A DNA stretch of 64,000 nucleotides, taken from the NCBI GenBank assembly GCA_965228475.1, contig OZ245817.1:3296001-3360000 (forward strand), read 5' to 3'. The notes under the pieces are model-generated. The model worked only from the letters and a program-made list of their open reading frames with translations, searched no databases and was not told the DNA's origin. The translations under genes were made by a program, and so were the position numbers. This document shows positions 1 through 64,000 of this stretch, piece by piece; within the stretch, counting starts at the first letter, position 1; the number at the start of each line of letters is the position of its first letter. Source of the DNA: Myxococcota bacterium (GTDB lineage: Bacteria; Myxococcota_A; UBA9160; JAFDDA01).

Positions 1-349
1 CGACGCCGCCGAGCAGGGGATCGAGATCGACACGATCGAGATGCCCCTCGAGAAGGTGAACCGCGCCGTGCTCGACGGCGAGAGCGAGGGCTTCGTGAAG
101 GTCCACCTGCGCAAGGGCAAGGACGAGATCCTCGGCGCGACCATCGTGGCGAGCCACGCCGGCGAGATGATCAGCGAGATCACGCTCGCCATGGTCGGCA
201 AGCTCGGCCTCGGCACGATCCTTAACGTGATCCACCCCTACCCGACCCAGGCCGAGGCGATCAAGCGGGTGGCCGGCGAACACGCGCGCCGCCGCCTGAC
301 CCCGACCGCGGCGAAGATCCTCGGTCGCATCATGGCCTGGAGCCGTTAG
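1..349 (+). CDS. Pyridine nucleotide-disulfide oxidoreductase, C-terminal dimerisation domain (5'-partial; MerA/Lpd-like family)
   Basis: Frame is open from the window edge. Motifs GFVKV..KG.DEILGATIVA.HAGEMI.E and IHPYPTQAEA. No C-terminal Cys-Cys pair. Confidence 0.85.
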   Translation, partial: DAAEQGIEIDTIEMPLEKVNRAVLDGESEGFVKVHLRKGKDEILGATIVASHAGEMISEITLAMVGKLGLGTILNVIHPYPTQAEAIKRVAGEHARRRLTPTAAKILGRIMAWSR

Positions 350-367
350 GCTCCGGGTGGAGGTTCC

Positions 368-1663
368 ATGTCCGACACCGACGTCTTCCAGGATGCTCTC
401 TCCCGGCTCGAGCGGATCGGCAAGGCGGCCGACATCGCGCCGAACGTGCTCGACGCACTTCGCCAGCCGAAGGCGCTCATGACGGCTTCGATCCCCGTCC
501 GCAAGGACGACGGCAGCCTCCAGTACTTCACCGCCTTCCGCTGCCGCTACAACGACGCGCGCGGCCCGGCCAAGGGCGGCATCCGCTACCACCCGGACGT
601 CTCGCGCGAAGAGGTCCAGGCCCTCGCGTTCTGGATGACGGTGAAGTGTGCGGTCGTCGGCATCCCCTACGGCGGTGGCAAGGGCGGCGTGATCGTCGAT
701 CCGAAGTCGCTTTCGCCGATGGAGCTCGAGCGCCTCTCGCGCGGCTACATGCGCGCGATGGCGGACTTCGTCGGCCCCGAGACGGACATCCCTGCCCCCG
801 ACGTCTACACCAACGCCCGCATCATGGGCTGGATGGCCGACGAGTACGAGACGATCCACCGCCGCAAGGCGCCGGGCGTCATCACGGGAAAGCCGATCGA
901 GCTCGGCGGGAGCCAGGGCCGGAGCGAGGCGACCGGCCGCGGGGCCTACCACGTGATCCAACGCTACGCCGAGCGCACGGGGCTCGACCCGAAGAAGACC
1001 CGGGTCGCGGTCCAGGGTTTCGGCAACGCGGGCTACCACGTCGCGCGGCTGCTCCAGCAGGACGGGTACAAGATCGTCGCCGCCTCGGATTCGAAGGGCG
1101 CGATCTACTCCGAGGACGGCTTCGACGTCGAGAGCCTCTACCAGCAGAAGCAGGAGACGCGCGTCCTCGAGGGCGTCTACTGCAACGGCTCGGTCTGCGA
1201 GCTCGTCGACCACGAGGACATCACCAACGAGGCCCTGCTCGAGCTCGACGTGGACATCCTGATCCCGGCCGCGCTCGAAGGCGTGATCACCTCGAAGAAC
1301 GCGAAGAACATCCGGGCCCGGGCGATCGCCGAGGTGGCCAACGGCCCGGTCAGCGGCGATGCCGACGACATCCTCGCCGATGCGGGCGTCACCGTCCTCC
1401 CGGACGTCCTGGTCAACGCCGGCGGCGTGACCGTGAGCTACTTCGAGTGGGTCCAGAACCGCGAGGGCTACCCGTGGACGCTCGAGACCGTCCGCGAACG
1501 GCTCGCGCGCACCATGAACGAATCCTTCGATGCGATGTGGGACGCCATGGAAGCGGAGAAGCTCGACGCCCGGACCGCCGCCTACGCGGTGGCCCTGCGG
1601 CGGATCGGCGAGACCATCGGCGCCCAGGGCGACGCGGCCTACTTCCGCGGCGATGGCCGCTAG
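368..1663 (+). CDS. gdhA: Glu/Leu/Phe/Val dehydrogenase (glutamate dehydrogenase)
   Basis: KGGIRYHP, GGGKGG, DIPAPDV, VITGKP...GGS.GR.EATG, QGFGNAG, NAGGVTVSYFEWVQN. GGAGG RBS upstream. Confidence 0.95.
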   Translation: MSDTDVFQDALSRLERIGKAADIAPNVLDALRQPKALMTASIPVRKDDGSLQYFTAFRCRYNDARGPAKGGIRYHPDVSREEVQALAFWMTVKCAVVGIPYGGGKGGVIVDPKSLSPMELERLSRGYMRAMADFVGPETDIPAPDVYTNARIMGWMADEYETIHRRKAPGVITGKPIELGGSQGRSEATGRGAYHVIQRYAERTGLDPKKTRVAVQGFGNAGYHVARLLQQDGYKIVAASDSKGAIYSEDGFDVESLYQQKQETRVLEGVYCNGSVCELVDHEDITNEALLELDVDILIPAALEGVITSKNAKNIRARAIAEVANGPVSGDADDILADAGVTVLPDVLVNAGGVTVSYFEWVQNREGYPWTLETVRERLARTMNESFDAMWDAMEAEKLDARTAAYAVALRRIGETIGAQGDAAYFRGDGR

Positions 1664-1672
1664 CCGCCCGGC

Positions 1673-2662
1673 GTGCCGCGGCTAGCGCGCTCGCCGCTCC
1701 TGCACTTTCTTCTCCTCGGCGGCCTGGCGTTCCTCGTCGTCCCGGAGGCGAAGCCGGTCCTCCAGGTCGACCCGGACGCCGTCGCCCGAACCTTCGCCGC
1801 GGAGGCCGGGCGCCCGCCGACTCCCGCCGAGCTCGAGCGCAACGTCGAACGGGAGATCGATGCCCGCGTCCTCGAGGCCGAAGCCTGGCGGCGGGGCCTC
1901 GACCGCCACGACTCGGCCGTGGCCACCCGCCTGGCGCGAATCGGGGACTTCGTGGACCCGGACGCCCCCGCTTCGGAACGCGCAGCCCGGGTGCGCGCGA
2001 TCGGGGCGGACCGGAGCGATCCGGTGCTCCGCGCGTACCTCGCCGAGCGCATGCGCAAGCTCCTGCTCGAGGACGTCGAAGCCGAAGCCGCCTCCGACGC
2101 GGTCCTGGCCGTGCACCTCGCCGCCCACCCGGAGCGCTTCGCGCGGACCGAGCGGCTCGTCGTCGAGCACGTGTTCCGCCGCGGCCCCGGCTCTCCCGAG
2201 GCGGACGACGCGTTCGCGGAGAGGCTGGCCGGGCTCACGCCGGCCGAGGCCGCGCGCCACGCGGACCCCTTCCCGCTGCCCAGCCGCATCGCCGGCTCGC
2301 GCGCCGAGATCGAGCGCGAGCTCGGCCCGGGCGCCACGCGCGGGCTCGACCCGGGCGCTCTCGAGCGCTGGCAGGGCCCGCTGCGCGGAACCCTCGGGCG
2401 CCACTGGATGTGGGTCTCGGCGTACGACCCGCCCCACGCCCCGACCCTCGAGGCCGTGCGCGCGGAGGTCGAAGCGGATTGGCGAGCGGCCCGCCGCGGC
2501 GCGCATCTGGCGCGGAGGCTGGCGGAGCTGCGCGAGCGCTACGAGGTGCGGCGCGCCGAGAGGATCGCCGCCACGAGCGCCTCGGGAACGTCCTCGGGGA
2601 TCGGCGCATCCTCGCCGCAGTCGCGGCAGATCGACTTGCCGAGTTCGACGGTGCGGCGGTAG
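1673..2662 (+). CDS. PpiC/rotamase-like membrane-anchored protein
   Basis: N-terminal PLLHFLLLGGLAF anchor, EA.RRGLD..D..V, W.GP....G.H and LRERYEV resemble PpiC-type (Rotamase_2) proteins. The last ~40 codons overlap the convergent anti-sigma gene. Confidence 0.7.
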   Translation: MPRLARSPLLHFLLLGGLAFLVVPEAKPVLQVDPDAVARTFAAEAGRPPTPAELERNVEREIDARVLEAEAWRRGLDRHDSAVATRLARIGDFVDPDAPASERAARVRAIGADRSDPVLRAYLAERMRKLLLEDVEAEAASDAVLAVHLAAHPERFARTERLVVEHVFRRGPGSPEADDAFAERLAGLTPAEAARHADPFPLPSRIAGSRAEIERELGPGATRGLDPGALERWQGPLRGTLGRHWMWVSAYDPPHAPTLEAVRAEVEADWRAARRGAHLARRLAELRERYEVRRAERIAATSASGTSSGIGASSPQSRQIDLPSSTVRR

Positions 2663-2787
2663 GTGTCGAGGTAGACCTCGCACGGCGGGCAGTCGGCGAG
2701 ATGCGCTTCGAAGTGGGCGCGCTGCTCGGCCGGCAGCTCGGCGTCGAGGTACGCCATCAGGAAGTCCACCATCTCCTTGCAGGTCAT
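2539..2787 (-). CDS. zf-HC2 anti-sigma factor
   Basis: MTC..MVDFLMAYLD.EL and HLADCPPC (HxxxCxxC). ATGA overlap with the ECF sigma gene. Confidence 0.9.
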   Translation of the reverse strand: MTCKEMVDFLMAYLDAELPAEQRAHFEAHLADCPPCEVYLDTYRRTVELGKSICRDCGEDAPIPEDVPEALVAAILSARRTS

Positions 2788-3389
2788 CCGCTCTCCTCCT
2801 GCACGAGATCGGGCTCGAGCAGCGTCCGCAGCGCCTGTCGCGCCCGGTGCAGGCGCGTCTTCACCGCTCCCGTGCTGAGCGAGAGCGCCTCGGCCGTCTC
2901 CTCCGTGTCGAGCCCTTCCACGTCCCTTAGAAGCAGGATCGTCCGATAGGTTTCGGGGAGTTCGTGAATCCGGTCGAAGACGAGCTGCCGGAGTTCCCGG
3001 CGCTCGAGGGCCTCGTCCCCGGGCGCGGCCCAGGCCGGGGTCGGCTTCTCCATGTGGCCGTCCTCGATGAACTTCGGGAGGAGCGCGTCGATCGGCTCCT
3101 CGGGCTTGCGGCGGCGCGTGCGCATCTTCATCAGCGCGGCGTTCACGACGATGCGGTGCAGCCAGGTCCCGAGCTGGGAGCCGCCCTCGAAGCGGTCGAT
3201 GGCCTTGAAGGCGGAGAGGAACGCGTCCTGGACGGCGTCGCCGGCGTCGTCGTCGCTGCGCAGCATGCGCTTGGCGACGGCGAACATGCGGCCGCCGTGG
3301 GTGCGGACGAGCTGTTCGTAGGCCGCCTCGTCTCCCGCGCGCAGCCCCTCGAGCAGCTTGCCCTCGTCCGGCGGCGGGGGCGCGCTCAC
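2784..3389 (-). CDS. ECF RNA polymerase sigma-70 factor
   Basis: Region 2 DAVQDAFL.AF..I..F.G.S.LGTWL.RI..N and region 4 LP..YR.ILLLRDVEGL...ETA..L..S.GAVKTRLHRAR. Confidence 0.95.
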   Translation of the reverse strand: MSAPPPPDEGKLLEGLRAGDEAAYEQLVRTHGGRMFAVAKRMLRSDDDAGDAVQDAFLSAFKAIDRFEGGSQLGTWLHRIVVNAALMKMRTRRRKPEEPIDALLPKFIEDGHMEKPTPAWAAPGDEALERRELRQLVFDRIHELPETYRTILLLRDVEGLDTEETAEALSLSTGAVKTRLHRARQALRTLLEPDLVQEESG

Positions 3390-3427
3390 GGGGCGGCGGG
3401 ATCCGGCGGCGACGGAGGCGTGCTCAC
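3386..3427 (-). CDS. Putative 13-aa leaderless upstream ORF (MSTPPSPPDPAAP) coupled to the ECF sigma gene
   Basis: GTG at 3427 lies 7 nt after TAACCT. Its TGA (3388..3386) overlaps the sigma GTG. The peptide resembles the sigma N-terminus MSAPPPPD. Confidence 0.45.
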   Translation of the reverse strand: MSTPPSPPDPAAP

Positions 3428-3434
3428 GGGGCGG

Positions 3435-3444
3435 AGGTTACCAT
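3435..3444. promoter_or_regulatory. Overlapping divergent -10 elements (bidirectional, leaderless-type promoter)
   Basis: AGGTTACCAT gives TACCAT (+, 8 nt before ATG 3453) and TAACCT (-, 7 nt before GTG 3427). Confidence 0.55.
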
Positions 3445-3452
3445 GGGCCGCG

Positions 3453-3980
3453 ATGTCCGCCCTGCTCCGCTTCCTCGGGATCCGCCCCGCCACCCCCGCC
3501 GAGAGCCGTGACGCCGAGACCGATTCGGTCCGCCGGATCGCCGCCCGGCTCGACCAGCTCGACCCGCAGATCGCGAAGTACCTCGCGGCCTTCGCCTACG
3601 TGCTCGCGCGCGTCGCCCACGCCGATCTCGAGATCGACGAAGCGGAGACCGAGAAGATGCAGGACGTGGTGGCGCGGGTCGGCAAGCTCTCGGAGGACGA
3701 GGCCGTGCTCGCGGTGGAGATCGCGAAGTCCCAGGCGCGCGTCCTCGGCGGCACCGAGAACTACGTCGTCACGCGGGAGTTCCGACGCATCTCGAGCCCG
3801 ACCCAGCGGAGCCAGCTGCTCGAGTGCCTCTACGCGGTGGCCGCGGCCGACGGGGCGATCTCGAGCGTCGAGTCCCAGGAGATCCGCAGCATCGCCGAGG
3901 AGCTCGGATTCACGCGCGACGAGGCGAACGCCCTGCGCTCCCAGTACCGAGATCAGATCTCGGTACTGAAGAAGGACTGA
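3453..3980 (+). CDS. TerB-family (tellurite resistance/DjlA N-terminal-like) protein
   Basis: Start trimmed to MSALLRF. Motifs LARVA.AD.EI.E.E and LYAVAAADG.IS..E..EIR.IA.ELG. Confidence 0.85.
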   Translation: MSALLRFLGIRPATPAESRDAETDSVRRIAARLDQLDPQIAKYLAAFAYVLARVAHADLEIDEAETEKMQDVVARVGKLSEDEAVLAVEIAKSQARVLGGTENYVVTREFRRISSPTQRSQLLECLYAVAAADGAISSVESQEIRSIAEELGFTRDEANALRSQYRDQISVLKKD

Positions 3981-3989
3981 GCGGCTGCC

Positions 3990-4673
3990 TCAGTTCCGGA
4001 TCAGGAGCAGCGACTGCGGGTCGAGCGCGACGTGCAGCGCGGAGACGTCCGGGTTGTCGTGATCCTTGAGGGCCCGGAGCACGACGGCGTCCTGGCCGGG
4101 CTCGAGGGCCAGTACCACGCTCACCTCACCCTGGGCCGGCCCGAGCCGGTCCGGCAGGCCCGCGACCTTCTCCTCACCGCCCGCGACGGCCAGCCAGAGC
4201 TCGAGGCCGTGCTCCGCGGCGAGCTCCCGCAGGGCCTTCACGTCCGTCGCCGCCAGCACCTCGGCACCGTCGACGATCACCACGTTCGGCTTCTTGCCGG
4301 CCTCCGCCTCGAGGCCGAGCGCTTCCCGGAGCTTGCCCACGTGGAAGCCTTCGGAGGCGTAGACGCGGATGCTGCGGCGGCTGTCGGCCTCGGCGTGCAC
4401 CGTGGCCGCGTCCTCGAGCTTGCTCTGCTGGGAGAGTTCGTCGAAGACGGTGTCGTAGTAGGTCCGGATGTGATCGACGGTCTGATCGAGGCCGACGTGG
4501 AGCACGTTGTGGTCGCGCAGCAGGTGGTCGAGCGCCATCCCGACCAGGAAGGAAGACTTGCCGACGCCGTGGCCCGCCAGGACCACGCCGAGGTTCCCCG
4601 CGCCGAGGCCGCCGTGGAGGCCTTTCTCGAGCATGCGGATCGGGCTTCGGGCCGTCAGATACTCGCGGTACAT
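3990..4673 (-). CDS. RecA-fold (DnaB/KaiC-like) P-loop ATPase, function unknown
   Basis: GGL.AGNLGVVLAGHGVGKSS Walker A and VVIVDG Walker B. Lies directly downstream of fusA. Confidence 0.75.
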   Translation of the reverse strand: MYREYLTARSPIRMLEKGLHGGLGAGNLGVVLAGHGVGKSSFLVGMALDHLLRDHNVLHVGLDQTVDHIRTYYDTVFDELSQQSKLEDAATVHAEADSRRSIRVYASEGFHVGKLREALGLEAEAGKKPNVVIVDGAEVLAATDVKALRELAAEHGLELWLAVAGGEEKVAGLPDRLGPAQGEVSVVLALEPGQDAVVLRALKDHDNPDVSALHVALDPQSLLLIRN

Positions 4674-4733
4674 CGCTCCCCCTGAAACTCGCGGGCGTCA
4701 CGCACCCGCGAAGACTGGGCGTCTCTTGCCAGT

Positions 4734-6833
<2,100 letters not shown>

Positions 6834-7114
6834 GTCGTCACCGCCTGGCTGGTGATCCCCCGGCCCACGGGCCTCGGGATCTAGGGCCCCCACTCCCCCT
6901 CCCCAGGGGGAAACAGCGAAGAGCCCGTCACGTCAATGTGTTCGTTCGCGAATGCGTACGCCCACCTCCCGGCGTCCATCCGGGGGGCGGGCTTGAGCCC
7001 TTGTTTTTGGGCGGCGGCAATGTAGCGAGTGGGGGCGGAGGGGGCCACCGGGGGCCCGCCGCCGCCTGCTGGCGGGCGAAGCCGTATAGAATCGGCCCCA
7101 CGCGGAGGTTCCCC

Positions 7115-8065
7115 ATGCGCTGGCTCGTCCTGCCCCTGTCCTTGCTGCTCCTCACGGCCCCGGCCCACGCGGGCGACGGGGCGCTCGAGATCAACCAGGC
7201 CTGCGTGAACTCCGGCTGCTTCCCGGGAGATGCGCCGGGCTTCCCGGTCGAGATCACCTCACAGGCCAGCTATCGGCTGACCAGCAACCTGATCGGGACC
7301 AACGGGGGCACGGCCATCTCGATCCAGGCGAGTGGCGTGACGATCGACTTCGGCGGCTTCACGGTGGGCCCGTGCACCAACGTCTCGCAAATCTGCCCGA
7401 TCCTCCTGGAGCAGGACGGGATCTCGGGCAGCGCCTTCAACGACGTGACGCTCCGCAACGGTGTCGTCGAGTTCTTCCGGGGCGACGGCATCGACCTCGG
7501 CCAGCGCGCCCTCGTGGAAGACATGGTGATCCGGAACAACACGCGAAACGGTCTGCGCGTCCTCCAGAACTCCATCGTCCGGAAGAACCGCATCTCCAAC
7601 AACGGCGGCACCGGCGCCTCCTTGGGCGCGGGCACCTCCTGGGGTGGCAACGTCCTCACCCAGAATGGGCGCAACTTCGCGGGCAACGCTTTCGCGGCCC
7701 TCCCGAACGTCTGCGACGGCCGGTCCTGCAGCAAGTCGGACACCGGCCGGCGCTTCTACCTCACGAGTGATCTCGCGCAGTGGGCGGATGCGGACGCGGC
7801 GTGTGCCGACGGCTATCGCATGGCGTTCCAGGCGGAGCTGACGAACTCGGCCGCGCTCGTCTACCAGGAGGGGCTCGGCGAAGACCGCGCGACGGCGCTG
7901 CGTGCCGGGGGCGGTGGCCGAGGCTACATCGCCGACCGCTGCTTCGTCCTCGAGTTCGAGACCACGGGGGCCGCGAACGTCTTTGGCGAAGGGCAGTGGC
8001 TGGCCGACGACCCCGGAAGCTGCGTCTTCACCTCCGGGCGACCGGTTTGGTGCATCCAGGAGTAG
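7115..8065 (+). CDS. Secreted right-handed beta-helix protein with Cys-rich C-terminal domain
   Basis: Signal peptide MRWLVLPLSLLLLTAPAHA, GFPVEIT...SYRLTSNL, VTIDFGGF, N/G-rich beta-helix repeats. GGAGG RBS and TAGAAT upstream. Confidence 0.8.
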   Translation: MRWLVLPLSLLLLTAPAHAGDGALEINQACVNSGCFPGDAPGFPVEITSQASYRLTSNLIGTNGGTAISIQASGVTIDFGGFTVGPCTNVSQICPILLEQDGISGSAFNDVTLRNGVVEFFRGDGIDLGQRALVEDMVIRNNTRNGLRVLQNSIVRKNRISNNGGTGASLGAGTSWGGNVLTQNGRNFAGNAFAALPNVCDGRSCSKSDTGRRFYLTSDLAQWADADAACADGYRMAFQAELTNSAALVYQEGLGEDRATALRAGGGGRGYIADRCFVLEFETTGAANVFGEGQWLADDPGSCVFTSGRPVWCIQE

Positions 8066-8078
8066 CGCCGAGCGCGCC

Positions 8079-9296
8079 CTAGCCCGCCAGCATCGCCTCC
8101 GCGCTGCCCCGGAGCATGAGATCCCGGGCCACCGGGTCCTTCTCCGCCACGATCAGGATCTTCGCCAGGGTCGTGGCCAGGTGGTAGAAGGGCCAGTCGC
8201 TGCCGAAGATCAGGCGGTCGGCGCCGACGGCCTGCCAGGCGCGGTCGAGCTGCCGGAGGCCGAGCGAGGAGATCCCGAGCCAGACGTTGCGGTGCCGCTT
8301 CACGATCGGGATGGCGCCCTCGAGATCCCGGGCGCCGCCGTGGCCGTAGATGAAGCGGACCCCCGGGAACTCGGCCGCCGCAGGCTCGTAGTGCCGCATG
8401 AGCGCGTAGGGCCGCAGGCGCTCCCCCTCGATGCCCGAGCGGCCGGCGTGGAAGACGACCGGGAACCCGAGCCGCTCGCACTCGGCGTAGACCTCCATGG
8501 CCTCCGGGGAGTCCGGGAAGAAGCGCTGCATCTCGGGGTGGAGCTTGATGCCCTTCGCGCCGGCCGCGGCCAGGGCCCGGAGCCTCTCCGGGGCGCCCGG
8601 GCCGGGCTTCACGCTCGCGTAGGGGAGCAGGCGGTCCTCCCAGCCGTTCTCGCGGATCGCCCGGATCCAGCGCTCCGAGAGCGAGTCGCCGAAGGGCAGC
8701 CCGAACTCGATCGGCAACACCGCCGCCTGGGTGACGCCGGTGTCCTCCATCTCGGCGAGCAGGTTCGCCGCCGTGTGGGTGCGCGTGGCCTCGGAGAGCC
8801 CGAGGCCGCCGAGCAGGAACTCCTTCTGGAGCGCCGAGTGGGCCTCCTCGCTGAAGTTCCCGTTCACGTAGACGTCGAGGTCGAGCTCGCAGCCCGGGTC
8901 CGTGGCGTCGCAGTCGAGCAGGTGGTGGACGCGTTCGCTGCGGGCCGTCTGGTCGAGCTCGCCGCCGAACAGCACGGACATGCCGAAGTGCGTGTGGATG
9001 TCGATGATGCCCGGCAGCTCGACGGCGGTGCGCAGCCGACCCTCGGGCGTCAGTTCGAACCAGGGAAGCTCTGCGAGCCCCCGGTAGCCCCGGTAGACGT
9101 GGCGGCCGTGGGGCCCCCTCCCCGCCATCGCGGCCTCTTCGCGCTGCTGCTGCTCGAGCCGCGCGACGTCCTCCGCCGTGTACTGCTCCGGGTCCTTCGA
9201 GGGGTCCGCACCGCAGCCCGGCAGCGCCAGGGCCGCCGCCGTGCCGAGCAGCCCGCGCTGGAACTCCCGCCGCGTGAGCGCCTTGGGCAGCGTCAC
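8079..9296 (-). CDS. Amidohydrolase_2-family protein, predicted Tat-exported lipoprotein
   Basis: TRREF twin-arginine motif, LPGC lipobox, IIDIHTH, GIKLHP, VVFHAG, YGHGG, LIFGSDWPF. GTGA overlap with the upstream formyltransferase. Confidence 0.88.
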   Translation of the reverse strand: MTLPKALTRREFQRGLLGTAAALALPGCGADPSKDPEQYTAEDVARLEQQQREEAAMAGRGPHGRHVYRGYRGLAELPWFELTPEGRLRTAVELPGIIDIHTHFGMSVLFGGELDQTARSERVHHLLDCDATDPGCELDLDVYVNGNFSEEAHSALQKEFLLGGLGLSEATRTHTAANLLAEMEDTGVTQAAVLPIEFGLPFGDSLSERWIRAIRENGWEDRLLPYASVKPGPGAPERLRALAAAGAKGIKLHPEMQRFFPDSPEAMEVYAECERLGFPVVFHAGRSGIEGERLRPYALMRHYEPAAAEFPGVRFIYGHGGARDLEGAIPIVKRHRNVWLGISSLGLRQLDRAWQAVGADRLIFGSDWPFYHLATTLAKILIVAEKDPVARDLMLRGSAEAMLAG

Positions 9297-10252
9297 GACC
9301 CGAGCCGATCGCCGACGCGCAGGCCCGACTCCGCCGCCACGGCCTTGGGCGCCGAGCCGACCCGCGCCTTGCGCACCCGAAGCCGCCCGCCGGAGACGGC
9401 CACGAGCAGCGCCCCCTTCTCCCCCTCGGCGACCACGGTGCCCGGTTCCCCGTCCCCGGCCTCCGCCGGCAGGAGCCCGCCGCCGAACAGGCGGACCGTC
9501 TCCTCCCCGCGCAGGCCGAAGGCGCCGGGCTGGGGGTCGCAGCCGCGCACCAGGCGGTCGATCTCCTCGCCCGGGCGGCTCCAATCGATGCGGGCGACCT
9601 CGTCGTCGACCCGGCCCTGGAAGCTCGCCCCGTCTTCGCCCTGGGGCGTCGGCTTGGCGCTGCCGTCGGCGACGGCGGCCACGGCCTCGGCCATGGCCTC
9701 GAGGCCGAGCGGGTAGAGGTGGTCGAAGTAGAGGCTCGCGGCGGTCGCTTCGGGACCGATCGCCACACCTCCCTTCTGGACGACGATCGGGCCGGTATCG
9801 ACCCCCTCGTCGGGCTGAAAGACGGTGACGCCCGACACCGCCGCGCCATTGATGATCTGCCATGGAATGGCTGTCCCGCCCCGAAAGGCCGGCAGGAGCG
9901 ACGGATGGAAGCAGAGAGAGCCCAGGCGGGGCGCGTCGACGATCTCCGGCGGCAGGATCACCGTCGTGAAGGGCATGACGTTGAGATCGGCGCCGAGGGC
10001 GAGGAATTCCTCGACCTTCTCGGGGATCGCCTGCCCCTTGCGCCGGTAGGCCTTGTGCCGGAAGAGGGGGATGCCGCGCGCCTCGGCCTCGGCGGCCAGG
10101 GGGTCCGGGCGCCCGCCGCCGTCGGGCGGCACGGAGACGCCGACGATCGTGTGGCCGTCCTCGATGAGGCGGATCATCACGTCCTTGCCGAAGGGCGCCT
10201 GGCCGAAGATGGCGATGCGGAGCGAGGGGGTCGATTGCGGGTCGTGCGACAT
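9293..10252 (-). CDS. Formyltransferase-family protein (Fmt/10-formyl-THF hydrolase-like)
   Basis: CFHPSLLP.FRGG..I.W.I, GVTVF..DEGVDTGPI, IDWSRP..EIDRLVRG.DP.PGA. TACACT lies 7 nt before the ATG. Confidence 0.88.
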   Translation of the reverse strand: MSHDPQSTPSLRIAIFGQAPFGKDVMIRLIEDGHTIVGVSVPPDGGGRPDPLAAEAEARGIPLFRHKAYRRKGQAIPEKVEEFLALGADLNVMPFTTVILPPEIVDAPRLGSLCFHPSLLPAFRGGTAIPWQIINGAAVSGVTVFQPDEGVDTGPIVVQKGGVAIGPEATAASLYFDHLYPLGLEAMAEAVAAVADGSAKPTPQGEDGASFQGRVDDEVARIDWSRPGEEIDRLVRGCDPQPGAFGLRGEETVRLFGGGLLPAEAGDGEPGTVVAEGEKGALLVAVSGGRLRVRKARVGSAPKAVAAESGLRVGDRLGS

Positions 10253-10366
10253 GGCGCGCAGTGTATCGCGCGGGGTAGCGCCGCGCGGCGGCGCGAGACA
10301 ACATCCCGGGGATTCGCTCGGACCAAGGGGGGGTTCTTGGGTTTGCAACGACCGTTCTCGTTCCCG

Positions 10367-11203
10367 ATGGCGTTGGCCATGGGCTGGCTGCTGCTCTCGG
10401 GCTGTGCGGCCGGGCCGGCGCCGCGGGCCGCGGACGCTGGCGCCGGCGCCCACGAAGGTCTGAACGCGACCCTCTGGCTGCAAACCGCCGCCGAGTACCG
10501 CGCGAACGTCCTGCAGGCGTTCACGGGGGCGACCGCCCACCTCGACCAGGCCCTCGCGGACCCCACGTGGACCGCGGCGGTCGAGCAGACCGGCGACTTC
10601 GGAGCCCTCCCGCCCGCCATCATCCTCGACATGGACGAGGCGATCATCCGCAGCGACCGCTTCCAGGCCCAGCTCGTGCGCGACGACGCCGCCTTCACCA
10701 TCGAAGACTGGAACGCCTGGGTGCGCACGGAGGTCTCCGAGGCCATGCCCGGCGCGCTCGAGTACGTGCGCCAGGCCAAGGCGCGCGGCATCACGATCTT
10801 CTACGTCACGAACCGGACGGGCACCGTCGAGCGGGAGACCTTCGAGACGCTGCGCAAGCTCGGCTTCCCCGTCGAGGGCGGGCTCGAGGCGCTGCTCACC
10901 CAGGACGAGCGGCCCGAGTGGCCGAGCGACAAGTCCTCGCGGCGCGCCCATCTCGCCCGGACCCACCGCATCCTGCAGATCGTCGGCGACAACCTGAACG
11001 ACTTCGTGAGCGGCGCCCACGTCGCGCCGGCCGCGCGCCGGGAGCTGGCCGAGTCCTACGGCGGGTACTGGGGCACGCGCTGGATCATCACGCCGAACCC
11101 GGCCTACGGCGGCTGGCACGGCGCCCTCTACGATTTCGACTACGGCCTCCCGGCCGACGAGAGACGCGAGCGGCTTCGCCAGCACCTCGAGTCCTGGAAG
11201 TAG
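10367..11203 (+). CDS. Class C acid phosphatase / 5'-nucleotidase lipoprotein e(P4) family (HAD)
   Basis: LSGC lipobox, ATLW.QTAAEY.A, IILDMDE, FYVTNR, K..RR, VGDNLNDF, PNPAYGGW. Start approximate. Confidence 0.9.
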   Translation: MALAMGWLLLSGCAAGPAPRAADAGAGAHEGLNATLWLQTAAEYRANVLQAFTGATAHLDQALADPTWTAAVEQTGDFGALPPAIILDMDEAIIRSDRFQAQLVRDDAAFTIEDWNAWVRTEVSEAMPGALEYVRQAKARGITIFYVTNRTGTVERETFETLRKLGFPVEGGLEALLTQDERPEWPSDKSSRRAHLARTHRILQIVGDNLNDFVSGAHVAPAARRELAESYGGYWGTRWIITPNPAYGGWHGALYDFDYGLPADERRERLRQHLESWK

Positions 11204-11890
11204 GTGCCGGTCCGGCCGCGCGTCCGGCACCCGTGGAACGTCTCCTTCCAGGAGGCCCGCGAGATCCAGCAGCGCCTCCGCGGCCGCGTCGAACGCAAGG
11301 ACCGGCTCGGGCCCGTTCGGCGGGTCGCGGGCGTGGACGTCTCCTACGACCGCGGAAGCCCCGTCCTCTACGCCGCCGTCGTCGTGCTCGACGCGCGCAC
11401 CGGCGAACGGCTCGAGACCGCCGGCGTGCGCCAGCGGACGGCCATCCCCTACGTGCCGGGATACCTCTCCTTCCGGGAGCTCCCTCCCCTGCTCGAGGCC
11501 TTCGCGCGGCTCTCCACCCGCCCGGACCTCGTGGTCTGCGACGGCCACGGCCGCGCCCACCCCCGGCGCTTCGGCATCGCCTGCCACCTCGGCGTGGTGC
11601 TCGACCTGCCCGCGATCGGCTGCGGGAAGAGCCGCCTCGTCGGCGAGCACGAAGAACCCGGGGCGGCGCGCGGGAGCCACACGCCCCTGCGCGACGGCCG
11701 CGAGGTGATCGGCAGCGTCGTGCGCACCCGTGAAGGCACGAAGCCCGTGTTCGTCTCGACGGGCCATCGCGTTTCGCTCGTGACGGCGCGACGGCAGGTC
11801 CTGCGCCTCGCGCCGCGGCTCCGCCTGCCCGAGACGACCCGCGCCGCCCACGAGGTCGTGAACGAACTCCGCCGCCGAGGCGAACCGTGA
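11204..11890 (+). CDS. nfi: Endonuclease V
   Basis: VAGVDVSY, PYVPGYLSFRE, CDGHG.AHPRRFGIACHLG, IGCGKSRL, PVFVSTGH, RLPETTR.AH. Confidence 0.95.
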   Translation: MPVRPRVRHPWNVSFQEAREIQQRLRGRVERKDRLGPVRRVAGVDVSYDRGSPVLYAAVVVLDARTGERLETAGVRQRTAIPYVPGYLSFRELPPLLEAFARLSTRPDLVVCDGHGRAHPRRFGIACHLGVVLDLPAIGCGKSRLVGEHEEPGAARGSHTPLRDGREVIGSVVRTREGTKPVFVSTGHRVSLVTARRQVLRLAPRLRLPETTRAAHEVVNELRRRGEP

Positions 11891-12171
11891 GTGAAACCGT
11901 TCGCCAGCGCATCGAGCGGGCCCTGCGCGAGAAGCCGCACACGGCGAAGGATCTCTCCAAGGCCGTCGGTGTCTCGGAGCGCGACGTGCCCCACCATCTC
12001 GAGCACCTCGCGAAGTCCCTGCGGAGCCGGGAGGGGAGCGTGCAGATGGAGCCCGTGCGCTGCCTCGGCTGCGGCTACGTCTTCGAGGACCGGCGGCGCT
12101 TCACGCGCCCGGGCCGGTGCCCCGAATGCCACGGGCGCCGCCTGACCCTGCCGCGCTACTCGATCGAATAG
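11887..12171 (+). CDS. HTH + zinc-ribbon transcriptional regulator
   Basis: N-terminal HTH (TAKDLS..VG.SE..V..HLEHL) plus CLGCG...CPEC. GTGA overlap with nfi. Confidence 0.85.
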   Translation: MSETVRQRIERALREKPHTAKDLSKAVGVSERDVPHHLEHLAKSLRSREGSVQMEPVRCLGCGYVFEDRRRFTRPGRCPECHGRRLTLPRYSIE

Positions 12172-12185
12172 AGGGGCCGGGCGCG

Positions 12186-12848
12186 CTAGCGCGTGTTGCT
12201 CCGATCGCCGACCTCGCCGCGCAGGGTGGCCGGCGCGCCGAGCGCGACGCGGTGCGGGGGCACGTCCTTCGTCACCACCGAGCGCGCGCCGACGACGGCG
12301 TGGTCGCCGATCGTCACGCCCTTGAGCACCGTGCAATCGCTCGCGACCCATACGTGGTCTCCGATCGTGACCGGCGCCATGCGCTCGGGGGTCTCGGCGT
12401 CGAAGTCGTGCTGGTCCGCGTCGAAGAGCCGGGTGCCGGGGCCGAGCCAGGCCCGATGGCCGAGCGTCACCCGGGATTTGCAGCTCACGTGGGCCCCGTT
12501 CAGGAAGGCCTCGGGCCCGAGGGTGAGCTCCGCACCCTCGAAGACGGCGATCACAACCGGGCCGAGATCCGTGCGCAGCCAGGTCCCCGGCCCGATCGTG
12601 ACCCGGGCACCCGGCTCGAGCAGGAAGCGCAGGGCATCGGGCGTGCGCTCGGTGACGACGCCGGCACCGATCTCGAGCTGCGCACCGGCGCCGAGCTGGA
12701 AGCGCGCAACGGCCAAGGCACTGCTGGCATCGGGATGGATCGAGAGTCCGGGGTGCTGCCGCACGAGCCTCGAGAGCTCGCGGCGGTCGCGGCGGGCGAT
12801 GCGCCGCATGCGGCGGCGCAGCAGCGCCCCGCGCAGGCCCTCGGTCAC
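12186..12848 (-). CDS. Hexapeptide-repeat (left-handed beta-helix) acyltransferase
   Basis: D.DQHD, PVTIGDHVWV...CTVLKGVTIGD.AVVGA.SVVTKDVP....GAPA. Confidence 0.9.
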   Translation of the reverse strand: MTEGLRGALLRRRMRRIARRDRRELSRLVRQHPGLSIHPDASSALAVARFQLGAGAQLEIGAGVVTERTPDALRFLLEPGARVTIGPGTWLRTDLGPVVIAVFEGAELTLGPEAFLNGAHVSCKSRVTLGHRAWLGPGTRLFDADQHDFDAETPERMAPVTIGDHVWVASDCTVLKGVTIGDHAVVGARSVVTKDVPPHRVALGAPATLRGEVGDRSNTR

Positions 12849-13084
12849 GAGGGCGGCGGCTGACCCTCGCGCAGCCGGAAGGTGATGAAGCCGTGGGTCG
12901 GGTCGTAGGGCGAGAGCCCGACCTGGACCTTGTCCCCGGGAATCACCCGGATCCGGAAGCGGCGCATGCGTCCCGAGAGCTGGGCCGTCACGGTCTGGCC
13001 GGAGTCGAGCTCGATCTGATATCGGCCGCCTCCGAGAATCTTGTTCACGGTGCCGGTCGTCTGGATCAGGTCGTCTCGGGCCAA
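12845..13084 (-). CDS. infA: Translation initiation factor IF-1
   Basis: SGRMRRFRIRVIPGDKV.V.LSPYD.T.G.ITFR. TTG start with GAGGA upstream. Confidence 0.93.
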   Translation of the reverse strand: MARDDLIQTTGTVNKILGGGRYQIELDSGQTVTAQLSGRMRRFRIRVIPGDKVQVGLSPYDPTHGFITFRLREGQPPPS

Positions 13085-13199
13085 GCTAGCGGGTCCTCGT
13101 CTGGGTCATGGCGGGGGAGACTAGCGCCAACCTCGCCGTGAGCCCAGCGTGTCCCTCCGCAGGGAGAGAGACGCGCGGAGGGGCTCCAAAATTCACGAC

Positions 13200-14456
13200 T
13201 CAGCTACAGGATCGGTGCACGTGGACCGTGAGGTCACCGAGCAGGTTCGTGTAGCTCCCGTACTCGTTGTCGTACCAGCCGAAGACCTTCGCGTGGGTCA
13301 CCGGAAGCTGGATCCGCGAGGAGGTCGCCTTGGCCGCCAGCTCCTTGCCGATGCCCGGGATCTGCCCGAGGTCGACGTCGAGGAAGCCCGTCCGGGTGTG
13401 GGTCTCCGCCCCTTCGATCACCACCGCGGCCTTCATGCCCATGACGTCGGCGGCGACGTTCTGCTCGGGCGAGAAGACGAGCAGGCCCTTCTGACTGCCC
13501 TCGGAGGCCTGCTGATAGATCCGGTTCACGAGCTCGCGGTCGATCGAGCTCTCACCGTCGTCTTCGATGGTGCTCTGGAAGGTCAGGTTCAGGATGATCA
13601 GCGACTCGGTCGCGAGCGGCACGCGGACCGCGTCGCCCATGAAGCCGATCTCGCGGATCTCGGGGATCACGACCTCGAGCGCGGCGCTCGCGTTGCTCGA
13701 CGTCAGGATCAGGCTGTTCAGCGCGCTGCGCGTGCGCCGCAGATCCTTGGCGTCGGCCTTCGGTACCGAATCGAGCAGGGTCTGCGAGTTGGTGACCGCG
13801 TGCACCGTGCTCATGCTGGCCGTCACGACCGTCGAATCCGGCAGGTGGTCGAGCAGCGGCTTCACCATGTGCGCGAGGCCGGTCGTCGTACAGGAAGCGG
13901 CCGACAGCACGTGATGCTGGGCCGGATCGAACAGGTCGTGGTTGATGCCGTAGATCAGGGTCGCGGCGTCGTCGGGCATCGCCTTGGTCTTGTCCTTGAT
14001 CTTGAAGGCCGAGCTGTTGATCACCTTCTCGGCGCCCGCGGCGAGGTGGCCGCGCAGGGAGCCGCGCCCGTCGTCGGCCGGACGCGTCGGGTCGCCGAAA
14101 GCGCCGGTCGCATCGACGACGACGCGCGCCCCGTGATCGCGCCACCCGATGTCGGCGGGGTTGCGCGCCTCCTGGAGGAGCTTCACCGGCACGCCGGCGA
14201 CGTCGAGCAGGCCAGCCTCGCGGTCGGCGATGCGGATGCAGGGCTCGGAGTTCACGCCGAACAGGAAGCGGTGCATGCTGCCGTAGGTGCTGTCCTTCTC
14301 GATGAGCTGGCAGACCGCCTCGAGGTCCTGGCCGATCTTGCGGCCGACGTTCACCACGATGCGCGAGAAGTACTTCCGCTCGACGTGGTGCCAGAGCGAG
14401 AGCTTGCCGATCCGGCCGAGGCTGTTGATGCCGAGGGTGCGTTCCGATTCCGTCAT
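13200..14456 (-). CDS. Glyceraldehyde-3-phosphate dehydrogenase family, divergent
   Basis: GINSLGRIG, VVDATG.F, AGAEKVI, SAASCTT, TVHAVT..Q, WYDNEYG. Start trimmed to MTESER. Confidence 0.88.
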   Translation of the reverse strand: MTESERTLGINSLGRIGKLSLWHHVERKYFSRIVVNVGRKIGQDLEAVCQLIEKDSTYGSMHRFLFGVNSEPCIRIADREAGLLDVAGVPVKLLQEARNPADIGWRDHGARVVVDATGAFGDPTRPADDGRGSLRGHLAAGAEKVINSSAFKIKDKTKAMPDDAATLIYGINHDLFDPAQHHVLSAASCTTTGLAHMVKPLLDHLPDSTVVTASMSTVHAVTNSQTLLDSVPKADAKDLRRTRSALNSLILTSSNASAALEVVIPEIREIGFMGDAVRVPLATESLIILNLTFQSTIEDDGESSIDRELVNRIYQQASEGSQKGLLVFSPEQNVAADVMGMKAAVVIEGAETHTRTGFLDVDLGQIPGIGKELAAKATSSRIQLPVTHAKVFGWYDNEYGSYTNLLGDLTVHVHRSCS

Positions 14457-14488
14457 GGTCGTCCAGGTCTCCGCTTCATGGGGTGCGC

Positions 14489-17400
14489 TCAGGCCAGCCG
14501 CTGGCGGCGCACGATCGTGCTGGGATGCTTTCCGAGATAGAGCGAGCCGTCCACCCCGTTGATCGAAATGAAATCCCCGGTCTCGAGGGTCCGTCCGGCC
14601 AGCACCGAACGCCTCCCCCGCTCGTCGACGGAGAGCTCCCGGCAGCCCACCACGCAGGTCTTCCCGAGCCGCAGGGCCGCCACCGCGGCGTGGCTCGTCG
14701 ACCCCCCGAGGGCAGTGACCATGCCGTCGGCCTCGACCATGAGCGGGAGGTCGTCCGGGACCGTATCCGGCCGCAGGAGGATGATGTGGTCGTCCGGGAA
14801 GCGGCGGCGCAGGAGCTCGACGTCCTCGACGTTGTGGGCGACGCGCCCGGAGAGCGCCCCGCCTCCGGCTCCGATGCCCGTGGCGAGCCAGGCCGCCTCG
14901 AGGCCTTCGCTCGGCAGGAAGGCCGGCACCGAGGCCACCTGCGACATCACCGTGTCGCGGCTCTGGAGGATGTAGAGGTCGGCCGGGTCGTCGCCCTCGA
15001 AGGTGAACTCGATCTCCTGATGGAACATGCCCTGCTCGTGCACGAGGGTCCGGGCGTGATGGAGAATCGCCTCGTAGAGCTTCGGGAAGTCCTTCTCGAG
15101 GGAGACGTCCGTGCCGGGCGCCTCGTTCACGCGCTGCTCCTCGCTCACCGGGTAGGTCTCGACGAGCCCGCTCACGACGTCGTCGCCCTGGGCCTGGACG
15201 ATGAAGTCGCCGTGCAGCCGAACGGCCGTGCTCGCCCGGCGCGGATCCGTCGTCATCACCACGCCCGTTCCCGAGCGGGCGTGCAGGTTCCCGTAGACCA
15301 TGCTCTGGATCACGACGGCCGTTCCCCATTCCTCGGCGATCTGGAGCTCGCGCCGATAGACCTGCGCCTTGGCCGAACCCCAGGAATCGAGCACGAGATC
15401 CACGCAGCGCAGGAGCTGCGGCCACGGATCGTCGAGGATCTCGACGCTGCGCGCCCGCAGCAGCTCACGGTAGCGCAGGGCCACGTCGCGCATCTGCGGG
15501 GCGCTGAGCTGCGCCTTCTTCTCCGCGCCGAAGTCCGTCTTGGAGTCGCGCATGAGTGCGTCGAAGTCGTCGCGCTCGAGCCCGTGGCCCATGCCCCAGA
15601 GCTGAAGGAAGCGGCGGTAGGCGTCCCAGGCGCCCCAGTCGCTGCCCGAGCGCGTCGCGAGGCCCGTCGCGATCTCCTCGTTGATGCCGACGTTCAGGAA
15701 GGTGTCGAGCATGCCGGGCATGCTGATGGCGGAGCCCGAGCGCACCGAGAGGAGCAGCGGCCGGTCCGGGTCGCCGAGGACGAGGCCCGTCGACGCTTCC
15801 AGGCGGTCGATCTGGCGCAGCAGCTCGCCCTCGACCTCGCGCCGCAGGTCCGGCCAGGCGCGGATGGCCTTCGAGCAGCGGAAGATCTCGCGCGTGAGGA
15901 TGAAACCCGGCGGCACGGGCAAGCCGTCGCCGGCCAGACGCTTCACCAGGAAGCCCTTGTTCCCGAGGTGGATCGGCCCGTCGAGCGGGTGGTCCTCCGG
16001 TTCGATCGGGACGCAGGCCCGCTCGGGGTCGTAGGACATGAGGAGCTCGAGGGTCTCCTCCGAGAGCGTCTCCCGGACCTGGACGAGGGAGCGCATCATC
16101 CGCCCGAGCAGCATGTCGAGCTGCTGCAGACCGAGACTCGATCCGATCAGATCCCGCAGGAAGGTCTCGGAGGCCTTCATCGCGGCTTCTTCCTGGCTCT
16201 CGCCCGGCTCGCGCGGGAGGATGCCCCGCTCGACGTAGCGGGGGAGCAGCTCGGAGAGGGCGCCCTCGTAGACCTCGAGGTACCGGATCCGCACGAGCTG
16301 CTCGACGCTTCGCGAGAGCACCTGGAAGACGTTCAGGTACTGATCGACGGTGGTGCCTTCGGTCGCGAGGGATTGGTCGAGCATCGAGAGGCCCATCGAG
16401 AGCCCCCTGCCCTTGCAGCCGTCGATCCGCACGGCGCGCAGCATCTGATGGAGCCAGCCGGATACGCGGCGCAGCGCCGCGCTGTGGATGCAGTCCGCCT
16501 GGTGGGAGTCGAGCAGCCGGTCGAAGAGCGTGTTCGCGAGCGAGCCGGCCCGGAAGGTCAGCCCCGCGGCGTCGAACTTCTGCTCGCGATAGCGGCCGTA
16601 GAGGCTCGGAATGCCGACGGCGATGTGGCGCTTGCGGTAGATGTCCTCGACGGCCTCCGTGCGCTCCTCGCGCGTCATGATCTCCTTCAGCGCCTCGAGG
16701 ATGCCGAGCGTCGCATCGAGCGCGTCCTCGACGTCGTCGGTGTCGAGGGCTTCCCGCAGTCGCTGCACCTCGGCGGCGTCGAGCGCGGTGAAAGCCGCGA
16801 GGCGGTCGAGCAGATCGTCGTGGTCGAAGCCGTATTTCTGGACGAGCAGGCGGCGGAGGCGGAAGAGCAGCCCGACCTTCTCCCGCTCCTCGGGGCGCCC
16901 CGCGGTGACGCCGGCGAGGCGCGCTTCGATGGCCTCGGGCTCCTCGTCGAGCAGCTTCGTCCAGGGGGCGCCCGCCACGAGCGCCTCCATGACCGCCCCC
17001 ATGCCCTCGCGCGCGGGGTCGGTCTCGAGCGCCGCGTAGAGCGGGCCGGGCAGGTAGGGCCGCAGCGGCTCGCGCTCCGCCGTCGCCCAGTAGCCGGCCA
17101 CGGCCTCGACGAAGTCGGCGAGCTTCGGGTTCGACTCCACGTGGCACTGTTTGCGGAGGAAGTGGCAGAGCGCGTCGCGCCTCCCCTCGATCTCGTCGAG
17201 CCGGGAGGACACCTGACGCAGGTCGCCCTCGGCGCCGATCTCGTCGTAGTAGACGGGGAAGGTGCGCAGCAGGTGCTTCACCGAGTGGAAGACGGGCTCC
17301 ATGCCGCCGTTCAGGAGCTGGCTGACGTCGCGCTGGAAGAGGTCCGTGTCCGCGATCATCACGCCGCCGACGCGCAGGTGGATCACGAGCGCGGCGACGA

Positions 17401-18637
17401 GCTCGCGCGCCCCGGCCGGGTGGGCCTCGATCGCGGCCAGGTAGCTGCGGATGCCGCGCAGGTGCGCCGGGTTGACCCGGATCTGCCACTCGTCGGAGAA
17501 GCCCGAGAAGTCCGGCGTCGCGAAGTCGCAGAGCAGGAGCTCCTCGATGAAAGCTGCGGCGGTCTCCGGCTCGCCCGCGCGCAGGACCTCGGAGCCGAGC
17601 CGCGCGACGAGCGCCGTCGACGCGTGGGTCTCGAAGACGCCGGCGCCGCGCAGGGCGGCGAACACGTCGCGCACGAAGCGCTCGCCCTCCGCGGGGGACG
17701 CGCCAGCCGCCACCTCGCTGGCCAGGTGCGAGAGTTCCGCGACGGCGGGCTCGTGGAGCGCCGCCAGTCCGTCGTCCGAGAGCAGGTGGACGAGCCACGC
17801 CGTGCGGGCGCCGCGGTCGCCGAGCTGGCCGGCGACGTCGAGGTAGGCCCGGGCGATCTCGCTCTCGTCGGGCAGGGCGCAGAGCGGCTCCGTCGCTTCC
17901 GGCGACTCGGGGGCGAGGGCCGCGAGCGCCTCGCGCTGGCTCCGCAGGGTCGCATGGCCGAGCACGGCCATCGCATCGTTCACCTCGGCCCGGCCCGCGT
18001 CCGACGGGGCGAGCCAGGCGTTCGGGTCCTCGCGCTCGAGCCAGCTCGCGTAGGTCGCATCCAGGGACGCCGCCAAGAGGCCGCGCGCGCGGGCGCCGGC
18101 CGGGCCTCCGTCGCCGAGCGCCCGCACCAATCGCCCGAGGGCCGGCGAGAGCGCCGGAGGCGTCCCAGGGCCCCAGCCCGCGGCCAGCGCCTCGAGCCCG
18201 GTCTCGAGCACGGGCAGCATCGTCTCGAGGTGCGCGCCCGACGCGCTCGCCACCTTCTCGGCGTAGGCGAGCCCCTGGCGGGCCGCGGCCGCGCGCAGCG
18301 TCTGCGGGTGGGCCTCCCGCACGGCCCGTGCGTACAGCGAGAAGACCACGCCGATCGCCTCGGCGGCCCGCAGGTGATCGACGTGATAGGGGAAGTCCGC
18401 CATCGCGCGGCGGTGCAGCTCGGCCAGGGCTTCGGCCCAGCCGACGAACTCGTGGTTGATCTCGTGCAGGAGGCGGCGCGTGTTCTCGTGAATGCCGCGG
18501 AACTCGGCCGTGACCTCGAGCAGGACCTCCTGCTCGGGCGGGATCGTGACGGGCACCGCCGTCCGCGCGAGGTTGACCTCGAGCGCGCTCGGACCCGGCG
18601 CAGCGGGGTCCGCAGGGCTGGCTTCGTCCCGGGCCAT
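14489..18637 (-). CDS. Large PPDK-like dikinase (unknown N-terminal region + ATP-grasp + phospho-His domain)
   Basis: GNKG, LPVPPGF, PLLLSVRSG..ISMPGMLDTFLNVG, AQGDDVVSG, EIEFT, YILQSR, GGSTSHAA..A..LGK.CVVG. No C-terminal pyruvate-binding barrel. GGAGG RBS before MARDEA. Confidence 0.85.
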   Translation of the reverse strand: MARDEASPADPAAPGPSALEVNLARTAVPVTIPPEQEVLLEVTAEFRGIHENTRRLLHEINHEFVGWAEALAELHRRAMADFPYHVDHLRAAEAIGVVFSLYARAVREAHPQTLRAAAARQGLAYAEKVASASGAHLETMLPVLETGLEALAAGWGPGTPPALSPALGRLVRALGDGGPAGARARGLLAASLDATYASWLEREDPNAWLAPSDAGRAEVNDAMAVLGHATLRSQREALAALAPESPEATEPLCALPDESEIARAYLDVAGQLGDRGARTAWLVHLLSDDGLAALHEPAVAELSHLASEVAAGASPAEGERFVRDVFAALRGAGVFETHASTALVARLGSEVLRAGEPETAAAFIEELLLCDFATPDFSGFSDEWQIRVNPAHLRGIRSYLAAIEAHPAGARELVAALVIHLRVGGVMIADTDLFQRDVSQLLNGGMEPVFHSVKHLLRTFPVYYDEIGAEGDLRQVSSRLDEIEGRRDALCHFLRKQCHVESNPKLADFVEAVAGYWATAEREPLRPYLPGPLYAALETDPAREGMGAVMEALVAGAPWTKLLDEEPEAIEARLAGVTAGRPEEREKVGLLFRLRRLLVQKYGFDHDDLLDRLAAFTALDAAEVQRLREALDTDDVEDALDATLGILEALKEIMTREERTEAVEDIYRKRHIAVGIPSLYGRYREQKFDAAGLTFRAGSLANTLFDRLLDSHQADCIHSAALRRVSGWLHQMLRAVRIDGCKGRGLSMGLSMLDQSLATEGTTVDQYLNVFQVLSRSVEQLVRIRYLEVYEGALSELLPRYVERGILPREPGESQEEAAMKASETFLRDLIGSSLGLQQLDMLLGRMMRSLVQVRETLSEETLELLMSYDPERACVPIEPEDHPLDGPIHLGNKGFLVKRLAGDGLPVPPGFILTREIFRCSKAIRAWPDLRREVEGELLRQIDRLEASTGLVLGDPDRPLLLSVRSGSAISMPGMLDTFLNVGINEEIATGLATRSGSDWGAWDAYRRFLQLWGMGHGLERDDFDALMRDSKTDFGAEKKAQLSAPQMRDVALRYRELLRARSVEILDDPWPQLLRCVDLVLDSWGSAKAQVYRRELQIAEEWGTAVVIQSMVYGNLHARSGTGVVMTTDPRRASTAVRLHGDFIVQAQGDDVVSGLVETYPVSEEQRVNEAPGTDVSLEKDFPKLYEAILHHARTLVHEQGMFHQEIEFTFEGDDPADLYILQSRDTVMSQVASVPAFLPSEGLEAAWLATGIGAGGGALSGRVAHNVEDVELLRRRFPDDHIILLRPDTVPDDLPLMVEADGMVTALGGSTSHAAVAALRLGKTCVVGCRELSVDERGRRSVLAGRTLETGDFISINGVDGSLYLGKHPSTIVRRQRLA

Positions 18638-18678
18638 CGGGCCTCCCAAAGGTGCCGGCCCAAGGTACCGAAAGGCCC

Positions 18679-20868
18679 CTACTTTCGGGCGGACAGCCCC
18701 TGGATGCGGCGCTTGCGCAGGCGGGTCGCATCGCGGTGGCGTCGCTCCGCCCACTCGACCTGCGCCTCGTGGCTCGCGCGGCCCTTGCGCCCCTTCGCTT
18801 CGCCGCTGCGCTGGACGTAGCTGCCGTCCGGTCGCATGTCCCAGGCGCTGCGCTGGTCCCCGAGCTGGGTATCGAGGACGTGGCGCAGCTCGGCCTGGAG
18901 TTCGGGCTTCTCGACCGGAGCCAGCACCTCGACCCGGCTCTCGAGGTTGCGCTTCATGGCGTCCGCCGAGCCGATGTAGTACTCGGGCTCCCCGCCGTTC
19001 GCGAAGTAGTAGATCCGGGCGTGTTCGAGGAAGCGGCCGACGACGCTGATCACCCGGGCGCTCTCGGAGAGCCCCTCGATCCCCGGCCGCAGGCGGCAGG
19101 TATCCCGGACGATCAGATCGACCTTCACCCCGGCCTGGGACGCCCGGTAGAGCGCCTGGGTCACGTCCGCATCCTCGAGCGCGTTCATCTTCATCTGGAT
19201 GTGGCCGTTCTGCGTGCTCGACTGATGCCGGATCTCGCGCTCGATCTTCCCGAGGATGGCCGGCTTCAACACCGTCGGCGCCGGCAGCAGCTTCCGGTAC
19301 GTGCGGCGCGGCTTGTACCCGGTCGTCAGGTAGTTGAAGAGCTCGGTCGCGTCCTGACCGATCTCTTCGTCGGCGGTGAGCAGGCCGTGGTCCGAGTAGA
19401 TGCGCGACGTCTGGGCGTTGTAGTTCCCCGTCCCGATGTGGCAGTAGCGGCGCAGGCCGTCGTAGTCCTGCCGGACCACGAGGATGACCTTGCAGTGCGT
19501 CTTCAAGCCGACGACGCCGTAGGTGACGTGGATCCCGCGCTCCTCGAGGCGGTTCGCGAAACGGATGTTCGCGTCCTCGTCGAAGCGCGCCTTCAGCTCG
19601 ACCACCACCGCGACCTGCTTGCCGTTGCGCGCGGCGCGGATGAGGTGCTCGACGATGCCCGAGTCGTCCGAGGTGCGATAGATCGTCATCTTGATCGCGC
19701 GCACCTTCGGGTCGTCGGCCGCTTCACGCAGGAAGCGCTCGACGGAGGCGCCGAAGGATTCGTAGGGGTGGTGGAGCAGGATCGAGCCCTCGTCCCGCAC
19801 CACGTGGAAGACGTTCCGGTCCGTCACGAGGGCCGGCGGGGCGACCGGCGCGTGCTTCGGGTCGCGCAGCTCCGGGATCGGCAGGAAGGCGAGTTCCATC
19901 AGATCGGCCATGCCGAGCATGCCGTCCACGTCCTGGACGTCGGAGACCTCGTCGAGGCCGAGCTCCGCCGCGAGCATGCCGCGGTGGAGCGCCGCCATGC
20001 CCTTCTCCACCTGCAGCCGGACGATCGGCGCGAACTGGCGCGCGCGCAGCTCGGTCTCGATCAGCGCCATCAGGTCTTCCGCGCCCTCTTCGTCCTGCTC
20101 GGTGTTCGCGTTCCGCGTCACCCGGAAGAGCTCGCAGCCGTCGATCTCCATGCCGGGGAAGAGCAGGTCGAGGTTCGCGGCCATCACCTCCTCGAGCGGG
20201 ACGAAGCGGTGGCCGACGCCGACCTGCAGGAACCGCGGGACGCCCTTGCCGACGGGCACCTTGACCCGGGCCAGCATGGACGCCGGATCCTTCGGGTGAT
20301 GGAGCGTGACGAGGAGGTTCAGCGAGAGGTTCGAGATGAACGGAAACGGATGCGCCGGGTCCATCGCCTGGGGCGTGACCAGCGGGAAGATGCTCGAGAA
20401 GTAGAGCTCGCGAACGGCCTCCCGCTCGCGCTCGCCGAGATCCGCATGATGCACCAGCTCGACGCCGTTCTCCGCCAGCAGGCCGAGCACCGTCGAGAGC
20501 TCCTTGCGCTTGCGGGCTTCGATGTCGCGGACGATCTCCTCGCACTCGACGATCTGCTCTTCCGGCGTGCGTCCGTCGACGGTGCGCGTTCCGATGCCGG
20601 CACCCACCTGCTGCTTCAGACCGCCGATGCGCTTCTGGAAGAACTCGTCGAGGTTCGAAGAGACGATGGCGATGAACTTGAGCCGGTCGAGCAGCGGCGT
20701 CCGCTCGTCTTCCGCCTCGGCCAGGACGCGGCGATTGAAGGCCAGCCACGTGAACTCACGGTTCAGGTAGAGCTCGGGCGCCCGCAGGTCCCGGCCGGGC
20801 TCCTGGGCCGAGAGGGCCTCCGCCTCGAGCTGTTCGCGCATCTCTTTCTTCATGCCTTCTCCTGCCAC
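18679..20868 (-). CDS. ppk1: Polyphosphate kinase 1
   Basis: YLNRE..WLAFN.RVL, SSNLDEFF, HPFPFISN, LHHPYESF, ELKARFDE, LKTHCK, HIGTGNYN, GRFLEHAR. Start may instead be ATG 20853. Confidence 0.97.
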   Translation of the reverse strand: MAGEGMKKEMREQLEAEALSAQEPGRDLRAPELYLNREFTWLAFNRRVLAEAEDERTPLLDRLKFIAIVSSNLDEFFQKRIGGLKQQVGAGIGTRTVDGRTPEEQIVECEEIVRDIEARKRKELSTVLGLLAENGVELVHHADLGEREREAVRELYFSSIFPLVTPQAMDPAHPFPFISNLSLNLLVTLHHPKDPASMLARVKVPVGKGVPRFLQVGVGHRFVPLEEVMAANLDLLFPGMEIDGCELFRVTRNANTEQDEEGAEDLMALIETELRARQFAPIVRLQVEKGMAALHRGMLAAELGLDEVSDVQDVDGMLGMADLMELAFLPIPELRDPKHAPVAPPALVTDRNVFHVVRDEGSILLHHPYESFGASVERFLREAADDPKVRAIKMTIYRTSDDSGIVEHLIRAARNGKQVAVVVELKARFDEDANIRFANRLEERGIHVTYGVVGLKTHCKVILVVRQDYDGLRRYCHIGTGNYNAQTSRIYSDHGLLTADEEIGQDATELFNYLTTGYKPRRTYRKLLPAPTVLKPAILGKIEREIRHQSSTQNGHIQMKMNALEDADVTQALYRASQAGVKVDLIVRDTCRLRPGIEGLSESARVISVVGRFLEHARIYYFANGGEPEYYIGSADAMKRNLESRVEVLAPVEKPELQAELRHVLDTQLGDQRSAWDMRPDGSYVQRSGEAKGRKGRASHEAQVEWAERRHRDATRLRKRRIQGLSARK

Positions 20869-20869
20869 C

Positions 20870-22339
20870 TCAAAGCGCCCGTTCGAGCTGCTTCGCCAGC
20901 GTCTTCACGATCTCGACGCGTGCGTACCGCTTGTCGTTTCCGGGGATGATCGTCCAGGGCGCGGCGCTCGTGCTCGTGCGCTCGATCATGTCGTGCACGG
21001 CCCGGGCGTATTCGTCCCACCGCTCCCGGTTGCGCCAGTCCTCGTCCGTGAGCTTCCACGCCTTGTGCGGAATCATCTTCCGCTCCTCGAAGCGGCGGAG
21101 CTGCTCGTCGGCGTCGATGTGGACCCAGAACTTCGCCAGGACGATCCCCCGATCGACGAGCTGGCGCTCGAAGAGGTTGATCTCCTTGTAGGCGCGCTCC
21201 CATTCTTCTTCGGAAGCGAAGCCTTCCACGCGCTCGACCAGGACCCGCCCGTACCAGGAACGGTCGAACAGGGCGACCTCGCCGGCCCCCGGCACGTGGC
21301 GCCAGAAGCGCCACAGGTAGTGGTGCGCGCGCTCCTCGTCGGTCGGAGCCGCGAAGGGGTAGACCCGGACGGAGGACACGTCGAGGGCCCGCACGACGCG
21401 CCGGATCGCCCCGCCCTTCCCCGCCGCGTCCCAGCCCTCGAACACCCCGAGCATCGCGGTGCCCTTCTTCTGGGCCGCGCGGTGGGCCTGGTTGAGCCGT
21501 GCCTGGGCCTTCTTGAGCTGGCTCTTGTACTCGCCGCTCTCGAGCTTCTTCGAAACGTCGACGGCGTCGAGCACCGTGACGCTGTTCGAGGTCGAGACCG
21601 CCTCGATCTTCTTCTCGGCGCGCTCCGCCGGTTTGGCCGCCAGGCGCTCCCGGATGGACGCGAGCAACAGCTCTCCGACCCGGAGGCTGCGGTAGCGCTC
21701 GTTCTCGCCTTCGACGATGTGCCAGGGCGCGCGCCCCGTGCTCGTGCGCGAGATGATCGTCTCGGCGGTCGCGATGAACGAGTCGTACCGCTTCCAGTGG
21801 TCCCAATCCTTCTTCGTCACCCGCCAGCGCTGGAGCGGATCCTTCTCGAGCTTCTTGAAGCGCCGCTTCTGGGCGTCGCGAGAGAGATGCATCCAGAACT
21901 TCAGGATCAGCGTCCCGTCGTTGGCGAGCATGCGCTCGAAGGCCTCGATCTCGTCGAGGGCGCGTTCGAGATCGGCGTCCTTGCCGCCCTTCGCATGGTC
22001 GAGAAGCGGGCGCGAGTACCAGGCCGAAAGCAGGATGCCGATCTGCCCCCGCGGCGGCAGCGCACGCCAGAAGCGCCAGAAGCGCGGGCGTTCGCGCGAC
22101 GCCTGCATCGGCGCCTTGAAGGCGCGCGTCATGATCCAGCGCGGGTCCATCCACTCGTTGAGGAGCTGCGCCGTCTCGCTCTTGCCCCCGCCGTCGACGC
22201 CGCCGAAGAGGATGATGACGGGGAAGTTCGCGCTCTTGAGTTCCTGCTGGACCATCAGCAGCGCCGTGCGGAGCTTCTCCTCCCGTTCGCGGTACTCGTC
22301 CTTGCCGACCCTGCGGCCCAGCTCCGCCGTCTCGAACAC
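20870..22339 (-). CDS. pap: Polyphosphate:AMP phosphotransferase (two-domain PPK2)
   Basis: MFETAELG start after GGAGG. Two PPK2 domains: GVDGGGKS and FEGWDAAGKGG, FDRSWYGRVLVERVEG, WKLTDEDWRNR. Confidence 0.93.
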   Translation of the reverse strand: MFETAELGRRVGKDEYREREEKLRTALLMVQQELKSANFPVIILFGGVDGGGKSETAQLLNEWMDPRWIMTRAFKAPMQASRERPRFWRFWRALPPRGQIGILLSAWYSRPLLDHAKGGKDADLERALDEIEAFERMLANDGTLILKFWMHLSRDAQKRRFKKLEKDPLQRWRVTKKDWDHWKRYDSFIATAETIISRTSTGRAPWHIVEGENERYRSLRVGELLLASIRERLAAKPAERAEKKIEAVSTSNSVTVLDAVDVSKKLESGEYKSQLKKAQARLNQAHRAAQKKGTAMLGVFEGWDAAGKGGAIRRVVRALDVSSVRVYPFAAPTDEERAHHYLWRFWRHVPGAGEVALFDRSWYGRVLVERVEGFASEEEWERAYKEINLFERQLVDRGIVLAKFWVHIDADEQLRRFEERKMIPHKAWKLTDEDWRNRERWDEYARAVHDMIERTSTSAAPWTIIPGNDKRYARVEIVKTLAKQLERAL

Positions 22340-22489
22340 GTCGCCTCCCTGGCACGGGGGCAGAGGCCCCCGCACGAACGGTATCGTCGAAGCGGCGCTT
22401 CGGCTTGCCTCGGAATCGCCCCAACGGCCCGGCTCCGGGGCCCGCACTGTGCGCTCGCGCGCGGTCCGGGACAGAATGCCTCGTGGCCG

Positions 22490-23971
22490 CTAACGGATCC
22501 CTCGCTCGCGCAGGGCCTCCTGGATCTCGAGAACGCGCCCGCGATCGAGGTCGTAGCGGCGGAAGTAGACGAGGGACGCGGTCACGAGCACGGCGAGCGA
22601 GAGCGCGCTCGCGAGGCCGAGATCGTGCACGACGTCGATGTGGACCTCGGCCGGGTCCGTGCCCGGCACGAGGCCGACGACGTCGAGGATCACGCCCGCG
22701 ATCTGCGCGCCCAACCCGAAGACGAGCTTCGCGGCGAAGGAAGACGCGCCGAAGAAGACCCCCTCCCGGCGCCGGCCGAAGCGGAGCGCATCTTCTTCCG
22801 CGACGTCGGCCATCATCGACTGCCCCGTCACCATCGCCGAAGCCAGGAAGAAGTGCGCGATGCCCCCCGTCACGACCACCCAGAGCGCGATGCTCGCCGG
22901 CCCCCCGAGCTCGGGCCAGAACCCGGCGATCACCAGCAGGTAGGGAATGACGACGAAGACCACATAGCCCGTCATGCCCGAGATGAAGACGGGCTTCTTG
23001 TCCGTCCGGGCCGCGCGGCGCGTCCAGTAGACCAGCCCGGAGAAGATGCCGACTCCCGTCGCGACGCCCCACACCACCATCTGGTCCGTCGACGCCTTCC
23101 AGAAGTACGTCCCGGTGTGGAGGCCGAGCGTCACCGCCACGCCCCAGGCGGTGAAGAGCAAGGCCGTGCCGAAGAAGAGCGCGCGGAAGGAGGCGAGCGT
23201 GAGCGCCTCGCGCGTGTCCGTCCAGACCGAGCGCCACACGCTCTGGGTCTGCACGACCGGCTCGCGCAGGTAGGGCACCCGGTCGCGCGTCTTCCACGCC
23301 GTCCCGAAGACGAGCACCACCATGGCGACGCTGCACAGGAGTGCGTAGGTCGGGTAGGCGGCGGGGTCGAAGCGCCCGTCCGGGAAGGCCTCGCTCGGGC
23401 GCATCAGTACGAGGAAGGCGAAGCCTGGGAAGATCGCCGCGCTGCGCGCGAAGGCGTGGCGCAGGGTCACGAGCAGCGTGCGCTCTTCGTAGTCGTCGGT
23501 CAGCTCGGCGCCGAGGGAGAGGTGCGGCACGTGGAAGAGCGTCACGGAGCCACGGCAGAGCACCGTGAAGGTCAAGAGCCAGGCGAACAGGCCGTAGTCC
23601 CCGAGCCCCTCCGGCGGCGAGAAGGCCAGGTAGAACGTCAGACCGAGCGGGATCGCCGAGGCGAACAGGTAGGGGTGCCGCCGGCCGAGCCGCGAGCGCG
23701 TGCGGTCCGAGAGCACCCCGACCAGCGGGTCCGTGACGGCGTCGAAGACCAGGGAGATCAGGATGGCGAGGCCCGCGAGCGAGCCCGGCATCCCGAGGAC
23801 CTGGTTGTAGTAGAAGAGCAGGAACGTCGCGAAGGACTCGTTCTTGATGCCCTCGGCCATCTGGCCGCTCGCGTACCAGAGGCGCGTGGCCCGGGAGAGC
23901 GGCGGCGCGGCGGGCACCGCGCCGGGAGCGGGCGCTGTCGTGGCTTCGGCGGGGGTCACGGGCCCGGGCAT
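22490..23971 (-). CDS. MFS transporter, glycoside-pentoside-hexuronide (GPH) family
   Basis: FDAVTDPLVG.LSDRTRSRLGRRHPY, PH.SLGAELT.DY.ERT, SMMADV.E....G.RREG.F. About 12 hydrophobic segments. Confidence 0.92.
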   Translation of the reverse strand: MPGPVTPAEATTAPAPGAVPAAPPLSRATRLWYASGQMAEGIKNESFATFLLFYYNQVLGMPGSLAGLAILISLVFDAVTDPLVGVLSDRTRSRLGRRHPYLFASAIPLGLTFYLAFSPPEGLGDYGLFAWLLTFTVLCRGSVTLFHVPHLSLGAELTDDYEERTLLVTLRHAFARSAAIFPGFAFLVLMRPSEAFPDGRFDPAAYPTYALLCSVAMVVLVFGTAWKTRDRVPYLREPVVQTQSVWRSVWTDTREALTLASFRALFFGTALLFTAWGVAVTLGLHTGTYFWKASTDQMVVWGVATGVGIFSGLVYWTRRAARTDKKPVFISGMTGYVVFVVIPYLLVIAGFWPELGGPASIALWVVVTGGIAHFFLASAMVTGQSMMADVAEEDALRFGRRREGVFFGASSFAAKLVFGLGAQIAGVILDVVGLVPGTDPAEVHIDVVHDLGLASALSLAVLVTASLVYFRRYDLDRGRVLEIQEALRERGIR

Positions 23972-24030
23972 ATTGGGACCCCGCCCCGCGAGCGGCAACC
24001 CATCGTCGTGCTAAATTCGCCGACCGCCGC

Positions 24031-24122
24031 GGAGGGGTGGCGGAGTCCGGTTGAACGTGCCTGACTCGAAATCAGGTGAGGGGGCAACTCCTCCGTGGGT
24101 TCGAATCCCACCCCCTCCGCCA
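24031..24122 (+). tRNA. tRNA-Ser (anticodon CGA)
   Basis: Acceptor stem GGAGGGG/CCCCTCC + G + CCA. Anticodon arm CCTGA-CT CGA AA-TCAGG, long variable arm, T arm GTGGG-TTCGAAT-CCCAC. Confidence 0.96.
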
Positions 24123-24270
24123 GCTCGCGGGCGTTCCTGCCCGGGACCTCGCTGCGACCTTCCATGCCCCTACGCGCGGGAAACCGCTGGCCAGGTGTGC
24201 GGCAAGGGTCTGCTAGGGTCGGCCGGCCGGTCGGCTGCGGACGCATCGCGCCGACGACGAGGAACGAGCG

Positions 24271-25881
24271 ATGAGTTCGGCTGAGCCGTTCGATCCAGAT
24301 TCATTGTTGTCCCTGCTCGACGGGCTCTATCCCCGTTTCATGGGCCAGATCGACCGCGACCCGGATTCGCCCACCTACGGCTCCTGTGACCGCGGCTTCT
24401 GGATGTACCGCCTGCACGACTTCGATTCGGGCGTGGTTCAGCAGGCCAGCCTTGCGCTCGCCGCGCTGCATGCCCTGGCAGAGCACACGGACTTCGCCGG
24501 CTGCCGCTACCTCGATCGGAAGCAGGCGCCGTACTGGAAGGAACTGGCAGAGGCCGTCAACCGCAGGAACGTTGCGGTGATGGACAAGCGGGGACTGCTC
24601 GACGAGTACTACCCGGGCGAGCGCTCGTTCCCTGCCAGCGTGTTCGCGAGCTACGCGACGCTGAAATCCGCCGCGATGCTCGGACAGCAGACGATCGTCG
24701 AACACGGCCGACTCGACGCCACCGCCCGGGACTTCGCCCAACGCGAGCCGTCGCCGGCGGGGAACCAGGATTCCGCGGCAGCGGCCTTCCTGGCCCTGCG
24801 CGTGGCCCTCGGGCGGGATCCGAGCGGTGAAGCGCAAGCGGCTGCACGGCGCCTGGTGGAGCGCAAGCGCTTTGCCGGCCGCTTCCTCGAGTACGGGGGT
24901 GCGGACCTCGGCTACCTGACCGTGACCCTGAACTATCTCGGCTACCTCCATGCCGACGGCGGCATCGACGTCTCGGGCCCGCTTGTCGAGACCGCCCGAT
25001 TCATCGCCGACTTCATCACGCCGTCTGGACACCTGGGCGGCGAGTACGCGTCGCGCAGCACGACCTATGCCCTCCCCTTCGGAGTCCTGGCCGCGGCGCG
25101 GTGCGATCCTGCATTGGCCGCCCGACTCGCGCCCCTCGACGTGGCGGACGTATTCGCGCGCTTCGACGACCGCTATCTCATGCACTACAGCCTGGCATCC
25201 CTGGCGATGACGGTGCTCGACCTCCATCGGCAGGGCCGGCCGGAGGTGGCCCCCACCGAGACATCAGGCGAATGGTCCATCCGCAACGACGAAGCCGTGG
25301 GACTCCTGCTCGCGCGGCGCGGGCGTTCCTTCCTCGCCGCGGCGCCGCACAAGGGCGGCTCGCTCCAGGTCGACGGACCCGAGGGCGTCGTCGTCGATTG
25401 CGGCTACCGGATCGAACGCGACGGAGCGACCTACGCGACCTGCGTCTTGGACGACGGTGCCGAGACCCGCTTCGAGGAGCAACCCGGCGCCATCGAGCTA
25501 TCCGTGGACGCGCGCTTTCTCCGATACAAGGAGTTGGTCGCAAGCCCGTTGAAGACCATCGTGCTCCGCCTTCTGGGTCTACTCGGTCCGTGGCTCAACG
25601 CCTACTTCAAGCGCGTCCTCATCCAGGACGCCCAGGTTCTGGACGGCGTCCGGCTACGACGGAAGGTGCGGCTCGACCTCGAGCGAGGCGAGTTGACGGT
25701 GGCGGACGACGTCGAGGGAATGTCGGCGGGCGACCGGCTGTCGATCGCGCCCGCGGCCAGCCTCCGCCTGGTACCCAGCGCGAAGTTTCACCAGGCCGGC
25801 GAGGCCGAAGCCCATGTTGCGCGCGGGGAATCCGGCGCACCCTCCATGCCGCGGCGTCGGCGCTTCCGACTGCCCGCCTAG
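24271..25881 (+). CDS. Hypothetical protein in a glycan locus (helical N-terminal part, beta-rich C-terminal part)
   Basis: 536-aa ORF with GAGGA RBS. Motif-like segments DRDPDSPTYGSCDR.FW.Y...DF.SG, DEYYPGE, EYGGAD.GY, GGEY.SR.T. Confidence 0.75.
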   Translation: MSSAEPFDPDSLLSLLDGLYPRFMGQIDRDPDSPTYGSCDRGFWMYRLHDFDSGVVQQASLALAALHALAEHTDFAGCRYLDRKQAPYWKELAEAVNRRNVAVMDKRGLLDEYYPGERSFPASVFASYATLKSAAMLGQQTIVEHGRLDATARDFAQREPSPAGNQDSAAAAFLALRVALGRDPSGEAQAAARRLVERKRFAGRFLEYGGADLGYLTVTLNYLGYLHADGGIDVSGPLVETARFIADFITPSGHLGGEYASRSTTYALPFGVLAAARCDPALAARLAPLDVADVFARFDDRYLMHYSLASLAMTVLDLHRQGRPEVAPTETSGEWSIRNDEAVGLLLARRGRSFLAAAPHKGGSLQVDGPEGVVVDCGYRIERDGATYATCVLDDGAETRFEEQPGAIELSVDARFLRYKELVASPLKTIVLRLLGLLGPWLNAYFKRVLIQDAQVLDGVRLRRKVRLDLERGELTVADDVEGMSAGDRLSIAPAASLRLVPSAKFHQAGEAEAHVARGESGAPSMPRRRRFRLPA

Positions 25882-26004
25882 CCCGCTTGCGCAATCCATG
25901 CGCAGCGGCGGTGCGGCGCGCGTTCGCGATCGAGTGCACCTTGCACCGAGAGCGTTTGCGATAGAGTGTGCGCCGGCTCGCAAGGGCCTGTGCAGAGGTG
26001 GAGC

Positions 26005-27420
26005 ATGAAGCAGACGCAGCAAACGCCCGCGTCGTCCTACTGGAGTCGTTTTCTCTCCGAGGTCATCGAGCCTGGCAATTGCATGCACTGCGGTGCGTGC
26101 GTCGGCCTCAACCCGCAGCTCCTGGAGTTCACGGAGACCGAACGCGGCCCGCTCCCGCGCCCGAAGCGGCCCCTCTCGCAGGAGGAGGATCGGTCACTGC
26201 GATTGGCGTGGGCCGTATGCTCCGGACGCGGCGCGCCCTACCCCGAGCTGTTCGAGTTCATGGGCAGCCCGGCCCAAGACCTCATGCTCGGCCCTTACCG
26301 CAAGGTCTACACCGGCTTCGCCGCAGACGAAGCGATCCGGCGACGGGGCGCTTCCGGCGGTGTGATCAGCCGAACCCTGATTCACCTGCTCGAGAACGGT
26401 CACGTCGATGGCGCGGTGATCCTCCGCCAGGGACGCTTCCGCCCTGACGAGGCCGCCCCGCTGATCGCCACGACTCCGGAGGAGGTATTGGCGTCCGCCC
26501 AGAGTGTCTACGCGGTGACGCCGATGCTGACGGCGCTTCCCGAGATGGAGACCTTCCAGGGCCGGCTCGCCTTCGTGGGCCTGCCGGAGCAGGTCTCGGT
26601 GCTGCGCATGCTTCAAGCGGCCGGCCATCCCGCGGCGACCAAGGTCGAGTTCGTTGCCGGGCCCTACACCGGTACGAACATGTACGCCGGCGCGGTGCGC
26701 GCCTTCCTCCGCGGCCATGGCGTCCGTGACGACGTCGCCATCACCTCGCTGCAGTGGCGGGCGGGGGAGTGGCCCGGCTACCTGCGCGTGGAGACCGAGG
26801 ATGGGCGAGTCTTCAAGGCCGAGAAGTTCTACTACAACTATTTGATTCCCTTCTACGTCTCGCGCCACTGCCAGATCATCCCCGACTTCGCCAACGAACT
26901 GACGGATCTCTCCATCGGCGATGCCTGGTCGCCGAAGTTCGAGAGCATGGGCGGTGGCCACTCGGTGGTCGTGGCACGAACTACCTTCTGCCAGGAGCTG
27001 ATGGAGAAGATGCGCGCCCAGGGCGAGCTCGAGCTCGACGACGTACCGGTCGACCAGGCACTCGCCATGCACGGCCACATGATCGACTTCAAGAAGCGAG
27101 GCTCCTTCCTCCGACTCGACGGCCAGCGCCGTCGGGGCCTGCCGGTCCCGGACAACGGCTACCGGCCCGTCGGCATCCCCTTCTCCCGCCGCTTCGTGGA
27201 GAGCATCATCAGCTCCTTCTTTTGGATTGGCCGCCAGCGCTGGGCGCGCTGGCTGATCTCGGCGCTGCCGCTCTCTCTCGTCGGCCCCACCTTCGACTTC
27301 ATGCGCAAGAGCTGGAAGGGCATCTCGAAGCCCACCAAGCGCAAGGGGCTGGCCGAGGCCAGTTTCCGCACGTGGGACAACCCCGAGCGGTGGAAGGAGA
27401 TCGCGCGGGTCGACCCGTGA
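26005..27420 (+). CDS. Coenzyme F420 hydrogenase/dehydrogenase beta-subunit (FrhB/FdhB) family Fe-S flavoprotein
   Basis: [31 protein letters not shown]....[21 protein letters not shown]. Confidence 0.88.
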
Positions 27421-28883
27421 GCGCCTCCGACGACGCGGGCGAGGCGAAGCGCGGGACGATCTGGCTGACGGTCGCGCAGCTCTGGCACGCCGTGTCCGGC
27501 TACGTCGTCTTCGTGACTGCGGCTCGAATCCTCGGCCCGGAGGACTTCGGCGACTTCGGCCTGATCTCCTGGACCATGACGGCGCTCGAGGTGTTCGTGG
27601 TGACCGGCGTCCCGCGGGCGGTTTCGTACTTCGTGGCGAGTCGACCCGAGGAGTCGCGGGGGATCGCACTGCGGGGCCTGCGGGTGACCCTCGCCCTCGG
27701 GGGCGGGATGGCCGTCCTGCTCTTGGCGCTCGCACCGACGCTGGCGGCCCTCTGGGGCGACCCGAAGCTGGCGACCGCCACACGGATCTCGGCGCTCGAC
27801 TTCGTCGCCTTCGCGACCTTCGCCGTCCTGGTCCAGGCCGTGAACGGTCTCCGCCTGTTCGGCCGCCAAGCCGCGATCTGGATGCTCTACAGCTCGGCGA
27901 AGGTCGCCTTCGTGGTCGGCTTCATCGCGATGGGCGGCGGCATCACGGGCGGAATCCTCGGCTACGTACTCGCTTCGACCTTCGCGAGCATGGTGGCGGT
28001 GTTGCTGGCCCGCCTCCCGGTGGGCGCGGGGCGAGTTCCGACTCGCCTCGCTCCCGCGCGCTTCCTCTCCTTCGGAGTGGCCATGGCGTGCCAGGCCCTC
28101 TCTCTCATGCTGATGCTCACGCTCGACTTGTGGGCGACGAAGTGGGCCACGGACGATCGGACGACCGAGGGCGCCTACGTTGCCGCCAGCACCCTGGCGC
28201 GCGTCCTGTACTTCGTATTCGTGGCCGTTGCAGAGGTGGCGTTGCCGACCGTCGTGCACCGATGGCAGTCAGGGCGCCGGCATGAGGCCACCGAGACCGC
28301 GCGGGACGTCCTCCGCCTGCTGCTTTGCGTCCTCCTACCTGCCACGGGCCTGGCGACCGGAGCTGCCCCCGGAGTCCTCGAATTCGTCTACGGCGCTGGC
28401 CAGGGCTACGGCGCGGCGGCCCCTTTCCTCCTGCTTCTCGCGCCGGCTGCCGCCGCCCTGACCCTTGCGGGCGTCCTGGCTTCGCTGGTGGTCGCTTCCG
28501 GCCGCGCAAATTCCGCCGCGCTGCTGCTCCTGACCTTCCTCGCTCTCGACGCAGCGGCGGTGTTCATCCTCGCGGAGAGGAACGGCGCACAGGGTGCCGC
28601 CTTGGGCACACTGGTCGTGTCGGGTCTCGCCATGGTCGCCTTGGCCGTGGCCACGGCGCGCATCTACGGTGCGGCCTTGCTGCCCTGGCGGACCGCTCTC
28701 CCGGCCGCCGCCGTTGCGCTCGCGATTCACATGGCGCTCGCCGCCTGGGCACCGAGCGGCTGGCTGCTTCTCCCGGCCGGAGCTCTGCTCGGCATCCTTG
28801 GCGTGGGCATCCTGGCCGCCGTCGGCGCCTTCTCACTCCGCGGCCTCCGTGGGTCGACCCCGGGCTCGACCGGCAGCGGATGA
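27417..28883 (+). CDS. Oligosaccharide flippase (Wzx/MOP family)
   Basis: AR.LGPEDFG.F near the N-terminus, G.Y.AA..LA, 12-14 hydrophobic segments. GTGA overlap with the FrhB-like gene. Confidence 0.85.
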
Positions 28884-29004
28884 GCAGCCCTTCACCCTTG
28901 GGAATCCGCTTCCGAGGCGCCCTTGGGTTGACGCCACCCCCCTGGGGATGAGAGACTCGCCCGGTCCACGTCTGCTGTAGAAGCCGCGAAGGAGATCCTC
29001 CAAC

Positions 29005-29961
29005 ATGACTGCTCACATCAGTGTCGTCATTCCCCTGCTCGACGAGGAGGGGACCCTCGAGAAGCTCCACGCCCAACTCTCCGAGGTCCTCGGCGAACTC
29101 GGAAACCCTTACGAAATCCTGTTCATCGACGACGGCAGCACGGATCGCAGCGGCAGCATCCTGGACCAGCTCGCGGAGGAGGACCCCCACGTGGGCGTCA
29201 TCCATTTCCGCAGGAACTTCGGCAAGGCAGCCGCCCTCGACGCCGGATTCCGCGAGGCCACGGGCGACATCATCCTGACCATGGACGCCGACCTCCAGGA
29301 TGACCCCCACGAGATCCCCAAGTTCCTGGCGGAGATCGAGAAGGGTGCGGATCTCGTGAGCGGCTGGAAGCAGCACCGCCACGACCCGCTCGACAAGACG
29401 CTGCCCTCGAAGGTCTTCAACGCGATCCTGAGCAAGGTCTCGGGCCTCCAACTCAACGACTTCAACTGCGGCTTCAAGGCCTACCGGGCCGAGGTCGCCC
29501 AGGCCGTGAATCTCTATGGCGAGCTCCACCGGTTCGTTCCGGTGCTGGCCTTCTGGAGGGGCTTCCGCGTCTCCGAGATCGCCGTCCAGCACCATCCCCG
29601 CACCAGCGGCGTATCCAAGTACGGCGTGGAGCGGATGGCCAAGGGCTTCTTCGACCTCCTGACCGTGCTTCTCAACACGCGCTATCGGAGCCGCCCCCTC
29701 CACCTGTTCGGTGGCGCTGGGACCGTGCTGGGCCTGCTGGGCGGCTCGATGCTCTTCTACCTGTTCGCCGCATCCGTGTTCGGCATCGATGCGATGCGAC
29801 CGCGGCCCCTGCTCTACATGGGCTTGATGCTCCTGACGGTGGGCGTCCAGCTGGTCAGCACGGGGCTCCTGGCGGAGCTCGTCAACCGGACCGGCGAGGA
29901 TTCTCAGGCGCGCTACGCAGTCCGCCGCTTCATGGCTCCGCAGCAGCGCAAGCAGCAGTAG
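29005..29961 (+). CDS. GT2 polyprenyl-phosphate glycosyltransferase (ArnC/GtrB-like)
   Basis: ISVVIP..DEE, FIDDGSTD, RNFGKAAAL.AGF, TMDADLQDDP, DFNCGFKAY, two C-terminal TM helices. AAGGAG RBS. Confidence 0.93.
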   Translation: MTAHISVVIPLLDEEGTLEKLHAQLSEVLGELGNPYEILFIDDGSTDRSGSILDQLAEEDPHVGVIHFRRNFGKAAALDAGFREATGDIILTMDADLQDDPHEIPKFLAEIEKGADLVSGWKQHRHDPLDKTLPSKVFNAILSKVSGLQLNDFNCGFKAYRAEVAQAVNLYGELHRFVPVLAFWRGFRVSEIAVQHHPRTSGVSKYGVERMAKGFFDLLTVLLNTRYRSRPLHLFGGAGTVLGLLGGSMLFYLFAASVFGIDAMRPRPLLYMGLMLLTVGVQLVSTGLLAELVNRTGEDSQARYAVRRFMAPQQRKQQ

Positions 29962-29980
29962 TCGCGCCTCACCTGCGCCC

Positions 29981-31264
29981 ATGACCACGGGTTCCTCTCT
30001 GGGCAAGCGCTTGGCTGGGTACGCGATCCTCGTCGCGATCGCGCTGCTGTTCGTCCGGATCTTCGACACGGAGAAGCACGCGGACTGGGGGCTCATGGTC
30101 CCCTTCCTGAGCGGTGCGGCGAACTACGAACTGGGGAAGGGCTGGCGCTTCAACGAGGCGGACATTGCCACCTTCTCGGCGCTCCCCTCGCGCGAGGCGC
30201 AGCAGAACTACCGCTTCGAGCCCTCCGACGAGTCGACCCTCGAGCCCTACAACTTCTCTTCCAGAGGCTTCTTGTTCGTCGTGCTGGCGGCCCGCACCCT
30301 GTTTCCGTGGCAGGGAGATCTGCAGGCCACCGAGTCGCTACAGGCGGCCGTCCACATCCTCATCTCGATCCTGATGATCTCCCTGCTGTCGTCCCCCACC
30401 AGCCGGGCCCTGTTCTTCGTGCTGTACACGGTGAACCCGCTCATCCTCATGGTGACGACGGCGCCTTACTACTACTTCTGGCAGGTGGTCCCGTCCGCGT
30501 GCCTCCTTCCCATGCTCTGGGATCGAGACCTCCGCTACGGCCGGTGGCTGGTCGCGATCGCGGTGATCCTTGCCGCCAGCTACGCGATCCGACCCACGAC
30601 ACTCTTCCCTGCCATGTTCTTCTTCGCGCTGGCGTTTTTGCGCGATTCCAAGCCGTTGGCCGTCGGAGCGCTCGTGCTCTACTTCGTGCTGGCGATTCCG
30701 GTCTTCGGCGGGAACCTGGCAAGCAAGGACCCTTGGCACACTGCCTACATCGGCCTCGGCGCCTGGCCGAACCCGCACGTCCCGGCCTTCGAAGACACCT
30801 TTGCATTCGTGTTGTACGAGGAAGAACACGGCGAACGCGTGCGAGTCGGCGCGGGCGGGAACTATCGCGACCCAGAGGTCCGGGCGGAGATGAGCCGGCT
30901 GGCTCGGGATGCGTACATGGAGATCGCGCGCGAGGAGCCGCTGATGATCGTGCGCAACGCCGCGCTGAACTTCTTCCAATCGTACTCGGTCGGCTACATC
31001 TCCGACAGCCAGCTGCTGAGCTATGCGAGTGCGCTGATCGGCCTCGGGACGATCGGCGTCCTTCTCTTCTTCGGCAAGTTCGCGTTCCTGATCGCCATCG
31101 GCCTCTCGACGATCGCCACGGTACCGCTCGCGCCGCCCAACCACGTCTACGGCTTCTCGAACTACCTGCTCCTCGTGGGGGCGTTCATCCACCTGGTCCG
31201 GCAGTTCGGGGTATCCGATCGGGTGGACGCCTTCATCCATGCGCGGATGCCGAACCGGGGATGA
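29981..31264 (+). CDS. Polytopic membrane protein, probable GT-C-fold glycosyltransferase
   Basis: About 9-10 TM segments with two large loops, IRP motif, WH..YIGLG. Follows the GT2 gene. Confidence 0.6.
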   Translation: MTTGSSLGKRLAGYAILVAIALLFVRIFDTEKHADWGLMVPFLSGAANYELGKGWRFNEADIATFSALPSREAQQNYRFEPSDESTLEPYNFSSRGFLFVVLAARTLFPWQGDLQATESLQAAVHILISILMISLLSSPTSRALFFVLYTVNPLILMVTTAPYYYFWQVVPSACLLPMLWDRDLRYGRWLVAIAVILAASYAIRPTTLFPAMFFFALAFLRDSKPLAVGALVLYFVLAIPVFGGNLASKDPWHTAYIGLGAWPNPHVPAFEDTFAFVLYEEEHGERVRVGAGGNYRDPEVRAEMSRLARDAYMEIAREEPLMIVRNAALNFFQSYSVGYISDSQLLSYASALIGLGTIGVLLFFGKFAFLIAIGLSTIATVPLAPPNHVYGFSNYLLLVGAFIHLVRQFGVSDRVDAFIHARMPNRG

Positions 31265-31426
31265 CCCGGAGGAAGCGGCCGAGCATGCGGACCTCGGCGT
31301 CGATGCGCACCGCGGATCCGAGCCTGACGATTCGCTGGGCCTGAGCCCAGCCGTGGGGACCTCTCCGCCCTGAGGTGACTGGCTCGCCAAGGGCTCCATG
31401 CCCGGACGCGAATCAATAGACCGAGT

Positions 31427-31440
31427 GAAATATTTTTCCC
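31427..31440 (+). promoter_or_regulatory. Candidate enhancer-binding-protein site (GAAATATTTTTCCC)
   Basis: 13/14 identical to 38501..38514, at a similar distance (~110 nt) upstream of a sigma-54-like site. Confidence 0.5.
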
Positions 31441-31552
31441 TGATTGGGTCCTGCATGAACGTCGCTTGCAGAGCTCTTCGGAGGTCTCGCCCGAGCCCTC
31501 CAAGACACCTCGGATTTTCAGTGACTTACAGACCTCCCCGCGCGGAGGAGCG

Positions 31553-31568
31553 TGGCATGGCGATTGCA
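31553..31568 (+). promoter_or_regulatory. Sigma-54 (-24/-12) promoter
   Basis: TGGCATGGCGATTGCA = GG-N10-GC. IHF-like TTTCAGTGACTTA at 31516..31528. Precedes a PEP-CTERM gene. Confidence 0.8.
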
Positions 31569-31606
31569 AATAGATCGATCAGTCTATTTCATCAAGGAGC
31601 TTCACC

Positions 31607-32350
31607 ATGCGCTCGGCTCTCTCCTTGCGTTCGACCACGGCGCTTGCGGCAGCGACGACCTTCCTTCTGGCAGGTCGGGCCGACGCTCTGACCATCGATT
31701 GGAGTGCACTCCCCGACCAGACCTCCCCCACCACGATCTCCCAGGTCGATCAGGAAACGGGCACGACGGTCACGGCGACGGCGTCTGCCTGGCTGGCGAA
31801 CGGCTCGGTCACGTCGCTCGACCCCAATGATCCCATCGGTTCTGGGTTCACCCCTCTGGGAGTCAACATCGGTGGCGCCAACCCGGGCTCGCCGGGCTCC
31901 TCCACCCACGGTCTCGGCTGCCACGCAACCATCGACACGGAATGCGAAGAGCACCCGGTCTTCGAGGGTGGTGTCGACACCCTGGCGGAGGTCCTGCTGA
32001 TCGAGTTCGACGTGCCGGTCACCGTCGAAGCCTTCATCGGGTCTGCGATGGAGTACCACGATGAGATTGGTGCGCTGAATTGGGATGGAAGCGCGTTCGA
32101 GCTCCTCGGATTCAGCCCCTGCGACCCCTTTGGCGGCCCGTTCTGTTCGGGCGAGGAGTTGATCGGTTCAGGGGCCTATCCCGCGCACGCACCGACTCGC
32201 TTCTTTGCACTCTTTACCGCGACCACGGTTCTTCTCCCGTCGTTCAAGCTGACCCGAATCGAGGGCGTAACCCCCTTCCCGGTGCCCGAACCGTCGCTTG
32301 TTCTGCTGCTCGGGATCGGCCTCCTCGCCATCGCGCACCGGCACGGCTGA
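31607..32350 (+). CDS. PEP-CTERM sorting-domain protein
   Basis: Signal peptide ending ADA, C-terminus VPEPSLVLLLGIGLLAIAHRHG. AAGGAG RBS. Confidence 0.9.
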   Translation: MRSALSLRSTTALAAATTFLLAGRADALTIDWSALPDQTSPTTISQVDQETGTTVTATASAWLANGSVTSLDPNDPIGSGFTPLGVNIGGANPGSPGSSTHGLGCHATIDTECEEHPVFEGGVDTLAEVLLIEFDVPVTVEAFIGSAMEYHDEIGALNWDGSAFELLGFSPCDPFGGPFCSGEELIGSGAYPAHAPTRFFALFTATTVLLPSFKLTRIEGVTPFPVPEPSLVLLLGIGLLAIAHRHG

Positions 32351-32375
32351 CGCCGAGCGGAACGCGCGATGGCGT

Positions 32376-33176
32376 CTAGCCGACCCGGGCGCTCTGCCCC
32401 CCGTCCACCGGCAGCGCGACGCCGGTGATGAAGCCGGCCTCGTCCGAGGCCAGGAAGAGCGCGGCGTTCGCCACGTCCCAGGCGGTGCCCATGCGGGCCC
32501 GCAGCGGGACCATCGCATCGCGTTCGGCGATGAGCTTCGCCTTGTCGACGCCGCGCCCGCGCGAGATGCCCTCGATCGCCATGGGCGTGTTCATGAGGCC
32601 GGGCATGATGACGTTCGCGCGGATGCCGTGCTTCGCGTTTCCGATCGCGAGCGATTGCGTGTAGGCGTTCACGCCGGCCTTCGAGGTCTTGTAGGCGACG
32701 ATCCCCGTCGAGCAGACGGCCGCCACGGAGGAGACGTTGGTGATCACCCCGCTCCGCTGCTCGCGCATGACCGGCAGCACGTGCTTGCACGGAAAGACGA
32801 CGCTCTTCAGGTTCACGGCGAGGATGCGATCCCAGACCTCCTCGGCGATGTGGGCCGGGCCCGCGTCCGCGCCGCCGATGCCGACGTTGTTGTGCAACAC
32901 GTCGATCCGGCCGTGGCTCTCGGCCACGCGCGCAGCGAGCTCCCGGCAGTCCTCTTCGCGGGTGGCGTCGGCCTCGAGGGCGTCGGCGAACCCGCCCTCC
33001 TCGCGGATCATGCCCGCCGTCTCCTCGGCGGAGGCCAGATCGCGGTCCACGGCGACGACCTTCGCGCCCTCGCGGGCGAACAGCACGGCCGTGGCGCGCC
33101 CGTTGCCGATCGTGTCGCCCGGGGTCTGCCCCGCCCCAACGACGATCGCCACCTTCCCGGCGAGGCGTCCGCTCAC
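32376..33176 (-). CDS. SDR-family oxidoreductase
   Basis: RLAGKVAIVVGAG...IGNGRA, HNNVG, NVSS, YKTSK (YxxxK), IRAN.I.PG, LFLASDEA.FITG..LPVDGG. Confidence 0.93.
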   Translation of the reverse strand: MSGRLAGKVAIVVGAGQTPGDTIGNGRATAVLFAREGAKVVAVDRDLASAEETAGMIREEGGFADALEADATREEDCRELAARVAESHGRIDVLHNNVGIGGADAGPAHIAEEVWDRILAVNLKSVVFPCKHVLPVMREQRSGVITNVSSVAAVCSTGIVAYKTSKAGVNAYTQSLAIGNAKHGIRANVIMPGLMNTPMAIEGISRGRGVDKAKLIAERDAMVPLRARMGTAWDVANAALFLASDEAGFITGVALPVDGGQSARVG

Positions 33177-33346
33177 GCGGCCCACAGGCGTTTCATGGAC
33201 GAGAAGCCCCCTTTCGGGGCCACGATACACGAGGCGCTGCGGCATCGAGCGCCCGGAAAACCCGGCACAGCCAACCTCTCCACGAGAGTATGATGGTCTC
33301 GTCATGGCGCCTGGGCGCATGCCCGTGGCACGACGCGAGAACCACC

Positions 33347-34333
33347 ATGCCCCGTCCCTCCCCGGCCACCCTCGACCTGGTGATCCCGATCTACGACGAA
33401 GAGCGGGTGCTCCCGACCCTCCTCTCGCGGCTCGACGAGGTGTTCTCCCCCGCCGCCCTCGCGGACCACGGGATCTCGCGCGTGCGCTACCGCTTCGTCG
33501 ACGACGGCAGCCGGGACGCCTCGGCCGCCGTGATCTGTGACCACAAGGCTCCGCCGGGACGGATCGTGCTCTACCGGCTCTCCCGGAACTTCGGGCACCC
33601 CAACGCCGTCTCCGCCGGGCTCGACCACGCCGATGCCGACGCCGTCGCCGTCCTCGACGCGGACCTCCAGGACCCGCCCGAACTCGTGCTCGAGATGCTC
33701 GAGCGCTGGCGCGAAGGCGTCGACGTCGTCTTCGCCCAGCGGCGCAAGCGCAAGGAGAACGTCCTCAAGCGCGCCGGCTATTGGGCCTTCTACCGCATCG
33801 TCTCCTTCCTCTCGGACCTCGACGTCCCCCTCGACAGCGGCGACTTCTGCCTGATGGACCGGCGCGTGGTCACCGCGCTGCGCGAACTTCCCGAGCGGCT
33901 GCGTTTTCCGCGCATCCTGCGCAGCTGGGTCGGCTTCCGGCAGGCGGGCGTCGAGTACGACCGCCCGGAGCGGGCCGCCGGGAAGACGAAGTACGGCATC
34001 GCGCGCCTCTACCAGCTCGCGACCGACGGCATCGCTTCCTCGAGCATCCGGCTGCTGCGCGTCGCCCAGCTCTTCAGCTTCACCTTCGCCGCCATCACCG
34101 CGCTCCTGTGCGGGTTCCTCCTCTACGAGGTCGGCACCTACGGGGGCGATCGCGAGGGGCTCGTGGTGCTCGGCGGGCTCATCCTCGTCGCGGGCGGGAA
34201 CTTCGTCATCACCACGTGTCTCTACATCCTGGGCGCCTACGTCGGGCGAACCTACCTCGAGGTGAAGGGACGGCCGCCGTATCTCGTCATGGAGGTCGTG
34301 GACCCCGGCGAGCGCAGGGAGTCCACGCGATGA
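33347..34333 (+). CDS. GT2 polyprenyl-phosphate glycosyltransferase (GtrB-like)
   Basis: VIPIYDEE, FVDDGSRD, LSRNFGH, LDADLQDPP, GDFCLMDRRVV, WVGFRQ, two TM helices, G.YVGRTY.EVK.RP.Y. Confidence 0.93.
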   Translation: MPRPSPATLDLVIPIYDEERVLPTLLSRLDEVFSPAALADHGISRVRYRFVDDGSRDASAAVICDHKAPPGRIVLYRLSRNFGHPNAVSAGLDHADADAVAVLDADLQDPPELVLEMLERWREGVDVVFAQRRKRKENVLKRAGYWAFYRIVSFLSDLDVPLDSGDFCLMDRRVVTALRELPERLRFPRILRSWVGFRQAGVEYDRPERAAGKTKYGIARLYQLATDGIASSSIRLLRVAQLFSFTFAAITALLCGFLLYEVGTYGGDREGLVVLGGLILVAGGNFVITTCLYILGAYVGRTYLEVKGRPPYLVMEVVDPGERRESTR

Positions 34334-35139
34334 CCCTGCCCGGCCTGCGCGACGTTTCGGCGGAGGTCGAGATGATCTCGACGCCGCGTGCCGACACGTT
34401 CGAGGAATCGAGCGAGTGGTACGGCTACGCGAGCCACGAGCATTTCTGGTTCCAGTGGCGTTTCCGGGCCATACAGGCGCTGATCGCCGACGTGGGCGTG
34501 CCGAGGGACCGGCCGGCCCGCGCCCTCGACATCGGCTGCGGTACCGGCATCGTGCGGGCGCAGTTCGAAGCGGCGACCCGCTGGGACGTCGACGGCGTGG
34601 ACCTGAACCTGCCGGCCCTGCGTTCGGCGGCGCCGGGGCGCGGCAGCATCCGCTACTACGACGTCGAGGAGCGGCACGCCTCCTTCGAAGCGGCCTACGA
34701 CGTCGTCACGCTCTGCGACGTGATCGAACACATCGCCGACACGAAGCGCTTCCTCGAAGCCGCGCTCTGGCACCTCGCGCCGGGCGGATGGCTGATCGTG
34801 AACGTCCCCGCGCTCCCGGCCCTCCACAGCCGCTACGACGACGCCGCCGGACACCTCCGCCGGTACACGAGAGCCTCGCTCGCGGCGGAGCTCGAAGGGC
34901 TCCCCGCGGACGTCCGCGAGACCCGCTACTGGGGCCTCTCCATGGTGCCGCTCCTGCTGGCGCGAAAGCTCTGGGTCGGACGCAACGCTTCGGCGGATTC
35001 GGTCCTGCGCGAGGGGTTCGAACCGCCCGGTGACGCCGTCCACGCGATCCTTCGCGCGATGATGCGCACCGAGACGCGGCTCCTCGCAAGACCGCCGCTC
35101 GGCAGCTCCGTGTTGCTCGCGGCCCGCCGCAACGCCTAG
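34330..35139 (+). CDS. Class I SAM-dependent methyltransferase
   Basis: HFWF.WR, LDIGCGTG, DVIEHI.D, VPA.P.L.S.YD..AGH.RRY. ATGA overlap with the GT2 gene. Confidence 0.92.
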   Translation: MTLPGLRDVSAEVEMISTPRADTFEESSEWYGYASHEHFWFQWRFRAIQALIADVGVPRDRPARALDIGCGTGIVRAQFEAATRWDVDGVDLNLPALRSAAPGRGSIRYYDVEERHASFEAAYDVVTLCDVIEHIADTKRFLEAALWHLAPGGWLIVNVPALPALHSRYDDAAGHLRRYTRASLAAELEGLPADVRETRYWGLSMVPLLLARKLWVGRNASADSVLREGFEPPGDAVHAILRAMMRTETRLLARPPLGSSVLLAARRNA

Positions 35140-35143
35140 GCCC

Positions 35144-36676
35144 TTGAGGCGCTCTGCCGACACGTGGGTTCCCCTCGCCCTCGGCGTGCTGGCGGTCGCC
35201 GTCTGGGCACCGCTCGTCCCCGTCGGCTTCGGCATCGCGGACGAAGGCTGGCTGCTCTCGGCGATCGATCGGCTCGTCGACGGCCAGCGCCTCTACGCGG
35301 ACGTCTACCGGAGCTACGGCCCGGGCCTCTACTGGACGTTCGAAGGCCTCTTCCGGGTCTTCGAAACGAGCACGCTCTCGGTTCGCTGGGTCTGGCTCGG
35401 TGGGCTCGTCCTGCTGAGTGCCGGCAGCTTCTGGCTGGCGCGGCCGTGGCTCCCGCTGTGGGCGGCCGCCGCCGTCGGACTCGTCCCGATCTTCCTGCGC
35501 CCGCCGGCCCACAAGACCTTCGTGCCGCTGGCCTACCTCGGCGTGCTCTGGCTCTGCCGGGGAGTCGCGGAGCGCCACGGTCGCCCGCTTCGGTTCGTCA
35601 CCCTGCTGGCACTCGGGGCCGGCTTCGGCTTGCTCGCCCTCTTTCGCCAGGAGGCGAGCGCCTTCGGCATGCTCATCGCCTGGGGCACGGCCGCGTCGAA
35701 CCCGGTTCGGGAGGGCCGGAGCGCACTCGGCCACACGCTGTGGGCGGCGTGGAGCCTCGGCCTGGGCGCAGCCCTCGTCTGGCTCCCGGTGCTCGGCGTG
35801 TTCGCCGCGACGGGCGCGCTCTTCGATGCGGCCGAGCAGCTCGTCTTCGCCGGAGCGCGCGGCAACGCGGCGATGTCGATCCCCTTCCCCGAATGGAGTC
35901 GCGTCCTCACCGGGCCCGAGCGGCTCCGGACGTCCCTCTTCTTCCTTCCCGGGATCGTGGCAGCGCTCGGCTTTCTCGTTTCGTGGCGATGGCTGCGCTC
36001 GCCGGAGCGGCGGACGGCGGGCCTGATCCTCGCCCAGTGCTCGGCGATGGCGGTGCTGGCCTACGGGATCTTCGCGTCGCGCTCAGATTTCCCGCATCTC
36101 CTCCAGGCGCTCGTCCCGGCGGCGCTCGTCTGGGCCGCCTGCGTTGCGGAGGGGTTCCGGGCCACTCCCGCATCGCGCGTCCTGGCCGCGGGCCTCGCGC
36201 TCTGGCTGATCGCCGGCACGGCCCTGCTCTCGAACGTTCCGGACTACTACGCGCGGCGGGCGCGGGCCGTGCCGATGCCGGTTCCCGGGGGCGAGGTGCT
36301 CGTCAGCCCGGAAGAGGCCCGGGTGCTCGGAGAGCTCGTCGCGGCAGTCCACCGGGAGGTTCCCCCCGGCCAGCCGATCCTCGCCCTCCCCTACATCCCC
36401 GGCCTCTACCACCTGGCCGATCGCCCCAACGCGAGCCGGCACGACGCCGTCCTGCCGGGCTACGCCACCGAGGCGATCCAGAGCGAGGTCATCGAAGCCG
36501 TCGACCGCGACCGGGTGCCGCTACTGGTCATCTACGCCCGCGCCATGGACGGCCGCCACCAACGGACCCTGGGGAAATCCGCGCCCACCCTGACGGCCCA
36601 CCTCCGCCGCCGCTACGAACCGATCGAACGCATCGGCGGCTTCCGGCTGCTGCGCTGGAGAGAGCCGACCCGCTAG
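35144..36676 (+). CDS. Polytopic membrane protein, probable GT-C (ArnT/PMT-like) glycosyltransferase
   Basis: DEG after TM1, G..LY.D...YGP, FRQ motif, about 10 TM segments, C-terminal soluble domain. Confidence 0.72.
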   Translation: MRRSADTWVPLALGVLAVAVWAPLVPVGFGIADEGWLLSAIDRLVDGQRLYADVYRSYGPGLYWTFEGLFRVFETSTLSVRWVWLGGLVLLSAGSFWLARPWLPLWAAAAVGLVPIFLRPPAHKTFVPLAYLGVLWLCRGVAERHGRPLRFVTLLALGAGFGLLALFRQEASAFGMLIAWGTAASNPVREGRSALGHTLWAAWSLGLGAALVWLPVLGVFAATGALFDAAEQLVFAGARGNAAMSIPFPEWSRVLTGPERLRTSLFFLPGIVAALGFLVSWRWLRSPERRTAGLILAQCSAMAVLAYGIFASRSDFPHLLQALVPAALVWAACVAEGFRATPASRVLAAGLALWLIAGTALLSNVPDYYARRARAVPMPVPGGEVLVSPEEARVLGELVAAVHREVPPGQPILALPYIPGLYHLADRPNASRHDAVLPGYATEAIQSEVIEAVDRDRVPLLVIYARAMDGRHQRTLGKSAPTLTAHLRRRYEPIERIGGFRLLRWREPTR

Positions 36677-37530
36677 AGCGCCGCGGCCACGCGCCGGCGG
36701 TGCACCACCCACGCCGCAAGCACCACGACCCCGAACGTCGCCACGCCGGGCTCGGGGAGGACCGACGCGTAGAACGCTCCGTAGAGCGCGTCGGCGTAGA
36801 CGTCGTAGCCCGCCGGGGTCAGGTGGATCGAATCGGCGAAGGCGGCGTCGGGCCCCGAGAGGGTCGCGTCGGGGAGGCTCGGGTCGCCCGGCGCGATTCC
36901 GAGCTGGGGAATCCCGAAGGCGACCTGCATGAGACCGTGCGTGTCGACGACCGTGACGCGGCTCGCGAGAAGCGGATCCGCAGCCACGTTCTGGGCGACC
37001 CCGTCGAGGAAGAGGTCGATCAGCAGGTTGGCCAGGGCCGGCGTGGACCCGGCGGGCGGGTTGGGAACGTAGTCGTAGCCCGAAAAGAGGATCTCGGCCG
37101 AACTCGAGGATGCGATCTGGGTGAGAACGGAGGTCGTGGCGCTCACGGTCTGCGAGATCACCGTGATGGGGTTCCCGCCACCAAGAACTCCACCGATCAG
37201 GTCGTTGCCTCCCACGATGAGATGCGCGACCACGGCATCGGGATGGGCAGCGAACAGGCCCGCGACGTCGTAGGTTCCCCCGCTCCACTGCGCCGCGGTA
37301 CTCCCCCCGACGCTGGCGTTGGTGACGCCGAGCGCGCCGTGACCGTTCGCGGCGAGGGTCGACTCGATCGACGGGCCGGCCAACACGCCCCAGCTGTCGC
37401 CGAGCAGCACGATGGGGGAGGCCTGGGCCGGCCCGGCCAGCAGCAGGAAGCCCACCAACAGGATCGTTGCGGAGTCCGCGCCTCGCAGCGCCTCCCGGCA
37501 TCGTCCTTCGCTTCGTCGCAGGTGGCCCAC
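36673..37530 (-). CDS. SGNH/GDSL hydrolase with PEP-CTERM tail
   Basis: Signal-like segment ending AQA, LLGDSW, NASVGGST, GGND, DSIHLT. Ends LPEPGVATFGVVVLAAWVVHRRR. Start uncertain. Confidence 0.85.
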   Translation of the reverse strand: MGHLRRSEGRCREALRGADSATILLVGFLLLAGPAQASPIVLLGDSWGVLAGPSIESTLAANGHGALGVTNASVGGSTAAQWSGGTYDVAGLFAAHPDAVVAHLIVGGNDLIGGVLGGGNPITVISQTVSATTSVLTQIASSSSAEILFSGYDYVPNPPAGSTPALANLLIDLFLDGVAQNVAADPLLASRVTVVDTHGLMQVAFGIPQLGIAPGDPSLPDATLSGPDAAFADSIHLTPAGYDVYADALYGAFYASVLPEPGVATFGVVVLAAWVVHRRRVAAAL

Positions 37531-37649
37531 TCCGTCCCCTTCCCCTGGTTCGCAGTCAGCATCCCATGGCGGTGGGCAGCTCGTCTACCTCGGGGAGGGG
37601 GAAAGCGCCGGCCGCGCGGATCGGTCTCCGAGCGGCCGACGCGTGTGGA

Positions 37650-38381
37650 CTAGTTCCTGCGGCCGCGCGGCCAGAGACTCCAGGCGAGGCCCAGGGCGAT
37701 CCACCCGATCGGCCTCGGCTCCGGGACGGTGAGACTCGCCGACCACATCCCCGACGCGGACTCCGCCGGGCTTCCCGACGCCGTCGCAGAGGCCAGGACC
37801 GACCAGTGGTACTCCCCGGCCGCGAGCGTTCCCGTGCCGGGCCCGGCCGCTTCGTTGCAGCTGGCATCGAACTCGTAGAGCACCGCGCCGACCGCATCGG
37901 ACAGCGTCGCCCGAAGATCGGCCGCACCCCCGGCGCACGTCGCCGAGAGCGCCGCGCTCGCCACGAAGGAAGTCGCCTCGTCGACGAGGAACGTCACCTC
38001 GAACGTCGAGCTGCCGTCTCCCGATCCGTTGTCTCCGGAGGCGCTCAGCGCGCCGGAGGCGTCGAACCCGTCGATCCGCAGGCTCGACTCCTGGCTCGAT
38101 CCGCCGCTGGCGAAGGCCGGCGGGGGACAGCCAGGGTCGTCGGGCGGACAGCCCGGGTCGTCCGTAGCGCCGAAACCTGCCGTGCCGAGCCAGGGGTCGG
38201 AGTCGTTCGCCGGGTCGAAGGCGTCCGAGTCCGAGCCGCCGATGCTCCCGGCGAAGGCGCCCGCCTGTACCTCGCGGGTCTGGTCGACGATGGTCAGCGC
38301 GGCCGCCGAACCGGCCGTCCCAAGACAGAATCCGAACACCGCGGCCCACAGTCCGAGGGCCCTCTTCTCAACCAACATCAC
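37650..38381 (-). CDS. PEP-CTERM-like secreted protein (Ser/Gly/Ala-rich)
   Basis: Signal peptide, DDPGCPP repeated twice, ends VPEPRPIGWIALGLAWSLWPRGRRN. GAGGAGG RBS. Confidence 0.82.
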   Translation of the reverse strand: MMLVEKRALGLWAAVFGFCLGTAGSAAALTIVDQTREVQAGAFAGSIGGSDSDAFDPANDSDPWLGTAGFGATDDPGCPPDDPGCPPPAFASGGSSQESSLRIDGFDASGALSASGDNGSGDGSSTFEVTFLVDEATSFVASAALSATCAGGAADLRATLSDAVGAVLYEFDASCNEAAGPGTGTLAAGEYHWSVLASATASGSPAESASGMWSASLTVPEPRPIGWIALGLAWSLWPRGRRN

Positions 38382-38413
38382 TGGATCCTCCTCAGTAGAT
38401 CACTGAGAGGCAG

Positions 38414-38429
38414 AGCAATTTATATACCG
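38414..38429 (-). promoter_or_regulatory. Sigma-54 (-24/-12) promoter
   Basis: Minus-strand CGGTATATAAATTGCT = GG-N10-GC, about 33 nt upstream of the PEP-CTERM gene 37650..38381. Confidence 0.65.
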
Positions 38430-38500
38430 ATTTGGACGATCGAATTGGCATAGAGATAGGGCGGTCCGGATTCGCCAGATGCCGATAAAGTCATTCAAAA

Positions 38501-38514
38501 GAAATACTTTTCCC
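38501..38514 (+). promoter_or_regulatory. Candidate enhancer-binding-protein site (GAAATACTTTTCCC)
   Basis: 13/14 identical to 31427..31440. Lies in the AT-rich divergent intergenic region. Confidence 0.5.
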
Positions 38515-38622
38515 AATTTGTGGAATCAGAAGTCTCGTTTCCCACGGGCAAAAATGAGTCCGCTTGACCAGTTTTTTATACAACTATTTGATCTATCGAA
38601 CGCATCTGACAAACCGGCCGTT

Positions 38623-38638
38623 CGGCACGGGTCTTGAA
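38623..38638 (+). promoter_or_regulatory. Sigma-54-like promoter (variant -12)
   Basis: CGGCACGGGTCTTGAA = GGCACG-N4-TTGA. IHF-like ATACAACTATTTG at 38578..38590. Confidence 0.55.
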
Positions 38639-38681
38639 AGAACTCCGGAACGCCGCCCCGCGCCGGGGCGTGGAGGAAGCG

Positions 38682-40769
38682 ATGCCCGTCCGACCCGTTC
38701 GCCGTTCCGTTCTGTGCCTTTCCCTCTTGCTCGGCTTCACCCTCGCGCCCACGTGCGGGCCCGCGCCGACCCCCACGATCCGGATCGTCACGCCCGAGAC
38801 CGGCGACGTGGTCTTCTCGTCCCTGCCCTCCGTGGGCGGGCCCGGTGTTCGCGTCGAGGTGGAGGTCGAGAACGCGCTCGGCCGGATCTTCGTCTTCGTG
38901 AACGGCCAGGCCGCCTCGCGCATCGGCTTCACGAACCGCTACGAGCTCGACCTCGCCCTCGACGCAGACCAGCGCTTCCAGCCCATCCTCGCGGAGATCC
39001 AGGTCGGCACTTCGACCGTGGCCGTGGATCGGGTGGTCGCCCTCTGGGGCTTCGAAAGCGACGAGAACGATCCGGTTCCCGACGCCATCGCCCTGCGCAT
39101 GAACGACGAGGACTCGGTCCTCGACCACGTGGAGCCGTCGCTGACGGACGCGGTCCAGGCCGCCGTCGACCTCGAGGCGCTCGTCGAGGACCTGCTCGGC
39201 CAGCTCGAGTTCCTCCAGCCGGGCTTCTCCCTGCCCTTCGGCATCCGCATCGGCGACGCCGGCGGCACGGTCGCCGCGACCATCCCGCCCTACGAAGTCC
39301 GCATCAACGCGCAGAACACGCCCGCGGCGTCGCCCGGCGGCACGCTCGGCCTGACCGTCGATGCCGACGACGTGGCACTCCGGCTCGAGCTCCCGCTCGA
39401 GGGCTTCGTGATCAACAACGGGACGTGCGTGATCCTCGTCGGCTTCGACGCGTCGCTGCACGTGGATCTGGATCTCGAGCCCGGCGCGGACCCCCACGGC
39501 CTCGGCTTCGAGCAGATCGGCCCGGTCGACTTCGACCTCGACGGCTTCTCGGCCTCCCTCGGCTCGGGCGGCGACTGCCCCGACGTGGTCGTGAACAACT
39601 TCCAGTCCTTCCTCGACGGCTCGGGCTTCTCCGACGTCCAGGACGAGATCGCGGGGGCCTTCAACGACCTGCTCGGCGGAAGCGGCGTCTCCATCGCCTC
39701 CCTGCTCGAGGAAGGCTTCAACGAGAGCGAACTCGACCTCTCGGGCGTGATCGGCTCCTCGCTCTCGGGCTCGCTCGACCTGACCTACGGCTCGATCCCC
39801 GAAGACGACGACGGCGTCACCGCCTTCCTCGATGCGCTGATCGGCGTGCCGACGCCCGCCGGCCCGACGCCCTTCTGCCCGAGCACGATCTGCCCGCGGC
39901 CGGACTTCGACTCCGTCTACCTCGGCAACGGCCCGCTCACGCTGCCCGACTTCGCCAACGACGGGCAGATGACGCCCCCGGTCGGACTCATCGGGTTCCC
40001 GGGCTATCAGCCGCCGCAGCCCTACGACCTGGCGGTCTCGTTCAGCAACCGCGTCATCAACAAGATGCTGCTCGACATGATCGAGCAGGGACTGCTCTCG
40101 GCGACGATCACCGAGGTCCCGGACCCGTTCTCGGCCGGGACGATCCCGCTCAGACTCGACGTCCTCGACCTCTATTTCCTGATCGAGACGGGCGCCACCT
40201 ACCTGGGCCCGATCGCCGCCGAGATGCCCGACGGCTCGGCCACCCCGGTGCGCATCACCGTGGCGCCCGAGATCCCGGCGCTCGTCGTGCCCACCGAACC
40301 GGGCGGGGTCCTGATCCCGGACGGCGTGCCGCGGCGCGAAGTGCAGATGGCCCAGCTCGCGCTCCGCGTGCAGATGGAAACGTCCGCCGGCTGGAAGACC
40401 CTCATCAAGGGCTACGTCGACCTGAGCGCGGACCTCTCGATCGGGCTCGGTGGAAGCGGCCTTTCGGCCGGCCTCGGAACGCCCGCGATCGAGGAGTTCG
40501 TCCTCGTCTACAACCTGCCGGACGTGCCCCCGACCGTGCTGCGCTCCTTCCTCGAGGACAACTTCGCGGCGATCGCCGGCGCGGTGGACGTGGCCTCGGG
40601 CGAGATCGCGAGCCTGCCGCTGCCGGCCTGCGTGCTCGGGCTCCAGCTCGAACCGCTCCTGCTGCGCGAGCACGGCGGGGACTTCTTCACCGTCTACGCC
40701 TCCCTCGAGGAGGTCCAGAACGAAGTCCTGGCCTGCGGCGACCCGATCTTCACCCCGCTTCTGCCCTGA
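38682..40769 (+). CDS. Large acidic exported hypothetical protein (possible lipoprotein)
   Basis: GGAGG RBS, signal peptide with Cys (TLAPTC), Ig-like N-terminal stretch, long amphipathic beta/alpha pattern. Confidence 0.78.
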   Translation: MPVRPVRRSVLCLSLLLGFTLAPTCGPAPTPTIRIVTPETGDVVFSSLPSVGGPGVRVEVEVENALGRIFVFVNGQAASRIGFTNRYELDLALDADQRFQPILAEIQVGTSTVAVDRVVALWGFESDENDPVPDAIALRMNDEDSVLDHVEPSLTDAVQAAVDLEALVEDLLGQLEFLQPGFSLPFGIRIGDAGGTVAATIPPYEVRINAQNTPAASPGGTLGLTVDADDVALRLELPLEGFVINNGTCVILVGFDASLHVDLDLEPGADPHGLGFEQIGPVDFDLDGFSASLGSGGDCPDVVVNNFQSFLDGSGFSDVQDEIAGAFNDLLGGSGVSIASLLEEGFNESELDLSGVIGSSLSGSLDLTYGSIPEDDDGVTAFLDALIGVPTPAGPTPFCPSTICPRPDFDSVYLGNGPLTLPDFANDGQMTPPVGLIGFPGYQPPQPYDLAVSFSNRVINKMLLDMIEQGLLSATITEVPDPFSAGTIPLRLDVLDLYFLIETGATYLGPIAAEMPDGSATPVRITVAPEIPALVVPTEPGGVLIPDGVPRREVQMAQLALRVQMETSAGWKTLIKGYVDLSADLSIGLGGSGLSAGLGTPAIEEFVLVYNLPDVPPTVLRSFLEDNFAAIAGAVDVASGEIASLPLPACVLGLQLEPLLLREHGGDFFTVYASLEEVQNEVLACGDPIFTPLLP

Positions 40770-40812
40770 CCCGCGTCGGAACGCATTCGGAAACCTGGAA
40801 AGGAACGTTGTC

Positions 40813-42255
40813 ATGACTCATTCGATCCGCACTCTGGCGCGGGGACTCGCAATCGCGATCGCCGTCGCCCTCTCCTTCGACGCCCCGGCGGCGCCGATCC
40901 TCCACGGCGACTTCGACGGCGCGACGGTGACCTTCAACGCCGTCACCGAAGAGGCCCTCACCCCCGGCGACGGCCCGATCCTGTTCGGAACGCCTTCGGT
41001 CGTCGGCGACGAGCTCGACTTCAACCCCACCTCGTTCGCGGCCTCGGCGACCGGGGCCGGGGGCGTCGACGTCACCGACGGCCTGCTGCAGTTCGAGGTG
41101 AAAGCGCGCCCGGGCTACGTGATCGACGAGATCACGTTCTCGGAGCGCGGGGACTACACCCTCGTGGGCGGCGGCGGCGCCGGAACCTTCGCCTCCGTCC
41201 AGGCCGCCGTCTTCGGGGAGATCCTCGAGGTCTCGGGCATCGAGCTGGCCGCGGCCATCCGCTTCCAGGGGAACTTGACCTTCACGCCGTCCGACGGCGA
41301 CTTCGACCTCGCGACCGACGGCGTCGCGGTCGCGCGGATCTTCCACGGATCCATCGCCTTCGATCTCCAGGCCGTGCTCGACGCCGCGGGCGTGACGGGC
41401 GAAGTGACCCGCGTCGGGTTCGCCCTCGACAACACGCTCGTCGCGACGAGCGAGTTCGGGACCAGCGCCTTCATCGCCAAGAAGGACCACGACGGCGCCG
41501 CGGTCGGCGTCGCGGTGGTGACCGACGTGCCCGAGCCGCAGCCCGGCGAACTGCTCGCCCTGGCGGCCCTCCTGCTGTTCGTCACCTCCGGGCGCATTCG
41601 CTTCCGGGGCACGCTCGCGGTGCTCGCCGGGCTCGCGACCCTCTCCGGGGGCTCGGCGATGGCCGCCCCCTTCACCTTCGAGAGCGGAACGATCACGGGG
41701 ACCTACGACTTCGCCACGGGGCGGACGCGCGGCGCCCTCGAGTTCGACCCGAACGACGGCTCGCCGGTGGACTACTCAGACTACAGCCTCTCGTTCGACT
41801 TCGACGGCCTGGTCGCCCTCGTCGGCGGAACCTCGGCCAACGGCACGTGGTCCGGCGACGCCGAGACCTCGGCCGGCCGCAACGCCCGCCTGCGCATCAC
41901 CATCGACGACGGCGACCCGGGCGCGTGGACCGCTTCACCGGGGCCCGGCCGGACGGAGCTCGGGCTGGGAACCCACGTCGTCCTCGATGCACCGATCGCG
42001 TTCCTCCCGAACGAAGAGCGCGACGTCCCCCTGCTCCCGGAGCACTACACCGAGCTTCGTGTCCTCGCCGAGTTCGACCTCGTCGACTGGGTCTGGGACG
42101 CGAGCGAGTTCGCGGGGAACGTGACCGGCTACGCGTTCAGCGGAACGTTCGAGCTCCAGGCGGTGCCGGAGTCTTCCCTCGTCATCCTGCTCGGCGGCGC
42201 CGCGATTGCGCTGGGCGTCGTGCGCAGCGGCCTGCGGCGCCCCTGCCTTTCCTGA
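40813..42255 (+). CDS. Protein with two PEP-CTERM sorting signals (internal VPEP and terminal VPES)
   Basis: 480 aa: signal peptide, domain 1, VPEP+TM+RIRFR, second signal-like segment ending AMA, domain 2, VPES+TM+RSGLRR. Confidence 0.85.
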   Translation: MTHSIRTLARGLAIAIAVALSFDAPAAPILHGDFDGATVTFNAVTEEALTPGDGPILFGTPSVVGDELDFNPTSFAASATGAGGVDVTDGLLQFEVKARPGYVIDEITFSERGDYTLVGGGGAGTFASVQAAVFGEILEVSGIELAAAIRFQGNLTFTPSDGDFDLATDGVAVARIFHGSIAFDLQAVLDAAGVTGEVTRVGFALDNTLVATSEFGTSAFIAKKDHDGAAVGVAVVTDVPEPQPGELLALAALLLFVTSGRIRFRGTLAVLAGLATLSGGSAMAAPFTFESGTITGTYDFATGRTRGALEFDPNDGSPVDYSDYSLSFDFDGLVALVGGTSANGTWSGDAETSAGRNARLRITIDDGDPGAWTASPGPGRTELGLGTHVVLDAPIAFLPNEERDVPLLPEHYTELRVLAEFDLVDWVWDASEFAGNVTGYAFSGTFELQAVPESSLVILLGGAAIALGVVRSGLRRPCLS

Positions 42256-42283
42256 TGCGCCGCCGTCGCGAAGCGCGGCCCGG

Positions 42284-42308
42284 GGGGCGGGGCACGGTGC
42301 CCCGCCCC
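42284..42308. terminator. GC-rich hairpin between convergent genes
   Basis: Perfect inverted repeat GGGGCGGGGCAC / GTGCCCCGCCCC followed by TCTT. Confidence 0.6.
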
Positions 42309-42323
42309 TCTTCCGCGAAACGC

Positions 42324-43019
42324 TCAGGCGGTGCCTTCGACCCTGCGGATCGCCGAGAGCATGACGGTCTCGAGCTGGTCCACGAAGTCCATGGCCACGG
42401 CCATGGCTTCCTCCGAATCGCCGCGCTCGATGGCGTCGAACATCGCCCGGTGGAGAGGGACGTAGCCATCCGGCACGAAGACCGGCGCAGGCGAGAGCTC
42501 GTCGGGCCGCATGTGGTCGATCTCGTTCAGCACCCAGAGCAGCGGGAAGAGCTTGGCCGGCTCGAGCACCGCACGCAGCATGGCCAGGTTGTGGGAGGTG
42601 AAGCGTGCGGCGTCCGAACGCGCCTCGAAGGCGCGCTCGAGATGATCCCGCGCGTCGTCGAGATCCCTCGCCCCGAGCCGCCGCACGGCTGTCCGCACCA
42701 TGATCCGATAGAAGAACCGGATCAGATCGACCGCGTCGTGCGCGAGCGTCGCGGCCGGTGGGAACGTCCCGACGCTCCCCTCCGGAAGATGCGCCAGCAC
42801 CCCGGGCCGCCAGCGGCCGGGGCCGAGCGCCGCGGGGCCCTCCTCGGTCTGCGTCACGACCCGGAGCCGGAGGAGCTCCGCCAACGCCAGCTCCGGGGTC
42901 GGCTCGGGCGTCGGACCGGAAGAGAGCAGTTCACCCGGCTCGAGCTTGCCTTCGAGCACGGCGCTGATCACCCCCGTGACGGCTGCGACCGTCGGGTCGA
43001 CTCGATTCGTGGCGTCCAT
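42324..43019 (-). CDS. GntR/FCD-like transcriptional regulator, divergent
   Basis: N-terminal V..G.LEPG.LL, C-terminal H..MFDAI..GD.E.A..... typical of the FCD domain. GGAG RBS. Confidence 0.6.
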   Translation of the reverse strand: MDATNRVDPTVAAVTGVISAVLEGKLEPGELLSSGPTPEPTPELALAELLRLRVVTQTEEGPAALGPGRWRPGVLAHLPEGSVGTFPPAATLAHDAVDLIRFFYRIMVRTAVRRLGARDLDDARDHLERAFEARSDAARFTSHNLAMLRAVLEPAKLFPLLWVLNEIDHMRPDELSPAPVFVPDGYVPLHRAMFDAIERGDSEEAMAVAMDFVDQLETVMLSAIRRVEGTA

Positions 43020-43054
43020 GGCGATCTCTCCTCGGCTCGTTGAACTCTCGCGGA

Positions 43055-43618
43055 CTACTTCTTCCCGCTGGAACGGCTCTTCCCCTTGCCGCGCCCGCGC
43101 GGCTCGCGAAACCAGGGAAGCCCGTCGTACCAGCCTTTGATCGCCTCGCCGTAGGCGAGGGCGAAGCGCAGCGTGTAGCCGCGCGGGGAATCGAGCTCCT
43201 CCTCCGGCAGACTCGCCGCGAGCTTCTCCCAGGTCTTGAGGAGCTTCTCGTGGCGGGAGCGGTGGAGGCTCAGGAACCAGCCGAGCTCGTTCTCGCGCAG
43301 GTGCTCCCCGAACCAGAGCGTGAGCAGCATCGGGAATCGGAAGATCTCCGGCCCGGGCTCGCGGGAGATCCACTCGGCGAAGGCTTCACGCCCCTCGTCG
43401 GTGAGGGTGTAGACGCGGCGATCGCGCTGGCCGCGCTCGCCGCCGCGCACGAAGCCCGCCTCCTCGAGCGTCCGCAGCTCCCGGTACACCTGGCTGCGCG
43501 TGACGTTCCAGAAGTACCCGATGGTCGAGGCCGCCTGCTCGGCGACGTCCCAGCCGGACTTCGGCCCGTCGTGGAGGAAGCCGAGGACGGAGTAGGCGGT
43601 GGCGTTCGGGCGGGCCAT
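43055..43618 (-). CDS. PadR-family transcriptional regulator
   Basis: VLGFL..GP.SGWD, FW....SQVYREL..LE..G.V, RRVYTLT..GR.AF..W. TAGTCT lies 6 nt before the ATG. Confidence 0.92.
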   Translation of the reverse strand: MARPNATAYSVLGFLHDGPKSGWDVAEQAASTIGYFWNVTRSQVYRELRTLEEAGFVRGGERGQRDRRVYTLTDEGREAFAEWISREPGPEIFRFPMLLTLWFGEHLRENELGWFLSLHRSRHEKLLKTWEKLAASLPEEELDSPRGYTLRFALAYGEAIKGWYDGLPWFREPRGRGKGKSRSSGKK

Positions 43619-43707
43619 CGGCCCAGACTACTCGAAAACCCGCTTGAACGAGCAATTTATCCGATCGAATTGACCTTTCCCGAGTTGCGCCCACTCGACC
43701 CCGGCAA

Positions 43708-44118
43708 CTAGAGCCGCAACGCCGCGGTGCTGAGCGCGGACTCCCCCGCTTCGTTCCAGGTCGAGATCCGGTAGAGAGCCGGCGCGGCGCCCGTCGGGTA
43801 GTGCAGCTCGAGCAGCAGGAGGTCGCCCGTGAGCAGCGCCGTGGTCCCGATCGGCAGCTCGAAGGATCCCGCGCGCGGGACGAACGTGTAGAAGACGTTT
43901 CGGACGCCGCCGGCCGCCTCGCCGCTGCCCGTGAAGCGGAACTCGCCGTCCGGCTCGAACTCGCCGGTCGTCGGCGACTCGCGCCAGAGCCGGAGGCCGA
44001 GAACGTCGGCCGAAGCGAAGTCCGGAATGACGACGCGAACGCTCTGCCAGCGGCACCCGCCGAGCGGAAGCGTGACGAACAACAACAACAGCAACGAAGC
44101 GAGCCGAATCGAGCGCAA
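43708..44118 (-). CDS. Hypothetical lipoprotein
   Basis: Hydrophobic signal LLLLLFVTLP with LGGC lipobox. C-terminal YRIS.WN.AGES resembles the end of an FnIII domain. Confidence 0.65.
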   Translation of the reverse strand: MRSIRLASLLLLLFVTLPLGGCRWQSVRVVIPDFASADVLGLRLWRESPTTGEFEPDGEFRFTGSGEAAGGVRNVFYTFVPRAGSFELPIGTTALLTGDLLLLELHYPTGAAPALYRISTWNEAGESALSTAALRL

Positions 44119-44447
44119 GACGCAATTCCCCCGTGCGGCGCGGACGCCGCGTTTTCAAGATCACGAGCTCGATGGAGGGGGAGCCGACCGGGGTCGGGTC
44201 GTCGACGCGCGAGCTACTTCAACGTCGACACCGTCGGGAAGTGCAGACGACGTGCCAACGCGGGAGCGCTGCGAGTTCGCAGTGCAGCGGTCGAAACGGA
44301 CTCGCTCGGTAAGAACTGCTCCTCGCGACGTCGACGGGTCGCAAGGCTTACCGGCCGTCGCACGCCGACCGCCTTGACTCGCGAATCAGCCTCGTGCCAC
44401 GCTGCCGCATCGTCGCCCGGCGCCCACCGGGCCATGGAGGGAAACCC

Positions 44448-46313
44448 GTGCCGATCGTCACCCTGCGCTCCCGCACCGCCCTTGCGGCCGCCGCCCTGTG
44501 CCTGCTCAGCCTGCCCTACGCCCCGGACGCCTCGGCAAACGGCTCCCAGAGCCTCGAGCAATGCGCGGCCAGCAAGCTGCGCGCCGCGGCCGAGGCCTGC
44601 GAGGGGCTCGTCGGTGCCTACGCCCTCCCGGACCGCAGCTGGTTCGGCCACTCGCCGCGCGAGGCCCGCATCGAGCGCGCCCTCGCGGACCTGTCCGACG
44701 CCTACGCCGCGGCCGACGCCATCGCGATCGAAACCGGCGCGGTCTGTTCGGACTCGACCGGCGGCGCCGGCGAGACCGCCGACGCGATCGCGAGCGCGGC
44801 CGAAGCCCTCGCGAGCGCCATCCAGTCGGGCGACGACGAGCCGGGCTGGGGCTTCTTCGGTTTCTTCCGCGCCTGGATCGCCAAGCTGCACCAGAAGTAC
44901 CAGCTCTTCGCGACGGCCCAGCTCTGCGGGAACCTCGTCGACGCCGAAGCCCGTCACCTCTTGAACCGCGACGAAGACCGCCTGCGCGAGGGCCTCGCGG
45001 AGAAGCAGGACCGGGCCTTCCACCGCTTCGATCGCTTCTGGGCGCTCCTCGCCCTGATCTTCCACTCGGATTCGGGCCCCGACCCGAACGCGATCGCCGA
45101 CGACGTCGACGCGCTCACGGGCGACGTCGTGCTCGCCGTCGCGGTCTCGCCGCTCATCTCTCCCGAGTGGGTGCGGGTCGACCCCGAAGCCGTCGTCTCC
45201 TACGAAGGACGCGACCTCGAGCCGACCTGCTGGGACGGCGAGCCGTGGTCCTTCTTCGTGAAGGGCGGCTCCGTCAACAAGCTCGTCATGTACTACCAGG
45301 GTGGCGGCGCCTGCTGGAGCGGCATCACCTGCGGCGGCCTGCCTTCGCTCGGCATCGGGCCGACCTTCAAGCAGACCGTCGGCGGAAGCCCCGCCGGCTT
45401 CAGCAGCGGCTTCGCCGACCTCGACAACCCGGAGAATCCCTTCAGGGACTGGAACCAGGTCTTCGTCCCCTACTGCACGGGCGACGTCCATTGGGGCGAT
45501 GCGGTCGTCGAGTACGAAACGGCCGAGTCCGGGCCGCTGACCGTGCGCCACAAGGGCTTCGTGAACTCCCAGGTCGCCGAGAAGTTCGCACGCGAGCACT
45601 TCGTCCACCCCGAGGACGTCTTCGTCACGGGTTCGAGCGCCGGGGCCTACGGCGCCATCGTGAACTCCCTCTACCTCCAGGAGCGCGCCTACCCCTCGGC
45701 CCAGTTCACCGTCGTCGGTGACGCCGGAAACGGCGTGATCACGCCCGACTTCCTCGTCGACGACCTCTCGAACTGGGGCATCCAGAACAACCTCCCGCCG
45801 TGGATGCCCGGGCTGAACGTCCCCTTCGAGGAGCTCGAAGCCGCGGATCTCTACATCGAGGCCGCCAAGACCTACCCGGGGAATCGCTTCGCCACCTACA
45901 CGACGGCCTACGACGGTGGCCAGGGCGGCCAGACGGGCTTCCTGAACATCATGCGGACGGGCGAGAACGTGATCTTCTGGATCCGCTGGTGGGACGCCTC
46001 GTGTGACTGGAACACCGAGATGCTCGCCCTGAACGAGCGCGCCGCCGACGAGGCCCCGGACAACTTCCGCTACTACGTGGGAACGGGCTCGGCGCACACG
46101 GCCTGGGGCCGGCCCAAGGTCTACGACGACACGACGGGCGGTGTCCCGACTCTCCGGGACTGGCTCTCGGAGATGCTCGTGGGCGGCCCGGGCTGGACGA
46201 ACGTCGTGGCCGAGGACTTCGGCGTCCTGCTCGACGGCGACCCGCGCGCCAACCCGGCCTTCGGCAACGTCGAGCCCTTCGATCTCGAAGCGGGAAGGAT
46301 CGTCTGCGACTGA
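44448..46313 (+). CDS. Pectinacetylesterase/Notum-family hydrolase with N-terminal extension
   Basis: Signal peptide, C.DG, YYQGGGACW, NPF.DWN.VFVPYCTGDVH.G, VTGSSAGAYG. GGAGG RBS. Confidence 0.88.
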   Translation: MPIVTLRSRTALAAAALCLLSLPYAPDASANGSQSLEQCAASKLRAAAEACEGLVGAYALPDRSWFGHSPREARIERALADLSDAYAAADAIAIETGAVCSDSTGGAGETADAIASAAEALASAIQSGDDEPGWGFFGFFRAWIAKLHQKYQLFATAQLCGNLVDAEARHLLNRDEDRLREGLAEKQDRAFHRFDRFWALLALIFHSDSGPDPNAIADDVDALTGDVVLAVAVSPLISPEWVRVDPEAVVSYEGRDLEPTCWDGEPWSFFVKGGSVNKLVMYYQGGGACWSGITCGGLPSLGIGPTFKQTVGGSPAGFSSGFADLDNPENPFRDWNQVFVPYCTGDVHWGDAVVEYETAESGPLTVRHKGFVNSQVAEKFAREHFVHPEDVFVTGSSAGAYGAIVNSLYLQERAYPSAQFTVVGDAGNGVITPDFLVDDLSNWGIQNNLPPWMPGLNVPFEELEAADLYIEAAKTYPGNRFATYTTAYDGGQGGQTGFLNIMRTGENVIFWIRWWDASCDWNTEMLALNERAADEAPDNFRYYVGTGSAHTAWGRPKVYDDTTGGVPTLRDWLSEMLVGGPGWTNVVAEDFGVLLDGDPRANPAFGNVEPFDLEAGRIVCD

Positions 46314-46364
46314 GGCGACGCCAGAAGGGGCGCCGGGAGCGGAGAAGATGCGCGGACGCGAGTA

Positions 46365-46826
46365 TCAGCGTGCGCGGGCCTTCCAGGCGCGCGTGATCTC
46401 GAGATAGCCCTCGTCGCCCGGGGCGCCCTCGTAGCGGACGACGCCTTCCGGAATCTCGACCCAGGGCTGACGGCTGGCCGCGAAGATGTGGCCCGCCGGG
46501 ACGATCCACGTGGTGTCGTCGAACGTCCCGCCATCGAGCCTTCGCAGCGGCATCCCCGGCCGGGCACCGCCCAGATGCGTTCCACAGCGGGGGCAGACAT
46601 CGCCGCCCTTGTTCCGGCCGTCCGGGAGTCCGACGCCCTTGTTCACGGGCTCACCGGAGAGCAACCGGTAGCTCCCCTCGTGGACCATGACGGAGACGAT
46701 CCCGACGGAGCCCGTTTCCGTCTGGCAATCCGTGCAGTGGCAGACGTACACGAGGACCGGATCCTCCTCGACGACGAAGCGGACGTCGCCGCAGATGCAG
46801 CCCCCTTCCTGGCGGAAACCCGACAT
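46365..46826 (-). CDS. GFA (CENP-V) family protein
   Basis: GGC.CG.VRF, CHCTDCQ, CPRCGT, P..HIF..S.QPW. Confidence 0.92.
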   Translation of the reverse strand: MSGFRQEGGCICGDVRFVVEEDPVLVYVCHCTDCQTETGSVGIVSVMVHEGSYRLLSGEPVNKGVGLPDGRNKGGDVCPRCGTHLGGARPGMPLRRLDGGTFDDTTWIVPAGHIFAASRQPWVEIPEGVVRYEGAPGDEGYLEITRAWKARAR

Positions 46827-46867
46827 GGCGGAAGGCTAACAGGCCTGCCGCTGGTATCGTACCGCCC

Positions 46868-48709
46868 GTGAGTGCGTCGGCCGAACCCATCGAGACCCTG
46901 CTCGCCCCGCTCGCCGGGACGGTGCTCGAGCTGCCGGTCGGCGTGGGTGAACCGGTCCACCGCGGCCAGACCCTGTGCGTGCTCGAAGCGATGAAGACCG
47001 AGCACCCGATCGAGGCGCCCTCCGCGGGCGTCGTCGCGCGGATCGAAGTCACCCTCGGCGAAGTCGTGGACGAAGATGCGCCCCTGGTGGCCCTCACCCT
47101 GGGCGAAGAAACGCCCTCGGAGGAACGGACCGAAGCGGCCGTCGATCTCGACGCGGTGCGGCCGGATCTCGCGGCCAGCCGCGAACGCCACGCGCTGCTC
47201 GAGGACGAAGCGCGGCCCGAGGCCGTCGCGCGGCGGCGGCATCGCGGCCAGCGCACCGCGCGCGAGAATCTCGCGGACCTGTGTGACCCCGGGAGCTTCA
47301 GCGAGTACGGCGCCCTCGCTACCGCCGCCATGCGCCGCACCCGGCCCGAGGCGGAGCTGCGTGCGAAGACGCCGGCGGACGCGATCGTGACGGGCCTCGC
47401 CACCGTCAACGCGGACCGTTTCGGTGCCGAAGCCGCGCGCTGCGCGGTGCTCGTGGTCGACGCTTCGGTGCTCGCCGGGACTCAGGGCTACTTCCACCAT
47501 CGGAAGATCGATCGCATCCTCGAGCTCGCCGAGAAAAACGCCATGCCGGTGGTCTTCTTCCCGGAAGGCGGCGGGGGGCGCCCGAACGACAGTGACCCCG
47601 TCGAGCTCGTGGTCGCAGGGCTCGGCGTGACGAGCTTCCACACCTTCGCCCGGCTCTCCGGAAAGGTCCCTCGGATCGCCGTCGTCTCGGGCTTCTGCTT
47701 CGCGGGCAGCGCGGCCTTCGCCGGCTGCGCGGACGTGCTGATCGCGACCCGCAACGCGAGCCTCGGCATGGGCGGCCCGGCCATGATCGAGGGCGGAGGC
47801 CTCGGCGCCGTCGAGCCCGAAGCGGTGGGGCCGATCTCGGTGCAGGAAGCCAACGGCGTCGTCGACCTCGTGGTCGAGGACGAGCGCCAGGGCGCCGCCC
47901 TGGCGCGCCGCACGCTCTCCTACTTCCAGGGCCCGATCGAACCCGGTCCCGCCGCGGACCCGCGCATCCTGCGACACGCCATTCCGGAGAACCGCCGCCG
48001 CGCCTACGACGTGCGCGCCCTCATCGACGCGCTCTGCGACGAGGGCAGCGTGCTCGAGCTGCGGCGCGCCTTCGGCCGCGGCATGGTGACCGCGCTCGTG
48101 CGGATCGAGGGCCGGGCCTTCGGCCTCATCGCGAACGACCCGGAGCACCTGGGCGGCGCCATCGACGACGAAGCGGCCGAGAAGGCCGCGCGCTTCCTCC
48201 AACTCTGCGACGCCTTCGGCCTTCCGGTCCTCTCCCTCTGCGACACGCCGGGCTTCATGGTCGGCCCCGAGGTCGAGGCCCGCGCCCAGGTCCGCAAGGT
48301 CTCCCGGCTCTTCACCGTCGGCGCGAACCTCTCGGTGCCCCTGTTCATGGTGATCACGCGCAAGGCCTACGGGCTCGGCGCCCAGGCCATGGCCGGCGGC
48401 ACGTTCGGCGCCCCCGTCTTCAACGTGGCCTGGCCCACGGGCGAGATCGGCGGCATGGGCCTCGAGGGCGCGGTGCGCCTCGGCTTCAAGCGCCAGCTCG
48501 AATCCATCGACGACCCGGCCGAGCGCGAGGCCCTCTTCGAGAAGCTCGTCGGTTCGATGCTCGAACGCGGCAAGGCGCTGAACGCGGCGAGCCAGCTCGA
48601 GTTCGATGCCGTGATCGACCCGGCGGAGACGCGGGCATGGATCCGGCGCGGGCTCGCGAGCGTCGGCCCGCCCGGCCCGGGCTCCCGCCGCTTCGTCGAC
48701 ACCTGGTAG
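46868..48709 (+). CDS. Biotin-carrier + acyl-CoA carboxyltransferase fusion
   Basis: LEAMKTE biotinyl motif, TARENL..L.D.GSF.EYG, AGTQG, EGGGGRP, CDTPGFMVG, RKAYGLGA, WPTGE.GGMG.EGA. Confidence 0.9.
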   Translation: MSASAEPIETLLAPLAGTVLELPVGVGEPVHRGQTLCVLEAMKTEHPIEAPSAGVVARIEVTLGEVVDEDAPLVALTLGEETPSEERTEAAVDLDAVRPDLAASRERHALLEDEARPEAVARRRHRGQRTARENLADLCDPGSFSEYGALATAAMRRTRPEAELRAKTPADAIVTGLATVNADRFGAEAARCAVLVVDASVLAGTQGYFHHRKIDRILELAEKNAMPVVFFPEGGGGRPNDSDPVELVVAGLGVTSFHTFARLSGKVPRIAVVSGFCFAGSAAFAGCADVLIATRNASLGMGGPAMIEGGGLGAVEPEAVGPISVQEANGVVDLVVEDERQGAALARRTLSYFQGPIEPGPAADPRILRHAIPENRRRAYDVRALIDALCDEGSVLELRRAFGRGMVTALVRIEGRAFGLIANDPEHLGGAIDDEAAEKAARFLQLCDAFGLPVLSLCDTPGFMVGPEVEARAQVRKVSRLFTVGANLSVPLFMVITRKAYGLGAQAMAGGTFGAPVFNVAWPTGEIGGMGLEGAVRLGFKRQLESIDDPAEREALFEKLVGSMLERGKALNAASQLEFDAVIDPAETRAWIRRGLASVGPPGPGSRRFVDTW

Positions 48710-48742
48710 GCCTGCGCAGCCTCCGGCCGCCGCGCGCGGCGT

Positions 48743-49696
48743 TCAGCTCGCGCGATCCCGAAACACCGCCGGCGGCCGGTAGAGCTCCGCCGGGTCGTCC
48801 GAGAGCCAGCGGTAGTAGATCCGCTGCTCCCAGGTCGGGTCGAGGAAATAGGCCCGTGCGATGATCGAAGGGCTCCGCCCCGGGTGCCAGCGCGGCAGCT
48901 TCTGGCTGATCCAGCGCGCGTAGTAGGAGACGGCGAGCCCGCGCCGGTACGGCTCGAAGACCGTCTCGGAGGCCTGGTGGTAGAACGCGTTCGGCGAGGC
49001 GCCGACGTGGATCTCGAGCGCGCCTTCGCCCCCCGAACGCACGGCCTCGACGATCTCGAGCGCCGAGAGCGGCACGCCATCGGGCCCGGTGTAGTGGACG
49101 TCGTAGTCGCCGTCGACGACGACCCACTTGCCGTGCCGCCGTGACCAGAGCTCCGCCACCATGTGTCCGTCGAGCTGGACCGCGCGCCCGTGGCCGCGGC
49201 CGGCCTGGACGAGCTGGATCAGCATCTTCGTGATGTCGCCGCAGGCGAACTCCGCGCCCTTCTCGGCCTCGTCGAGCATCTCGAGCACGTCGAGCCGGAC
49301 GTGCTCGGCCTTCGGGTAGCCGTGCGGGAACTGGCCGCGCAGGAAGTCCGCCATGGCGGCGAACTCGGGGACGTCGAGGGGACCCTGCCCGTAGAACCGG
49401 GCGGTGCGCGGATCGGAGCGAACCCGGACGAAGTAGGGGTGTAGAGCCGATTCCTGGAAGGGAGCGCCCTCCTCCGGATCGAGCCAATCGCCCCCGCCCT
49501 CGCGCAGGGAGACGAACAGCGATGCCCCTTCCATGAAGCCGCGCTTGGCCGTGACCTTCCACAGGCGGACGACGGCCGGGTCCCCGTCCACCGGGTTGCT
49601 CGCGGCGCTGTAGACGACGAAGAAGGCGAATCCGGCGAGGGCGACGAGCACCGCAACGCCGATGCCGAGCCTGCGCAGGAGCCGATGGGAACGCAT
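48743..49696 (-). CDS. Membrane-anchored transglutaminase-like protein
   Basis: N-terminal TM. Cys-His-Asp pattern: FACGD, GHMVAELWS, KWVVVD. Confidence 0.7.
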   Translation of the reverse strand: MRSHRLLRRLGIGVAVLVALAGFAFFVVYSAASNPVDGDPAVVRLWKVTAKRGFMEGASLFVSLREGGGDWLDPEEGAPFQESALHPYFVRVRSDPRTARFYGQGPLDVPEFAAMADFLRGQFPHGYPKAEHVRLDVLEMLDEAEKGAEFACGDITKMLIQLVQAGRGHGRAVQLDGHMVAELWSRRHGKWVVVDGDYDVHYTGPDGVPLSALEIVEAVRSGGEGALEIHVGASPNAFYHQASETVFEPYRRGLAVSYYARWISQKLPRWHPGRSPSIIARAYFLDPTWEQRIYYRWLSDDPAELYRPPAVFRDRAS

Positions 49697-49793
49697 CGGC
49701 GCAGTATACGAGGCTCCGCCCCGGAGGGCCTCGAGGCCCGAAGACCCAAGGGCCCCGAGGCGACAGCGAGGGCCGCTTTGTTAGCTTCCGGCC

Positions 49794-51137
49794 ATGCCCG
49801 CCACCGACGCCGCCCTCCCCTTCAGCGAGATCCCCCGCGCCCCGCTCTCGCGGATCCTCCAGACCCTGGTCAAGCCCAAGGCCCAGCGCTACGCGATGCG
49901 CGAAATGACGGCGGACTTCTACCGCGACTTCGGGCCGGTGGTGATCCAGGGCCGCGGCCGCTTCAGCACCGTCAACCTGTTCGGCCCGGACGCGAACCGC
50001 TTCGTCCTGCTCGACCGCGACCGGATCTTCTCCGCCCGCAAGCCGTGGATGCTGATCATGGGCGAGATCTTCCCGAACGGGCTCCTGCTCCGGGACGGCG
50101 TCGAGCACCTCCACCACCGGAAGATCATGCTCGAGGCGTTCAAGCGCCCGATCCTGCGCGACTACGCGGACCGCATGAACCCGGCCATCGAGGCCGGCCT
50201 CGAGAACTGGGGCAAGGAATCGTCCTCGATCAAGGCCTTCGATTCCTTCAAGGCGCTCACCCTCGACATGGCCATGACGATCTTCGTCGGCGTCGATCTC
50301 GGCCCGGATGCGGACAAGACGAACCGCGCCTTCGAAGCCATGGTCGCCGCGTCCATGCCGGGTTTCCGGCACAAGCTCCCCTTCGGCCGGTACTACGAGG
50401 GCCTGCAGGGCCGGAGCTCGATGCTCTCCTTCCTCGAGAGCCTGCTCCCGAAGAAGCGGACCGACCCGGGCGGCGACATCTTCAGCCGACTCGCCCATGC
50501 CCGCACCGAGGAAGGCGACACCTTCGCCGACCAGGACGTCCTCGACCACATGGTCTTCCTGATGATGGCGGCGCACGACACCACGACGAGCACGCTGACC
50601 TCGATGACCTACGAGCTCGCGAAGCATCCCGAGTGGCAGGACCGGCTGCGCGAAGAGAGCCTCGCGTTCGGCGACACGCCGCCCGGCTTCGAAGACCTCG
50701 ACGGGCTCGAAGCCATGACCTGGGCCATGCGGGAGACGCTTCGCCTCTACCCGCCGCTGCCCGTCATTCCGCGCGTCGCGAACGAGGACTTCGAGTGGCA
50801 GGGGTACCGAATTCCGGCGGGCACGATGGTCGTCGTGGCGCCGATCCACACCCACTACATGCCCGAGTGGTGGACCGGCCCGACCCGCTTCGACCCGGAA
50901 CGCTTCGCCCCGGCCCGGGCCGAGGACAAACGCCACAGCCACTCCTGGATTCCCTTCGGCGGCGGCCCCCACATGTGCCTCGGGCGCCGGTTCGGAGAGG
51001 CCCAGGTCCGGCTGATCCTCCACCAGATGCTGCGGCGGTTCCGCTGGAGCGTGCCCGAGGGCTACGAGATGCCGGTCCAGCAGGCGCCGATCTCGAAGCC
51101 GGTCGACGGCCTTCCGATCCAGATCGAGCGGCTCTAG
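49794..51137 (+). CDS. Cytochrome P450
   Basis: AAHDTT (I helix), ETLR, FDPERF, PFGGGPHMCLG heme-ligand motif. Confidence 0.96.
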   Translation: MPATDAALPFSEIPRAPLSRILQTLVKPKAQRYAMREMTADFYRDFGPVVIQGRGRFSTVNLFGPDANRFVLLDRDRIFSARKPWMLIMGEIFPNGLLLRDGVEHLHHRKIMLEAFKRPILRDYADRMNPAIEAGLENWGKESSSIKAFDSFKALTLDMAMTIFVGVDLGPDADKTNRAFEAMVAASMPGFRHKLPFGRYYEGLQGRSSMLSFLESLLPKKRTDPGGDIFSRLAHARTEEGDTFADQDVLDHMVFLMMAAHDTTTSTLTSMTYELAKHPEWQDRLREESLAFGDTPPGFEDLDGLEAMTWAMRETLRLYPPLPVIPRVANEDFEWQGYRIPAGTMVVVAPIHTHYMPEWWTGPTRFDPERFAPARAEDKRHSHSWIPFGGGPHMCLGRRFGEAQVRLILHQMLRRFRWSVPEGYEMPVQQAPISKPVDGLPIQIERL

Positions 51138-51141
51138 CGCC

Positions 51142-51179
51142 GAAACGAGAAACGGCGGCGCCCCGAAGGACGCCGCCGT
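51142..51179 (-). terminator. Intrinsic terminator
   Basis: Stem ACGGCGGCG/CGCCGCCGT (51152..51179) followed on the minus strand by TTCTCGTTTC. Lies between convergent genes. Confidence 0.7.
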
Positions 51180-51216
51180 GTGGCGTGAACTGAAGCCGGC
51201 GAGCCGGCTGGCCCGG

Positions 51217-51792
51217 CTAGCGCCAGGCGTAGTGGTCGTAGCGGTGACCGTGGTCGTAGCCGCGATCGTGCCGCGCCAGGCGAGCGAGCCGGGCATCCAC
51301 GCGCCGGTCGATCTTGGCGATCAGCCGATCCGTGCGGCGCAGGTCCTTGCGGAGCGCCTTGCTGCGCGGCAGGTCGCGAGCGCGCTCGCGCACGGTCTCG
51401 AACCGCTTCACCACCCAGGCCAGGTCCCGCGTGAACCCGCGGTCGAGGCGGCGGTGTCGCGCCTCACGAGCGAGCTCGTCGGCGGAGCGCTCGAGCCGGC
51501 GCAGCGCGCGCAGGGCCCGCGCCTCGTAGCGATCGTCCGGGAGGCCCGTGGCGTACTCGGCTTCGCGAACCATGCGGTCCGTCGTTCGCTCGAGCTGAAA
51601 GACGAGCTCGCGCACGCTGCGCCGGTCGCGATCCTTCCGGTCGTAGCGGTCGTAGCGATCGTCATGGCGGTCGTAGCGGTCCTCACCGTGGCGATGCGAT
51701 CGGCCGTCGCGGTCGTGGCGCGCCTCGGCGGCCGGGGCCACCACGAAGGTGAAGAGTCCCAAAAGCATGGCCAACGTGGTCTTCGTCCTCAT
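51217..51792 (-). CDS. Secreted Arg/Asp-rich hypothetical protein
   Basis: Signal peptide ending AEA, DRY/DRH low-complexity repeats, helical core. GGAG RBS. Confidence 0.75.
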   Translation of the reverse strand: MRTKTTLAMLLGLFTFVVAPAAEARHDRDGRSHRHGEDRYDRHDDRYDRYDRKDRDRRSVRELVFQLERTTDRMVREAEYATGLPDDRYEARALRALRRLERSADELAREARHRRLDRGFTRDLAWVVKRFETVRERARDLPRSKALRKDLRRTDRLIAKIDRRVDARLARLARHDRGYDHGHRYDHYAWR

Positions 51793-51872
51793 TGCGTTCT
51801 CCCGTTCCCGGAATTCCGGGGTTCTGGGAGGTCAGACGAAGCGGGCCGGGAGTTATTCGATCGGCCGGAAAC

Positions 51873-52886
51873 TCACGCCAGGACGGCGCAAATGGCGTCG
51901 GCGAACTCCTGGGTGTTGGCCGATCCGCCGGCATCGCGCGTTCGAACGCGCCCTTGATCGAATATTTCTTGAAGTGCGCCCCGCACGCGCGCTGCCGCGG
52001 CGGCCTCTCCAAGGTGGTCCAGCATCAGCGCACCGGCGAGGATCAGCGCGGTCGGGTTCGCGATGCCCTGCCCCGCGATGTCCGGCGCGGCGCCGTGCAC
52101 GGCCTCGAAGATCGCCACGTCTTCGCCCACGTTGGCCGCGGGAGCGAAGCCGAGGCCCCCGACGAGACCCGCGATCTCGTCGCTCAGGATGTCGCCGAAC
52201 ATGTTCTCCATCACGAGCACGTCGAACTTTCCCGGATCGAGCACGAGCTGCATCGCGGTCGCGTCGATGATGCGGTCCTCGAATTCGATCTCCCCGGCGT
52301 ACGCCTCCGCGATCTCGCGCCCGACGTCGAGCAGCAGGCCCTGGGTGACCTTCAGGATGTTCGCCTTGTGGACCAGCGTGACCTTCCGGCGCCCGTTGCG
52401 CTTCGCGTACTCGAAGGCGTAGCGGACGATGCGCTCGGCCCCGTAGCGCGTCACGACCATCACGGACTCCGCGGCCGCCTTGCGATCGCCGCCGACGCCG
52501 ATGTAGTGCTCGACGCCGACGTAGAGGCCCTCGGTGTTCTCGCGCACGAGGACGAGGTCGACGTCCTCGTAGCGGCCCGGAACGATCGTGCGCGCCGGGC
52601 GGACGTTCGCGTAGAGGTCGAATTCCTGGCGAAGGGCCACGTTCACCGAGCGGAAGCCCGCGCCCGAGGGCGTCGTCAACGGCCCCTTCAGCGCGACGCC
52701 GGTGCGCCGGATCGAGTCGAGCACCGCCGCCGGGAGCGGCTCCCCGACGCTTTCGAGCGCCGTGACGCCCGCGACCTGCTCGTCGATCTCGAACTCGACG
52801 CCGGCGGCTTCGAGCACGCGCAGCGTCGCGCGCGTGACCTCGGGGCCGATGCCGTCGCCGGGGATGCAGGTGATGGGATGAGCCAC
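51873..52886 (-). CDS. Isocitrate/isopropylmalate dehydrogenase family (NAD-dependent IDH-like)
   Basis: IPGDGIGPEV, ALKGPL.TP.G.GFRS.NV.LR, RENTEGLY, VHKANILK, NMFGDILSD, FEAVHG.APDIAG..IANP. Confidence 0.93.
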   Translation of the reverse strand: MAHPITCIPGDGIGPEVTRATLRVLEAAGVEFEIDEQVAGVTALESVGEPLPAAVLDSIRRTGVALKGPLTTPSGAGFRSVNVALRQEFDLYANVRPARTIVPGRYEDVDLVLVRENTEGLYVGVEHYIGVGGDRKAAAESVMVVTRYGAERIVRYAFEYAKRNGRRKVTLVHKANILKVTQGLLLDVGREIAEAYAGEIEFEDRIIDATAMQLVLDPGKFDVLVMENMFGDILSDEIAGLVGGLGFAPAANVGEDVAIFEAVHGAAPDIAGQGIANPTALILAGALMLDHLGEAAAAARVRGALQEIFDQGRVRTRDAGGSANTQEFADAICAVLA

Positions 52887-52899
52887 GCGTTCCCCCGCC

Positions 52900-55833
52900 C
52901 TAGAAGAAGAGGCGAAGCTTGGCGCCGAAGGAGTGGTAGAGCCCGCCGTCGCCCCAGTGCCCGTCGTAGCCGATCGACATGCCCCCGCCCGAGCCGTGGG
53001 GCTGGAAGAGAAGATGGACGCCGACGTCGAGCCCCTGCTCGGTGTCCTGGGCGTCGATGGTGAAGTCGCCGGTGCGCGCGGCGGCGCCGCGGAAGCGCGA
53101 CTCGAGCTCCCGATCCGCCCCGGTCCAGATGCTCCGCCACTTCACGGTCAGCTCCGGCGTCCAGGTGCCGTGAGCGAAGCCCGGCCCCCGGTCCGAGAAC
53201 GGATTCTGGAAGTGGCGATAGAAGAACCGCCCGCCGAAGGAAGTGGCGACCAGCGTGTTCTCGCGCTCGGCGATGCGCAGGTCGAGGGAGCTCGCCCCCG
53301 ACTCGCTGATGTCGTCTTCCTGGATCCACGTCACGTCGAAGGCCGCGACGGGCTCGAGGTGGAAGTTTCCGAACGCCTGAACCCAGGACAGCTCGAACAG
53401 CGCGAGGATCCGGTTGCTGTTGAAGTCGCCCTCGGCGAAGAGGGCGTCGCCGAACTGGCCCTGCGGGTTGATGCCGAAGAAGTCGATCTGGCGGTCGTGC
53501 TTGTGGTCGCCGCGGCCGTAGCCGAAGGCGGCTTTCGCGCGCGCCCCGGCGTAGCGGAACGTCCCGGCCATGCCGATCTCGAAGGTGTCGAGGTCGCCTT
53601 CGCCGCCCTTGTTGACGTGGATGTCGGTCGAGGTGATGCCGCCGAACATCGAGACCAGCCAGTTGCGCGTGACCCGCCAGTCGACGCCGCCCATGATCCC
53701 CTGCTCGCGGAAGCGGGAGACGCGGAAGTCGCTTCCGCTGTCGCGCTTGCCGAAACCGGTGAGGGCGCGCATCCAGGCCGACCAGCCGCGCGGTCCGCAG
53801 GGGACGTCGCCGCGCTGGGCGGGCCGCAGGCCGTAGAGAGAGGGCTTGCACCACGGGCGCTCTTCGATCGCGGTCTCGGCGATCATCCGCCCGATCCGCG
53901 CCGTCTGCCCGGTGTGCGCGTCGTAGGCCTCGGGATGGAAGGCGTCGAGGAGCACCGGGAACTGCGACGCCTCGAAGTCGTCCAGAGCGAGCAGGACCGA
54001 GTTCAGGCTCGCGCTGAACTCCCGGGATGCGAGCACCCGATCGAGGTAGCGCCCGACGGCCCGCTGGTTGTCGGTCTCCCCGACCGAGGCGTAGCTGTTG
54101 CGGCGGATGCGGAGGATCACGTCGTTCGCCGTCTGATCCACGATGAACCGCAGGAGCGCCGTGTCCTGGGGCGTGTTGACGAAGGCGCCGGCCAGGCCCG
54201 CATCGGAGTGGACCACGGTGAAGTCGGCATCGCGCAGCGGGGTGAGCGGGGCGATGCCGAGCGTCCCGTTCAGGTTGGCCGCGCCCGCGAAGCTGAACTG
54301 GCCCGCGGTTCCATTGAGCGGATCGATCAGCGTGGTGAGCCCCGTCCCGGGCGCCATCGTGAAGGCGCCCCCGTTGAGTCGGACGGTGGTGTCCGTCTGG
54401 AGGGTGCCGGCGTTCAGGCTGATCGCGTTGGTGAAGGTCGCCGTGCCGTCCAGGTCCCAGACGCCGGCGCCGGCCGTTCCCGAAGGCGGCATGTCCGGAT
54501 CGGCGTTGATCTCCAGGGTCTCGAAGCCGGTCACCGCGGTCTGGTTGAAGTCAAGCCGGCCGCCGCCGTTGCCCTGGAGCAGGAAGCGGTCGCCCGCGCC
54601 GCCGCCGTCGGCGCCACCCTCGATGTCGCCGTCGATGAGGCTCCCGCTGGTTCGGAGGTCGAAGACGTCGTCCCCGGCTCCCAGGTCCACGTCACCGAAG
54701 AGCGAGCCGCGGTTCTCGATCGTGTCGGCGCCGCCACCGCCGAGGATCGCGGTACCGGGAACCGCGGTGTTCGAAGCGTCGAAGCCGTCGACGCCGAAGA
54801 GATCGCCGCGGTTGATGAGGTTGTTCGTGCCGCCCGCGGTGAAATCGATCGCCGCTCCGGGAGTCCCACCCCCGCCGGTCAGCTGGTCCGTGCGAATCGT
54901 CCCGTCGTTGACGATGGTGGTATTCGGCCCGGCCACGATCGCCCGGGCGCCCTGCCCTGCCGCCGAGATGCTCCCGTTGTTGACGATTTCGGCGGTCGTC
55001 GGGTCCGCGTCCCCGCCCCCGGTCCGGATGGCGATCGCGTTCGGGCTCGCATCCGGGCCGGTCACGCGTACCGAGTTGTCGTTTTGGATGATGTTGTTGG
55101 CGCCGGCGTCGATGCCGATCGTCGTGGCGCCCGCGTTCGCCGCATCGAGGCCGATCGTTCCGGTGTTGAGAACGTCGACGGTCATCGGATCGCCGTCGCC
55201 GGCCCCGACCCGGATGCCGGTCACGCCGTCGGCGCCGCCCCCGGTGGGCGTACGGATGATGCCCGCGTTGGTGACCTGCGCACTCGCGCCGCCCTCGATG
55301 CCGGTGCTGTTGTCCCCGGAGAGTTCGATCACCCCGCCGTTCACGATCGTGTTGGACGCGGTCTCGGCGATGCCCCTCCCGTTGCCCGTGACGTTGATCG
55401 TGCCGTTGTTCTGGACGTCGACGGTGTCGCGGTCCGCATCGCCGGTCCCGACCTGGATGCCGTCCCCGGCGCCGTCGACCGTGATCGTGCCGTTGTTGAC
55501 GATCGTGTTGCCGTCGTTGGCGGCGATGCCGTCCCCACCCGCGCCCGTGGTATCGATCGTCCCGCCGGTGTCGACGGTGATCACGTTGTTGTCCCGGACG
55601 TCGATCCCCACCGGGCTCAGCGTCGCGTCCGAGTTCACCGTGATGGTCTGGCCGTCCTCGACGCCGGTGCCGAAGCCCCCCGTCCCAGGCGGTGCGCAGG
55701 TGATGACGTTCGGGGCCGTGACGGCGCAGTCCGCCCGGGCCTCTCCCGGATCGAGCGCGAAGGCCCCCACGGCGAGGAGGGCCGACACGAGCAGGCGGCG
55801 GGCGAGGGTGTGGGAGGGCGCGGGGGGCGGCAT
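52900..55833 (-). CDS. Autotransporter outer-membrane beta-barrel protein
   Basis: Signal peptide ending ARA, G/N/T-rich beta-helix passenger, T.NQRAV...LD linker, barrel with E.GA..LDL, terminal Phe. AGGAG RBS. Confidence 0.9.
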   Translation of the reverse strand: MPPPAPSHTLARRLLVSALLAVGAFALDPGEARADCAVTAPNVITCAPPGTGGFGTGVEDGQTITVNSDATLSPVGIDVRDNNVITVDTGGTIDTTGAGGDGIAANDGNTIVNNGTITVDGAGDGIQVGTGDADRDTVDVQNNGTINVTGNGRGIAETASNTIVNGGVIELSGDNSTGIEGGASAQVTNAGIIRTPTGGGADGVTGIRVGAGDGDPMTVDVLNTGTIGLDAANAGATTIGIDAGANNIIQNDNSVRVTGPDASPNAIAIRTGGGDADPTTAEIVNNGSISAAGQGARAIVAGPNTTIVNDGTIRTDQLTGGGGTPGAAIDFTAGGTNNLINRGDLFGVDGFDASNTAVPGTAILGGGGADTIENRGSLFGDVDLGAGDDVFDLRTSGSLIDGDIEGGADGGGAGDRFLLQGNGGGRLDFNQTAVTGFETLEINADPDMPPSGTAGAGVWDLDGTATFTNAISLNAGTLQTDTTVRLNGGAFTMAPGTGLTTLIDPLNGTAGQFSFAGAANLNGTLGIAPLTPLRDADFTVVHSDAGLAGAFVNTPQDTALLRFIVDQTANDVILRIRRNSYASVGETDNQRAVGRYLDRVLASREFSASLNSVLLALDDFEASQFPVLLDAFHPEAYDAHTGQTARIGRMIAETAIEERPWCKPSLYGLRPAQRGDVPCGPRGWSAWMRALTGFGKRDSGSDFRVSRFREQGIMGGVDWRVTRNWLVSMFGGITSTDIHVNKGGEGDLDTFEIGMAGTFRYAGARAKAAFGYGRGDHKHDRQIDFFGINPQGQFGDALFAEGDFNSNRILALFELSWVQAFGNFHLEPVAAFDVTWIQEDDISESGASSLDLRIAERENTLVATSFGGRFFYRHFQNPFSDRGPGFAHGTWTPELTVKWRSIWTGADRELESRFRGAAARTGDFTIDAQDTEQGLDVGVHLLFQPHGSGGGMSIGYDGHWGDGGLYHSFGAKLRLFF

Positions 55834-55979
55834 CGGGACTCCTGGGACGGCGAGCGGCCGAGTATGGCGGATCGGGCCCGGCCCGGCTCGATCGATTTCG
55901 GCCCACGCTTCCAACCCTTGGACACCCGAGCTGCCGCCCGGAGTTCCGGCTTCCTGCGCGCCGCGGCGGGGGCGCGGGC

Positions 55980-57539
55980 CTATTCGTCGAGGTAGCCGAG
56001 CGCCTTCAGCCGCTCGCGCATGGCCGGGTCGAGCTCGGTCTTCTCGGCCTCGCCCCGCGGGCCCTGGGCATGGGCCTCGGAGCGCTCTACGAGGCGCTGG
56101 TAGGCGGCCCGGGCCTCCGGGGAGGCACCGCGCTGGAGGAGGTCCGTCTGCTCGCCCGGGTCGCGCTCGAGGTCGTAGAGGGAGCGGCCCGTGCCCCGGC
56201 CCGGCCGGTTCAGCCGGCCGTCGGGCTCCTCGACCAGCTTGAAGCGGGCCTCGCGGTGCGACTGGTTCCGGGGCTTCCCGATCACGCCCTCGGTCACCAC
56301 GGAGCGGTGCGGGTCCGCGAAGGCGCCCGAGAAGAACGAGACGCCCTGGTCCTGCTCCGTGAGGCACGAGACGCCCAGGTAGTCGCAGAGGCTTCGCCGC
56401 AGATCCACCAGCGCGGCCGGGCAGGAGTTCACCGCGGGCGCAATCCCCGGGAGCCGGGCCAGGAGCGGCACACCCGTCTCGCCCGAAAACAGGCCGTGGC
56501 CGTGGCCGAGCCAGCCGTGCTCGTGGAGCGCCTCGCCGTGGTCGGAGGTCACGACGATCGCCGTCTCCTCGGCCCCGGGCTGGCCGGCGAAGCCGTCGAG
56601 GAAGCCGCCGAAGGCCCGGTCGAAGTGGGCGACGCCCTCGTCGTAGACGAGCTCCATCAGCGCGAGGTTGGCCGGGAGGCCCTGCTCGACGAGCGGGCGG
56701 CGGCGTTCGTCGAGGGCGAGCTTCGCGATCTGCTGCTGGGAGGCCGGCGAGACGGGGCGGTCGTCCGCTTCGATGTCGGCCCACCGCGCCTCGAGGGACG
56801 CGCGCGGCACGCCGTGGAAGGGCGAGTGCGCATCCATGTAGTGGAGGTAGAGGAAGTAGGGACGGCTCGCGTCCGGGCGGGAGCGCAGCCAGTCGAGCCC
56901 CGCGCGGGTGACCTTCTCGCCCGGGGTCGTGTTGTCGGCGAAGGCGTCCTCGTAGGTCTGGAAGCCCTGGGCGAAGCCGAGCTCGCGCTTCAGCCACGGG
57001 TTGCTGACGAAGGCGGCGGTCTCGTAGCCGGCCGCGGAGAGCGCTTCGGCCAGGGTCGTGTGGCTCGCCGCCAGCACGTCGGATTCGACGACGCGCTCGC
57101 CGCCCGCGGCCCGGGCGGCCCGGCCGCGCAGCTCCGGGTGCGAAATCACGCCGTGGGCCGAGGGGACGAGGCCCGTGAAGAGGCTCGCGATCGAAGGCTT
57201 CGTCCAGGGCGCCTGGCTCTCGGCCGCGGTGAAGACGATCGCCTCGCGAGCGAAGGCGTCGAGCCGGGGCGTCGTGGCGGGCCCGCCATAGGGCGCGAGG
57301 CGATCGCGCCGCGTCGTATCCGTCAGGATGAGGACGAGGTTGCGGCGCGACTCGCCGGAGGGAGGCGGAAGCGGCTCGCAGCGGGCCGCCGGGAGCGGCG
57401 GCAGCGGCTCGGGCGGCGGCTCGGGGGCGCAGCCCGAAGCGCTCCCGACGAGAGCCGCCAACACGATCGCGAGCGCGAGCCGCGATGCATCGCCGCGCCG
57501 GCCCGTCCCGCCTCTGCTGCTTCGTCGCCCGCTGCCCAC
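55980..57539 (-). CDS. Sulfatase-like hydrolase/transferase, predicted lipoprotein
   Basis: ASGC lipobox, NLVLILTDTTRRD, TP.LD.FA, PWTKPS.ASLFTG, YLHYMDAH.P, TSDHGE, YDL..DPGE. Start estimated. Confidence 0.88.
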   Translation of the reverse strand: MGSGRRSSRGGTGRRGDASRLALAIVLAALVGSASGCAPEPPPEPLPPLPAARCEPLPPPSGESRRNLVLILTDTTRRDRLAPYGGPATTPRLDAFAREAIVFTAAESQAPWTKPSIASLFTGLVPSAHGVISHPELRGRAARAAGGERVVESDVLAASHTTLAEALSAAGYETAAFVSNPWLKRELGFAQGFQTYEDAFADNTTPGEKVTRAGLDWLRSRPDASRPYFLYLHYMDAHSPFHGVPRASLEARWADIEADDRPVSPASQQQIAKLALDERRRPLVEQGLPANLALMELVYDEGVAHFDRAFGGFLDGFAGQPGAEETAIVVTSDHGEALHEHGWLGHGHGLFSGETGVPLLARLPGIAPAVNSCPAALVDLRRSLCDYLGVSCLTEQDQGVSFFSGAFADPHRSVVTEGVIGKPRNQSHREARFKLVEEPDGRLNRPGRGTGRSLYDLERDPGEQTDLLQRGASPEARAAYQRLVERSEAHAQGPRGEAEKTELDPAMRERLKALGYLDE

Positions 57540-57781
57540 GGGCGCGGAGCATGGCAGATCGGGAAGCGCCCGGCTCAAGCTTTCGGACGGCGCACCCGAG
57601 AACCCCCAAGGCGAAGGACCCGGCCGGCCGGCGCGCCGAAGCCTTCCTTGGAAGCGCATGCGCATCGGGGGTTCGGCAACCGGCAGGAGCCGCGCACGTC
57701 GCTGCCCGATGCTGGCGTCGCTGCCCGGCGCCCGTGGGCCGATTGCAACACCACGGACAACGTGGGACACTTCCGGGTTCG

Positions 57782-59818
57782 ATGAAGCCGCGCGTCTACC
57801 TCGCAGATCTCCGCCACAACTACACCGGCGTGCTGTCCAACGACTGCATGCCCCTCGGCGTCGCCTACATGAAGGCGGTGCTCGACCGCGACGTGCCGGA
57901 GGTCGACTCGCGCCTCTTCGCCTATCCGGACCACCTCTGGCAGGTACTCCAGGACGAGCCGCCCGACGTCCTCATGCTCAGCAACTACATGTGGAACGAG
58001 TGGCTGAGCTTCAAGTTCGCGGAGCTCGCCAAGCGCGTGAACCCCGAAACGCTCGTCGTGATGGGCGGCCCGAACATCTCGATCGAGCCCGAGCGGCAGA
58101 TCGCCTACTTCGACGCGCACCCCGAAATCGACGTCTACGCCCTCGGCGAGGGCGACTTCCTCGCGCGCGACCTCGTGAAGATCTACCTCGAGGCGGGGTC
58201 GCTTGCGGCCTTCCGCGAGCGCGAGCTGCCCTCGGCGCTCTACCGCGATGGCGACGGCAACACCGTGCGCCAGGAGAGCTGGGAGCGGCACAAGGAGGTG
58301 GAGGAGATCCCCTCCCCCTGGCTCACCGGCGTCCTCGACGAGTTCTTCGACGGCAAGCTCGCCCCGCTCCTCGAGACCAACCGCGGCTGCCCCTTCACCT
58401 GCACGTTCTGCGTCCAGGGCACGCGCTGGTACACGAAGGTGCACTACTTCGCGAAGGAACGGATCGAGGAAGAGATCCGCTACATCGCCAAGCGCATCCA
58501 CGAGGTCTGCCCGAGCATGGGCTTCCTCCGCGTGGCCGACCCGAACTACGGCATGTTCGAGCGCGACGCGGAGATCTCGGGCTGGATCGGCGAGGCCCAG
58601 GCCCAGTACGGCTGGCCGACCTTCATCGACGCGACCACCGGCAAGAACCGCCCGGACCGCGTGATCAAATCTCTCGAGAAGACCGGCGGCGCCCTGGTGC
58701 TCTACCAGGCCGTCCAGTCCCTCGACGACCGCACGCTGAAGAACATCAAGCGCTCGAACATCAGCAAGGAAGCCTACGACCAGATCATGATCCACGTGCG
58801 CGGGCGCGGCCTGCGCTCGCTCTCGGACCTGATCCTCGGCCTCCCCGGCGAGACCCTCGAGAGCCACCTGAAGGGCATCGAGACGCTGATCGACTCCGGC
58901 ACCCACGAGCTGCATCTCTTCCAGGCGATGATGCTCAAGGGCTCGGAGCTCGAGATGCAGAAGTCGCGCGACGAGAACCGCATGCAGACGCGCTTCCGCG
59001 TCCTGCCGAAGAACTTCGGCATCTACGGCGGCGAGATGGTCTTCGACATGGACGAGATCGTCGTCGGCACCGAGACGCTCGGCTTCGAGGACTACATCAT
59101 CGCGCGCAAGCACGCGCTCGCCTCGACCATCTACCAGAACGATTCCTGGTTCGAGGACGCCGTCGAGCTGGTCGAACGCTTCGAACTGAACCGCTCGGAC
59201 TGGTTCTTCGCCATCGCCAACGCACTCCGTGAGGCCGACGGCGAGGTCGGGGAACTCGTGGCGGCCTTCGAGGCCGAGACGCGCGGCGAGCTCTTCGAGA
59301 CCGTCGAAGACCTGGTCGCCTTCTACAGCCAGCCCGAGAACTTCAAGAAGCTCGAAGCCGGCGAGATCGGCGACAACCTCATGTACAAGTACCGGGCGAA
59401 CGCTTCGTTCTTCGTCTGGCCGGACATCTGCCGCGTCGGCATGGCCGCCACGCGCAAGCTCCTCGAGGACCACGCCTTCGACACGCAGATGCCGGAGTTC
59501 GGCGTCTTCTGGGAAGACCTCACGCGCTTCGTCGAGGCCAAGCACGCCCACGGGACGACGCCGGACACGATCCTCGCACCGGTCGAGCTCGAGCTGCGCC
59601 ACGACCTCCCGGCCTGGGTGGCCGCCGGGCGCCCGACGGACATCGCGCGATTCCGCCTGCCCGAGCCGACGAAGTTCATCGCCGCCCTGCCCGAGGAATC
59701 CGAGCGGGAGATCCGCGGCCTGTTCGACGTCTGGACGACGAGCCTGCAGGGGCTGACCAAGGGCGTCACGCGCATCCGCTCCGACGCCCAGGTGCGCGAG
59801 TGCCGCCAGGCGGCCTAG
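57782..59818 (+). CDS. Cobalamin-dependent radical SAM protein
   Basis: PLGVAY, LSNYMWN, MGGPN, GEGD (B12-binding domain), ETNRGCPFTCTFC, ILGLPGET. Confidence 0.93.
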   Translation: MKPRVYLADLRHNYTGVLSNDCMPLGVAYMKAVLDRDVPEVDSRLFAYPDHLWQVLQDEPPDVLMLSNYMWNEWLSFKFAELAKRVNPETLVVMGGPNISIEPERQIAYFDAHPEIDVYALGEGDFLARDLVKIYLEAGSLAAFRERELPSALYRDGDGNTVRQESWERHKEVEEIPSPWLTGVLDEFFDGKLAPLLETNRGCPFTCTFCVQGTRWYTKVHYFAKERIEEEIRYIAKRIHEVCPSMGFLRVADPNYGMFERDAEISGWIGEAQAQYGWPTFIDATTGKNRPDRVIKSLEKTGGALVLYQAVQSLDDRTLKNIKRSNISKEAYDQIMIHVRGRGLRSLSDLILGLPGETLESHLKGIETLIDSGTHELHLFQAMMLKGSELEMQKSRDENRMQTRFRVLPKNFGIYGGEMVFDMDEIVVGTETLGFEDYIIARKHALASTIYQNDSWFEDAVELVERFELNRSDWFFAIANALREADGEVGELVAAFEAETRGELFETVEDLVAFYSQPENFKKLEAGEIGDNLMYKYRANASFFVWPDICRVGMAATRKLLEDHAFDTQMPEFGVFWEDLTRFVEAKHAHGTTPDTILAPVELELRHDLPAWVAAGRPTDIARFRLPEPTKFIAALPEESEREIRGLFDVWTTSLQGLTKGVTRIRSDAQVRECRQAA

Positions 59819-59847
59819 CGCGGCTCCGGCCGCGCGGCGACGCAGCG

Positions 59848-60516
59848 CTAGCGCGTCAGCCGGTGGTACACGACCAGGTACAGGAACTTCACGAACTCCC
59901 GGAGATGGTTCATCTCCGAGACGCCCTTGCTGCGCGGGTGGTAGCCGGCCGGCACCTCGGCGACGCGGGTGCCGCGGCGCGCCGTCACCGCCGTGAGCTC
60001 GAGGATGTAGTCGAAGCCGGGCCGCCGATAGGTGTCCGGGTCGAGCACCTCGCGCCGGAAGCCGCGGATGCCGGTGTAGATGTCCGTCATGCCCTGGGCG
60101 AAGAGCAGATTGAACAGGCTCGTCAGGAAGCGGTTGCCCCAGTAGCGCGGGAAACCCATGTCGCCCCGGTCCGGCCCGAGGATGCGCGAGCCGTAGACGG
60201 CACCTTCGGTCTCGAGCGCGGCGGCGATGGCCGGGACGTCCTCGGGCAGGTACTCGAGGTCGGCGTCGATCATCACGACCTTCTCGCCGGTGCCGGCGCG
60301 CACGCCGTCCACGAGCGACTGGCCGTAGCCGAGGTTTTCGTCGTGGCGCACGAGGACGACGCCGCCGTCCTCGGCCAGGAGCTCCGCCGTCCGGTCCGTC
60401 GACGCGTTGTCGACGAAGATCAGCGTGGCCTCGGGGCAGGCGCGGCGCAGGCGCTCGAGAAGCTCGGCGACGTGCATCTCTTCGTTGTAGATCGGAACGA
60501 CGATGTCGACCGTCAC
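59848..60516 (-). CDS. GT2 glycosyltransferase (DPM synthase-like)
   Basis: IVVPIYNEE, FVDNASTD, HDENLGYG, IDADLEY.P, VYGSR, TDIYTG. Confidence 0.9.
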   Translation of the reverse strand: MTVDIVVPIYNEEMHVAELLERLRRACPEATLIFVDNASTDRTAELLAEDGGVVLVRHDENLGYGQSLVDGVRAGTGEKVVMIDADLEYLPEDVPAIAAALETEGAVYGSRILGPDRGDMGFPRYWGNRFLTSLFNLLFAQGMTDIYTGIRGFRREVLDPDTYRRPGFDYILELTAVTARRGTRVAEVPAGYHPRSKGVSEMNHLREFVKFLYLVVYHRLTR

Positions 60517-60665
60517 GCGGGCCCCCGGAAACGCGAGCCCAGCGGCCCGGCGGCGCGTAGGATGGCACGTCGGCGTCTCGGCCGCAGGGTGCGGCCGCCC
60601 TGCGCAGCGCCTGCACGCCCGTGTGCGATTGCCCGGGCCTCGGACCGACGGCTACACTTCGCGCC

Positions 60666-60695
60666 ATGACCGACCTGGTGGGCGTGACTCCGTGA
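60666..60695 (+). CDS. Putative 9-aa leaderless upstream ORF (MTDLVGVTP)
   Basis: ATG lies 7 nt after TACACT (60653..60658). Its TGA overlaps GTG 60692. The peptide copies the downstream N-terminus MTDLVGVIP. Confidence 0.55.
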   Translation: MTDLVGVTP

Positions 60696-60718
60696 CCGAC
60701 CTGGTGGGCGTGATTCCG
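60667..60718 (+). repeat. 26-bp tandem duplication at a gene start
   Basis: TGACCGACCTGGTGGGCGTGA(C/T)TCCG twice, 25/26 identical. Confidence 0.95.
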
Positions 60719-62203
60719 GCGGCGGGCAAGGGCGTCCGGGCGTATCCGTACACCGAGTCCCTCCCGAAGTGCATGCTCGAGATCGACGGCGTGCCGCTGC
60801 TTCGCCGCAACCTCGAACGCATGCGCGACGCGCTCGGCATCCGCCGCGTGCGCATCGTCATCGGCCACCACGGCGAACACATCCGCGAGTACGTGGGCGA
60901 CGGCGGTTGGCTCGGCCTCGAGATCGAGCTGATCGAGAACGAGCACCTCGACCGCGAGCTCGCCTACTCGATCTACCTGGGCACGCGGGGCGTCGACGTG
61001 CCGTGCCTGGTGATGCTCTCGGACGAGTGCTACGTGGGCGCGGACCACGCCGCACTCGCTGCCCAGGCTGCCCCCGACGCACTGGCCGTCTGCGGGCTCA
61101 TGCGCAGCACGAGCCGCGCCCAGGTCCGCCGCAACTACGTCGTGGAAGAGCGCGACGGCCGGGTGGTCGACCTGATCGAGAAGCCCGAGGACGGCCTCGC
61201 CCAGTGGATGGGCGTCGGGACGTACCTGCTCCGGCCGGGAACGGTGCGTCGGCTCGAAGCGGCCTTCGAAGGCCCGGCCTCCGGCTGGCCGAAGGATTGG
61301 ACCAGCTGGCTCGGCGAACTCGCCCGGGCGGGCGCACCCATCGGCGCCCACCGGCTCGAAGGCGAATACGTGAACGTGAACGACCGCGAGGCCCTGAACC
61401 AGGCCAACCACCTCGTGCGCAACCGCGACTTCGAATCGCGCACGGCAAGCCTCGTCTACGTGGTCGACGACGCCGAGGATCGCATCGAGGAGTCGGTGCT
61501 GGCCTTCGCCGAGGCGCCCGAACTCTCCGAGGTCGTGGTGGCCGCACGGCGGCCCTCCGCCGCCCTCGACGCCGCCGGCCGCCACCCGAAGGTCCGTCTC
61601 TTCGTCCACGAGGAAGCGGGCGTTCCCCTCGGCGTGCTCACCCGGGAAGCCCTCGACCTCGCGAGCGGCGACATCCTGCTCACGGCCTACAGCGACGACT
61701 CCTGCGCCCCGCGCGATCTCGCGAAGCTGCTCGTCTACGTGCGCGACGCGGACCTCGTCGTCGGAACCCGCACCACGCGTCAGATGATCGAGCAGGGCTC
61801 GAACATGCGCGGCCTCGCACGCGCGGCCCACATCCTTCTTGCGAAGCTGCTCGAGACGCTCTGGTGGCGCTTCGATTCGCGCTTCACCGACGTCGCCTGC
61901 GTGTACCGTGCGTTCTGGCGGAGCACCTGGACGCTCATCCGCGACGAGCTCGACAGCCCGGGCGTCGAGATCTTCCCCGAGATGGTGATCGAGGTGCTGC
62001 GGGCGCGGCGCCGTGTGATCGAGATCCCGGTCCACTACTGCGTGCCGAGCAGCGAGCTCGAGTACGTCCCGTCGAAGTACCAGAACGCCGCGACCTTCCT
62101 GCGCGTGGTGACCCTGCTGGTTCGCAAGCGGCTCACGGCACCCGGCGCCTCACGCGTCCGGCGCGCACCGGCCCTCCGGGCGGGCGGCGGGCCGCCTTCA
62201 TGA
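60692..62203 (+). CDS. Sugar-phosphate nucleotidyltransferase fused to a degenerate GT2 domain
   Basis: GVIPAAGKG.R..P.T..LPK.ML, LIEKP, Y.NVN, then a GT2-like half with DLVVGTR, FTDVAC.YRAF, EIPV.Y. Confidence 0.88.
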   Translation: MTDLVGVIPAAGKGVRAYPYTESLPKCMLEIDGVPLLRRNLERMRDALGIRRVRIVIGHHGEHIREYVGDGGWLGLEIELIENEHLDRELAYSIYLGTRGVDVPCLVMLSDECYVGADHAALAAQAAPDALAVCGLMRSTSRAQVRRNYVVEERDGRVVDLIEKPEDGLAQWMGVGTYLLRPGTVRRLEAAFEGPASGWPKDWTSWLGELARAGAPIGAHRLEGEYVNVNDREALNQANHLVRNRDFESRTASLVYVVDDAEDRIEESVLAFAEAPELSEVVVAARRPSAALDAAGRHPKVRLFVHEEAGVPLGVLTREALDLASGDILLTAYSDDSCAPRDLAKLLVYVRDADLVVGTRTTRQMIEQGSNMRGLARAAHILLAKLLETLWWRFDSRFTDVACVYRAFWRSTWTLIRDELDSPGVEIFPEMVIEVLRARRRVIEIPVHYCVPSSELEYVPSKYQNAATFLRVVTLLVRKRLTAPGASRVRRAPALRAGGGPPS

Positions 62204-63021
62204 GCACGCCCGAAGCCAACTCGCCGGACCGCGACGCGCACTTCCGCCAGCTCGAACGGGCCTGGCAGGAAGAAGTGGGCCAGCACCTGCTCGACGTCCC
62301 GCACGAATCGCCCGGCTCGGCGCTCGTCTTCGAGCGGCAGTTCGCCCGGGTGATCGAACACCTCGACCTCTCGCCCGGCGGCGTGATCGCCGAGGTGGGC
62401 TGTGGCAAGGGGCACTTCCTCGCACAGGTCGCACGCGAAGCCGGCCCGGGCGGAGCCACCGTGGTCGGCATCGACCTCTCGAGCGCCGTGCTCGCCCTGC
62501 CCGGCAAGGGACTCGCGGGCCTGAAGGCCGACGGCGAGGGCCTCCCCTTCGCCGACGGAAGCCTGCGCGCCATGGTCTACGACGGCGCCCTCCACCACCT
62601 GATCGACTACCGCGCGGCACTCCACGATGCCTACCGCACCCTCGCCCCGGGCGGCCGCATCGTCATCTTCGAGCCGGTCTCCTCGCCCTTCACGCGCTTC
62701 GTCCACCGCGTGCTCGACCCCTTCGTCTTCCAGCAGGTCGAGTACGAATCGCCGATCGACCAGGAGTACAAGCACGCCTTCCTCGAGGCTCCGGTGCTCG
62801 AGACCCTCGACGAGCTCGGCATGCCCTACACCCTCGAGCGCAGCGACGCCCTCGCCTACCCGCTCACCGGTTGCTACGCCGGCTCGGTCTTCGCGCGCTC
62901 GCTGCCGCTCATGCGCTTCGTGATGACGCTCGAGTCGATCGGCGAGCGCATTCCCCTCGTGCGCGGCCTGCTCCGCTTCGCATCGTGGCGGTTCCTCGTC
63001 GTCGCGACCAAGCCGGCCTAG
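62200..63021 (+). CDS. Class I SAM-dependent methyltransferase
   Basis: EVGCGKG, VGIDLS, ADGE.LPFADGS, ALHHL.D, L.PGG.IVIFEP. ATGA overlap. Confidence 0.92.
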   Translation: MSTPEANSPDRDAHFRQLERAWQEEVGQHLLDVPHESPGSALVFERQFARVIEHLDLSPGGVIAEVGCGKGHFLAQVAREAGPGGATVVGIDLSSAVLALPGKGLAGLKADGEGLPFADGSLRAMVYDGALHHLIDYRAALHDAYRTLAPGGRIVIFEPVSSPFTRFVHRVLDPFVFQQVEYESPIDQEYKHAFLEAPVLETLDELGMPYTLERSDALAYPLTGCYAGSVFARSLPLMRFVMTLESIGERIPLVRGLLRFASWRFLVVATKPA

Positions 63022-63042
63022 CCGCTTGGCGGCGCGGATCTC

Positions 63043-64000
63043 GTGACGACGCGGATCTCGGCGCAGGCGCTCACCCGCTGGCAGGCGCTCGTGCTCCTGG
63101 CCGTCGCCGCCGGCAGCGCGGCCATCTGGCTCTACGCCACGCGGGTGTCGGACGCCGTCGTCTACCTCGAGCCGGACCCGGCCGCGCAGTGGATCGCCTC
63201 GGCCCAGCCCGCATCCCTGCAGCCCGTGCGGATCCCGCGGGACGAGCCCTTCGTCGCACGGTTCGGCACGCGCTTCGAGGTCCGGGGGCCCGAAGGCGCG
63301 GAGGCGCGGCTTCGCGTGCGCGCGGTCCGCGGACTCGAACTCTTCCTGAACGACCGGCCCGTTCCGCTCGAGGGGCGGGACCCGGCCCGCTGGAAGCAGG
63401 AGAGCACGGTCGACGTTTCGGAGCACCTCGTCCCGGGCTCGAACCACCTCGTCGCGGTGGTCAGCAACTTCGAGGGCCCGGCGCTGCTCTGGCTCGCCAT
63501 CGAGGGGCTCGGCCAGCCCGTCGCGAGCGGGCGCGGCTGGTGGATCGAGCACCCGGACCGGAACGTCCCCGCGCGCTACGCGATCGACGTGCGGCGCGTA
63601 CCGCGGGCCGACCAGGCGCCGACGCCCGCCGAGGGCCTGCGCGCCCGGGCGGGGCCGCTCGCCGCCGCCTTCCTGCTGTGCGCCCTCCCCGTCTGGCTCC
63701 TGCCGGCGGGGGCGCGAAGGAGCGCCGAACGCCACGCCGTCGCGATCGCGGCCGGCGCCGTCGCGCTCTTCTGGGCGGTGCTCTACGCGACCAAGGCGGC
63801 GCACTTTCCCGCGACCCTCGGCTTCGACGTGAACGGCCACTACGAGTACCTGCGCTTCCTGGCCGAGGAGCGGCGCATCCCCATCGCCTCGGACGGCTGG
63901 TCGACCTTCCACCCGCCCCTCTACTACGTGGCGACCGCCGCGCTGCGTGGGCTGTTCGGCTCGGCCCAGGGCGAAACCCTCGACGGGTTCGTCCTTCACT
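63043..64000 (+). CDS. Membrane GT-C-like glycosyltransferase with N-terminal beta-sandwich domain (3'-partial)
   Basis: Absent from the ORF track because it has no stop in the window. Hand translation gives a TM helix, LFLND...DVS.HL.PG.N.L.V, further TMs, and GFD..GH..Y......P..DGW..FHPPLYY. Confidence 0.8.
   Translation, partial: MTTRISAQALTRWQALVLLAVAAGSAAIWLYATRVSDAVVYLEPDPAAQWIASAQPASLQPVRIPRDEPFVARFGTRFEVRGPEGAEARLRVRAVRGLELFLNDRPVPLEGRDPARWKQESTVDVSEHLVPGSNHLVAVVSNFEGPALLWLAIEGLGQPVASGRGWWIEHPDRNVPARYAIDVRRVPRADQAPTPAEGLRARAGPLAAAFLLCALPVWLLPAGARRSAERHAVAIAAGAVALFWAVLYATKAAHFPATLGFDVNGHYEYLRFLAEERRIPIASDGWSTFHPPLYYVATAALRGLFGSAQGETLDGFVLH

Follow-up and report, generated by a model that had tools for sequence, protein, structure and literature searches.

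PEP-CTERM/exosortase sorting is widespread in environmental bacteria. To our knowledge, its biochemistry has scarcely been tested as regards where cleavage falls, what serves as acceptor, and what is needed of the cytoplasmic tail. Viral envelope polyproteins and, reportedly, the cytochrome b/c1 precursor FbcH of Bradyrhizobium are resolved by signal peptidase at internal signal peptides; in them a signal-like helix comes after a stop-transfer helix, and the enzyme cuts at the far face of the membrane, so that a single chain yields two membrane-associated products. The NCBIfam family NF033207 ("midcut-by-XrtH protein") we take to be one dedicated family tied to XrtH and not a general tandem-precursor layout. 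Rare long-tailed PEP-CTERM hits are mentioned in the available portion of Haft et al. (2006; PMC1569441), where they were judged possibly non-functional. An internal MYXO-CTERM tag in MXAN_5598 of Myxococcus xanthus was attributed to the fusion of two genes; in the available text of that paper, the N-terminal part is proposed to be processed and surface-anchored, C-terminal tags are stated to be functional in mid-protein, and MXAN_5598 is mentioned as a single atypical case (mBio 2025, PMC11980579).

A sequence-only reading of the locus described here knew of no description of its architecture. Our literature search returned no publication on internal or tandem PEP-CTERM signals, nor on midcut-by-XrtH proteins; a claim of novelty is, however, qualified by the internal MYXO-CTERM tag (PMC11980579, as far as the available text goes), by the long-tailed hits in the available portion of Haft et al. 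(PMC1569441), and by the very name of NF033207.

Organization of the tandem precursor gene

In the window (the whole 64,000-nt stretch of DNA that was analysed), one gene at 40813..42255 (+ strand, stop codon included) encodes two complete exported surface-protein precursors joined end to end in a single frame of 480 aa, the tandem PEP-CTERM precursor P0001. It is one 480-aa hypothetical protein in the NCBI and ENA annotation. All elements named in the sequence-only reading lie where it had placed them, in one uninterrupted frame (40813-42255, +), with M1 at 40813, V239 at 41527, V451 at 42163, and the stop at 42253-42255. The order of parts is signal peptide, unit 1, VPEP with helix and RIRFR, a second signal-like h/c region (AMA/AP; here and below, the slash before a residue marks the predicted cut), unit 2, and VPES with helix and RSGLRR. 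Hydropathy in an 11-residue window gave hydrophobic segments at residues 8-24, 245-260, 267-278, and 454-470, besides a minor peak at 229-239.

An RBS-like GGAAAGGAA (40797..40805, +) places AGGA 8 nt 5' of the ATG. The N-terminal signal peptide (residues 1-26; 40813..40890, +) comprises an n-region with R6 and R10, the h-region LAIAIAVAL under the hydropathy peak at 8-24, and the c-region APA/AP, with A26, A27, and I29 (nearly) invariant among homologues. It is followed by the unit 1 passenger (residues 27-238; 40891..41526, +), a predicted beta-sandwich domain that belongs to a widespread family of PEP-CTERM proteins, and by the internal PEP-CTERM signal (residues 239-265; 41527..41607, +), which consists of VPEP, the helix GELLALAALLLFVTSG, and the basic RIRFR. 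The h- and c-regions of an internal signal peptide come next (residues 266-284; 41608..41664, +), namely GTLAVLAGLATL and SGGSAMA with a predicted cut after A284. The unit 2 passenger (residues 285-450; 41665..42162, +) is near-orphan and beta-rich, and the terminal PEP-CTERM-like signal (residues 451-476; 42163..42240, +) is made up of VPES, the helix SLVILLGGAAIALGVV, and the basic RSGLRR, leaving a tail of four residues (PCLS). The predicted mature ends of both units start with AP (A27-P28 and A285-P286).

The ORF upstream (38634..40769, +; 711 aa from the first TTG, with a likelier start at the ATG at 38682) looks exported, having a hydrophobic N-terminus that ends in LAPTC, and had no match in either Pfam (E ≤ 0.001) or NCBIfam (E ≤ 1). 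As only 43 nt separate its stop (40767-40769) from the ATG of P0001, co-transcription is likely and the two are probably in the same transcription unit. No convincing sigma-54 promoter was found 5' of P0001; the nearest match (38623-38637) has two mismatches and a broken -12 element, and the window holds 34 sigma-54-like matches against 39.8 expected by chance. Past the stop lies a G+C-rich 13-bp hairpin (42282..42310, +; 70-nt fold of -43.7 kcal/mol, z = -2.2), which lacks a U tract and is equalled in folding by 6 of 200 shuffles. It could possibly be a terminator common to P0001 and the convergent gene at 42324-43373 (- strand). PEP-CTERM genes were also seen in tight same-strand arrays, some of them in-frame with spacers of about 10-16 codons (L078).

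Descent of the two units

Nine stand-alone homologues of unit 1 (266-300 aa, 38-52% identity) were found among 5.8 billion clustered proteins (264-840 aa). The internal PEP of P0001 aligns with the C-terminal PEP in 9/9 of these single-gene proteins, P240, E241, and P242 being invariant. The homologues stop 1-6 residues past the basic cluster, with the exception of P0011, which has a longer tail, and two of the nine carry PF07589. These comparisons show that unit 1 is, by descent, a complete stand-alone precursor. The AlphaFold model gave block-mean pLDDT values of about 61-93 over residues 21-240, with block 161-170 at 47; a fold search with unit 1 was weakly informative, the best PDB match being Bd1399 (TM 0.46 on the target) and the next ones CBM-like modules.

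The internal sorting signal shows a hydropathy peak of 3.2 at residues 245-260 (11-residue window) followed by R261, R263, and R265. It stands 215 residues before the C-terminus, away from the usual terminal location of PEP-CTERM signals, and carries an unusual QPGE that puts a glutamate where the helix begins. Two TIGR02595 matches in P0001 had been expected from the letters, an expectation that did not materialize. The internal signal has no TIGR02595 or PF07589 match at E ≤ 10 in the whole protein, a 31-aa fragment searched against NCBIfam likewise has none, and the terminal signal scores 14.8 bits as a fragment and 13.6 bits in the six-frame scan, under the 16-bit cut-off. That genome-wide six-frame TIGR02595 scan returned 83 rows, 65 of them above the cut-off, with the internal signal of P0001 absent. 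The expected HMM matches being absent, the PEP-CTERM membership of the internal signal is based on homology. The terminal signal has VPES in place of VPEP ahead of its helix (454-470) and RSGLRR, and aligns with the VPEPS of two distant relatives of unit 2, P0019 and P0020. A strain variant in X4, one of four public sequencing runs, carries S454P and thus a canonical VPEP, on a depth-2 contig that ends 61 nt past this site.

Unit 2 alone found no relatives in a word-index search among proteins of 122-391 aa, while an exhaustive search of 1.84 billion representatives returned three (180-207 aa) besides the near-identical P0005. The alignment with P0019 (207 aa; E 1.5e-4, 32% identity) is distant and runs from the signal peptide to the end, where P0019 has a TIGR02595 match of 27.6 bits; the N-terminal signal peptide of P0019, MAIRGTAIWLSVMAWLSGG...AFA/MP, aligns with the internal h/c region of P0001. 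P0020 (180 aa), which begins inside the h-region, has VPEPS at its end. Through these distant relatives, unit 2 too is supported as a complete stand-alone precursor by descent. By inspection, residues 261-284 read as a basic RIRFRG, an h-region of 11 residues (TLAVLAGLATL), and SGGSAMA with A282 and A284, in line with the basic n-region, 7-15-residue h-region, and small -3/-1 residues of a signal peptide. The dual role earlier proposed for RIRFR, as tail of the first signal and n-region of the second, is supported by resemblances on both sides, since basic tails of unit-1 homologues (e.g., RRFRGT, RRIRS) resemble RIRFRG(T) and so does the n-region MAIRGT of P0019. The AlphaFold model was of low confidence for unit 2 (pLDDT 22-35; 22-45 for unit 2 and junction), so that this structure is unusable. 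Paralogy of the two halves of P0001 was rejected (E 0.083).

Proposed processing of the precursor

We favour, with moderate confidence, the reading that P0001 joins two complete exosortase-sorted precursor genes naturally and in frame, each unit retaining all of its signals, and that the product would be processed into two mature proteins. Sec would export unit 1 behind signal peptide 1, and the first PEP-CTERM helix would act as stop-transfer with RIRFR staying in the cytoplasm. TLAVLAGLATL, for which these arginines would double as n-region, would then re-enter the translocon in N-in/C-out orientation and form a short helical hairpin with the first helix; unit 2 would be exported and the second PEP-CTERM-like helix would again stop transfer. 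Signal peptidase I would cut after A26 and A284 (AMA/AP) and exosortase at both PEP motifs, yielding two mature proteins in a fixed 1:1 ratio and a hairpin peptide (about 42 residues), which would be degraded. Cutting probably gives two separate proteins; the path of the chain through the membrane, the cleavages at the two internal sites, and the 1:1 ratio are inferred. The genome holds a PEP-CTERM/exosortase system, with multiple PEP-CTERM proteins and two exosortases (TIGR02602 165.9 and 126.3 bits, cut-off 105.55; PF09721 186.4 and 170.2 bits), and signal peptidase I has three matches in it.

The fusion could also be real while its product stays whole, as a single hairpin protein of the inner membrane carrying two domains in the periplasm, or is cut at one internal site only; for example, exosortase would free unit 1 and an uncleaved signal anchor would retain unit 2. 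We regard this as rather unlikely. The internal PEP-CTERM signal is atypical and has no HMM match, the 11-12-residue h-region follows a very short loop, an exosortase may not accept a tail that runs into another helix, and Haft et al. (2006; PMC1569441, available portion) suspected atypically placed signals of being non-functional. Nevertheless, the PEP is intact and invariant among the aligned homologues, the A-x-A site is retained and aligned with the cleavage region of P0019, and 10 of the 11 verified junctions have a small-x-small site after the h-region. Moreover, the internal signals of P0002 and P0003, two other tandem proteins of the source genome, exceed the TIGR02595 cut-off, and sorting tags in mid-protein are said to work (PMC11980579, available text).

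The 1:1 ratio would not be required if unit 2 were also, or mainly, made from an internal start near codon 262. This codon is ATT here and ATG (I262M) in both P0005 and the X4 variant, from where MRFRGTLAVLAG...AMA would resemble a textbook signal peptide; a GTG at codon 270 is a second candidate. ATT is, however, a rare start codon, no Shine-Dalgarno-like purine run is seen by eye 5' of codon 262 or 270, and a Met is absent from the other three junctions of the source genome. As the translation of unit 1 meets no stop, the fusion product would be made anyway, and we consider production of unit 2 from such a start improbable.

Recurrence and origin of the junction

A like junction was found in three further ORFs of the source genome, including P0002, P0003, and P0004, the three reading RRRR-IPTAFGLAF..ANA/Q, RRKSRR-GALVAVLAG..ATA/A, and RRRRGFRG..TARA/F. 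Unlike those of P0001, the two halves of P0002 are paralogues, and so are their signal peptides (34% identity, E 7e-15), while G027 encodes a stand-alone protein, starting with MRMRMLGIGAIGLLLAAPAPA/IEIF, that is homologous to unit 2 of P0004. In these two proteins, the internal segment clearly derives from an N-terminal signal peptide. The internal signals of P0002 (23.7 bits) and P0003 (24.2 bits) score higher on TIGR02595 than the terminal signals of the same proteins. Elsewhere in the order, seven verified junction ORFs were present in 6/150 genomes; in six, the junction leads into an h-region plus a small-x-small site, and in the seventh into a possible lipobox. This site, read by eye, is the one noted above for 10/11 verified junctions. 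With four ORFs in the source genome and seven in 6/150 others, the recurrence of the junction, which is independent, argues for a class and not a one-off. Two junction candidates were discarded, one (G044:C82) as a false positive, being a dehydrogenase with LPEPQPGELLV, and the other (G091:C87) as a normal C-terminal signal whose tail measures 32 residues. A junction profile (A1) run phylum-wide on 401 genomes re-found, outside the source genome, only the G121 junction; the profile is insensitive, and the scan (E ≤ 1e-4, 15 scored candidates from each genome) is uninformative on frequency outside the order.

A search of related genomes for the same fused junction, as the sequence-only reading had asked for, gave a divided answer. 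The junction type occurs in them, but the fusion of P0001 itself was seen in near-identical strains only. No match to both halves together was found in 40 relatives, including the same-genus genome G001 (89% completeness), and among 5.8 billion clustered proteins (264-840 aa) only the near-identical P0005 spans both. No such fusion was present in the unit-1 family at 25 named MAG loci; of 40 regex hits there, 38 are terminal, and the two flagged as internal are noise in one case and a signal with a 55-residue tail in the other. Homologues that are always two genes had been named in advance as evidence against the reading, and by this measure P0001 does poorly, as the nine unit-1 homologues and those in 11 other genomes are all single genes. 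The closest unit-1 homologue (G016) has no unit-2 gene downstream. The fusion in P0001 is young, at strain level by these comparisons; its most likely origin is a tandem array in which stop, spacer, and start were lost. The polyprotein proposal stands as to the in-frame join of complete units, but is restricted by P0001 itself being seen fused only at strain level.

A fusion this young may be an accident, in which a tandem array recently lost a stop or suffered a deletion, with neutral or mildly harmful effect; it would be tolerated only through a topology that happens to fit, unselected, and perhaps decaying. In favour of this are the strain-level confinement of the P0001 fusion, the failure of all four tandem proteins to match in the same-genus G001, the fast turnover of this protein class (Haft et al., 2006; PMC1569441, available portion), and the tight same-strand, sometimes in-frame arrays, which would lead one to expect frequent fusions. 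Against it, an exact deletion would be needed, as no spacer remnant is left and the basic tail abuts the h-region, and this is seen at several independent junctions. Against the reference, unit 2 of the X4 variant (residues 285-450) has eight synonymous and two non-synonymous changes, from which we infer that the unit-2 frame is under constraint; the whole X4 contig (10 synonymous and 8 non-synonymous changes, three of the latter near the end of the depth-2 contig) suggests moderate constraint only. The strain variants I262M and L274V in the internal signal peptide region are both conservative. We think an unselected accident unlikely; it would, in any case, concern origin and selection and be compatible with correct processing.

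A wider proposal is that tandem sorted-precursor polyproteins are a general, selected strategy of exosortase-bearing bacteria for making surface proteins, in which a disposable shared-arginine hairpin, cut on its two sides by signal peptidase I and exosortase, would let two or more matrix proteins arrive in fixed stoichiometry at the same membrane site, the junction being a portable module repeatedly assembled from unrelated passengers. We put this forward tentatively, as a possibility that is still doubtful.

Continuity of the reading frame

The fused frame is continuous in all contigs compared. The junction, for which the sequence-only reading had wanted read support verified, was checked on contigs; those that cross it, from four public runs in three studies, show no stop or frameshift and 0 gaps. 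No RNA run was among the data sets listed as containing the stretch. Contigs of X1 and X2, either of which is possibly the source data of the assembly, cover 40700-42350 with 0 differences and 0 gaps; a contig of X3 covers 40823-41695 with 0 differences; and one of X4 covers 40927-42232 with 20 differing letters and 0 gaps, representing a variant with 18 listed substitutions. P0005, encoded on a 2.55-Mb contig of another assembly, is likewise 480 aa long and 99% identical (three substitutions). GC3 is 0.88-0.98 in one frame along the entire ORF and 0.96 over the junction (41563-41712). Chance does not account for the architecture, as a random stop-loss should read on for about 52 codons (about 0.019 stops per codon at 70% GC), while the extension here runs for 215 codons and ends right after a second sorting signal, the ORF closing 4-5 residues past it. 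Although the genome assembly is a single contig and its high G+C and homopolymer-type runs could promote indels, a misjoining of two neighbouring genes by assembly or sequencing error, via a lost stop or indel, is hardly credible in view of the concordance of these runs (a divergent variant included), the second assembly, the GC3 unbroken in one frame, and the occurrence of P0002 fused and at equal length in three cluster members of different sources.

Significance

P0001 is a natural substrate with an internal tag whose tail continues into a helix, and as such offers a direct test of exosortase requirements; cleavage of this tag would mean that exosortase can do without a free C-terminal tail. 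If the favoured processing into two proteins is true, P0001 would rank among the rare bacterial polyproteins that are resolved through an internal signal peptide, and would provide a built-in 1:1 reporter pair for sorting studies. For annotation, rules that fix the signal at the C-terminus overlook the internal copy in such ORFs.

Comparison with known systems

NF033207 resembles P0001 in that its name implies an exosortase cut in mid-protein. P0001 has no match to this family, whose cut-off is 45 bits; the best score in the genome scan is 11.8 bits, and P0002 gives a faint match of 14.1 bits, its junction region (147-234) aligning with model positions 28-112. The polyproteins that signal peptidase resolves internally differ from P0001 in having no C-terminal sorting tag or sortase-like enzyme, whereas the units of P0001 would each need two different proteases.

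With MXAN_5598, P0001 shares a C-terminal-type sorting tag placed in mid-protein (PMC11980579, available text). The two differ in that the M. xanthus tag has an invariant Cys and is served by myxosortase, a CPBP-type protease, in place of PEP and exosortase, and in that the downstream part is an outer-membrane barrel with an OmpA domain and no second sorted unit (PMC11980579, available text). P0001 has no Cys in residues 230-260 or 440-476, its motifs being VPEP and VPES; by analogy, its internal signal may work like the internal MYXO-CTERM tag without being a member of that class.

The canonical PEP-CTERM/exosortase system (EpsH, Xrt) shares with P0001 the tripartite signal, in which a PEP motif and a helix of some 14 residues precede an Arg cluster, as well as the N-terminal signal peptide (PMC1569441, available portion), and unit 1 falls by homology within a family of ordinary PEP-CTERM proteins. 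P0001 departs from this scheme in having two units, with one sorting signal lying 215 residues short of the C-terminus and abutting a second signal peptide.

Layout and sequence support of the tandem precursor

The 480-residue tandem PEP-CTERM precursor P0001 is encoded by a stop-free frame at 40813-42255 (+) of the window, and its translation placed every element where the sequence-only reading had put it. A signal peptide (residues 1-26, ending APA↓AP) is followed by the unit 1 passenger domain (27-238), an internal PEP-CTERM signal (239-265; VPEP, the hydrophobic GELLALAALLLFVTSG, and RIRFR), a signal-peptide-like segment (266-284; GTLAVLAGLATLSGGSAMA, then APF), the unit 2 passenger domain (285-450), a terminal PEP-CTERM-like signal (451-476; VPES, SLVILLGGAAIALGVV, and RSGLRR), and a C-terminal tail (477-480; PCLS), all on the (+) strand. 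The four expected hydrophobic segments were found at 8-24, 245-260, 267-278, and 454-470 using an 11-residue hydropathy window, along with a minor peak at 229-239. GC3 was uniformly high in this single frame (0.88-0.98 in all nine 150-nt blocks; 0.96 in the junction block, where the internal signal runs into the segment of unit 2), so this one frame is coding throughout. A purine run, GGAAAGGAA, lies 8-16 nt upstream of the ATG, and in both NCBI and ENA the product is recorded as one protein of 480 aa.

The ATG stands 43 nt past the stop of a same-strand ORF (38634-40769 (+), 711 codons), which is probably co-transcribed with P0001, matched no Pfam or NCBIfam family, and has a hydrophobic N-terminus ending in the lipobox-like LAPTC. 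Downstream of P0001 are a convergent FCD-domain (GntR-type) regulator (42324-43373 (-)) and a protein with a pectinacetylesterase (PAE) domain (44394-46313 (+)); a family-2 glycosyltransferase is found at 33290-34333. A PEP-CTERM gene with a 247-aa product (31607-32350; PF07589 20.6 bits vs. a cut-off of 20.7) is preceded, at a distance of ∼40 nt, by the sigma-54-like site TGGCATGGCGATTGC (31553-31567 (+); one mismatch to TGGCAC-N5-TTGC); matches to the sigma-54 pattern across the window were not above chance.

We compared window 40700-42350 with Logan contigs of four public sequencing runs (X1-X4). The X1 (38.8 kb) and X2 (13 kb) contigs, one of which may underlie the assembly, spanned the whole region with no differences and no gaps, and the X3 contig (902 nt) covered 40823-41695 without a difference. 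The X4 contig (1306 nt; marine metagenome, depth 2) covered 40927-42232 with 20 other letters and no gaps. Its 18 listed differences comprised 10 synonymous and eight non-synonymous changes, three of the latter no more than 61 nt from where this depth-2 contig ends; within unit 2 (residues 285-450), the ratio was eight synonymous to two non-synonymous. Judged from this one divergent variant, constraint over P0001 as a whole is moderate. P0005, a 90%-identity cluster representative located on a 2.55-Mb contig in a different assembly, is also 480 aa long and differs by three substitutions (D227G, I262M, and L274V). The fusion is therefore present in at least two strain-level variants. A stop or frameshift at the junction, which the sequence-only reading had named as a refutation, was not found, as the contigs of all four runs lacked gaps and no stop occurred among the listed X4 differences; the fusion is not an artefact. 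Codon 262 (41596-41598), which is ATT (Ile) here and ATG (Met) in the sister assembly and the metagenome variant, coincides with the expected start of a stand-alone unit-2 gene (M-RFRGTLAV...), and this codon may be the vestige of an internal start or a step towards one.

Origin of the two units

The family to which unit 1 belongs is widespread and consists of stand-alone PEP-CTERM proteins ∼260-300 aa in length. Besides P0005, the sole matches among proteins of 264-840 aa were nine stand-alone proteins (266-300 aa, 38-52% identity, ∼50% query cover), two of which carry PF07589. P240, E241, and P242 never vary in the alignment, where the homologues terminate 1-6 residues past the basic cluster (e.g., GRRIRS and SRRFRGT), except for P0011 with its longer tail. 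The alignment thus identifies the internal signal of P0001 as the ordinary C-terminal signal of the family, with RIRFRG(T) as the ordinary tail. Homologues occur in the genomes of 11 of 40 relatives, where those inspected were all single genes ending at the signal; the closest (48% identity, in G016) is not followed by a unit-2 gene. The AlphaFold model of unit 1 is a beta-sandwich (block-mean pLDDT ∼61-93 over residues 21-240, with one block at 47), which in a fold search showed weak likeness to Bd1399 and carbohydrate-binding modules.

Unit 2 is nearly an orphan: a word-index search of 122-391 aa proteins gave no match, and HMMER, run exhaustively against 1.84 billion representatives, recovered only three relatives beyond P0005. 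Two of these stand alone (P0019, 207 aa; P0020, 180 aa) and align over most of the query. The alignment of P0019 (27.6 bits with TIGR02595) extends from the N-terminal signal peptide of this protein (MAIRGTAIWLSVMAWLSGG...AFA↓MP) through to its PEP-CTERM; P0020 begins inside the h-region and ends in VPEPS. RFRGT at the junction is similar both to the tails found in homologues of unit 1 and to the n-region seen in relatives of unit 2, which is consistent with the earlier suggestion that one basic cluster may serve both signal 1 and signal peptide 2.

The fusion could plausibly have arisen in densely packed gene arrays by a purely neutral route. Across 25 named MAG loci (Planctomycetota, Myxococcota, and Verrucomicrobiae), the unit-1 family forms arrays of separate genes, with the signal regex terminal in 38 of 40 matches. 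At one Verrucomicrobiae locus (L078, 2474-5080 (+)), three PEP-CTERM genes share a common frame and are separated only by a stop and ∼10-16 codons, so that loss of one stop would result in a fused precursor. Such an origin is compatible with correct processing and not with a selected advantage.

Recurrence of the junction

A six-frame TIGR02595 scan of the source genome gave 83 rows (65 above cut-off), three pairs of which share a stop-free frame. Reading these pairs together with a regex scan of all 38,873 open frames with a minimum length of 60 aa yielded exactly four two-signal frames, viz., P0001 and three further ORFs, P0002, P0003, and P0004 (L016, L017, and L018; G000:C1:1532850-1533959 (+), 1689878-1691356 (-), and 4197019-4198542 (-)). 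All three open with a signal peptide and a first unit, followed by a VPEP-helix-Arg cluster and an h-region that has a small-x-small site; a second unit and a terminal VPEP signal complete the layout. The halves of P0002 are paralogues aligned with both signal peptides included (34% identity, E 7e-15). The P0002 cluster has three members, which come from different sources, and each of them is a fusion of 369 aa. In G027, a stand-alone gene of 242 codons that begins with a signal peptide of its own is homologous to unit 2 of P0004.

Using profile A1, built from the four source-genome junctions, on 151 genomes of the order, we verified at least seven further stop-free junctions in at least six other genomes, a lower bound with 41 candidates scored per genome. 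The second unit ends in PEP-CTERM in G008:C45 and G121:C6, in a different hydrophobic-basic tail in G087:C14, and without such a tag in G108:C14, G126:C175, G008:C42, and G150:C52. Two of these are giant proteins of ∼1600-1670 codons (L055 in G108:C14, 2687-7708 (+), with FG-GAP-like repeats; L057 in G126:C175, 3378-8189 (-)) with internal PEP-CTERM and signal peptide and no terminal PEP-CTERM; their similar Cys-containing ends (...RCDAALSP...) make them look like orthologues, with the junction kept across two genera. In G008:C42 (L051, 1748-3766 (-)), the segment after the internal PEP-CTERM ends in LLAGLGTTGC and may represent a lipoprotein signal instead of a signal peptidase I site. Two A1 candidates were rejected, one being an ordinary terminal signal and the other (L052 in G044:C82, 2298-3464 (+)) a medium-chain dehydrogenase with the N-terminal motif LPEPQPGELLV. 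The unusual PEPQPGELL of P0001's internal signal also matches this dehydrogenase motif, a trap for motif searches.

Predicted processing and comparison with known systems

Sec signal peptides, stop-transfer helices, the positive-inside rule, and the -3/-1 rule are well established. Under these rules, the most economical reading of P0001 would be a helical hairpin with the arginines cytoplasmic and both passengers outside, processed by four cuts; the source genome encodes two exosortases and has three signal peptidase I matches. The sequence-only reading had expected two TIGR02595 matches in P0001, and neither signal reached the cut-off: the terminal one scored below it and the internal one was unmatched. 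Haft et al. (2006; PMC1569441) regarded long-tailed PEP-CTERM matches as possibly non-functional. In P0002 and P0003, the internal signals (23.7 and 24.2 bits, respectively) score higher than the terminal ones, so internal signals are not generally degenerate.

In essence, the tandem PEP-CTERM precursor is real, recurrent, and mechanistically testable. The P0001 instance is young, with no conservation beyond strains among the genomes of the 40 relatives and the 264-840 aa proteins, and its processing into two proteins is predicted. No description of PEP-CTERM precursors with a tandem or internal signal was found in our literature searches. One of the nearest items is an NCBIfam family named midcut-by-XrtH, of which P0001 is not a member. 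The other is the single internal MYXO-CTERM case of MXAN_5598 (PMC11980579); there, C-terminal sorting tags are stated to work in mid-protein, and MXAN_5598 is proposed to undergo such processing.
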